NCBI RefSeq assembly: GCF_004010195.1
Contig: NC_057755.1
Span: 3,242,581 to 3,280,585, forward strand
From: Chiloscyllium plagiosum
Lineage: Eukaryota
DNA: 38,005 nucleotides
Direction of reading: 5' to 3'
Shown here: positions 1-38,005 of the stretch, piece by piece
Layout: each line of letters opens with the position of its first letter
How positions within the stretch are numbered: the first letter of the stretch is position 1
Notes under the pieces: model-generated
Told to the model about the DNA's origin: nothing
What the model saw: the letters and a program-made list of their open reading frames with translations, nothing else
Databases searched by the model: none
Translations under genes and position numbers: made by a program

Positions 1-255
1 GCGTGGGTGGTGTCCCGAACGTAGGTGGGGAGTTCTTGGACTAAGGGGGGCAGGACGGTGTCAAGGTATGCGGAGATGAGTTCGGTGGGGCAGGAGCAGG
101 CGGAGACAATGGGTCGGCCGGGGCAGTCAGGTTTGTGGATTTTGGGCAGGAGGTAGAAACGGGCGGTGCGGGGTTGTGGGACTATGAGGTTGGAGGCGGT
201 GGATGGGAGATCCCCCGAGGTGATGAGGTTATGGACGGTCTGGGAGATGATGGTT
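1..255 (-). mobile_element. Penelope-like element, reverse transcriptase fragment (continues beyond the window start)
   Basis: Minus-strand translation reads [65 protein letters not shown]; FYxLPKIHK...GRPIVS is the Penelope RT N-terminal motif. Same family as 23180-23290. Confidence 0.9.
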
Positions 256-730
256 TCCAATCAACTTTGGTAATCTCCTCGCTCATTATACTTACCTTTT
301 ACAGAAGTGCAATACTGTTATATCCGATTCCAGCTTCTGGGTAAATTCTATTATATTGTGGTCACCAACCCCAGGTGTTCTTTCACCTTAAGCTCCTAAT
401 CAAGTTTGCCTCATTACACATCACCAAATCCAGAATTGCCTGTTCCCTCATGGGCTGTGCCACAAGCTACTCCAAAAAACCCATCTCATTGACATTTCAC
501 AAATACTTTTTCTTGCAATCTGCTACCAACTTGATTTTCTCTGTTTATCTGCACATTGAAGTAGCCCATGAATATTGTAATTGTGTCTTTTTTGCATGGT
601 TTCTCCATCTCCTGATTTGTTTTCTGCTCCACGCCCTGACTGCTGCTAGGAGACCAGTAAGTAACTCCCACCAGGGTCTTGTATCCTTTGCAGTTCCTCA
701 ACTCTACCTACACAGATTCTATGCCTTCTA
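256..730 (-). mobile_element. CR1 LINE, degenerate endonuclease region
   Basis: ORF 486-701 LVGVTYWSP...TIFMGYFN resembles the CR1 EN motifs VGVxYRPP and xMGDFN; homologous to 28623-28871. Confidence 0.75.
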
Positions 731-789
731 TTCTTATAAGGATCAGGGATGAGATATACATTCTTTCAAAGGGTTTTGGATTGTTTGCA

Positions 790-1010
790 TTTCAGAGATA
801 GATGCTCAGTCACAGTATTCTGAGACTGTGACTCCACTTCCCCCTTTGTTCTAGACTCCCAAGTTGGGGAAGCTGCCTCTCAGCATCTGCCCTATCAAAC
901 CTTTGAAGAATTTCAGTGCGATCACTTCTCACTCTGCTGAACTCTACAGAATATAAGCTAATTCTGCTCAATGTGTCGTCATAGGACAGCCCTCCCATCC
1001 CTGAACATCT
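790..1010 (-). mobile_element. CR1 LINE, 3' ORF2 fragment
   Basis: ORF 810-998 GLSYDDTLSRISLYSVEFSRVRSD matches the CR1 C-terminal pattern GLSYEERL..L.LFSLE.RRLRGD. Confidence 0.7.
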
Positions 1011-1065
1011 GTCAAATGTAGCTTTCGTACATTATCATGGTAAACTCTAATGCACACTTTGGGTA

Positions 1066-1310
1066 CCCCCTGTAAATAGTGGCACACTGTAGAACCCTAA
1101 TAAATACTGACATTCCCAGATCTCCCTTGTTAAAACTGACACAGTCCCCCAGGGATCACTTTAAATACTGACAGACCTCCCTTGGGATCCTGGTAAATAC
1201 TGACACACGCCCCAGGAAACCGCTGTAAATACAGTGCTGTTGACATGTTTCCCAGGAATCCCTCTAAATGCTATTGTGTTCTGCAGGAAATACTGACACA
1301 CTCGCTTGGA
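1066..1310. repeat. Degenerate ~31-bp minisatellite (TAAATACTGACAC..CCC.GGGA.CCC)
   Basis: TAAATACTGAC/AAATACTGAC core recurs at roughly 30-32 nt spacing for about 7-8 decayed units. Confidence 0.7.
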
Positions 1311-1319
1311 AGCAAACCA

Positions 1320-1830
1320 AGCTGTAACAGTATTCTGTTCACCAAAGCCATATATAATTGCAGCAAAATATCCTTACTCTTTTGCAGCAACCCCTGAATA
1401 AAGTTGGCTGTACCACTTGCTTTTCTGATTGCTTGCTGTCACTTTAACTTTATATGATGCATTTATAATGATACCTAAATGGTTCTGAATATAGCATTTG
1501 CTCATCTGTAACCTTAATTCTAAAGTTATTCTGCTTTTCCATTCTTCATATTCCAATATTGGATATTCTGATTGAATATTCCGATCCAGCACCACCACCT
1601 TGTCCACTCACTGAACAGTATATCTTGGTGCCTGCTTTGTGTTGTCTTTGTAGCTTGTACTCCCACCTTGCATCATCCAGCAAATTTGGGTACTTTTCAG
1701 CCAGTCCTCTCATCTCTATGTTGTTCTTGTACATTGTAAGCAGCACTGACCCATGTATCAATTCACCAGTTATACCCTGCCATCCCAAAAATTAACCTTT
1801 GCTTTCTATCCTTAACTGGTTTATGAATTA
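1320..1830 (-). mobile_element. CR1 LINE RT fragment, highly decayed
   Basis: Frameshifted remnants of the CR1 SKFADD and LYxxxVRP regions; resembles the other CR1 copies in the window. Confidence 0.55.
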
Positions 1831-2118
1831 TGCAACATATTTTATTTCCCCCCCCCCGGCCTCTTGTCATTCCAGCAAGAGAAGAGGAATAGGATTTAGC
1901 AATCGCTGTACCAAAGAGGTGGCATAGGGACCGGGGCTGAATGACCTTCATGTTCACTCACCACACAATGATTCTGATATATGGTGCCTCAGGCACTAGT
2001 TATCATTCTTATGACACATATCTGTTTAAAATTTCTGTCAGATCTCAAACCGTGACTTCACTCAAATGACGCTCTCCAGCTTTCAAAACTCTTCTTCTGG
2101 AATATTCTTTATAATCAG

Positions 2119-2195
2119 ATTGTGCCTAATGGCCAGTCGGCCGTGAGTCTAAAAGCAGGCACCACTGCTGAAACCTACTACCAGTATTCCTTCAG
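2119..2195 (+). other. Candidate 5' UTR exon of the MS4A-like gene
   Basis: Acceptor ttctttataatcag| and donor CAG|gtatgc, 177 nt upstream of the first coding exon. Contains a TGA in the frame of the CDS (2169) and a short uORF (MASRP*), so it would be non-coding. No transcript support. Confidence 0.35.
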
Positions 2196-2399
2196 GTATG
2201 CACGTTCCAGCAAAATGTGGGTTGCCCTCAAAGGATGTCTTTTCATATTAGTATATGCCGTTAGCATTTCTGGATAACGTTGAATTCCTTTTGTTTATGT
2301 TTTGCTCAGGATCCCCTAATTATCTTGTGAAGAAAACAATCCATGTGTAGTTAATTCTCCAATAAATTGCAGATAACTAAAGTGAGGCCTTCAGCAAAA

Positions 2400-2612
2400 A
2401 TGCCTGAGAGGAACCAGAATTTATTTACTAAACTTTTTAAGCAAAAAACCACAACCGTTCGGATGCAACCCAAGTCTGCGTCTCAGAGGTCCAATCAACA
2501 AAATGTTCACCATATGCATAAACATCGCATGTCATGGATCAGTTTGTCACGTTACAAAATGGCCCATTTAACCTTAATGGAACAATTACACACAGAGTTA
2601 AGAGATTTAGGT
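2400..2612 (+). CDS. MS4A: MS4A/CD20-family gene, first coding exon (cytoplasmic N-terminus, 71 aa; exon acceptor at 2373)
   Basis: ttgcag| acceptor at 2372, ATG in AAAATGC context, open frame ending ...ELRDLG|gtaagt (phase 0). This corresponds to the MS4A 'EPKALG' segment before TM1. Symbol is family level only. Confidence 0.8.
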
Positions 2613-2699
2613 GTAAGTATTGACATCTTTCTGCCTGTTTTCTTCCCAAGTATATGGTCTCAGAAAAGTAATGTAAATTACATCAAGCAAGTGGCCTTT

Positions 2700-2860
2700 T
2701 GTTGGGAGGGTCAGTGCTAAGTGAGCACTGCATTGTCAGAAGGAGCGCTGTGTTAGAGGGTCAGTAGAAAGGGAACACTAATGAAGGAGGATCACTACTG
2801 AGGGAGTGTTACATTGTTGGAGTGTCAGGATTAAGGGAGTGCTGGGAGCATTGGGAATGC
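2700..2860 (+). repeat. Degenerate ~30-bp GGGTCAGTRCTGAGGGAGTGCTGCA repeat
   Basis: gggtcagt / ctgagggagtg / ttgtcaga units repeated about 5 times; the same motif recurs at 21905-22060. Confidence 0.65.
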
Positions 2861-3799
2861 ACTTTTTCTGTATTGTCTCAATGAGTGAGATTCAGTGGAG
2901 GAGAGAGAGACCATTGTTTCTCTTCCTCACTTTCCATTCCGTTTCACAGTATAACCTAACTCAGTAGGTAATGGAATTGCAGTTACCTTGAAAGGGGAAT
3001 GTACCATCTTTATTTGTCAAAATTCATAGCTGAAGATCTTGTCATGGAAAAATCATGAAGTTTTTTCAGCTCCTTGATCTTTTGCTACTCAGTAACTGGT
3101 GTGTATCTTAATTCTATTGATCCACCTTGGTTTCACAAGGCTTAATCCTGTTGCTCATTAGAAATCTGTCAACCTCAGTCTTAAAAGTTTTCATTTGAGT
3201 GCCAACCTCAGGTTTTTGAAATCCATATTTCCATTATCATTTTATTGATGCCATTACCCTGAATGACTAATTTCAGATTTTAGTGAATTGTGAGTGAGTG
3301 AATTGTTCCCTCACTCTTTATCAACTTTCCCAGCCCAGCCCCATCAGAGAAAAGTAATTTTTCTCTATTTATTCTATCACTCCAACTTTTTAAGCTAATT
3401 ATAACACCCATTAATCTTCCACACGCAAGGTAAAGAAGAGCAATCTATTCAGAGATAGGTGTCCTTCTAGCCCCAACATCTTTGTGATGAATTCATACAA
3501 CAATCCTGCAGAAATAATATATCTTTGATTATCAGAGCCCTAAACTGAAGACATTTTTCTACTCAGCAAGGATTGCTGACTAGAACCGTAGTGTCCCTAT
3601 ATCCCTTTGTGGTACAGCATCCCAGCCAGAGATTTTGGGGCTGATTTGCTTAGTCTTTTGTCTACTTTCTGCACATGTCACCTGTTGGTAGTGGTTATCA
3701 GTCATGTTCTGACATCAGTTTTGCACTGTAGATAGTCTACATCTCATAACTGTGTTCATTCTAAGCTTTTTCTTTCTCTGCAAACATTTGCCAATGTAG

Positions 3800-3913
3800 G
3801 CCATTGAGATCATGATCGGAATGATTCAGTTGATATTTGGCATTCCACTGATTTTTGCGGAAAGCTATTCATACCCTGCGATTATTGGAGCCCCCTGGTT
3901 TACAGGATTTTGG
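3800..3913 (+). CDS. MS4A: MS4A-family exon encoding TM1 and the start of TM2
   Basis: tgtag|GCC...TGG|gtaagt, 114 nt, phase 0/0; AIEIMIGMIQLIFGIPLIFAESYSYPAIIGAPWFTGFW matches the MS4A signature (G)AxQIMIG...FG...GxP(F/W)WxG. Confidence 0.92.
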
Positions 3914-4111
3914 GTAAGTTTATTCCAAAAATTCAAATAAAACTTAATATGCGAAGATAATGGGGAGAGACAGGAAACTTTTTACTGTGAAATTCTCACC
4001 TCCCACACCTGGTACAGGTAATTAGAAATATTTAAGGGCCTTTCTTAGAAAGGACATGGATAAGATGGAAGTCTTATGAATAACATTTAAGACTGATGGC
4101 AATGAACATAA

Positions 4112-5830
4112 AATATTGCTGAATAAAGAGATATTTTGTTGAAGCTTTTCATCTTGTAGTCCTAAAAGATATTTGGCTGAACAGTATTGCAAATATACTG
4201 TATGAAAAAGAGCATTGATTGATTGGCATGTGGACTCATCGATAGAGGAAATGCCATGGAAAATGTAGTTGATGACTAGCAGTTAGAGTGATAGAGTTGT
4301 ACGGCACGGAAACAGACCCTTCAGTCCAACTCATCCATGTTGACTGTAAACAAATAGAGTCCCATTTGCCAGTATTTGGCCCATTTCCCTCTAAATCCTT
4401 CCTATTCATGTACCTATCCTGATGCCTTTTAAATGTTGTACCAGCCTCCTCCACTACCTCTGGCAGCTCATTCTATACACACACCACCTTCTGCGTTAAA
4501 GTGTTGATCCTTGGCTCCCTTTTATATCTTTCCCTTCTCACCTTAATCCTATGCCCTCTCATTTTGGACTCCCCTACCTTGGGGAAAAGACCTTGACTAT
4601 TCATCTAATCCGTGCCCTCGTTATTTTATAAATCTGTACAAGCTCACCTCTCAGCCATTAATGCTCCAGGTAAAATAGCCCCAGCCTATTCAGCCTTTCC
4701 CTCTCGCTTAAATCCTCCAACCCTGGCAACATCCTTGTAAATCTTTTCTGAACTCTTTCAAGTTTAACACCATCTTTCCTAATAACAGGGAGACCGAATT
4801 GAGTGTAGTATTCCAAAAGCAGCCATACCAATGTCCTATACAGCTGCAACATGACATCCTAACTCAATGCACTGACCAAAAAAGGAAAGTGTACCAAATG
4901 CTGGCTTCATTACCCTGTCTACCTGTGATTCTGAGTTAATTGCTGAGTTTTGTTTAAATTTAAACCAGACTGGTTGACTCTGATTGGTCAAGGCATTGAC
5001 TTGAGGTACAAACCAGAGAATGGGTGACACCTATTTTGGTAAGTTCAAACAGGCTCAAAATTTTCACTATCTCTGCAAAGAACAAGGGCTGATGTATTAA
5101 TATATGTTGTTTCCTGTACACATAAGTTTTCTGCTTGGTGAGCCTAACTGACTAGTTTAAATTGGTAACAAACAGCTAGAAAATCTCAGCAGATCTGACA
5201 GGATCTTTGGAGAGAAAACAGAATCAATATTTCAGGTCCAATTTCTGCAGCTATTTTTTATTTTCAGATTTCCAGCATTAACAGTTCTTTGTTTTTCAGT
5301 CTTAAATTGATTATCACTGTAATTTTTAGTGCAGTCTGGCTATAATTTGTTAAATAAGCCTATTACAAAATCACGTCTAATGTTGTACACTGTTCTGAGT
5401 CTTGCAAGCACAAGTTGATTGGATATTGCCTACACCTTGCCTGTTGAGAACGACTGACAGGGCATGCTTTCATACAATCCACCAATGTTTGAGAAATACA
5501 GCCTATATACCTAGCATTATACAGGCACTGAATTTCATATATCACATTGCTTCTTTACGTGATGGACAAAACATGTTTTCTGTTAGCATCAAACATTATT
5601 CATGTTGCTATGGCATAGCTTGGCAGTTAACTATTGGCCATTGTCTAAGTTACACATTCATGGTCTCAAGGTGTTGCCATGCAGAGAGTCCCTTGCCAAC
5701 CAACCAGTACTGTCTTTCTCATACAGTATAAAATACTATTCCGCCTTTCCACTTATATACTTGTTAATGTCCTGATGAGTTTAATGCAAAAAAACTTTGA
5801 CAAAATGAGTCATTTTTCAGCAGTACTCAA
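4112..5830 (-). mobile_element. Old Penelope-like (GIY-YIG) element with inverted terminal segments, interrupted by CR1
   Basis: ORF 5363-5545 IYEIQCLYNARYIG is a GIY-YIG motif. 4113-4165 is an imperfect reverse complement of 5785-5826, and a CTGATGA hammerhead remnant sits at 5772-5778. Confidence 0.6.
4283..4930 (-). mobile_element. CR1 LINE, 5'-truncated, including 3' UTR and tail
   Basis: ORF 4658-4852 LQLYRTLV..LEY..QF.LP..RKD..LERVQKRFTRMLPGLE is the canonical CR1 ORF2 C-terminus. Confidence 0.9.
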
Positions 5831-6062
5831 GTGCTATAATACCAAACCACCAAAAATGGTACCACGATCCTTATATTCTTTCTTGCTCTCTCTCACCTCT
5901 ACTTTCTCTCTGTAGATGCTGCAAGACCTGCTGTGTTTGTCCACAATTTTAGTTTTCATTTCAGATTTCCAGAATCTGCAGTTCTTCGATTTTCTTTTAA
6001 TTGAGAGGGGACATGATGAGATTTGTAAAATTATGAGGGTCATAGAAAGGGTAGATAGGAAG

Positions 6063-7472
6063 ATGTAACGCCACTGTTTTATAAAGGAGGTAGACAAAAG
6101 ATGGGGAATTATAGGCCAGTTACCTTAACTTCTGTAGTGGGGAAAGTGCTTGAATCTATAAACAAGGAAGAAATAGCAAGACATCTAGATAGTTATCTGA
6201 TTAGCCAGACACAGCAGGGTTCATGAAAGGCAGATCATGTTTAATTAATTTACTAGGATTCTATGAAGGCATTGAGTGTGGTGGATAATGGGAACCCAGT
6301 GGATGTGGTGTATCTAGATTACAAAAAGGCATTTGACAAAGGTGCCACACATAAGGCTGCTGCATAAGATACAGGTGCACAGTGTTACGGGCAGTGTGTT
6401 AGCATAGATAGAAGATGGGCTAACGAACAGGAAGCAAAGAGTGGGGATAAATGAGTGCCTTTCTGGTTGGCAATCGGTGACTAGTAGTGTGCCTCAGGGA
6501 TTAGCAATTGTTTACAAATTACAAAGATGTTTTGGAGTTGGGGACCACATGAGGTGTGTCAAAGTTTGCGGATGACACTAAGATGAGTGGTAGAGAAAAG
6601 TCTGCAAAAGACTGACAGTTTGCAGAGGGATAGTTTAAATGAGCGGGCAAAGGTCTGGCAGATGGAATGCAATGTTGATAAATGTGAAGTCATCCATTTT
6701 GGTAGGAATAATGATAAAAGGGACTATTATTTGAATGGTAAAAAATTGAAGCATGCAGCTGTACAAAGGGACCTCGGTGTTCTTGTGCATCAAGGTTAGT
6801 TTGTAGGTGAAACAGATTATTAAGAAGGCAAATGGAATTCTGTCCTTCTTGCTAAAAGGATTGAGTTTATAAGCAGGGAGGTTATGTTGCAGCTGTATAG
6901 GGTGCTGGTGAGGTCACACCTGGAGTACTGTGTGGAGTTTTGGTCTCCTTGAGAAAGGATGTAATGGCACTAGAGGGGATGCAGAGGAGATTCACTAGGT
7001 TGATTCCAGAGTTGAGGGTGTTGGCTTACGAGAAGAGACTGAGTAGATTGGGTTATATTCATTGGAATTTAGAAGAGTGAAGGGGGATCTTATAGTAACA
7101 TTTAAAATTATGAAGGGAATAGATGAGATAGAAGCAGGGAGGATGATTCCACTGGCGGGTGAAACAAGAACAAGAGAGCAAAATCTTTAAAATTAAAAAG
7201 AGCAGCTTTAGGACTGAATTGAGGAGGAACTTCTTCACCCAGAGGGTTGTGAATCTGTGGAAGTGTCTGCCCAGTGAGGTAGTTGAGTCTTCCTCATGGC
7301 ATGTTTTTAAGGCTAAGATAGATAATTGTTTGAGCAGTAAAGGAATTAAGGATTATGGTGAGAGGGTGTGTAGGTGGAGCTGAGGCCACAAAAAGATCAG
7401 GCATGATTTTATTAAATGACGGAGCGGGCTTAGGGGGCCAGATGGCCTGCTCCTGCTCCTGGTTCTTGTGTT
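6063..7472 (+). mobile_element. CR1 LINE ORF2 (RT) pseudogene nested in an older CR1 3' end (6001-6062 plus 7473-7765)
   Basis: Frameshifted motifs GNYRPVTLTSVVGK, DVVYLD..KAFDKVPH, VPQG, SKFADDTK, WQMECNVDKCEVIHFG, RNFFTQRVVNLW. The two flanks join into a second contiguous CR1 3' end. Confidence 0.92.
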
Positions 7473-7789
7473 CTTTCCCCTTGATAGAGCAATCAGTGAC
7501 CAGGGAGCATAGTTTTGAGGTAAGGGGCAGAAGGTGTCAAGATAGAAAGAAAAACGTTTTCATCCAGTGGGTTTGGGAATCTGGAACTCACTGTCTATAA
7601 GGGTGGTAGAGGTAGAAATCCTCATAATATTTAAGAACTATTCAGATTATGTACACTTGTGATGTCTAGACATCCAGGACTATGGGCCAAGTGCTGGAAA
7701 ATGGGATTAGAATAATTAAGTGGTTGTTTTTGAGTGGAGTGGATGCAATAGACGGATGGGCCTTTCTTTGTGCTCTATGACTGTAGTGT

Positions 7790-8390
7790 CTCATTTTTTC
7801 TTTGTAGAATAGATCAGTAGCCTTTGTGGTGTCTCTTCCTTTAGACTGAATCAGAGTCTCTATATTGCGCAGTAATTCATGTAACCTGGAGACTCAATTT
7901 CTCTGAGTTAGTTTAGTGCCTTCATGGTGTCACTTTAGATTAAATCGGAACCTCTCCATGGCATCTTTCTCTCTCTTTAGTCAGAAAGTGTCTATGGTCT
8001 TTCTCCCTCTAGTTGAGATCAATATCCTTCCTACATCTCTGTCCCTAGATTAGATCAGACTGTTTTGATAATACCTCTCTTGATTAGATGAGGCTCCTTC
8101 TATGGTGCCTTTGGAGATTAGATCTCTAAATGGTGTCTCTGTAGATTAGATGAGGTTCCCTATTTGGTGTCTTTCTAAATTAGATCAGGCTCTATCTATG
8201 GTGTACCTCCTAGATTAGATTAGTACCTCTCTTGTGTCTTTATGGATGAGATTAGTGACTCTATTTTATTCTGCCCAGAGATTAGTTCACTAAATCAAAT
8301 TGTGTCTCTTTTGCTTGGATCATTGTCCCCATGGTGCCTCTCTTTTTAGGCGAGATCAGATCAGTATTGCTGTATGATGTCTCTAATTAA
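7790..8390 (+). repeat. Decayed ~31-bp satellite (CTCTAGATTAGATCAGT.TCTCTATGGTGT), block 1
   Basis: TAGATTAGATCAG and TCTATGGTGTC recur at roughly 30-33 nt periodicity. Confidence 0.8.
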
Positions 8391-8394
8391 ACTG

Positions 8395-8720
8395 AGTGGG
8401 AGATATGCTGTGCCAGGAGGTTGCTGATTGTGTTTGAGAATAATCCTACTGCTGATGGCCCAAATACCTCATAGATGACCATTGTTGAGCTGGTGGACCT
8501 GATCACTTCTGTCCAATGTAGTGCCACATAACACGATGGAGGGTGCCCCCAATGTGAAGACAGGACTTCGCCTTCATACAGATGGTGTGGTGGTCACTTT
8601 TCTGATACATTCATGCACCAGTGTATCATTGTAGGCAGCTTAGTATGAGTGAGGTCAAGCTTTCCCTCTTAATGGTTCCTCATCACCTGCTGCAGACCAT
8701 GCCTAGTAGCTATGTCCTTT
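8395..8720 (-). mobile_element. LINE fragment (CR1/L2 group, probably the second family)
   Basis: Decayed ORF2-like sequence; assigned only by general resemblance to the other LINE pieces. Confidence 0.4.
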
Positions 8721-8721
8721 A

Positions 8722-9473
8722 GATTTTAGATTCAGATTTTAGATTTAGTCTTTATTGTTATGTGTACTCAAGTAAGAAGGTACAGGAATACGAGTGAACA
8801 ATATTTTGATGTCACCATGCACAGCGCCATCTTAGGTACAAATACCTTGGTACAAAAACTTAAGAATGAGGTAGAAAGAAATAAGGAACGAAGTTAAAAG
8901 TTAAACATTACAGTCTTTCTTAGTATTAAATTGAAAATAAAGAAATCATGCTGAAAGTTCAACCATTGCAGTCTTTGTTGTGCTTAGCCATGCTGGGACT
9001 GCACTTCCCACAAGGGCTCGATCTCCTCTGTTTTGACAAGCTTTCCCTGCGCTGGCTCGGTCTCCCCTGCTTTTGTCATCATTGCAAATGTTGGGGGAAC
9101 TTCATCACTGTGGTGGGCTCACTCCTGGGATCTCAGACAGCCAAAGTCCTGATCCAGACTTTTAGCCGCTGCCACACACTGGACTGCCAAAGCCCTGATC
9201 CAGGACCCTTTGCTGGGCTGTGGCCTCATCTTCGGTCCGTGCACCAATCCTCAGTCTTGCCTTGGTCTGCATGTTGGGCACTGGGAACTTAACGTGAGTC
9301 CAGGTTCAGGCCCCCAGAGGTTGCCCCATACTGGACATGTAAGTGACCTCCAAATTCAACCAGCCCGATGCCACTCTCCAGAAGGTAAGCGAGTAGAAAG
9401 GAACTAAAATAAAATGCGAAAAGGAAGAGGAGGAGTGGATGGAATGGACAAGCCTATTTCGGTGCCATCTTGC
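8722..9473 (-). mobile_element. Unclassified non-autonomous retroposon
   Basis: On the minus strand it starts with AAGATGGCACCG, has an internal AAGATGGCGCTG, and ends with AATAAA followed by an (AATCTAA)-like tandem tail (8722-8756). Confidence 0.4.
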
Positions 9474-9499
9474 AGAAATGTGGAGCTGAACAACTGGGT

Positions 9500-9795
9500 C
9501 ACTTGTGTTTCTATCACTGTGAGGTCTGGCAAGAAGAGATGAGCTGAACATTATTAAAATGGAGAAAAATTGCAGAAATCTGCAAAATAATGTTATTTCA
9601 GGCTCCTTGTGCATAAATATTAAGCTAGCAGACAAGTTCATCAGGTAAAATAGAAGGCAAGTCGAATGTTTTCATTTATTCTAAAGGGAATGGAGTATAA
9701 AAATAGCAAAGTATTGCAAAAGCTATCCAAGGTTCTCAGCAGACCACACCCAGAATATTGTAAACAATTTTGGTCCCCTTACCTAAAGAAAGGTA
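9500..9795 (+). mobile_element. CR1 LINE fragment
   Basis: ORF 9666-9878 KGMEYKNSKV...RPHPEYCKQFWSPYLKK. Confidence 0.8.
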
Positions 9796-9985
9796 CAATG
9801 ATTGGAGGCAATCCAGTGATAGGTCTTAAGGCAAGGCTAGCATATATTGAGCATTTCGCATTGCCTGAAGGGCAATGAAGAGTCATTCACATTGCTCTGG
9901 GTCTGGAATCACATGTAGGCCAGTCCAGGAAAGGTAAGATAAGATTTCCTTACCTAAAGAGCATTAATAAACCAGACAGATCACT

Positions 9986-10288
9986 GATTAGATTAGATTA
10001 CTTACAGTGTGGAAACAGGCCCTTCGGCCCAACAAGTCTACACCGACCCACCGAAGCGCAACCCCTACATTTTGCCCCTTCACCTAACACTACGGGCAAT
10101 TTAGCGTGGCCAATTCACCTAACCTGCACATTTTTGGACTGTGGGAGGAAACCGGAGCACCCGGAGGAAACCCACGCAGACACCACTATGTGCAAACTGC
10201 ACACAGTCAGTCACCTGAGGCGGGAATTGAACCCGGGTCTTGGGCGCTGTGCGGCAACAGTGCTAACCACTGTGCCACCGTGCCGCCC
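9986..10288 (-). mobile_element. HE1-type V-SINE, full length
   Basis: tRNA-like head GGGCGGCACGGTGGCACAGTGGTTAGCAC with B box GGTTCAATTCC, V-domain GTCTGCGTGGGTTTCCTCCGGGTGCTCCGG and (AATCT)n tail. Inserted into a decayed copy of the second SINE family (about 9830-10410). Confidence 0.92.
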
Positions 10289-10439
10289 CCGGTTCTTGTT
10301 GGTTCCTTTACTAACTGCTGTACACCCTAATGCAGCTATGTCATTTAGTACCTCTTTTTAATTTCAGATTTTCATTAGTATTGTGGGATTCAAGCACATA
10401 TACTCAGAACAATACTTTGAGAACTTTTCTCATTAACCT

Positions 10440-11152
10440 GTAGGATGTATGTATCGCTGGCTGGCCAGCATATATTACCCATCTCCAGTTAGCCCTTGAG
10501 ACGGTGTTGGCGAGCTGCCTTCTTCAACTACTGCAGTTCACATGCTGTATGTTATTTAAAAATGCCCTTGGAGAGGGAATTCCAGGCTTTTGACAGCGAT
10601 ACTGAAGAAACGATGATATATTTCCAAGTCAGGATGCTGAGTGACTTAGAGGGGATCTTGCTGGTACAGTTCCTATAATTCTGCTGCCTTGACTTTCTGG
10701 ATGGAAGTGCTTGTGGATTTGGAAGATGCTGTCTATGGCCGTTTGATGAACTTCTGTAGTGTATCCTGTAGATGTTGATGCTGTTGAGGGTTGGTGGTGG
10801 ATTGTGGATGTGGTGCCACTCATGTGGTCTGCATTGTCTTGGATGGTGTCAAGCTTCTTGAATGTTGATGGAGGTGCACCCATCCAGGAAAGTGAGGAAT
10901 ATTCCATCACACTCCTGAACTTGTAGGTGGTGGACAGGTTTTGGGGAATCAGGAGGTGAGTTACTTGCTGCAGTATTCCTACCTCTGACCTGCTGTTTTA
11001 GCCACTATTCATATGGTGAGTCTAGTTGATTTTTTAGTTAATGTGCCATCCCTGGATATTGGTAGTGAGTGATTCAGTAATTGTAAGGCTATTGAATATT
11101 ACGGGTTGTGATTAGAGCCTCTCTCGTTGAAGATGCTTATTGCATGGCATTT
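10440..11152 (-). mobile_element. CR1/L2-group LINE (second family), 3' part; continues at 16945-17570
   Basis: ORF 10629-10910 MEYSSLSWMGAPPSTFKKLDTIQ; the sequence is colinear across the Gypsy insertion. Confidence 0.8.
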
Positions 11153-11296
11153 GTGCGTGAAATAACTCGAGAGGCTGGTATCTTGTCACCAAGTCATCCC
11201 TTTATGTGAAGAGTCCTTGACATTGATCCAGCTCCCTCAGAGCCAGCTCTGAGTGAGCAGGATATCTGATATTTCTGTTCTTGTCTGGCACTCCTG

Positions 11297-11565
11297 ATCT
11301 TTTTTATTTCTTTTTAACCCCCACATAACTGCCTAACTGCGCTAGTGCTTTTTTTCCCAGCACCCATATTGTGTGTGTGCAGGTGTGATTCCTGTTCTTT
11401 TTTTTTCTTTTTCTTTTTTTCTTCTAAGGACACCCAGGCTCTAACGTAATCCCCTGTTTATTTTTCTTAATTTTTTTTTCTCTTTTTTTTCTAACCCCCA
11501 CACTACTGCCTAACTGCGGTAGTGCTTATTTTATTTCCCCAGCACCCATGTGTGTGTGCAGGTGT
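11297..11565 (-). mobile_element. Tandem short 3' ends of a Tx1-like element inserted in the left LTR
   Basis: Two poly(T)-AACCCCCACA...CAGCACCCAT...GGTGTGA units plus a short ORF2-derived piece (11421-11449, matching 16253-16283), each bounded by CTCCTG-like motifs. Confidence 0.85.
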
Positions 11566-14502
11566 GACTCCTGTTCTTATCTGTCAGCTAGGGCTCCCTG
11601 ATTGGACCTGTTAATCAGAGAAGTCATTTTCTCAAGGTCCCCCTGGTTCACCTTGTTACAATAACTACATCCTTCCTGTTTTGACTCTGAGGATATGGGT
11701 CAGTTCTTTTCTTTTGTAGCTCCTTCTGAGGTGTGTAGCACCAGGCCAGGTTCCTCCAACTGTGCCTCTGATACGGGTGGCATGTATTGCACAGTAGAAG
11801 AAATGCATTCTCCTGTTCAGGTGGCAAAGGTATCCAGGTGTTGATATCTGCTGTGTTCATCTCAGATTCCAAAGTATCTTCCATGCTTGATGGAGGGGAG
11901 AACCCATGGGTTCCTGAAGAGTCAAAAGGGCAGTCGAGGAGCCAGGCACATTTTGCTCCTGTAACATTTGCATTATTGCAGCTTTCATGTGATCCACATG
12001 TTTTTTAGGACCATCACACCCACCCAAACTTTGAATGTCACTGGACCTGACCTTGCGCCTTCCATGCCTCTTACCCATGCGGGGTAACTCCCATGATTCC
12101 TACACCAAACTTCATCCCCTGCAGTGAACCATCTTTCTCACTTAGCTGAATCTTGTATCCAGCATAATAACATGCCATCCTCTATGGTGATCTGGTCTCA
12201 CTGGGTCCAAAACATTTTAGTTCTAGTCATGACGTCCCTTTGGTTTCCCCTGTCTCCACCAGCTGTTTCAGTTTTGCCAGGACAAGACCTTTCTGCGTCC
12301 GAAGTGTGATTTTTCTTAACTGTGACAGGAAATGTTTCCAACTTGTAATTATACACACTTAGTATTAGAGTCTGCTGTTGAATTTGGCCTGAAACAATGG
12401 ACAGTACTGTCTTAGCCCCTTTAAGTAGACCTAATAGGAGTTTATTGTCCATTATTACTACAAAATTACATCTGTAAAGGTTTTGGTCGAACTTTCTGAT
12501 TTCAGATATGACTGCCAAATCTTCTTTCTCTATCTGGGTGTATTTACACTCTGCATTAGCCATTGGAGTACCTATGAGCTAATACTACCGTAATGTTGTA
12601 CAGGGAGGTATCGCATGTCAATACCAGATCTTTCTTGGGATCATACTGTACCAATACCCTGGAAAATGTTAGCAGTTTCTTCACTTCCCTGAAAGCTATG
12701 GCTTGGCTACGTGACCATTTCTAAGTGGATCCTTTTATAAGAGTTGATGCAAAAATGCCAGGATGGAGGCAAGGTTCTGTATGAACTTTCACCAGTCCAA
12801 GGAAAGACCTAAGCTCTGGTACACACATGGGATCCAAGGCACCTTTGATCGTTCTCACTTTATCTTCCAACAGGTGTAACCCGGTCTTATTGACTCTGTA
12901 GCCCAAGTAAGTCACTTGGTGTCTGGAACATACCTTTTTCCCATCTAAAGTGTACACCAGTCTGGGTGAAATGCTCAAGAACTAGTCCAAGTTCTCTAAT
13001 TGCTCCTTATTGGTCTTCTCCTGTTATTGGCACGTCACTTTGATAAATGGTGACCTAGAGTAGACATGGTAAAATGTTCTCCATTATCTGCTGAAAATTG
13101 CAAAGGCTAGCAATACCTGAAATGGCAATCTTTTGTATTTGTACAAACCCTTATGGGTGTTAATTGTAGCATACTTCTGGGATTCCTCATCTAACCACAA
13201 TTGCTAATACACATGGCTCATGTGTAGCTTTGTTAAGATCAGCCCTCCCTCCCTCCCCCCCGCCCCACCACCAACCAGTTTTGAGAATAAGTCCTCTACA
13301 CAAGGGACTGAGTATTTAAAGAACTGTGAAAAGCAGTCTACCATTTGTTTAAAATCCCCACAAAAGTGAACCGACCTGTCAAGCTTCACAATCAATATGA
13401 TCGGTGCTGCCCATTCTGCAAACACTACTGGTTTGAGGATATATTTGCTTTCCAGCCTTTTGATTTCTGCCTCTACTTTTGCCCGTAAGGCAAATGGTAC
13501 TGGGCAGGCCTTACTAAGTTATGGAATTGCTTCCTGGTCAACACGTAAAGTAGCTTTAGCTCCATTAATAATCCCTAAACCTTCCTGCAAGTCTTTCAGA
13601 AATTTAATTATGGTTTCACTCAGGCAGCCATTTTCTAATCAAAAAATGTTGAGCCAATTTAAGTGAATCTTTCTCAGCCAATTTGCCTATCAGTGGTAAT
13701 TAAACCAACTGCTTCTCATAAGAAACTGGAGCCAAAGTTGTACCCTTAATCTGTAAAGGTTCCCCAGTATATGTTCTCAGTCTAATTGAGGTCTTGCTCA
13801 AACTTAAGGGTTGGAGTTCAGATTGAATTTTGTTAAAGACCTAGAGTTCCTGTGTTCAGGATATGTCCTGAGTGTGGCTATGTAATTGCCTGCGCTCAGG
13901 TGGTGATCCCCATGCTCATTCAAACTAGCAAGGATGTATACATTCCGCCGGTAAGCCCTGCAACTCGGATGCTCCACTTGCTATATTTTCCAGTGATGAA
14001 GCCAGTTGGAGTGCTTGTTTAAAGTCGAGTTGGGCTCCAGTTAGTTGTCACTTTTGCATAGTTACATCATAATTTCACATACCAAACAGTGTCTCAGTAT
14101 CTGATTAAGGGTTAAACCAAAATCAAAGTCACGTGCCTCTGCCAGTCATTTTAACCCAGTCAAAAATTCTGATACAGATTCCACTGGTGCTGGAATTGCT
14201 GAGTAGAAGTGATAATATCTCAAAATTAGAGGAGGCTTGGGATTGTCATATTTCTTAATTAAATTCGTCAACTCTTGATAGGTTTTAGTATCTGGTGCCT
14301 CAGGGAAATTTAGGCTCCTAATAACCGAAAAAGAATGCATTCTTTCCACATACTAGGCCCAGTCTTCAAAGTCAGGATTGAACGAGTCTAGCTTCCCAAA
14401 TAATGGCATGATGCTAGAAATGCTTACCCCAATTCAAAGTCACCCTTTATTTACACTTGGAGAGTAAAACTCTCAGAGTGAATAGGATGTCTGACACTCC
14501 TG

Positions 14503-16824
14503 GTTTTTTTTTTCCTTTTTTTTTACAGACCGCATTTTTTTTGCTTTACTCCCACACTACCGCCGAACAGTGGTAGTGCTTATTTTTCCCAGCACCCATG
14601 TTGCGTGTGTGTGTGCATGTGTGAGACACAGTGAAAGACACAAGGTGTACAAATCTTCATTCAATTTCCACCACCAGGAAGAAAAACACCCAAGTCGCCA
14701 GTGACAAGCAGTGCCCTTCACATCAAAGCATAATGCTGTACGATCAAGCAGTGAAGGGGAGGGTAGAGATTAAATCAAAATAGAGTTGGAGGGGGAAATA
14801 ATACACTCCACTCCCTGCGGTGCTGACCTCTCCCTGAACAGCTCAAGGGTATTGGTAGACACTGCGCGCTCCTTCTCCAGAGATACCTGGGCTCTAACAT
14901 AACTGCGGAAGAGGGGCAGGCACTCAGCCCTAACGGCCATCTCCACGGCTCACTGCCTGGACCTGTTTATGACACTCCTGTTTTTTTTTCTTGCAGTACA
15001 CATATACTGATCCAGCTCCCTCAGAGCCAGCTCTCAGAATCTCTTGACACTCCTATTTATTTATTTTTAAAAAATATTAACCCCCACACCTTACACTAAT
15101 CTCCTACTTTTATTTTTTTAAATTTAACCCCCACACTACCGCCTAACTGCAGTAGTGCTTATTTTTTCTCCAGCAACCATGTTGTGTGTGTGTAGGTGTG
15201 AGACACAGTGAGAGACACAAGTTGTACGAATCTTTATTCAATTTCCACCACCAGGAAGATAGGAAAGCACCCGAGTGGCCAGTGACAAGCACTGCCCTTC
15301 ACATCAAAGNNNNNNNNNNNNNNNNNNNNNNNNNNNNNNNNNNNNNNNNNNNNNNNNNNNNNNNNNNNNNNNNNNNNNNNNNNNNNNNNNNNNNNNNNNN
15401 NNNNNNNNNNNNNNNNNNNNNNNNNNNNNNNNNNNNNNNNNNNNNNNNNNNNNNNNNNNNNNNNNNNNNNNNNNNNNNNNNNNNNNNNNNNNNNNNNNNN
15501 NNNNNNNNNNNNNNNNNNNNNNNNNNNNNNNNNNNNNNNNNNNNNNNNNNNNNNNNNNNNNNNNNNNNNNNNNNNNNNNNNNNNNNNNNNNNNNNNNNNN
15601 NNNNNNNNNNNNNNNNNNNNNNNNNNNNNNNNNNNNNNNNNNNNNNNNNNNNNNNNNNNNNNNNNNNNNNNNNNNNNNNNNNNNNNNNNNNNNNNNNNNN
15701 NNNNNNNNNNNNNNNNNNNNNNNNNNNNNNNNNNNNNNNNNNNNNNNNNNNNNNNNNNNNNNNNNNNNNNNNNNNNNNNNNNNNNNNNNNNNNNNNNNNN
15801 NNNNNNNNNNNNNNNNNNNNNNNNNNNNNNNNNNNNNNNNNNNNNNNNNNNNNNNNNNNNNNNNNNNNNNNNNNNNNNNNNNNNNNNNNNNNNNNNNNNN
15901 NNNNNNNNNNNNNNNNNNNNNNNNNNNNNNNNNNNNNNNNNNNNNNNNNNNNNNNNNNNNNNNNNNNNNNNNNNNNNNNNNNNNNNNNNNNNNNNNNNNN
16001 NNNNNNNNNNNNNNGAGACACAAGGTGTATGAATCTTTATTCAAATTTCCACTACCAGAAAGAAAGGAAAGACCCAGGTGGCCAGTTACAAGCAGTGCCC
16101 TCCACAAAGGGCAATGCTATGTCATCAAACAATGAAGGGGAGGACAGGGATTGAATCAAAATAGAGTTGGAGGGGGAAATGATGTACTCCACTCCCTGCG
16201 GCGCCCACCTCTCCCTGGACAACTCCAGGGTGTTGGTCGACGCCGCGTGCTCCTTCTCCAAGGACACCCGGGCTCTAACGTAACCGCGGAAGAGGGGCAG
16301 GCAGTCGGCCTTAACGACCCCCTCCACGGCCCGCTGCCTGGACCTGTTGATGGCCAGTTTGGCCAGGCCCAGGAGCAGACCCACGAGGAGGTCTTCAGAC
16401 CTGCCCTCCTTCCTCCGTACCGGGTGCCCAAAGATCAGGAGCGTGGGACTGAAGTGCAGCCAAAAACAGAGGAGAAGGTTTTTCAGAAAATCAAAAAGGG
16501 AGTGCAAACGCCCACACCCAATATATACTAGTCCACGGACTCCACAGCGCCACAGAACAAGCAGTTGGGCTGGGAGTCCGTGAACCACCGCAATCTGCGG
16601 TTGCAGGGGACTGCTGCGTGCAGCACCCTCCACCCCAGATCCCCGAGAGAATGGGGGAGGACTCCCGCGTAGAGAGCCCTCCACTGGGGATCCCCACCGC
16701 CCGGTGGCGACACTCCTGTTCTTTTTTTTTAATTTTTTCTAAAACTGTTGTTTTTTTTTGCAAAACCCCTATTTTTTTTATTTCCTGTTTTTTTTAACCC
16801 CCACACAACCACCTAAGTGCGGTA
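14503..16824 (-). mobile_element. Tandem stack of 5'-truncated Tx1-clade non-LTR retrotransposons in the right LTR (spans a gap)
   Basis: ORFs 16528-16713 and 16052-16684 give PQWRALY..LP...GDLGWRVLH...C..CG..ESV.HVY..C.RL (zf-RVT) and FWLHFSP.LLIFG.PV...DLL..LLL.LAKLAI..SR, which I recognise as closely similar to the C-terminus of Xenopus Tx1 ORF2. Copies are separated by GACACTCCT(GTT) at 14493, 14971, 15046, 16709 and 16825. Confidence 0.9.
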
Positions 16825-16944
16825 GACACTCCTGTTATTATCTGTCAACCAGGGCTCCCTGACTGGACCAGATTAACAGCTTCAATCAGGGAACTCATTC
16901 TGTGAGGTCCACCTGGCTGACCTTGTTACAATCACTACTGTGTG

Positions 16945-17570
16945 GTATGAATTACTTGCCACTTGTCACCCCCAAGCCTGGATGTTGTCCAGGTCTTGTT
17001 GCATTTGGACGTGGTCTGCTCCAGTATCTGACAATGGCAAATGATGCTGAACATCGTGCAATTATCAGTGAACATGCCCACTTCTGTCTTTATGATGGAA
17101 GGAAGGAAAATTACTGGATCAGCTGAAAATGGTTGGACCTTGGACTGCGGAGGTCCCTGTGGAGATGTCCTGGTGCTGAATTAGCTGACCTCTGACAACC
17201 ACAGTCATCTTCCTATGTGTCAGGTATGACTCCAGCCAATGGAGAGTTTTCCCCTGATGCTCATTGATTCCTGTTTTGCTAGGGCTCTGTGATGCAAATG
17301 CAGCCTTGATTTCAAGGTCTGTCACTCTCACCTCACCTCTGGAATTCAGCACTTTTGTCCATGTTTGAACCAAGCTGTAATGAGGTCAGGAACTGAATGG
17401 CTTAGTGGAATCGAAACTGGGTGTCAATGAGCAGATTATTGCTGAGCAGGTGCTGCTTGATAGCACTGTTGATAACACCTTTCATCACTTTAATGATAAT
17501 TAAAAGCAGACTGATGGTGTGGTCATGGTCAGTTTGGATTTGTCCTGCTTTTAATGTACAGGACATATAC
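16945..17570 (-). mobile_element. CR1/L2-group LINE RT region (continuation of 10440-11152)
   Basis: ORF 17119-17373 VQTWTKVLNSRGEVRVT.L.IKAAF...GKTLHWLESYL..RKM.VVV.GQ. Confidence 0.8.
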
Positions 17571-18249
17571 TTCTAGTCCATAAGTAACATCTCTTCCACC
17601 TCCAGTAAGGCTTTAGCAGCTGCCACTGCCATATTTGTTAGGACAAAACCAAGTTGTCCTTTGATCCTTCATCATTTACTGTAACTCAATCCCAAATCCT
17701 ATGTTTTTATTGCAAAATAGTGGATGGGCCTCAAAACTTTCTCACAACTCACTGGAGTAATGCGCTGTAAATCAAGACCCATTATTCCTGAAGTTGTTGC
17801 AAATGTAAACATTTGATTAAACCATTGAATTGCCCAATTCTATATCATTTCAGGGTATAAGAATATGCATGCCACTTTTTTTTCTGCAATGAGAAAGAAC
17901 TGTTTTTAAAAAATGAATGATTCACGAGAATGGCTGCATAAAGTTACAGCAAAGAATTTCATACCTATTGAGAACTCTTGTGGCTGTAGATTTCTGCATA
18001 TTACATAATTCAGGGTATAAGAATATGCACACAAGGTTTATTTTCTATTAACAAGGAAGTAACATTTGAACCAATACTAAAAAAACACGTAGACAAGTTG
18101 AATTGATAATCCATAAATGTAAAGCTAAACTTCGCCCCTTTTTAAAAAAATCTTTTGCCTTTTTATTAAAAATTCACACTTACAGATAAATATACAAAAC
18201 CAGGCTTGACATGAATAATATGGGTAGACAAAAAAAGTTAGTGAAACAC

Positions 18250-19274
18250 TATTTAAAACTACCACTTCTGATCTATTCATTGCCTCTGAAGATGATTTTT
18301 CCCTTTAAGTAGAATTTTCAGACTTAACAACTCACAGACCTATTTTGAACTTTGACAGTTGTGACTGTGGGTTCCTCCTATGTGACAATGATCAGGAGCC
18401 AAGGAGTTGTTTACAGGTGCAGGTGATTTATTTCCAGCTAACTGAGTTGCTTGGAGCTAGAGACAATTTATATAGATACAGGTGCAAAAGTGTGTGCAAC
18501 TATTCTCTCTAGCGGAAGCTGCCTCTTCTCTGCAGTAAAATGCTCAGTTTAACATACAAACAGGGAACAAGAGTTCCCTGCACTTTGAGCACTTTGCACT
18601 CAGCACTTTGAGCTTGCTCCACCATTCAATAAATTGTGGCTGATCTGATTTAAACCTCAACTTTACACTCCCTAATAATCGTTCATTCCTTTCATCATAA
18701 TCTGTTATTAAAACTTGTAGAAAGCAGTTACCTTTGTTGTAGCAGTTGCTGTGAGCTGTGACTTTTCAATTGCTAAGTCAGAGACATTTTCCAAGAGAAT
18801 CAATCGTTTAACACTTCTTAGCAAGTAATTTCTTACAAGTGGCAGTTTTCAAAGAAGGACATCTGAATACCAAGGATCTGGCTGGCCAAAGAAGGATTAT
18901 CTGAACATTGGAATCAGGAAGCAAAGACCACTGAACTGACTTCTCAGTTTTTTCTACTGTCTGCCAAAAATCAATTTCCCAATTTGTTTGTCACTGTGTT
19001 TGTAGAATTGGGAGTTTATAAGGATTAGAGTTTTGGCTAGTAGTGCTATATATACCATTGGTTTATATCTGTTTACCTGCAGCTATAGTTTAATTACTTT
19101 TAATAAATAATAATGTTTGTTCAGTACAGAAACCTGTTCTTTGCTTTCTATCAATCTTGATCTGAAAGTCAGATAAACTGGGATACTGTGTGTACTTAAA
19201 AAAACTTAATCATTGCTATGACTCCAAGAATAATGGTGCTCTATTTATCTCATATGACTCTAGTGGGTTGTAAC
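18250..19274 (+). mobile_element. Probable solo LTR containing a small CR1 3' insertion (about 18550-18710)
   Basis: Non-coding; AATAAA at 19102 and a terminal ...GGGTTGTAACA. The 5' boundary is uncertain. Confidence 0.4.
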
Positions 19275-19379
19275 ACTTATAAACATCATTTTATACTGTT
19301 TTCTTAGTTTAGAGCACTATGTTTTCGCATTTTTAGTCCACAGTCCAAAAAATAGAAGTGGTTGTAATAATAGATTCCT

Positions 19380-19487
19380 TCAGTATCTCAATTTTACTTC
19401 AAGATTATACCAGTATTTCTCTATGATGTCTGTGTAGATGATATCAGTAACAGTCTCTCTCTAGATTAAAACAGTATCACTCTGTGC

Positions 19488-19523
<36 letters not shown>

Positions 19524-19858
19524 TGAGCCTCTCTCTATTGTACTCTCCAGACTACCTCTATCTTAATTGTGTTTCATTATGCAATCAGTAACTCTATAAT
19601 ATGTCAATATGCCTTAAGTTATACAGATATTTCTCTATGGTATCTCTTAATATTATATATAGATTAGTATCTCCATATAGTCTTTTTGTCTCGTCTTCTC
19701 TATCTAGATTTGTTAAGACACACTCTCTAGTCCCTCTCTATCACTAGATTGACTTGGTCTCTGTATGGTGTAATTCCAGATTAGGTCAGTGTCTCGCTGT
19801 ATTAGATCATTATTTCTCTTTCCCATCTCTAGTTTAGATCGATATCTCTGTATGTTGT
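19380..19858 (+). repeat. ~31-bp satellite, block 2, including a (CT)n microsatellite at 19492-19519
   Basis: TCTAGATT..ATCAGTATCTC..TATG units matching block 1. Confidence 0.75.
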
Positions 19859-20965
19859 CTAACCACTCTGAATAAGAAAAATCCCCCATAGCCCTTCTAA
19901 ACCTCCAGCCTTTGCCTTAATCCCCCTGGCCATTGATCCCTCCATCAAGGGAAGAAGTTTCTTCCTATCAACCTGTATTATAATTTTATACATCTCAATC
20001 ATATCTCTCCTTAGTCTCTTCTGCTCCAAGAAAATCAACCTCAGTCGAACCAATCTCTCTTTGTAACTAAAACTCTCCAGTCCAGATAATATCCTGGTGA
20101 ATCTCTTCTGTATCCTCTCCAGTGCAATAGCCCTCCTATAATGTAGATTCCAGAACTGTGCACAATACTGTGACTTGACTAATGTTTTATACAGTTCCGT
20201 CATCTTCTCCCAGCTATTAAGTTCTCTGCCTCCGCTAATAAAGGCAGGTATCCCATATATCTTCTCAACCACTTCATCCACCTGACTTGCGACCTTAAAA
20301 GACAGGGGAGCATGCAATTTTCTTCTGATCCTCAGTGCTTCCCAAGGTCCAACCATTCTTAGTTTATTTCCTTGCTTTGTCGTCCTTTCCAAGCACCCCA
20401 CCTCAGAGTTATCCAGGTTGAATTCCATTGCCTCTGATCAGCCTATCTGACCAGCCCCTCTGTATTCTCCTGTCAGGCTATCCTCTCCACAATTTATCAC
20501 CCCATAAATATTCTATCATCCACAAGTTTACTGATCAACCCTCCTACTAAACTGTTTACTTTTGAGTCGAAGCTATTTTTATATACACAGGACCTCCAAT
20601 ACTGATTTCTATGGAACCCCATTGGGCACAGGCTTCTAGATACAAAAACACCCCTCAACCATCACCACTCAACCAATTCTCTATCCAATTTGCCAAGTTT
20701 CCTGAGATCCGATGGACTCTTACTTTCACCACCCCATCAGTCTTCCACACATGACCTTATCAAAAGCTTGTTGAAGTCCAAGTGGATTACATCAGATACA
20801 TTGCTGTCATCTATGCACCTAGTTATTTGTTTGAAACATTCAGTCAATTTGATCATGTCCTTTAAAAACTGTCAAGTTGGTCAGTCATGACCTCTTAATA
20901 AAACTATGCTGAGTGTTTTTGATTAAACCTGCCTCTCCAAGTGCAGATTAATTCTCTCCCTCAGA
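19859..20965 (-). mobile_element. CR1 LINE ORF2 fragment inserted into the satellite
   Basis: ORF 19859-20428 LYKTLVKSQYCAQFW...LERIQKRFTRILSGLESFSYKERL; the satellite resumes on both sides. Confidence 0.9.
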
Positions 20966-21420
20966 ATTATCTCTCTAAATTAGATCAATATATTTCTATT
21001 GTTTCACTCTAGATTAGATTAGAGTCTCTCTATATGCCTGTCCAAAGTAGATCAGTGGCTCTCTATTGTATCTCTCTAGACTAGATCAGTATGTGTCTGT
21101 TGTGTTTTTCCAGAGTAGATCATTGTCTCTCTATCTCTAGGTTAGATCAGTATCTCTCTATTATATCACTCTAGATTAGATCAGACTCTTTCTATAGTGT
21201 CTCCCTCTTTCTAGATTTGTTCAGAATGTCAATGTTGTGTTTCTCAAGGTAGTATGTCTGTAAATACTCTTTTCTATCGATAATATCAGTATCTCAATTG
21301 TGTCTCAAAATTTTATCACCTCTCCATGATATTTCTTTAGGTTAGATAAGTTTTTCTCTATTGGGTATCTCTGGATGAGTTATGGAGTGTTTCTAGATTG
21401 AAATTTTCGGTGAGGTCAGC
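20966..21420 (+). repeat. ~31-bp satellite, block 3
   Basis: Clearest units, e.g. CTCTAGATTAGATCAG (21170-21185) and CTAGGTTAGATCAGTATCTCTCTA. Confidence 0.8.
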
Positions 21421-21571
21421 ATCTGCCTAAATTGTAGCTCTAGGTTTAGTTGAAATTACTTCACAGACCCTGCCCAAAGCTATCAGATCACCTGCTTTTA
21501 TTAGATTTAATACTAGAACTGATTTTGGTGATGTGTATGCTAGATAATAAGTATTTGCCTCTGTTTTGCAG

Positions 21572-21628
21572 TATATGGTGGCAGGATCATTGACAGTTCA
21601 TTTAATATATTCCAGAACCCCTGCCAGT
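21572..21628 (+). CDS. MS4A: MS4A-family 57-nt exon (end of TM2 and intracellular loop)
   Basis: ctgttttgcag|TAT...AGT|gtaagt, phase 0/0; YMVAGSLTVHLIYSRTPAS matches the MS4A (Y/F)IxxGSLxx motif and the short exon typical of the family. Confidence 0.88.
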
Positions 21629-21904
21629 GTAAGTATTTAATTAATGTACAGTCTCTGCTCCAAGATCTGTAACTTGTGTTAATATAATCCTCTCCAGACA
21701 ACCTTCCACAAGCTTGTGACACTGTGCTGATGAAGGTATGTCTTTGTATGTTACTACTTAAACATTGGTGACTATCTTCAACTTCCAGGTCAGCCATATT
21801 TCTGTTCATTGATAAAGCTGTGTTAAATTTCCACTTCAAAAATTTGATAATAAAATTCAGGCTGATCCTGCTGCCTTTGCAGTATATAATGAGCATTTTA
21901 CGGT

Positions 21905-22060
21905 TACAGTAATATTGAGGGGTTGCTGCATTGATGGAGGATCATTGCTTGGGGTGTGGTGCACTGTTGGTGGGTCGATACTGAGGGATGACTGCACTTT
22001 GGGGGGTCAGTACTGAGGGAATACCCCATTGTCAGAAGCTGTGTACTGAGGGTATATTGT
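21905..22060 (+). repeat. Degenerate GGGTCAGTACTGAGGGA repeat (same motif as 2700-2860)
   Basis: tattgagggg, tactgaggga and tactgagggt units at roughly 30-nt spacing. Confidence 0.6.
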
Positions 22061-22417
22061 AGAGCAAGAATTGCTGTTTCCCATGAAACTTTAACTGGAG
22101 GTCAGTTGTCTGTGCTGTTTGCGTACTTCCAGAGAAAATGCTGGACAAGTGTTCTGTCAGGTGACCTGAACTCAAAATCTCTACCCAAACCTGCATTCTG
22201 ATATCCTGAACCAAGGACATCTCTAACTATTGCACAAATGCCACCCGGAATAACTGTGCTACCACTCCATCTTTGCTTGGCTTCCTACATTTTTTGAATG
22301 TCATGCCTTCAATTTTCAGAATTCAATTCTTCTTTTACGCAGGTATAGGGTGGATATTCCAGGAAAGAATCAGCCAGTCAAACCACATAGTTTTAAATAA
22401 AAGAGAATTTATTTACA

Positions 22418-23292
22418 GGAGAAAGTGAGGACTGCAGATGCTGGAGATCAAGAGTTGAGAGTGAAGTGCTCTACAAGCACAGCAGGTCAGGCAGCATCCG
22501 AGGAGCAGGAGAATCGACGTTTCAGGCACAAGCCCTTCATCAGGAATAGCAAGAGAACCCACTTCACCCCCTTTGTGAGCGTCACTTCCGTTGGTGACAT
22601 CACTCCTGACCCTATAATCATGCCCACTCAAGTGACTGTCTCCGCCCCCACACCCAGCTCCAGCTCCACCCCAGATCCTAACCCCCAGCCCTGTCATGTC
22701 TTTACTATTCCCCAGATCTCACCCTCACTGAGGATGAACGTTCAGTCCTCAGCAAAGGCCTCATTTTCATCCCTGTATGCTTCTGCATTAATGAGTTTAA
22801 CATGCATTGTGACCTTGAGCATTTCTTCCTCTGCCTTTGGGCCCACTTCTTCAATCAAGACTCCCGCCCTTCTCTCACCTTCAACACACCCTATCCACCT
22901 GGACACCTTGTACTAGCCTGTTACCTGCTCTTGATCTCTTAATTTCTAACTGCTGCCATGACATCGACCACCTCAACCTGTCCACCCCCCCCACCCACTC
23001 CAACCTCCCGCCCTCATAGCGTGCAGCCCTCCACTCCAACCTCAACCTCACCGTCAAACCCGTAGACAAGGTGGGGTGCTGTGGTAGTTTGCCGCACCGA
23101 CCTCTACATAGCTGAAGCCAGGCGCCAACTCGCAGACACCTCCTCCAACTGTTCCCTCGACCATGACCTCACCTCTCATCACTAAACCATCATCTCCCAG
23201 ACCATCCACAACCTCATCACCTCGGGATCTCCCATCCACAACGTCCGACCTCATCAGCCATTAACCCCGCACCGCCGGATTCTACCACCTTC
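22418..23292 (+). mobile_element. Penelope-like insertion: inverted pLTR (22418-22547) plus forward ORF fragment
   Basis: 14-bp TSD AGAATTTATTTACA (22404-22417 / 23293-23306); fragments LTEDERSVLSKGL, DK.GAVVV, LYIAEARRQLADT and TIISQTIHNLITS match the element at 1-255. Confidence 0.88.
22505..22547 (-). ncRNA. Minimal hammerhead ribozyme motif in the Penelope pLTR
   Basis: Minus strand ATTC-CTGATGA-A-GGGC-TTGT-GCCT-GAAAC-GTC-GATT: intact CUGAUGA and GAAA core, stem II and GUC cleavage triplet. Confidence 0.75.
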
Positions 23293-23994
23293 AGAATTTA
23301 TTTACAAGATTACTGAATGAAACGCAAACAAAAGAAAACAGAATACCGAGTAATGTATCCTATTCAAAACCCAACACATTACCCCAATGAATAATACTGT
23401 TCCCAATACTTGCAACAATCCCCATAAACACCCTTTGGCACAAAATGTAAAATCAAACACAGGTTCTTACAGGATAGAAGTCAAAGAGAGAGCACGAGCC
23501 TGGACCCTGCTTCTTTGAGTCCAGCGGCTTTTTCCACCCTACTGTTAAAAACCAAACCAAACTAGAGAAAAGCTGAGCTGGGAGAACTGGCCACTCCTCT
23601 TTCATTGTACAAGTTTTTTTTATTTGGAAGCCTTCTGCCTGAGGTAGTCTCTGTTAGCTATTATCAAATTGGCCCTAAAACCTTTCAAACCCCCAGAGTC
23701 TGTGTCATTTATGACCTCTCTTTTAAAAAAAATGCCAAGGACAGCAAAACCTTTATAAAAGAGCAGCTTCGTCCCAATATGTACAAATAACACAGGTCTC
23801 AACATTGATCCTTGCAGGACACCACTGGTCACAGACTTCCAGTCAGAAAAATACCCCTGCTCTGTCTTCTGTGGCCAAGCCAGTTTTGTACCTAACTTGC
23901 CATCTTGTCATAGATTCCATGTGACTCATGATAAATATTTTCAAATGCCAATACCCCTTCTTACTGTTGCACTGAATTTATCCTTTATTAACAA

Positions 23995-24290
23995 TGCCAC
24001 CTGATTCCAACCTCAGGCGACTGTGTGTGGAGTTTGCACATTATCCCAGTGTCTGCGTGGGATTCCTCTGGGTGCTCTGGTTTCCTCCCACAGTCCAAAT
24101 ATGTGCAGGTTAGGTGAATTGGCCAAGCTAAATTGCCCATAGTGTTAAGGGATGTGTGCATTAGGTGGATTAGTCTGAGGTAAATGTAGAGTAGTGGGGG
24201 AATGGGTCTGGATGGGTTGCTCTTCAGAGGGTTGGTGTGGACTTGTTGGGCTGAAGGGCTGGTTTTCACACTGTAGGGATTCTATGATCA
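23995..24290 (+). mobile_element. HE1-type V-SINE, 5'-truncated
   Basis: V-domain GTGTGGAGTTTGCACATT...GTCTGCGTGGG...CTCCCACAGTCCAAA and 3' tail; the head is missing. Confidence 0.88.
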
Positions 24291-24789
24291 TGTCCTTTTC
24301 CAATTTGCCTGTCCTTCTTAAATATTGAAAACCCTTGTTTAGTCATTCACCAACATTAGTCATAAAGATGTACAGCATGTAAACAGACCCTTTGGTCTAA
24401 CCTGTGACCAATCCCAACCCAATCTAGTCCCACCTGCCAGCACCTGGCCCATATCCCTCCAAACCCTTCCTATTCATACACTCATCCTTTTCGGAATGTA
24501 ATTATCTTGTACTTGTTTACAACTATTTGCACTGTTAATTCATCTGCCTTAGGACTTAGAGGGGAACTTGCCCTGTATTTGCTGTCCTTATGAGTTTGGA
24601 ATGTACTATTGAGGGAATGTTGTTGAGTTGTGACAGTGTACACTGTAAATGGTGCACACTGCTGTCACTCTGCACCAGTGGTGAAGGAGAAACTACAGTC
24701 TGACCCCAACGTCACATACATGCTGACCTCCCACCCCCAAGCAGCTACATGCTCATGTTTATTCAGTTGATTTTTCTATTGCTTATTGA

Positions 24790-25110
24790 TAGACATCACT
24801 GGTGACACCAGCATTTATTGCCCATCCCAGAGGGCAGTTAAGATTCAACCATATTGCTGTGAGTCTGGAGCCGCATGTAGTTCAGACCTGGTGAGGATAG
24901 GAGTTTCCTTGCCTAAAGGGTATTAGTGAACCAGATGGGTTTCCTCTAACAGTGGTTTCATGGTTATCATTAGACACTTGATTCCAGCATTTTAGTGAAT
25001 TCAAATTCCCCCGTCTGCCATGGCAGGATACAAACTCAGGTCCCCAGAACATTACCTGGGTCTCCTGATTAACAATTCAGCAATAATACCGCTAGGCCAT
25101 TGCTGCCCCT
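24790..25110 (-). mobile_element. Second tRNA-derived SINE family
   Basis: Minus-strand head GGGGCAGCAATGGCCTAGCGGTATT (A box) ... GAGTTTGTATCC (decayed B box); homologous decayed copy at about 9830-9985; tail shared with the LINE at 10445-10495. Confidence 0.7.
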
Positions 25111-25965
25111 TAGGCTGACCCCTAAGGCAATAGAGGTATGGTGTTCAGTCTTGCACGTCAGAGAAGATCCTTGACATGTTTGTGCAATGGCAACTAGGTT
25201 CTGCAGACAGCTCCCAGCCACCTGCACCACCATCCCCTCCCCACCGCCCAACCCCAGCCCTACCTCATGGCTTATGACCTCTGCAAATCCTTCCAGATTT
25301 TCTTGCTTCGGTGCAGAGGTCTCCTTTACGTCCCAGGAAGATGATCTGTGTGGAGAAAAATATAATGGAAGTTGCTATTGAACTGTGGGACCACTTGAGA
25401 TCTTCCCTCTGTCATGCTGCCAAGTATCTTTTATCTCATGCTGCACTGTTTATGTTTCGGGAACCTCTCCCAGTAGCAGGTCAGAAACACTGTCTGGAGA
25501 TCTTAAATTGATGATATAAATATGGTTACTTGGTAGCAAAAGGACTGAGGCAGTTTTCCGGTGATGGGCAACCTTATATGATACTGCCATCAAATTCAAC
25601 CACTTCAGGTAAACAATGTGACCGGTGTGTCAGCCCCCAAATCAGTCCAGTGAATGATTGGCCACACTGTGGTTCTTCCAAGAACAGGGATTGGTGTTGG
25701 AGATTCCACTCCCACCTTTGCCTCTCTGCTGGCTCTTGTAAGATCCTGGTCAATGTTCCATTAAAGGTGTTGATTGCACATCAGTTGGCCAAATTTAAAT
25801 GGGGTGTATCGCTGTTAACTTTGCATTGACCTTGCAAGCCAGAAGGAATAGGACAGAAAGTGGTTTATCACATACTCTAAAAGATTCTGTACGGAATAAA
25901 AACTTACTTATTTCCTCAGTTATTGATATTGGTCTCCTGTTTATTCAGTTTTCCTTCTTTTTTAG

Positions 25966-26079
25966 AGATGGGCGATACTCATGATCCATGTGATCACTGC
26001 ACATTTTGCAGTAGCGGGATGTGTGATATTTAATCTCTCACTCTTTTACTTACCAACAATTCCATTCAACTTCTTTATG
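25966..26079 (+). CDS. MS4A: MS4A-family exon encoding TM3
   Basis: Strong polypyrimidine acceptor ttttccttctttttttag|AGA and donor ATG|gtaagt, 114 nt, phase 0/0; hydrophobic RWAILMIHVITAHFAVAGCVIFNLSLFYLPTIPFNFFM in frame with the previous exons. Confidence 0.85.
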
Positions 26080-26606
26080 GTAAGTATCTTCTGTCTCACT
26101 GTCAAATTATGTATTAACAATGATGATCACTTACTGTGTCAGGGTGTGTTTATAGATAAAGATAATGATCATTTCATACTTAAATACATATTTGTACATT
26201 AATCATGATGGTCCCTTGTATCAGTGTGTATGTTTACAGACTAACTGTAATGATCATCAAATATGTTTACAGACCACAATAAAATGTGTATAATTTATTT
26301 AGGAAATTAGGAACAGGAGTAAGCCATTTGGCTTCTTGATCCTATTCTGCCATTCAGTGAGATCATGGTTGATCTGTAGCCTAACTCCATATATCTGCCT
26401 TTCCTGGCTTGAAAGTTTAGCAAACTAAACCCTTATCTGAGGTAACTTGTACTATAAACTGGTTTCTCAAATCAATACTGGTCTCTTCTGAACTGAACTG
26501 AAAACAAAGCTTACATGTTTACTTGCTCAATATAACCTGAAATTTCACATGCAGAAAGATAAAATGTTCTTTATTTCCCTGACATCAGATTATTGCAAAT
26601 ATTAGT

Positions 26607-26912
26607 GGGCGGCACGGTGGCACAGTGGTTAGCACTGCTGCCTCACAGTGCCAGAGACATGTGTTCAATTTCCGCCTCAGGTGATTGACTGTGTGGAGTT
26701 TGCACGTTCTCCCCATGTCTGCATGGGTTTCCTCCGGTTCTTCCCACAGTCCAAAGATGTGCAGGCCAGGTGAATTTGCCATGCTAAATTGCCCGTGGTG
26801 TTAGGTGAAGGGGTAAATGTAGGGGAATGAGTCTGGGTGGGTTGCGCTTCGTCGGCTCAGTGTGGACTTGTTGGGCCGAAGGGCCTGTTTCCACACTGTA
26901 AGTAATCTAATC
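26607..26912 (+). mobile_element. HE1-type V-SINE, full length
   Basis: Same head, V-domain and TAAGTAATCTAATC tail as 9986-10288. Confidence 0.92.
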
Positions 26913-27439
26913 AAAAAAATTAATGTCAAACAAGGAAATACTTACAGTGCACAGAATGGACTTTGTAGTTTGCATTGGTTTGTAGAATCCTTTGTCTGTC
27001 TACTTCCCATCAGCCCTCCTTCCTCCACTGACACCTTTTTCTTTTCCAAAAAGAGTTCATTCAACTGTTCCAGCTGCCCTCCCTCACAGTCAGCACTTAC
27101 TGCTGGAGTCCCACAACTGCATGAGCTCCCCTGCTCAGTACTGTCCCTTCACTGTCGCTACCTGCTGTTGGAGGATTTGTTACACACTTGCCCTGCTTGA
27201 AACTGTCACGGAAAGTGCACATAGCATGCAGTGATCCTTTGCTAAACAGTTGCGCATGATGCTGAGAATGTTCAAATCCACATTAGTGACACTATTCTCT
27301 CCTTACATGTCGATCTGGGGGAAAATTGTAAGGGTTGGGTCATATTCAGCATTTGCTTGAGAAGAAAGTCTCAGCTTCTTATCTGGGTTGGTACCTTCCA
27401 AAGGATCTAGGCTGTGTAGTGGATCACCCAGGACACCCA

Positions 27440-29360
27440 AGTCTTATTGAATATTCCCCTCTTTCAATTTATATGTAATAATCTGCCTTCCTAGCTTTAC
27501 TACCAAGGTGGATAACCTCACGTTTATCCACATTATGATGCATCTGCCATGCAATCACCTATTCACTTAGCTTGGCTATATCACACTGAAATTCTCTGCA
27601 TCTTCCTTGTAGTTCACCCTGCCATCCAGCTTTGTGTCATCTGCAAAATCCTTGGTAATGGACTCCAGCATCTTACCCAGCATCACTGACATCAGACTCA
27701 CTAGTCTGTAATCACTGTTTTCTTTGTACCACCTATTTTAAATAATGGGGTTACATTAGCTACCCTCCAATCTTCAGGAACTATTCCAGAGTCTAAAGAA
27801 TCTTGGAAGATGACCACCAATGGATTCACTATTTCTAGGGCCACTTCCTTAAATGCTGTGGATTGTAGGTTATTAGGCCCTGGGAACTTATCCGCCTTCA
27901 ATCACATCAGTTTCTCTAGTAAAATTTCTCTATCAAACAGACATGCTTCAGTTCCTCTTTCTCATTAAACCCTGTGTTCTCCATCATTTTTGAAACATAA
28001 TTTGTGTCTTCCTTTATGAAGACACAACCAAAGTATGAATTTAGTTTGTCAGCCATTTCTTTGTTCCATATTATAAATTCCTCCATTTGTGATCATAAGG
28101 GACTTACATTAGTTTTCGTCAATCTCATTCTCTTTACGTGCCCACAGAAACTTTTATAGACAGTTCTTGTATTCTCTGCTATCTCGCTCGTACTTCATTT
28201 TCTTCTTCTTCATTCTTCTCAGACATTTTCTTTGCTGACCTAAACTGTTCCCAATCCTCAGATCTAATGTCTTACCAATTTCTATGGCTCTTTTTTGCAT
28301 CCAGTACTATCTCTACTTTCCTCATAAGCCAGTGTTCTCTTTGCCCTCTTGTGTCAACCAGGATTAAAGAATTTTTGTAGTTCATTCATTTGCTCTTTGA
28401 ATGTTTGCTATTGCCAATTATTCCTTTCAGTAACATCTGCCAGACTGTTGTAGCCAACTAATGGCGAAGACCATCATTATTCTCCTCAATAAGATTCAGA
28501 ATCAACTACCTCACTCTGTATCCAGATGAAGAATTCTATCATATTATGGCTGCTCATTTCCAAGGGCTCTCCCAACTACATATCCAAGTATTCCTTTCTC
28601 ATAATACTCAGTCTAAAATGGCCTATTGTCTAGTTGGTTCCTCAACATATTGGTCCAGAAAGCCCTTTTGTATACACTCCAGGAATTCCTCTTTTATTTT
28701 ATTGTGATTAATTTGAATCGCCCAATCAATGTGCAAATCAAAATCACCCATAATTACAAATGTTCCTTTACTGCATGCATTTCCGATTTCCTCTTTACCG
28801 ACATCATCACTACAGTTTGGTGGTCGATATACCATTCCTACTAATGATGTTTGTCCCTTGGTATTTCTCAATTCTACCCACAGATTCTACACTGTTTAGG
28901 GTGGCACGGTGGCTCAGTGATTAGCACTGCTGCCTCACAGCACCAGGGACCCAGGTTCAATTCCAGCCTTGGTCGACTGTCTACGTGGAGGTTGCACATT
29001 CTCCTCATGTCTGCGTGGGTTTCCTCCGGGTGCTCCGGTTTCCTCCCCCAGTCTAAAGATGTGCAAGTCAGGTGAATTGGCCATGCTAAATTGCCCATAG
29101 TACTAGGTGCATCAGTCAGAGGGAAATGGGTCTGGGTGTGTTACTCTTTGGAGGGTCGGTGTGGACTGGTTGGGCCGAAGGACCTGTTTCCGCAATGTAG
29201 GCAATCTAATCTGTTTGAGCTAATATCTTTCCTCAGCATTGTATTTCTATAATTTTTGGCCAGTAATACAACTTCAGTGCTTTTTTCCTTTTTGTCTGTT
29301 CATCCTTATACCCCTGGATATTCAGTTCTCATCTTGCAGCCATGTCTCTATAATCCAAAC
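27440..29360 (-). mobile_element. CR1 LINE, internally deleted (EN and RT fragments)
   Basis: ORF 28623-28871 LVGMVYRPPN...VIMGDFDLHIDW; ORF 27701-27901 K.PGP....FKEVA.EI..PL..IFQ.SL..G.VPEDWRVANVTPLFK. Confidence 0.9.
28899..29210 (+). mobile_element. HE1-type V-SINE inserted in CR1
   Basis: Full head, V-domain and tail; flanking CTGTTT duplication (28892-28897 / 29211-29216). Confidence 0.92.
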
Positions 29361-29451
29361 TATATCACAATCATTCTTCAGGTCTCCTCTGTGCTGTGAT
29401 TCAGTGTGGGAGTGGACTTCCACACAACATATATATCCCTGGATTCCAGAA

Positions 29452-29880
29452 GACTATAGGTATACCAGCAGAGTTAGGCAATTTGGCCTATTGAGTGTGC
29501 TGTGCTATTCGATCACAGTTGTTACGTTTCTCAACCCCGTTCTCCTGCATTCTCCCCGTAATCCTTGATCTTGGATCCTCTTCGTAATCAAGAATCTGTC
29601 TATCTCTGTCTTAAATACACTCATTGACTTGGCCTCCACAGATTAACCACCCTCTGGCAGAAGAAATTTTCTCCTCATCTATGTTCTAAAGGGTGACTCT
29701 GAGGCTGTGCTGTAAGGTTCCAGTCTCTCCTATTAGTGGAAACATCTTTCTAACATCCACTCTGTCCAAGCTTCTCAGCATTCTCTGTTTCATTGAGATC
29801 CTCTCTCATCCTTCTAAACTCCATCAAGTACAGACTCAGTCTACAATCACTCCTCATGTGACAAGCTGTTCTAATTGAAT
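29452..29880 (-). mobile_element. CR1 LINE 3' end
   Basis: Resembles the reverse complement of the CR1 3' region at 7050-7470 (e.g. CACCCTCTGGCAGAAGAAATT encoding NFFxQRVV). Confidence 0.8.
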
Positions 29881-29884
29881 TTCT

Positions 29885-30960
29885 CTGGATGGTCAAAGTT
29901 TTGAAAAAGAAATTAAACTAACTTCTCCTCTACCATTTTTGCAGTATTTTTTCTCCAAAAGTACTGCTTCAGGAAACTTATCGAATCAGCCGTGATTTTT
30001 AAGAGACTGACTCCCATTCTTGGTTTTAGGTAAGGGGTATTACACACACTATTAAGACCTTGCCAGATGGTTCTTCAAAAGCTGCTATCAGGGTTAAAGG
30101 TGTAAATTAATACTTTGTATTTCTCCGCTTACAAAAGTCGACCACGTATTTGTGTAATCTTGGCTAATAAAAATGTTTTAACATTTAGCCTGTGTTTATC
30201 AAACATCTAAATGGTTTGTCATTAGTACTTTGACAGATAAAACTATCACTTGATGGAAGATTGTCAATTTCTGATCGTCTTGTGTTTGAGATGGTCTCCA
30301 TTTTCTTATTGTCTTTCAAATAATAATACTCTGGTTTAGTTATGATTCAATTTCTAAGTAAGCTTTTCTGTATAACACTCAATTCAGGATTCACTGATTG
30401 TATTTCTGTTAAAGAGGATGGCTAAACATGTCAGCCTCATTCATTTACCTTCATCCCTTTTGTTTAAATTTTCAAAATTTGTTTCCAGTCACAGAATTTC
30501 TAAATCATCTGTTTTTTGATTGATTTCTCCTCTTCCTATACAATTCTTTGGGCATGAGATCTTGTCACTGCATAGTCAGGAATCAATCCAGAATATTGTT
30601 TCTATAACATCCCCTTTTCTTGAACTTCCCTCAGTGAGGTCTTTGCTTTTGGACCAGCCAGGTAATTTATCAAACTAAACTCAGTTTATTTCACTATTCC
30701 AAGTTCTCATTTTGCTTAAAGAATTCTTTAATCTAACTCCAGACTTATGCTACTAGTTTGAAACCTCCATGTATACTGCCAGTTAATATTTTCTTTTTCA
30801 TCAATCCCGCAAGAAGACAAATTGTATGATCAGCTGGCATCAGTAACCTTTAATGATCTTGTGTCTCACAGTATCTCTATTGGTTTACCTCCTTGATTTG
30901 ACAAAGAAAACAACAATTCTTCTTTCGAAATAAAATATTCAGAACCTCCAGTGATATGAT
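29885..30960 (-). mobile_element. Possible ancient L1/Tx1-like ORF2 remnant
   Basis: AT-rich and stop-ridden; minus-strand fragments IQFVF...KKKIL...GGFKLV weakly resemble the FIW...GGLxL motif. Confidence 0.25.
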
Positions 30961-30977
30961 TCTTTACATCACAGAAT

Positions 30978-31640
30978 CTTTTTTTAAAACTACCACCAGT
31001 AAATACCTTTGTAGCCAATCTAATATTTACAAGCAAAATTTACCATTATAGGTAATGCAAACTATAAAAGGTGAGGGAGGGAGAGAGGGAAGGGGCTTAA
31101 TCAAAATGAAGTTAGAGGGGCTGAGAGTCTTCTTTTATGGGAGGGTCACTTTTTTTTATGTCTACCCAAAAATGTTATCTCACACAACTGAGTGACCTTC
31201 CCAACACCAAAATCACAATGTGTTTTTTTATTTAGCCTACTGACCACCACGAACAAAACAGCCATGTTACCAATTGAATATTTACAGGCAAAGGCCATTA
31301 CGGACAATGCAAAGCATCAAAGGTGGGAATGGTTTAGGGAGAGTGGGAAGGGACTAAATCAAAATGGAGTTGGAGGGGAAAGGGTCTGTTTTACCTTATC
31401 TGTTCTACCCAGAAGCATTTTCACACACAACAGAGTGGCCATCCCACCACTAAAATCACTGAGTTTTTTTTTGGTTTGTTTTAAATCTACTGACCATCAC
31501 CAATAAAAGACATGTAAAGCTAATTGGATATTTACAAGCGAAGCTCATTCTGTGCAATGCAAACCATAAAGATGAGCATGTTTGGGATAAGGAAGAGTGG
31601 GAAGGGACAAAATCAAAGTGAGTTGATGGGGAAAGGGTTT
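30978..31640 (-). repeat. Three diverged ~250-bp tandem units related to the Tx1-like 3' end
   Basis: Each unit contains ACCA.CA...AATATTTACA.GC...AATGCAAA and ends GGAAGGG.C.AAATCAAAAT.GAGTT..GGGG, matching Tx1-like 16155-16177. Confidence 0.7.
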
Positions 31641-31759
31641 GTTTCTTTTTATTTAAATTGGTTTTCTAATCAAACTATTCAATGATATTATTACACACTT
31701 CTGGAGCAGATGGAACTTGAATCGTGGTCAGTTCTTTGATTTTTAATTTTTTTTCAATT

Positions 31760-31880
31760 TCACCTATTTTTCTAATCAGCATGTTCAGAGATGTTATTAC
31801 ACACCCCTGGTAAAGGTTGGACTTGAACTCAGTTCTCCCAGCCCAGGTGTAGGGACATTACCATTATGCCATAACAGGGC
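31760..31880 (-). mobile_element. tRNA-derived SINE head fragment (partial second copy at about 31685-31725)
   Basis: Minus strand TGGCATAATGGTAATG (A box) ... GAGTTCAAGTCC (B box). Confidence 0.55.
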
Positions 31881-31929
31881 CAAATATCTTTTGCCACCTT
31901 GTCTGCTCACAGCAGGAGATAAAAAGACA

Positions 31930-32104
31930 CTATTACAATAATCATTAGGGACCTCAAACTGCAGGTGGACTGGAAAAATCAAGTCAGGAACAGATCCCAA
32001 GAAAAGGAATTCATGGAATGTCTGCAAGGTGTTTTTTTGGAGCAGCTTGTGGTAGAGCTCACGAGGGAACAAGCAGTTCTGGACTGGGTCATGCATAATG
32101 ATGC
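31930..32104 (+). mobile_element. CR1 endonuclease fragment
   Basis: ORF 31965-32168 DWKNQ...EFMECLQGVFLEQLV.E.TRE.AVLDWV. Confidence 0.8.
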
Positions 32105-32902
32105 AGAGAGAGCAGCAGCCAGGAGACCTTTACTGCAACTTCTGACCCTGTTGAGACTCTATCAGTAACTGATACTGAATCACAAAGCTAAATCCTGGTC
32201 TGTGGGAGCTGGCTGCACCCATCCAGGCTGCTTCTTTTGTTCCAAGAAAAGAACAAAAAACACTAGGACAAAATAACCTCTTAAAGCCACAGCATCATCA
32301 CACCTCTTCCCTTAAAAAAATGAACCATCAATATACAAAGATGACTTAATTTTTAAAACCCTTTGTCTCACTCTATTAATACACTACAGTACATGTATAT
32401 TACATGACTCTAACCATGCAAACATTCACTGCTACAATCTGTTTCGGTCCTTTTATTCCTGCCACTGAATGTCTCCGTCTTTTTTTGACAAATCGTGACA
32501 ATGGGTCAACATATATATGCCACCATGTATATAATTTTCAAATTGAATGGCTGCAATAATAAGCTCCATTTAAAGAGTCTAGAATTTTTGTCTTTAAATT
32601 TCTCCAAGAACTTCGAATAATTATGATCTGTATATACAATTGTCTCAGGCAAATTACTGGCAATAAAAATGTTGAAATGTTGTAACATCAATACCAAGCT
32701 CCAATTCTCCTTTTCAATAGTGGAATATTTCCATTGACTATTATTCAGTTTTCTGGAAAAATACCCAATAGGTCTTTCTATCTTTATGGCAGAAGTGAGG
32801 ATTGTAGATTTGCCCAAAACGTCGATTGTAGATGCTGGAAATCAGAGTCTAGATTAGAGTGGTGCTGGACAGGCACAGCAGGTCAGGCAGAATCCGAGGA
32901 GC

Positions 32903-32944
32903 AGGAAAATCGACGTTTCAGGCAAAAGCCCTTCATCAGGAATG
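32903..32944 (-). ncRNA. Minimal hammerhead ribozyme motif (intact core)
   Basis: Minus strand CATTC-CTGATGA-A-GGGC-TTTT-GCCT-GAAAC-GTC-GATT. Confidence 0.75.
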
Positions 32945-34350
32945 AAGGCAGGGAATCTCCAGGGTGGAGAGATAAATGGGAGGGGTTGGGGCCGGGGAGA
33001 AGATAGCAAAGAGTACAATGGGTGGGTGGGGGTGGGGATAAGGGTGATAGGTCAGAGAGGAGGGTGGAGCGGATAGGTGGGAAGGAAGATTGGCAGGTAG
33101 GACAGGTCATGAGGATGGTGCTGAGCTGGAAGGTTGGAACTGGGATAAGGTGGGGGAAGGGAAATGAGGAAACTGGCAAAATCCACATTGATGCCCTGGG
33201 ATTGAAGTGTTCCAAGGTGGGAGATGAGGTGTTCTTCCTCCAGGGCGCCAGGTGGTGAGGGAGTGGCAGTGAAGGAGGCCCAGGACCTGCATGTCCTCGG
33301 CAGAATGGGAGGGGGAGTTGAAATGTTCGGTCACGGGACAGTGAGGTTGATTGGTGCAGGTGTCATGGAGATGTTCCCTGAAGCGAGAAGGTGTCCAGTC
33401 TCCCCAATGTAAAGGAGACCGCATCAGGAGCAACGGATACAATTAATGACGTGTTTAATGTAGTCTCCAATGTTACCCTTTCAGAACCATTGCCTTATAT
33501 AACACTGTCAATTTCCTTCTGTAGTTACAACATGGAATTGGCGTAAGCTCATCAGCAATAGGAGCAGATGCAGGCCACAAGGATCGGTGCTTGGTGCACT
33601 GCTTTTCATCATTTATATAAACGATTTGGATGTGAACATTGGAGGTATAATTAGTAAGTTTGCAAATAACACCAAAGGTGGATTTGTAGTGGACAGTGAA
33701 GAAGGTTACCTCAGAGTATAATAGGATCTTGAGCAGATGGGCCAATGGGCCGAGGAGTGCTGGATGGATTTTAAAATAGATAAATGTAAGGTGCTGCATT
33801 TTGAAAAAAGAAATCAGGGCAGGACTTATACATTTAATGGTAAGGTCCTGGGGAGTGTATCCCACCCACGTCACACACCTCCACCCTAAACCCCACCCCT
33901 CCAACTGTAACAAGGACAGAACCCCCTCGGTCCTCACTTTCCACCCTACCAACCTTCGCATTAATCACATCATCAGTCGACACTTCCGCCACCTCCAAAC
34001 GGACCCCACCACCAGGGATATATTTCCCTCCTCACCCCTTTCCGCAAAGACCATTCCCTCTGTGACTACCTGGTCAGGTTCACACCCACAACAACCCACC
34101 CTCCTCTCCTGGCACCTTCCCCTGCCACCGCAGGAATTGCAAAACCTGCGCCCACAGCTCCCCCCCTCACCTCCATCCAAGGCCCCAAAGGAGCTTTCCA
34201 CATCCATCAAAGTTTCACCTGCACAGCCACCCTCCTCTCCAACCTATCATCTTCATCCCCAGCCCCATCCACCAATTGTACTCTTTGCTCCCTTCTCCCC
34301 AGCCCCACCCCCTTTCCATTTATTTCTCCACCTTGGAGGCTCCCTGCCTT

Positions 34351-34394
34351 CATTCCTGATGAAGGGCTTTTGCCCAAAACGTCGATTTTCCTGC
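34351..34394 (+). ncRNA. Hammerhead ribozyme motif with a core mutation (GAAA to AAAA)
   Basis: CATTC-CTGATGA-A-GGGC-TTTT-GCCC-AAAAC-GTC-GATT; G12 is lost, so it is predicted inactive. Confidence 0.65.
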
Positions 34395-36269
34395 TCCTCG
34401 GATGCTGCCTGACCTGTTGTGCTTTTCCAACACCACTCTAATCTTTCTATCTTCATATCAACTTCTTGCAAGAGTACAGCACTGACACCAATATCACTTG
34501 CCTTGGCAGTCCTCTGTCTGCTGAAATTTTCTGCATTTCTTCATTAGTGAGTTAGTGTAGTAACACACTGCTAAAATTTGTTGTGAACTTCCAAAAAAAA
34601 ACCACTCAGTTTCAGGAATGATAGTACTGTCCTCTTCATTGCTGTTATGGGAAACTCCCCAGTAATATTTGTTTTCACATATTGTGGGGCCATCTGTACA
34701 TGTCCGATAACATGGCCCAGGAATTGACTTGGACCTTTGCAAACTCACTTTTGGCCAAGTTTATCATCGAGCCTGCCTCCTGAAGTTGATCTAACAATTC
34801 TGATTGATGCTGCAGATGTTCCTTCCATATTTGACTAAAAATCACCAGGTCGTCAATGTATACATGCAATTGGGTAATCTAGAAATGACTTGGTTGCTAG
34901 TCTTTGAAATGTGGCTGGCACATTTTTCATACCAAATGGCATGACTCTAAATTGGAACAGTCCATTCGGTATCATGAAAGCCGAAATTGTCTCCACTCTT
35001 TCGGCTGAAGTTTTTGGCAGTATCTTCTGAGTAAGTTCAACTTTGAAACATAAGCTACTTGTCCCACCTTCTCCATCCAGCCTTCCAAACATGGAATAGC
35101 TTATGAATCAGNNNNNNNNNNNNNNNNNNNNNNNNNNNNNNNNNNNNNNNNNNNNNNNNNNNNNNNNNNNNNNNNNNNNNNNNNNNNNNNNNNNNNNNNN
35201 NNNNNNNNNNNNNNNNNNNNNNNNNNNNNNNNNNNNNNNNNNNNNNNNNNNNNNNNNNNNNNNNNNNNNNNNNNNNNNNNNNNNNNNNNNNNNNNNNNNN
35301 NNNNNNNNNNNNNNNNNNNNNNNNNNNNNNNNNNNNNNNNNNNNNNNNNNNNNNNNNNNNNNNNNNNNNNNNNNNNNNNNNNNNNNNNNNNNNNNNNNNN
35401 NNNNNNNNNNNNNNNNNNNNNNNNNNNNNNNNNNNNNNNNNNNNNNNNNNNNNNNNNNNNNNNNNNNNNNNNNNNNNNNNNNNNNNNNNNNNNNNNNNNN
35501 NNNNNNNNNNNNNNNNNNNNNNNNNNNNNNNNNNNNNNNNNNNNNNNNNNNNNNNNNNNNNNNNNNNNNNNNNNNNNNNNNNNNNNNNNNNNNNNNNNNN
35601 NNNNNNNNNNNCGATGGTGGTGAGCTGCCTTTTTGAAACGCTGCAGTCCACCTGCTGTGGGTTGACCCACAATGCCATTAAGCATATTTAATGATGACAA
35701 ATAGTAATTCTTCTTAAATATGTAAAACTGGCCCACGTTTTCTGTCAACCTGGCCCAAAAAGACAGGCAAATGGGGAATTTGCTGTACTTTCCAAAACCT
35801 TTTAACTTTTGTGATGGCTCTGGGAACAGCAGGGCCTTCCCTTCAGCGTGCTAACCCAGTGAGGGCTCACAAGCATTTTCTTCTCATTTTGTCTCGAGCG
35901 GGTTAAGTGCGATAAATGGTCTGTTTCTAAAAGATGTCTCAAGGAAACCTGTTTGCTTGTGTCTTGTCGAGTCACGATGTGTCAGCAGTTAAACACTCAT
36001 TGAATTGGTAAGCATATCCTATTGAAAAGAAATAATGCTGCGGTCACACGAGGGCGAGCTGGTTCATGGTTATCTGCAGACAAGGGCTGGTGGGTGGCAC
36101 TGGCTTTGTGGAGAATGAAGAAGGCGATTAGGTTGGGGGAGGGTGCGGTGTTGTAGACATGGTATGGATGGGCTTGCCGTTAAATACAAGTGGAGACCTC
36201 ACTGAAATAGTTTCTGTGGTTACTCACGTTCCAACCTCGACCTACGACCGTGGGTTCCTTTTTATTTAT

Positions 36270-37760
36270 TCTTCCATTGGGTGTTGCTGCCTAAGCCTGC
36301 ATTTGTTTTAAACCACTAGAGAAGGTGGTGGTGAGCTGCTTTCTTGAATCACTGTCGTCCATGTGCTGTAAGTTGACCAACAACTACATTAGGGAGGGAA
36401 TCCCAGGATTTGACCCAGTGACATTGCAGGGACGGCGACAGTAATTCCAAGTCAGGACAGCGGGTAGCTTGGAGAGGAACTTGCAGTGGGGGCGGGGGGG
36501 GGATGTTGTTCCCATGTATCTGCTGTCCGTGTCCATCAAGACGGTAGGGGTCACAGATCCGAAATCTGTTGTCAAAGGGTCCTCGGTGAGTTGCCGCAGT
36601 GCCTCTTGTAGGTGTCCCACTCTGTTACGGGGAAGCGATGAGGAAGGGAGTGCCATTTGAAGCTGTTCGATGACAAGTCTATCAAGCAGGTTTGCTTCAT
36701 CCTGGATGTACACAAGTTGCTTGATGTTATTGAAACCGCAGCCACCCAGGCCAGTGGGGAGTGTTCCATCACACTCCTCACTTTCGGACAGGCCATAGGG
36801 AGTCAGGAGGTAAACTAGTCACCTCTGAATCCCCTACCTCCGACCTCACTTTGTAGTGACAGAATTTATTTGGTTGATCCTGCTCAGGTCCCAGTGGATT
36901 GTAAGTGACAGGTGTCGTGGAGAAAATGTAGAGCATCACCAGGAGACGCAGAGAGTTCTTCAAGAAGTAGGTCTTTTATTTGCAAACAAAAAAACCATGA
37001 CACTGAGAAAGCAGATTCTCAAATGTCCCCGACCCTCATGGTCCATGGATTTTTATTTTTTTAAATCATGTTTCTGTGAGTTTATCAGCATGTCCAACTA
37101 TATTAATCAAAATACCTCACTCTAGCTACACAATAAACCAGTGATGTTAGTTCCCATTACCTCTTTAGTTGTACATTCTACTTAATGTTACTCTAATGTC
37201 ACGGTTAGATATTTATTATCACCTCTGCGACAGTAATCTTCCATTCCAGACTAACCTGTCATGATAGATATTTAGCTATTCCATCTATTACAATAGTCTC
37301 CAGTCTCAAGCTGACTCTGCTAACTATTAATTAGATATTTAACGTCATGTCCCAAATATTTATGGCCCCAATCTTGTCATAATGACACTTAACAGGGAAA
37401 CTAGCTCTACTAACTGTTATCTCATCTCGCCATAGGGACCTTTCAGCCTTAACCTTACTCTGCTCAATTCCACTATTCTTATCCCATCCTGCCTTCCACA
37501 GACCACAGATTGCCAGTGGGCTTCATGCTTTAACCTTTCCCATGCTTTCATGTTCTTTATGTCCCATACAGGATGTTAATTTGCAGCATGAGTCTCCTGG
37601 GGTCAAGTTTCAGGCCCCCAACCCGAGTCTCTAGTAGTAGGAATTAATGTCAGAGATCACATGACACTGCCCTTTGGATGACTGTACTGACCAGGTAAAT
37701 ACAACACAGGTGAGCACTTCCTCAGGGCCTATCGGCGCAGCAGCAAGTGAATGCCCTGTT
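36270..37760 (-). mobile_element. CR1/L2-group LINE (same family as 10440-11152) interrupted by a solo LTR
   Basis: ORF 36572-36796 KVRSVMEHSPLAWVAA; colinear similarity to 10490-11050; a further short piece lies at 35612-35680. Confidence 0.8.
36913..37570 (-). mobile_element. Solo LTR (658 bp)
   Basis: TGT...ACA termini, minus-strand AATAAA about 60 nt from its 3' end, ACAGG on both junctions, and a clean interruption of the LINE. Confidence 0.7.
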
Positions 37761-37799
37761 GTTGCCATCAGAATCGTTTCGTTTGAGTGGGTGTGATAA

Positions 37800-38005
37800 A
37801 GATTCAAAGTCCCAGCAATGAGGGATTTCAATCACATGGAGAGGTTCAGCTGTTCAAAGGCACAGGGGAGAGGGAGAAAATGTTCGCAGTGGCAGAACGG
37901 GTGAGTAAATAAATTGAAGATTTGGTTAAGAAAAAGAAGGAAGCATATGTCAGGTATAGACAGGATAGATCGAGTGAATCCTTAGAAGAGTATAAAGGCA
38001 GGAGG
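37800..38005 (+). mobile_element. CR1 LINE fragments (continue beyond the window end)
   Basis: IEDLVKKKKEAYVRYRQ..SSESLEEYK is a CR1 EN-RT linker-like sequence. Confidence 0.6.

Follow-up and report, generated by a model that had tools for sequence, protein, structure and literature searches.

The site-specific LINEs R1 and R2 occupy 28S rDNA, where a multicopy sequence offers them a safe place to land, and they have been proposed to be co-transcribed with this target, as cited within PMC4494074. Tx1L of Xenopus laevis instead resides in Tx1D, a piggyBac-type DNA element, and its endonuclease nicks almost exclusively at its target (PMC1950540). Kojima 2015 (PMC4494074) counts a LINE as target-specific when one kind of sequence makes up more than 20% of its flanks, and puts on record Tx1 families of crocodilians with a preference for LTR retrotransposons (Tx1-8_Crp and Tx1-4_AMi), tandem insertions that sandwich a duplication, and Tx1-Mar with SINEU-3 in Mariner-N4_AMi, where the target duplication is ~16 bp.

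Here we describe, in a 38,005-nt stretch of the Chiloscyllium plagiosum genome (the window), eight pieces of a single LINE with a poly(A) tail, all on the minus strand, within both LTRs of a degraded Ty3/Gypsy-type element, in agreement with the original prediction of repeated same-orientation copies or 3' ends at a homologous LTR position. We read these pieces, with a probability of about 0.85, as the work of a target-preferring Tx1-clade LINE, a Tx1L relative, that inserts by target-primed reverse transcription at one LTR position. Like R1 and R2, this would be a site-specific LINE with a multicopy sequence as its safe landing site. In contrast to theirs, however, the target is another mobile element and not a host gene, the R2 endonuclease is of the restriction-like type, and poly(A) priming with a 15-bp duplication is the rule here. 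Tx1L shares with the shark element an APE-type endonuclease and the habit of landing in another transposon, although here that transposon is a retrotransposon LTR. The original prediction knew of no description of this pairing, but the crocodilian families of Kojima 2015 (PMC4494074) provide one of the same type; they differ in host, which here is a cartilaginous fish. The stacking logic of Tx1-Mar and SINEU-3 is also found here, but the shark arrays are far longer and are built of 5'-truncated LINE copies, not of a SINE. The shark case is therefore a fresh example of a targeting habit known for the Tx1 group, and the pairing has precedent. The features of the locus, from high to low coordinates, are as follows.

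16838..16938, minus strand: 5' LTR, half upstream of the insertion site, with a CCAAT-like box; 76.8% like 11567-11668
16825..16839, minus strand: target (TSD) copy adjoining the LTR upstream half; exact GACACTCCTG at 16825
16796..16824, minus strand: Tx1-like tail-only scrap, ~29 nt; terminus at 16796; 16775-16825 is 84.6% like 11471-11522
16709..16723, minus strand: target copy bordering the youngest Tx1-like copy on its 5' side; exact GACACTCCTG at 16709
16015..16708, minus strand: 5'-truncated Tx1-like copy with the ORF2 C-terminus; 3' end lost in the gap
15310..16014, no strand: assembly gap of 705 N within the right-LTR stack
15126..15309, minus strand: 3' end of another Tx1-like copy, its 5' end in the gap; 84.7% like 14534-14728
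15079..15107, minus strand: short diverged Tx1-like tail scrap; terminus at 15079
14990..15055, minus strand: extra LTR downstream-half piece inside the stack, poly(A)-ended; GACACTCCTG at 15046
14971..14985, minus strand: target copy bordering the oldest long Tx1-like copy on its 5' side; exact GACACTCCTG at 14971
14534..14970, minus strand: oldest 5'-truncated Tx1-like copy, poly(A) at 14503-14533; 82.6% like 16016-16352 and ~80% like locus L073
14436..14502, minus strand: resident downstream half of the 5' LTR, with AATAAA, into the gag-side leader; target copy at 14493-14502, exact GACACTCCTG; boundaries read against empty LTR copies
11669..14435, minus strand: Gypsy-type internal region, RT and RNase H, integrase mostly deleted
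11567..11668, minus strand: 3' LTR, half upstream of the site
11483..11566, minus strand: Tx1-like 3'-terminal copy, ~85 nt; 84% like 11300-11399 and 84.6% like 15113-15201
11423..11449, minus strand: internal Tx1-like fragment, 27 nt, then an A-run; 92.6% like 16257-16283
11302..11387, minus strand: Tx1-like 3'-terminal copy with the truncation point of 11483-11566, from self-BLAST and reading
11160..11296, minus strand: 3' LTR downstream half, beginning with a target copy (11287-11296) that carries GACACTCCTG with one mismatch at 11287

Domain matches support the predicted identity of the targeted repeat as the LTR of a Ty3/Gypsy-type element. The internal region matches RT_RNaseH (E 1e-7) and RT_RNaseH_2 (38.3 bits, cut-off 29.8), and homologues of its RT piece bear RVT_1, RT_RNaseH, Integrase_H2C2 and rve. 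In tblastn against P0122, an RT–RNase H stretch at 13683-12327 precedes an integrase end at 12137-12027 (residues 385-849, then 1195-1231), so that the domain matches give the pol order RT, RNase H, integrase by which Ty3/Gypsy elements are told. The upstream half at 16838-16938 was recovered in 29 other LTR copies of the genome, 17 of which adjoin a Gypsy internal region, and the 3' part at 11160-11296 is likewise matched in other loci; these copies start with TGTAGTGATTG- and end with -TTATTTCA. Within the window, LTR halves stand in the correct order on either side of the internal region and a purine run lies ahead of the 3' LTR, but homology between the pair is weak (16828-16938 against 11567-11668, 76.8% over 112 nt). 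Inspection by eye found no clear PBS in the window element and no matching 4–6-bp repeat flanking it (16939 onward against 11159 and below), for which the old age of the copy may account. Both LTRs likely derive from a single integration event, even at only ~77% likeness and with no flanking duplication found.

By similarity ranking of its protein matches, the LINE is a Tx1-clade element and a close relative of Xenopus Tx1L, in line with the clade originally proposed. Its best named relative is the X. laevis TX1 149-kDa protein (YTX2_XENLA), with 59% identity at 100% cover over the 501-aa RT region (E 4.8e-181) and a collinear ORF2 at 51% identity over 949 aa; further matches bear the source names 'transposon TX1' or 'YTX2'. 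The RT domain is clear (RVT_1, E 4.5e-33), and the APE-type endonuclease part is 41% identical over 110 aa to Tx1L protein residues 101-210 (E 1e-27), while Exo_endo_phos (E 0.0013) falls under the Pfam cut-off. Also under their cut-offs are zf-RVT at the ORF2 C-terminus (E 8.5e-5, 23.6 bits against 27.5) and zf-CCHC in an ORF1-side frame (E 0.0084). The copy read for the endonuclease (L074) carries frameshifts in that part, and in this one frameshifted copy the segment aligned to the Tx1L RDGH hairpin loop falls 3 residues short of the Tx1L length. In the window, the copy at 16015-16708 matches Xenopus TX1 protein residues 1117-1305 in tblastn and has 40 other genome copies at 93–95% likeness.

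Window self-BLAST joins the long pieces (11302-11387, 11483-11566, 14534-14971, 15126-15309 and 16015-16708) into one family at 77–87% mutual likeness; the smaller pieces comprise an internal fragment of 27 nt (11423-11449) and a pair of tail-only scraps near 15079 and 16796, the latter followed by A-rich tracts at 16724-16795. The 27-nt fragment recurs in locus L005. Since 16015-16708 and 15126-15309 overlap in element coordinates, they represent two copies with the 705-N gap between them. On the plus strand, AACCCCCACAC-type termini with 0–2 mismatches lie at 11316, 11493, 14547, 15079, 15126 and 16796 (at most 2 mismatches: 23 matches in the window against 9.8 expected, with at least 23 in 0 of 100 shuffles). 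Each piece is bordered by GACACTCCTG or a shortened form, so the predicted regeneration of this motif at the junctions is borne out: with at most one mismatch it occurs at 11287, 14493, 14971, 15046, 16709 and 16825, plus an unrelated match at 10908 (7 against 2.3 expected; at least 7 in 1 of 100 shuffles), and shortened forms are readable at 11387, 11450 and 11566. Beyond 11.3–16.9 kb the family is represented in the window only by a 37-nt match at 31345-31381, the relative near 31 kb already noted. The different 5' truncation points that had been claimed hold for most copies in element coordinates, but not for the two left-LTR copies, which have one in common.

The LTR copies elsewhere in the genome establish to which partner the motif belongs. 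As predicted, the LTR is contiguous without inserts, with 24 of the 29 other copies reading through the site; among the remainder, L017, L028 and L035 have the LINE directly after GTGTC, L020 has a poly(A)-only insert between GGAGTGT flanks, and L015 has something else at the site. Insertions occur at exactly one LTR position, and the ~15-bp target duplication carries that LTR copy's own variant on both sides: AAGAACAGGAGTGTC in L028, AAGAAAAGGATTAT in L040, TAAACAGGATTGT in L062, CAAGAGTG in L008 and, at three junctions, ATAAACCAGAGTGTC in L073. The motif is thus part of the target and not of the LINE, as had been proposed. The two junctions have identical nucleotide positions in all occupied LTRs examined: ...CAGATA[AG/TA]AACAGGAGTGTC borders the insert on its upstream side, and poly(A) with the same 13–15 bases borders it downstream, so that each event duplicates ~15 bp of target; many LINE 5' ends lie at microhomology with ...GAGTGTC. 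The LINE follows the LTR orientation in every case seen (18 sampled loci, L002, L008, L017, L028, L035, L073 and both window LTRs).

These copies also bear on two other accounts of the locus. LINE pieces at a homologous place in both window LTRs and in other LTR copies could arise if an ancestral LTR had captured the LINE 3' end and then spread by LTR retrotransposition, an account that we find barely credible, as the 24 contiguous copies lack any LINE sequence, insert length and truncation point vary among LTR copies, and the two window LTRs bear different stacks, a difference that the original prediction had recognized. Alternatively, the window stack might be an artefact of assembling a repeat-rich region, given the 705-N gap within it and public contigs there that are ~60-nt unitigs, none spanning a junction. 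This is very improbable, because dozens of separate loci, spread over many contigs, show the same architecture with duplication variants specific to the locus.

Targeting of the LTR site is a strong preference, not an absolute one. Genome-wide, the tail 15-mer has 4576 exact matches against 45 for a control, and ACAGGRG follows the tail 833 times within 3–33 nt and 674 times within 34–64 nt, against 0 for the control in both intervals. Of 28 independent LINE 3'-end loci, taken as the top-scoring matches to a single tail query and not at random, 18 lie in the LTR site, 5 belong to arrays extending past the edge of the locus and 5 are off target. The LTR half stands on the expected side and strand at those 18, within 110 nt at 17 and 700 nt away at one. 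In this top-scoring sample from one query, 18 of 28 flanks lies above the 20% set by Kojima 2015 (PMC4494074). The site specificity expected from tabulating 3' flanks thus stands for the LTR site and gives way at 5 of 23 resolvable loci (L045, L047, L048, L051 and L064), each with unrelated flanks and its own target duplication; such frequent off-target copies set the element apart from Tx1L. A first sample had likewise yielded L003, L005 and L007 off target, with unrelated flanks and duplications of their own.

The off-target loci raise the possibility of a loose, L1-like endonuclease taste for T/A steps, with LTR enrichment arising from chromatin or LTR-promoter transcription and not from sequence reading. 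Their duplications start AT(A/T)AA-like in L003, L005, L048, L051 and L064, and the probable nick site is A/T-rich. We nevertheless regard this as improbable, since junction nucleotides are identical across all occupied LTRs examined, the off-target duplications of L003 (ATTAAAGATGAGTTTG), L045 (AAAAGCAGGAG) and L048 (ATAACCAATGG) resemble the LTR site past the nick, and the endonuclease of Tx1L, the nearest relative, is sequence-specific (PMC1950540).

Same-orientation stacks are common genome-wide: 58 of the first 100 tail matches listed have another same-strand match within 3 kb, and the L043, L050 and L053 arrays hold at least 10 pieces in 3 kb. Truncation points often repeat within arrays (six L041 units share one, for example), which agrees more with local duplication, or with truncated units being re-mobilised, than with independent insertions. 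If arrays had grown chiefly by tandem duplication, through unequal crossing-over or slippage between 15-bp repeats and units, stacks would offer little evidence of repeated targeting, and recurring points in L041, L043, L050, L055, L065, L017, L035 and both left-LTR window copies speak for this. We consider it unlikely, as units within arrays are no closer than units between arrays (identity 0.940 over 120 pairs against 0.939 over 3535 pairs) and arrays mix truncation points, at least three in the window's right LTR; the equal identities show neither local duplication nor re-mobilisation. Moreover, inserts in independent LTR copies sit at one and the same nucleotide, and each copy has its own duplication variant, so targeting would be needed even under tandem duplication. 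Some stack content is not simple independent insertion, and pieces imported from other LTR copies look like 3' transduction: the piece at 14990-15055, in which 15008-15037 is 96.7% like 11224-11253, differs from the resident LTR half and may have been 3'-transduced from a copy in another LTR. A parallel to this piece occurs in L002 (2403-2473).

On this evidence the LINE integrates by target-primed reverse transcription, in LTR sense, at one site of an old Ty3/Gypsy-type LTR. The bottom strand would be nicked first, at the T/A step of GAT|ATAAAC, and the top strand second, immediately after GTGTC, with the LINE's APE-type endonuclease, as we infer from sequence, recognising the LTR at a ~20-bp site. 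Each insertion leaves two copies of the site, and later copies accumulate head to tail. The target would coincide with the LTR TATA box region; the main genome-wide variant, CAGATATAAACAGGAGTGTC, contains TATAAA 27 nt past the conserved CCAAT. Transcripts of resident LINEs may run through into the LTR and end at its AATAAA signal, and such read-through would move LTR pieces to new sites. Some truncation classes are common to several arrays, and L005 and L064 hold two-unit composites that bear the LTR motif off target, inside their own duplications.

We tentatively suggest, as a doubtful but possible extension, that the LINE captures the LTR transcription unit, both disabling and using the Gypsy promoter. 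If so, sense insertion would duplicate the TATAAA box, the LTR start site would be separated from its own promoter, and every LINE copy, even a promoter-less 5'-truncated one, would lie behind an LTR promoter and ahead of an LTR AATAAA. Imported LTR pieces in stacks (14990-15055 in the window, and L002), the off-target composites and the truncation classes common to different arrays would then be traces of re-mobilised, LTR-driven read-through transcripts.

The minus strand of the window from 11.16 to 16.94 kb is a degraded LTR retrotransposon whose two LTRs are recognizable yet old, being 76.8% alike (16828-16938 against 11567-11668). Alignment of its internal region to a pol protein by tblastn covers residues 385-849 and resumes at 1195-1231, indicating that most of the integrase is deleted. 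RVT_1, RT_RNaseH, Integrase_H2C2 and rve are all present in homologues of the reverse transcriptase (RT) piece and, by the domain content of these homologues, the predicted pol is of the Ty3/Gypsy type. A target duplication and a PBS of the Gypsy element itself were not found by eye at the window copy.

Features of the LTR retrotransposon in the window.
11669-14435, minus strand: internal region with RT and RNase H (RT_RNaseH, E 1e-7; RT_RNaseH_2, 38.3 bits against a cut-off of 29.8)
Inside the right-LTR stack: assembly gap of 705 N

Weak Ty3/Gypsy-type pol remnants also occur on the minus strand at 32554-32778 and 34741-35095 (tblastn to protein P0124, E 3.6e-5 and 3.7e-7, respectively), adjoining a second assembly gap at 35112-35611. 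A direct-repeat pair of about 165 nt (67.7% alike; 10826-10991 and 36689-36846) lies outside the LINE/LTR region.

The homologous point in both window LTRs is interrupted by fragments of a single poly(A)-tailed element (the LINE), all on the minus strand and 77-87% alike. Pattern matches in the window recovered, at the coordinates originally given, the termini and the GACACTCCTG motif from which the original prediction had read a target-specific Tx1-clade LINE stacked in a Gypsy LTR; that observation is confirmed, and the reading itself is supported. Its claim that the pieces have different 5' truncation points stands for the right (5') LTR, with at least three distinct points, and does not extend to the left (3') LTR, whose two copies have one in common. 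Identities to relatives in the right stack are, from 5' to 3', about 93-95%, 84-90% and about 80%, in agreement with an age gradient in which the youngest unit adjoins the LTR upstream half (the part before the landing site, in the LTR sense); tested on 13 arrays, this gradient emerges only weakly (mean rho -0.15, 8/13 negative; pooled rho -0.25, p 0.056). Contigs from public sequencing runs (X1, X2, X4 and X21, at 98%) on 14430-17000 were unitigs of only about 60 nt, none bridging a junction; at most 0.30 of the sampled words were found in any run, and none of the runs listed as sharing them is annotated as RNA. At both 11423-11449 and the unrelated locus L005, an A-run comes straight after one short piece of internal LINE sequence (GTTACGTTAGAGCC...GGAGAA). 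The piece stops in a purine-rich part of ORF2 and may reflect internal priming, premature polyadenylation or the spread of a stack-derived composite.

To place the motif with either the LTR or the LINE, we sampled 29 other LTR copies using the LTR half upstream of the site as query (1198 candidates at first look; copies 77-83% alike). The site is uninterrupted and LINE-free in 24 of the 29, as in L013 (...gacagataagaacaggagtgtcagacatcc...), and a LINE directly follows GTGTC in three (L017, L028 and L035); one copy (L015) has something else, and another (L020) has only an A-rich tract at the LTR site. The L020 insert (within 1300-1620 of that locus) is about 50 nt long with GGAGTGT on either side, and resembles the product of abortive or tail-only retrotransposition. 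Single-insert LTR copies display the insertion anatomy cleanly, L028 running in the order LTR upstream half, AAGAACAGGAGTGTC, 5'-truncated LINE, poly(A), GAACAGGAGTGTC and LTR downstream half.

Duplicated bases at LINE insertions in LTR copies elsewhere in the genome.
L040: AAGAAAAGGATTAT, local LTR variant on either side
L062: TAAACAGGATTGT, local LTR variant on either side
L008: CAAGAGTG, local LTR variant on either side
L073: ATAAACCAGAGTGTC, at each of the three junctions in a stack with a long copy

That the LINE itself carries the motif is ruled out, because the duplicated bases match each LTR copy's own variant on both flanks of the insert. The target duplication spans 13-15 bp, with an A-tract blurring its upstream limit, and from its limits we infer that the bottom strand would be nicked at the T/A step of GAT/ATAAAC (or GAT/AAGAAC) and the top strand directly after GTGTC. 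At many 5' junctions the element resembles ...GAGTGTC, examples being truncations at GAAGGGCAGTG (L017, L035, L057, L063 and L067) and GTGTCTCACACC (the window and L002); this resemblance suggests that microhomology may guide the joining of the cDNA end.

The preference for this site extends across the genome. The terminal 15-mer of the LINE, GGTAGTGTGGGGGTT, has 4576 genome matches against 45 for its reversed control, and ACAGGRG follows it within 3-33 nt in 833 cases and within 34-64 nt in 674 (control 0 in both; a few tails are counted in both ranges). The LTR-side 20-mer CAGATAWRAACAGGAGTGTC has 1454 matches (control 0), of which 832 continue with AGA, as empty sites do, and the remaining 622 are a mixture of filled and mutated sites. 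For a sample of 3' ends we used as query the tail of L003, which lies in a non-LTR context and so brings less bias, and mapped the best 30 loci, dropping L039 (the query itself) and L054 (overlapping L043). Among the 28 loci left, which are the best scorers to one query and not a random draw, 18 are flanked by an LTR half, placed and oriented as expected, at most 110 nt from the outermost LINE piece in 17 of them and 700 nt away in L042. Five are arrays that extend beyond the 3.2-kb locus at both ends (L043, L050, L052, L058 and L065), and five are off-target (L045, L047, L048, L051 and L064). LINE orientation equals LTR orientation in every case visible. With 18 of 28 3' ends at the LTR site, the family is target-specific by the working criterion in Kojima 2015 (PMC4494074), under which a single kind of sequence must account for more than 20% of flanks. 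The family is not strictly site-bound. Every off-target copy has its own 11-16 bp duplication, as has L003 (ATTAAAGATGAGTTTG). Several look like the LTR site in having an AT(A/T)AA-like start and, in some cases, GAGT, AGTG or CAGGAG.

TATAAA is part of the most frequent form of the site (TATAAAC among the CAGATAWRAACAGGAGTGTC matches listed), with a conserved CCAAT 27 nt upstream and AATAAA about 95 nt downstream, and because of this placement the LINE would land at the LTR TATA box, between promoter and start site. On these signals we think that the landing site is the predicted TATA box, and the targeted site is plausibly the LTR promoter.

The inserted element belongs to a very large family. 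The 693 nt at 16016-16708 have 4716 candidate relatives at first look in the 3.56-Gb assembly, and the 40 of these that were scored, the window itself aside, are 91-95% alike. Two long copies (L073 and L074) were read, both with N runs, so that neither is a complete gap-free element. In L074, RVT_1 (E 4.5e-33) falls in an ORF2 frame and is preceded by a weak Exo_endo_phos match, and the ORF1 side has a weak CCHC knuckle; a C-terminal zf-RVT match is found in L071. Among named proteins, the closest to the RT region is the Xenopus laevis 'Transposon TX1 uncharacterized 149 kDa protein' (59% identity, full cover, E 4.8e-181). The LINE protein aligns collinearly with it over 949 residues (51% identity), and the endonuclease halves of the LINE and of Tx1L, its frog counterpart, are 41% alike. 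After the genome's own copies, the nearest database relatives are the Xenopus protein and unnamed sea-turtle proteins (Caretta, Lepidochelys, Natator and Eretmochelys; 54-59% identity). A stingray gene model, 'von Willebrand factor A domain-containing protein 7-like', is 64% identical over 71% of the RT region, and a piece of LINE is probably part of that model. In single-cell poly(A) RNA (run X21), 28 reads matched LINE parts of 14430-17000 at >=98%; since their loose ends run on into longer copies elsewhere, it is the LINE family, not the window locus, that is in RNA at a low level.

Despite 51-59% protein identity to the shark LINE, Tx1L has a different target site. The Tx1L stretch containing RDGH, a DNA-contacting hairpin loop according to excerpts of PMC1950540, is three residues shorter in the shark copy read, which is only a lead because that one copy is frameshifted. 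That Tx1-clade members are often target-specific, as the original prediction stated, agrees with passages of PMC4494074 that give Tx1D as the target of Tx1L, U2 genes as that of Keno, and microsatellites as those of Kibi and Koshi; Mutsu and Dewa, also named in the original prediction, do not appear in those passages. The same paper reports Tx1 families of crocodilians with a preference for LTR retrotransposons. Among the papers listed by a literature search, none was relevant to a Tx1 target in sharks or other cartilaginous fish, or to LINEs that target the TATA box of an LTR.

Stacking, too, is a property of the LINE family, as 58 of the first 100 tail matches listed have another same-strand match within 3 kb, and arrays reach ten or more pieces in 3 kb (L043, L050 and L053). 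Sequential insertion is the origin given, in excerpts of PMC4494074, for tandem SINEU-3 insertions 'sandwiching a TSD'. The view of a stack as a set of independent hits may be too simple, as truncation points often recur within an array and foreign LTR pieces lie inside stacks. Recurrent truncation points within one array could point to recent local duplication of its units, but units of one array are no more alike (0.940, 120 pairs) than units of different arrays (0.939, 3535 pairs), and recent duplication is thus not supported; old duplication, or re-insertion of transcripts from truncated units, is a possible source of the repeats. The foreign pieces derive from LTR downstream halves (window 14990-15055; L002 2403-2473), each unlike the resident half beside it and ending in an A-run near the AATAAA of the LTR, which would fit 3' transduction from source copies in other LTRs. 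Two-unit composites carrying the LTR-derived motif lie at off-target sites inside a single duplication (L005 and L064), consistent with retrotransposition of stack read-through transcripts. Second, empty copies of the same LTR lie less than 1 kb from occupied ones in L040 (2300-2534, opposite orientation) and L044 (2421-2635), so copies of the LTR family cluster.

The shark LINE adds a new and very abundant member to the known target-preferring Tx1 LINEs. Its closeness to Tx1L is unusual, and its landing site is in a Ty3/Gypsy-type LTR; the pairing is not a new kind of system. Frog Tx1L is joined by a second natural case of a Tx1L-type enzyme, this one well populated, whose target is long and definable. 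With its different site and one apparently different DNA-contact loop, the shark LINE is a useful subject for studying sequence recognition by APE-type LINE endonucleases, and it can also serve efforts towards site-directed RNA-templated insertion. Genome annotators might otherwise take the thousands of tandem piles of truncated LINE tails for satellites or misassemblies; this family accounts for them. Within one stack, copies are about 80% to about 95% identical to their relatives, a record of the long-lasting dependence of one mobile element family on another. It is possible, judging from the position of the site, that the LINE takes over the LTR promoter, and this, if true, would be the part that raises the interest of the association.
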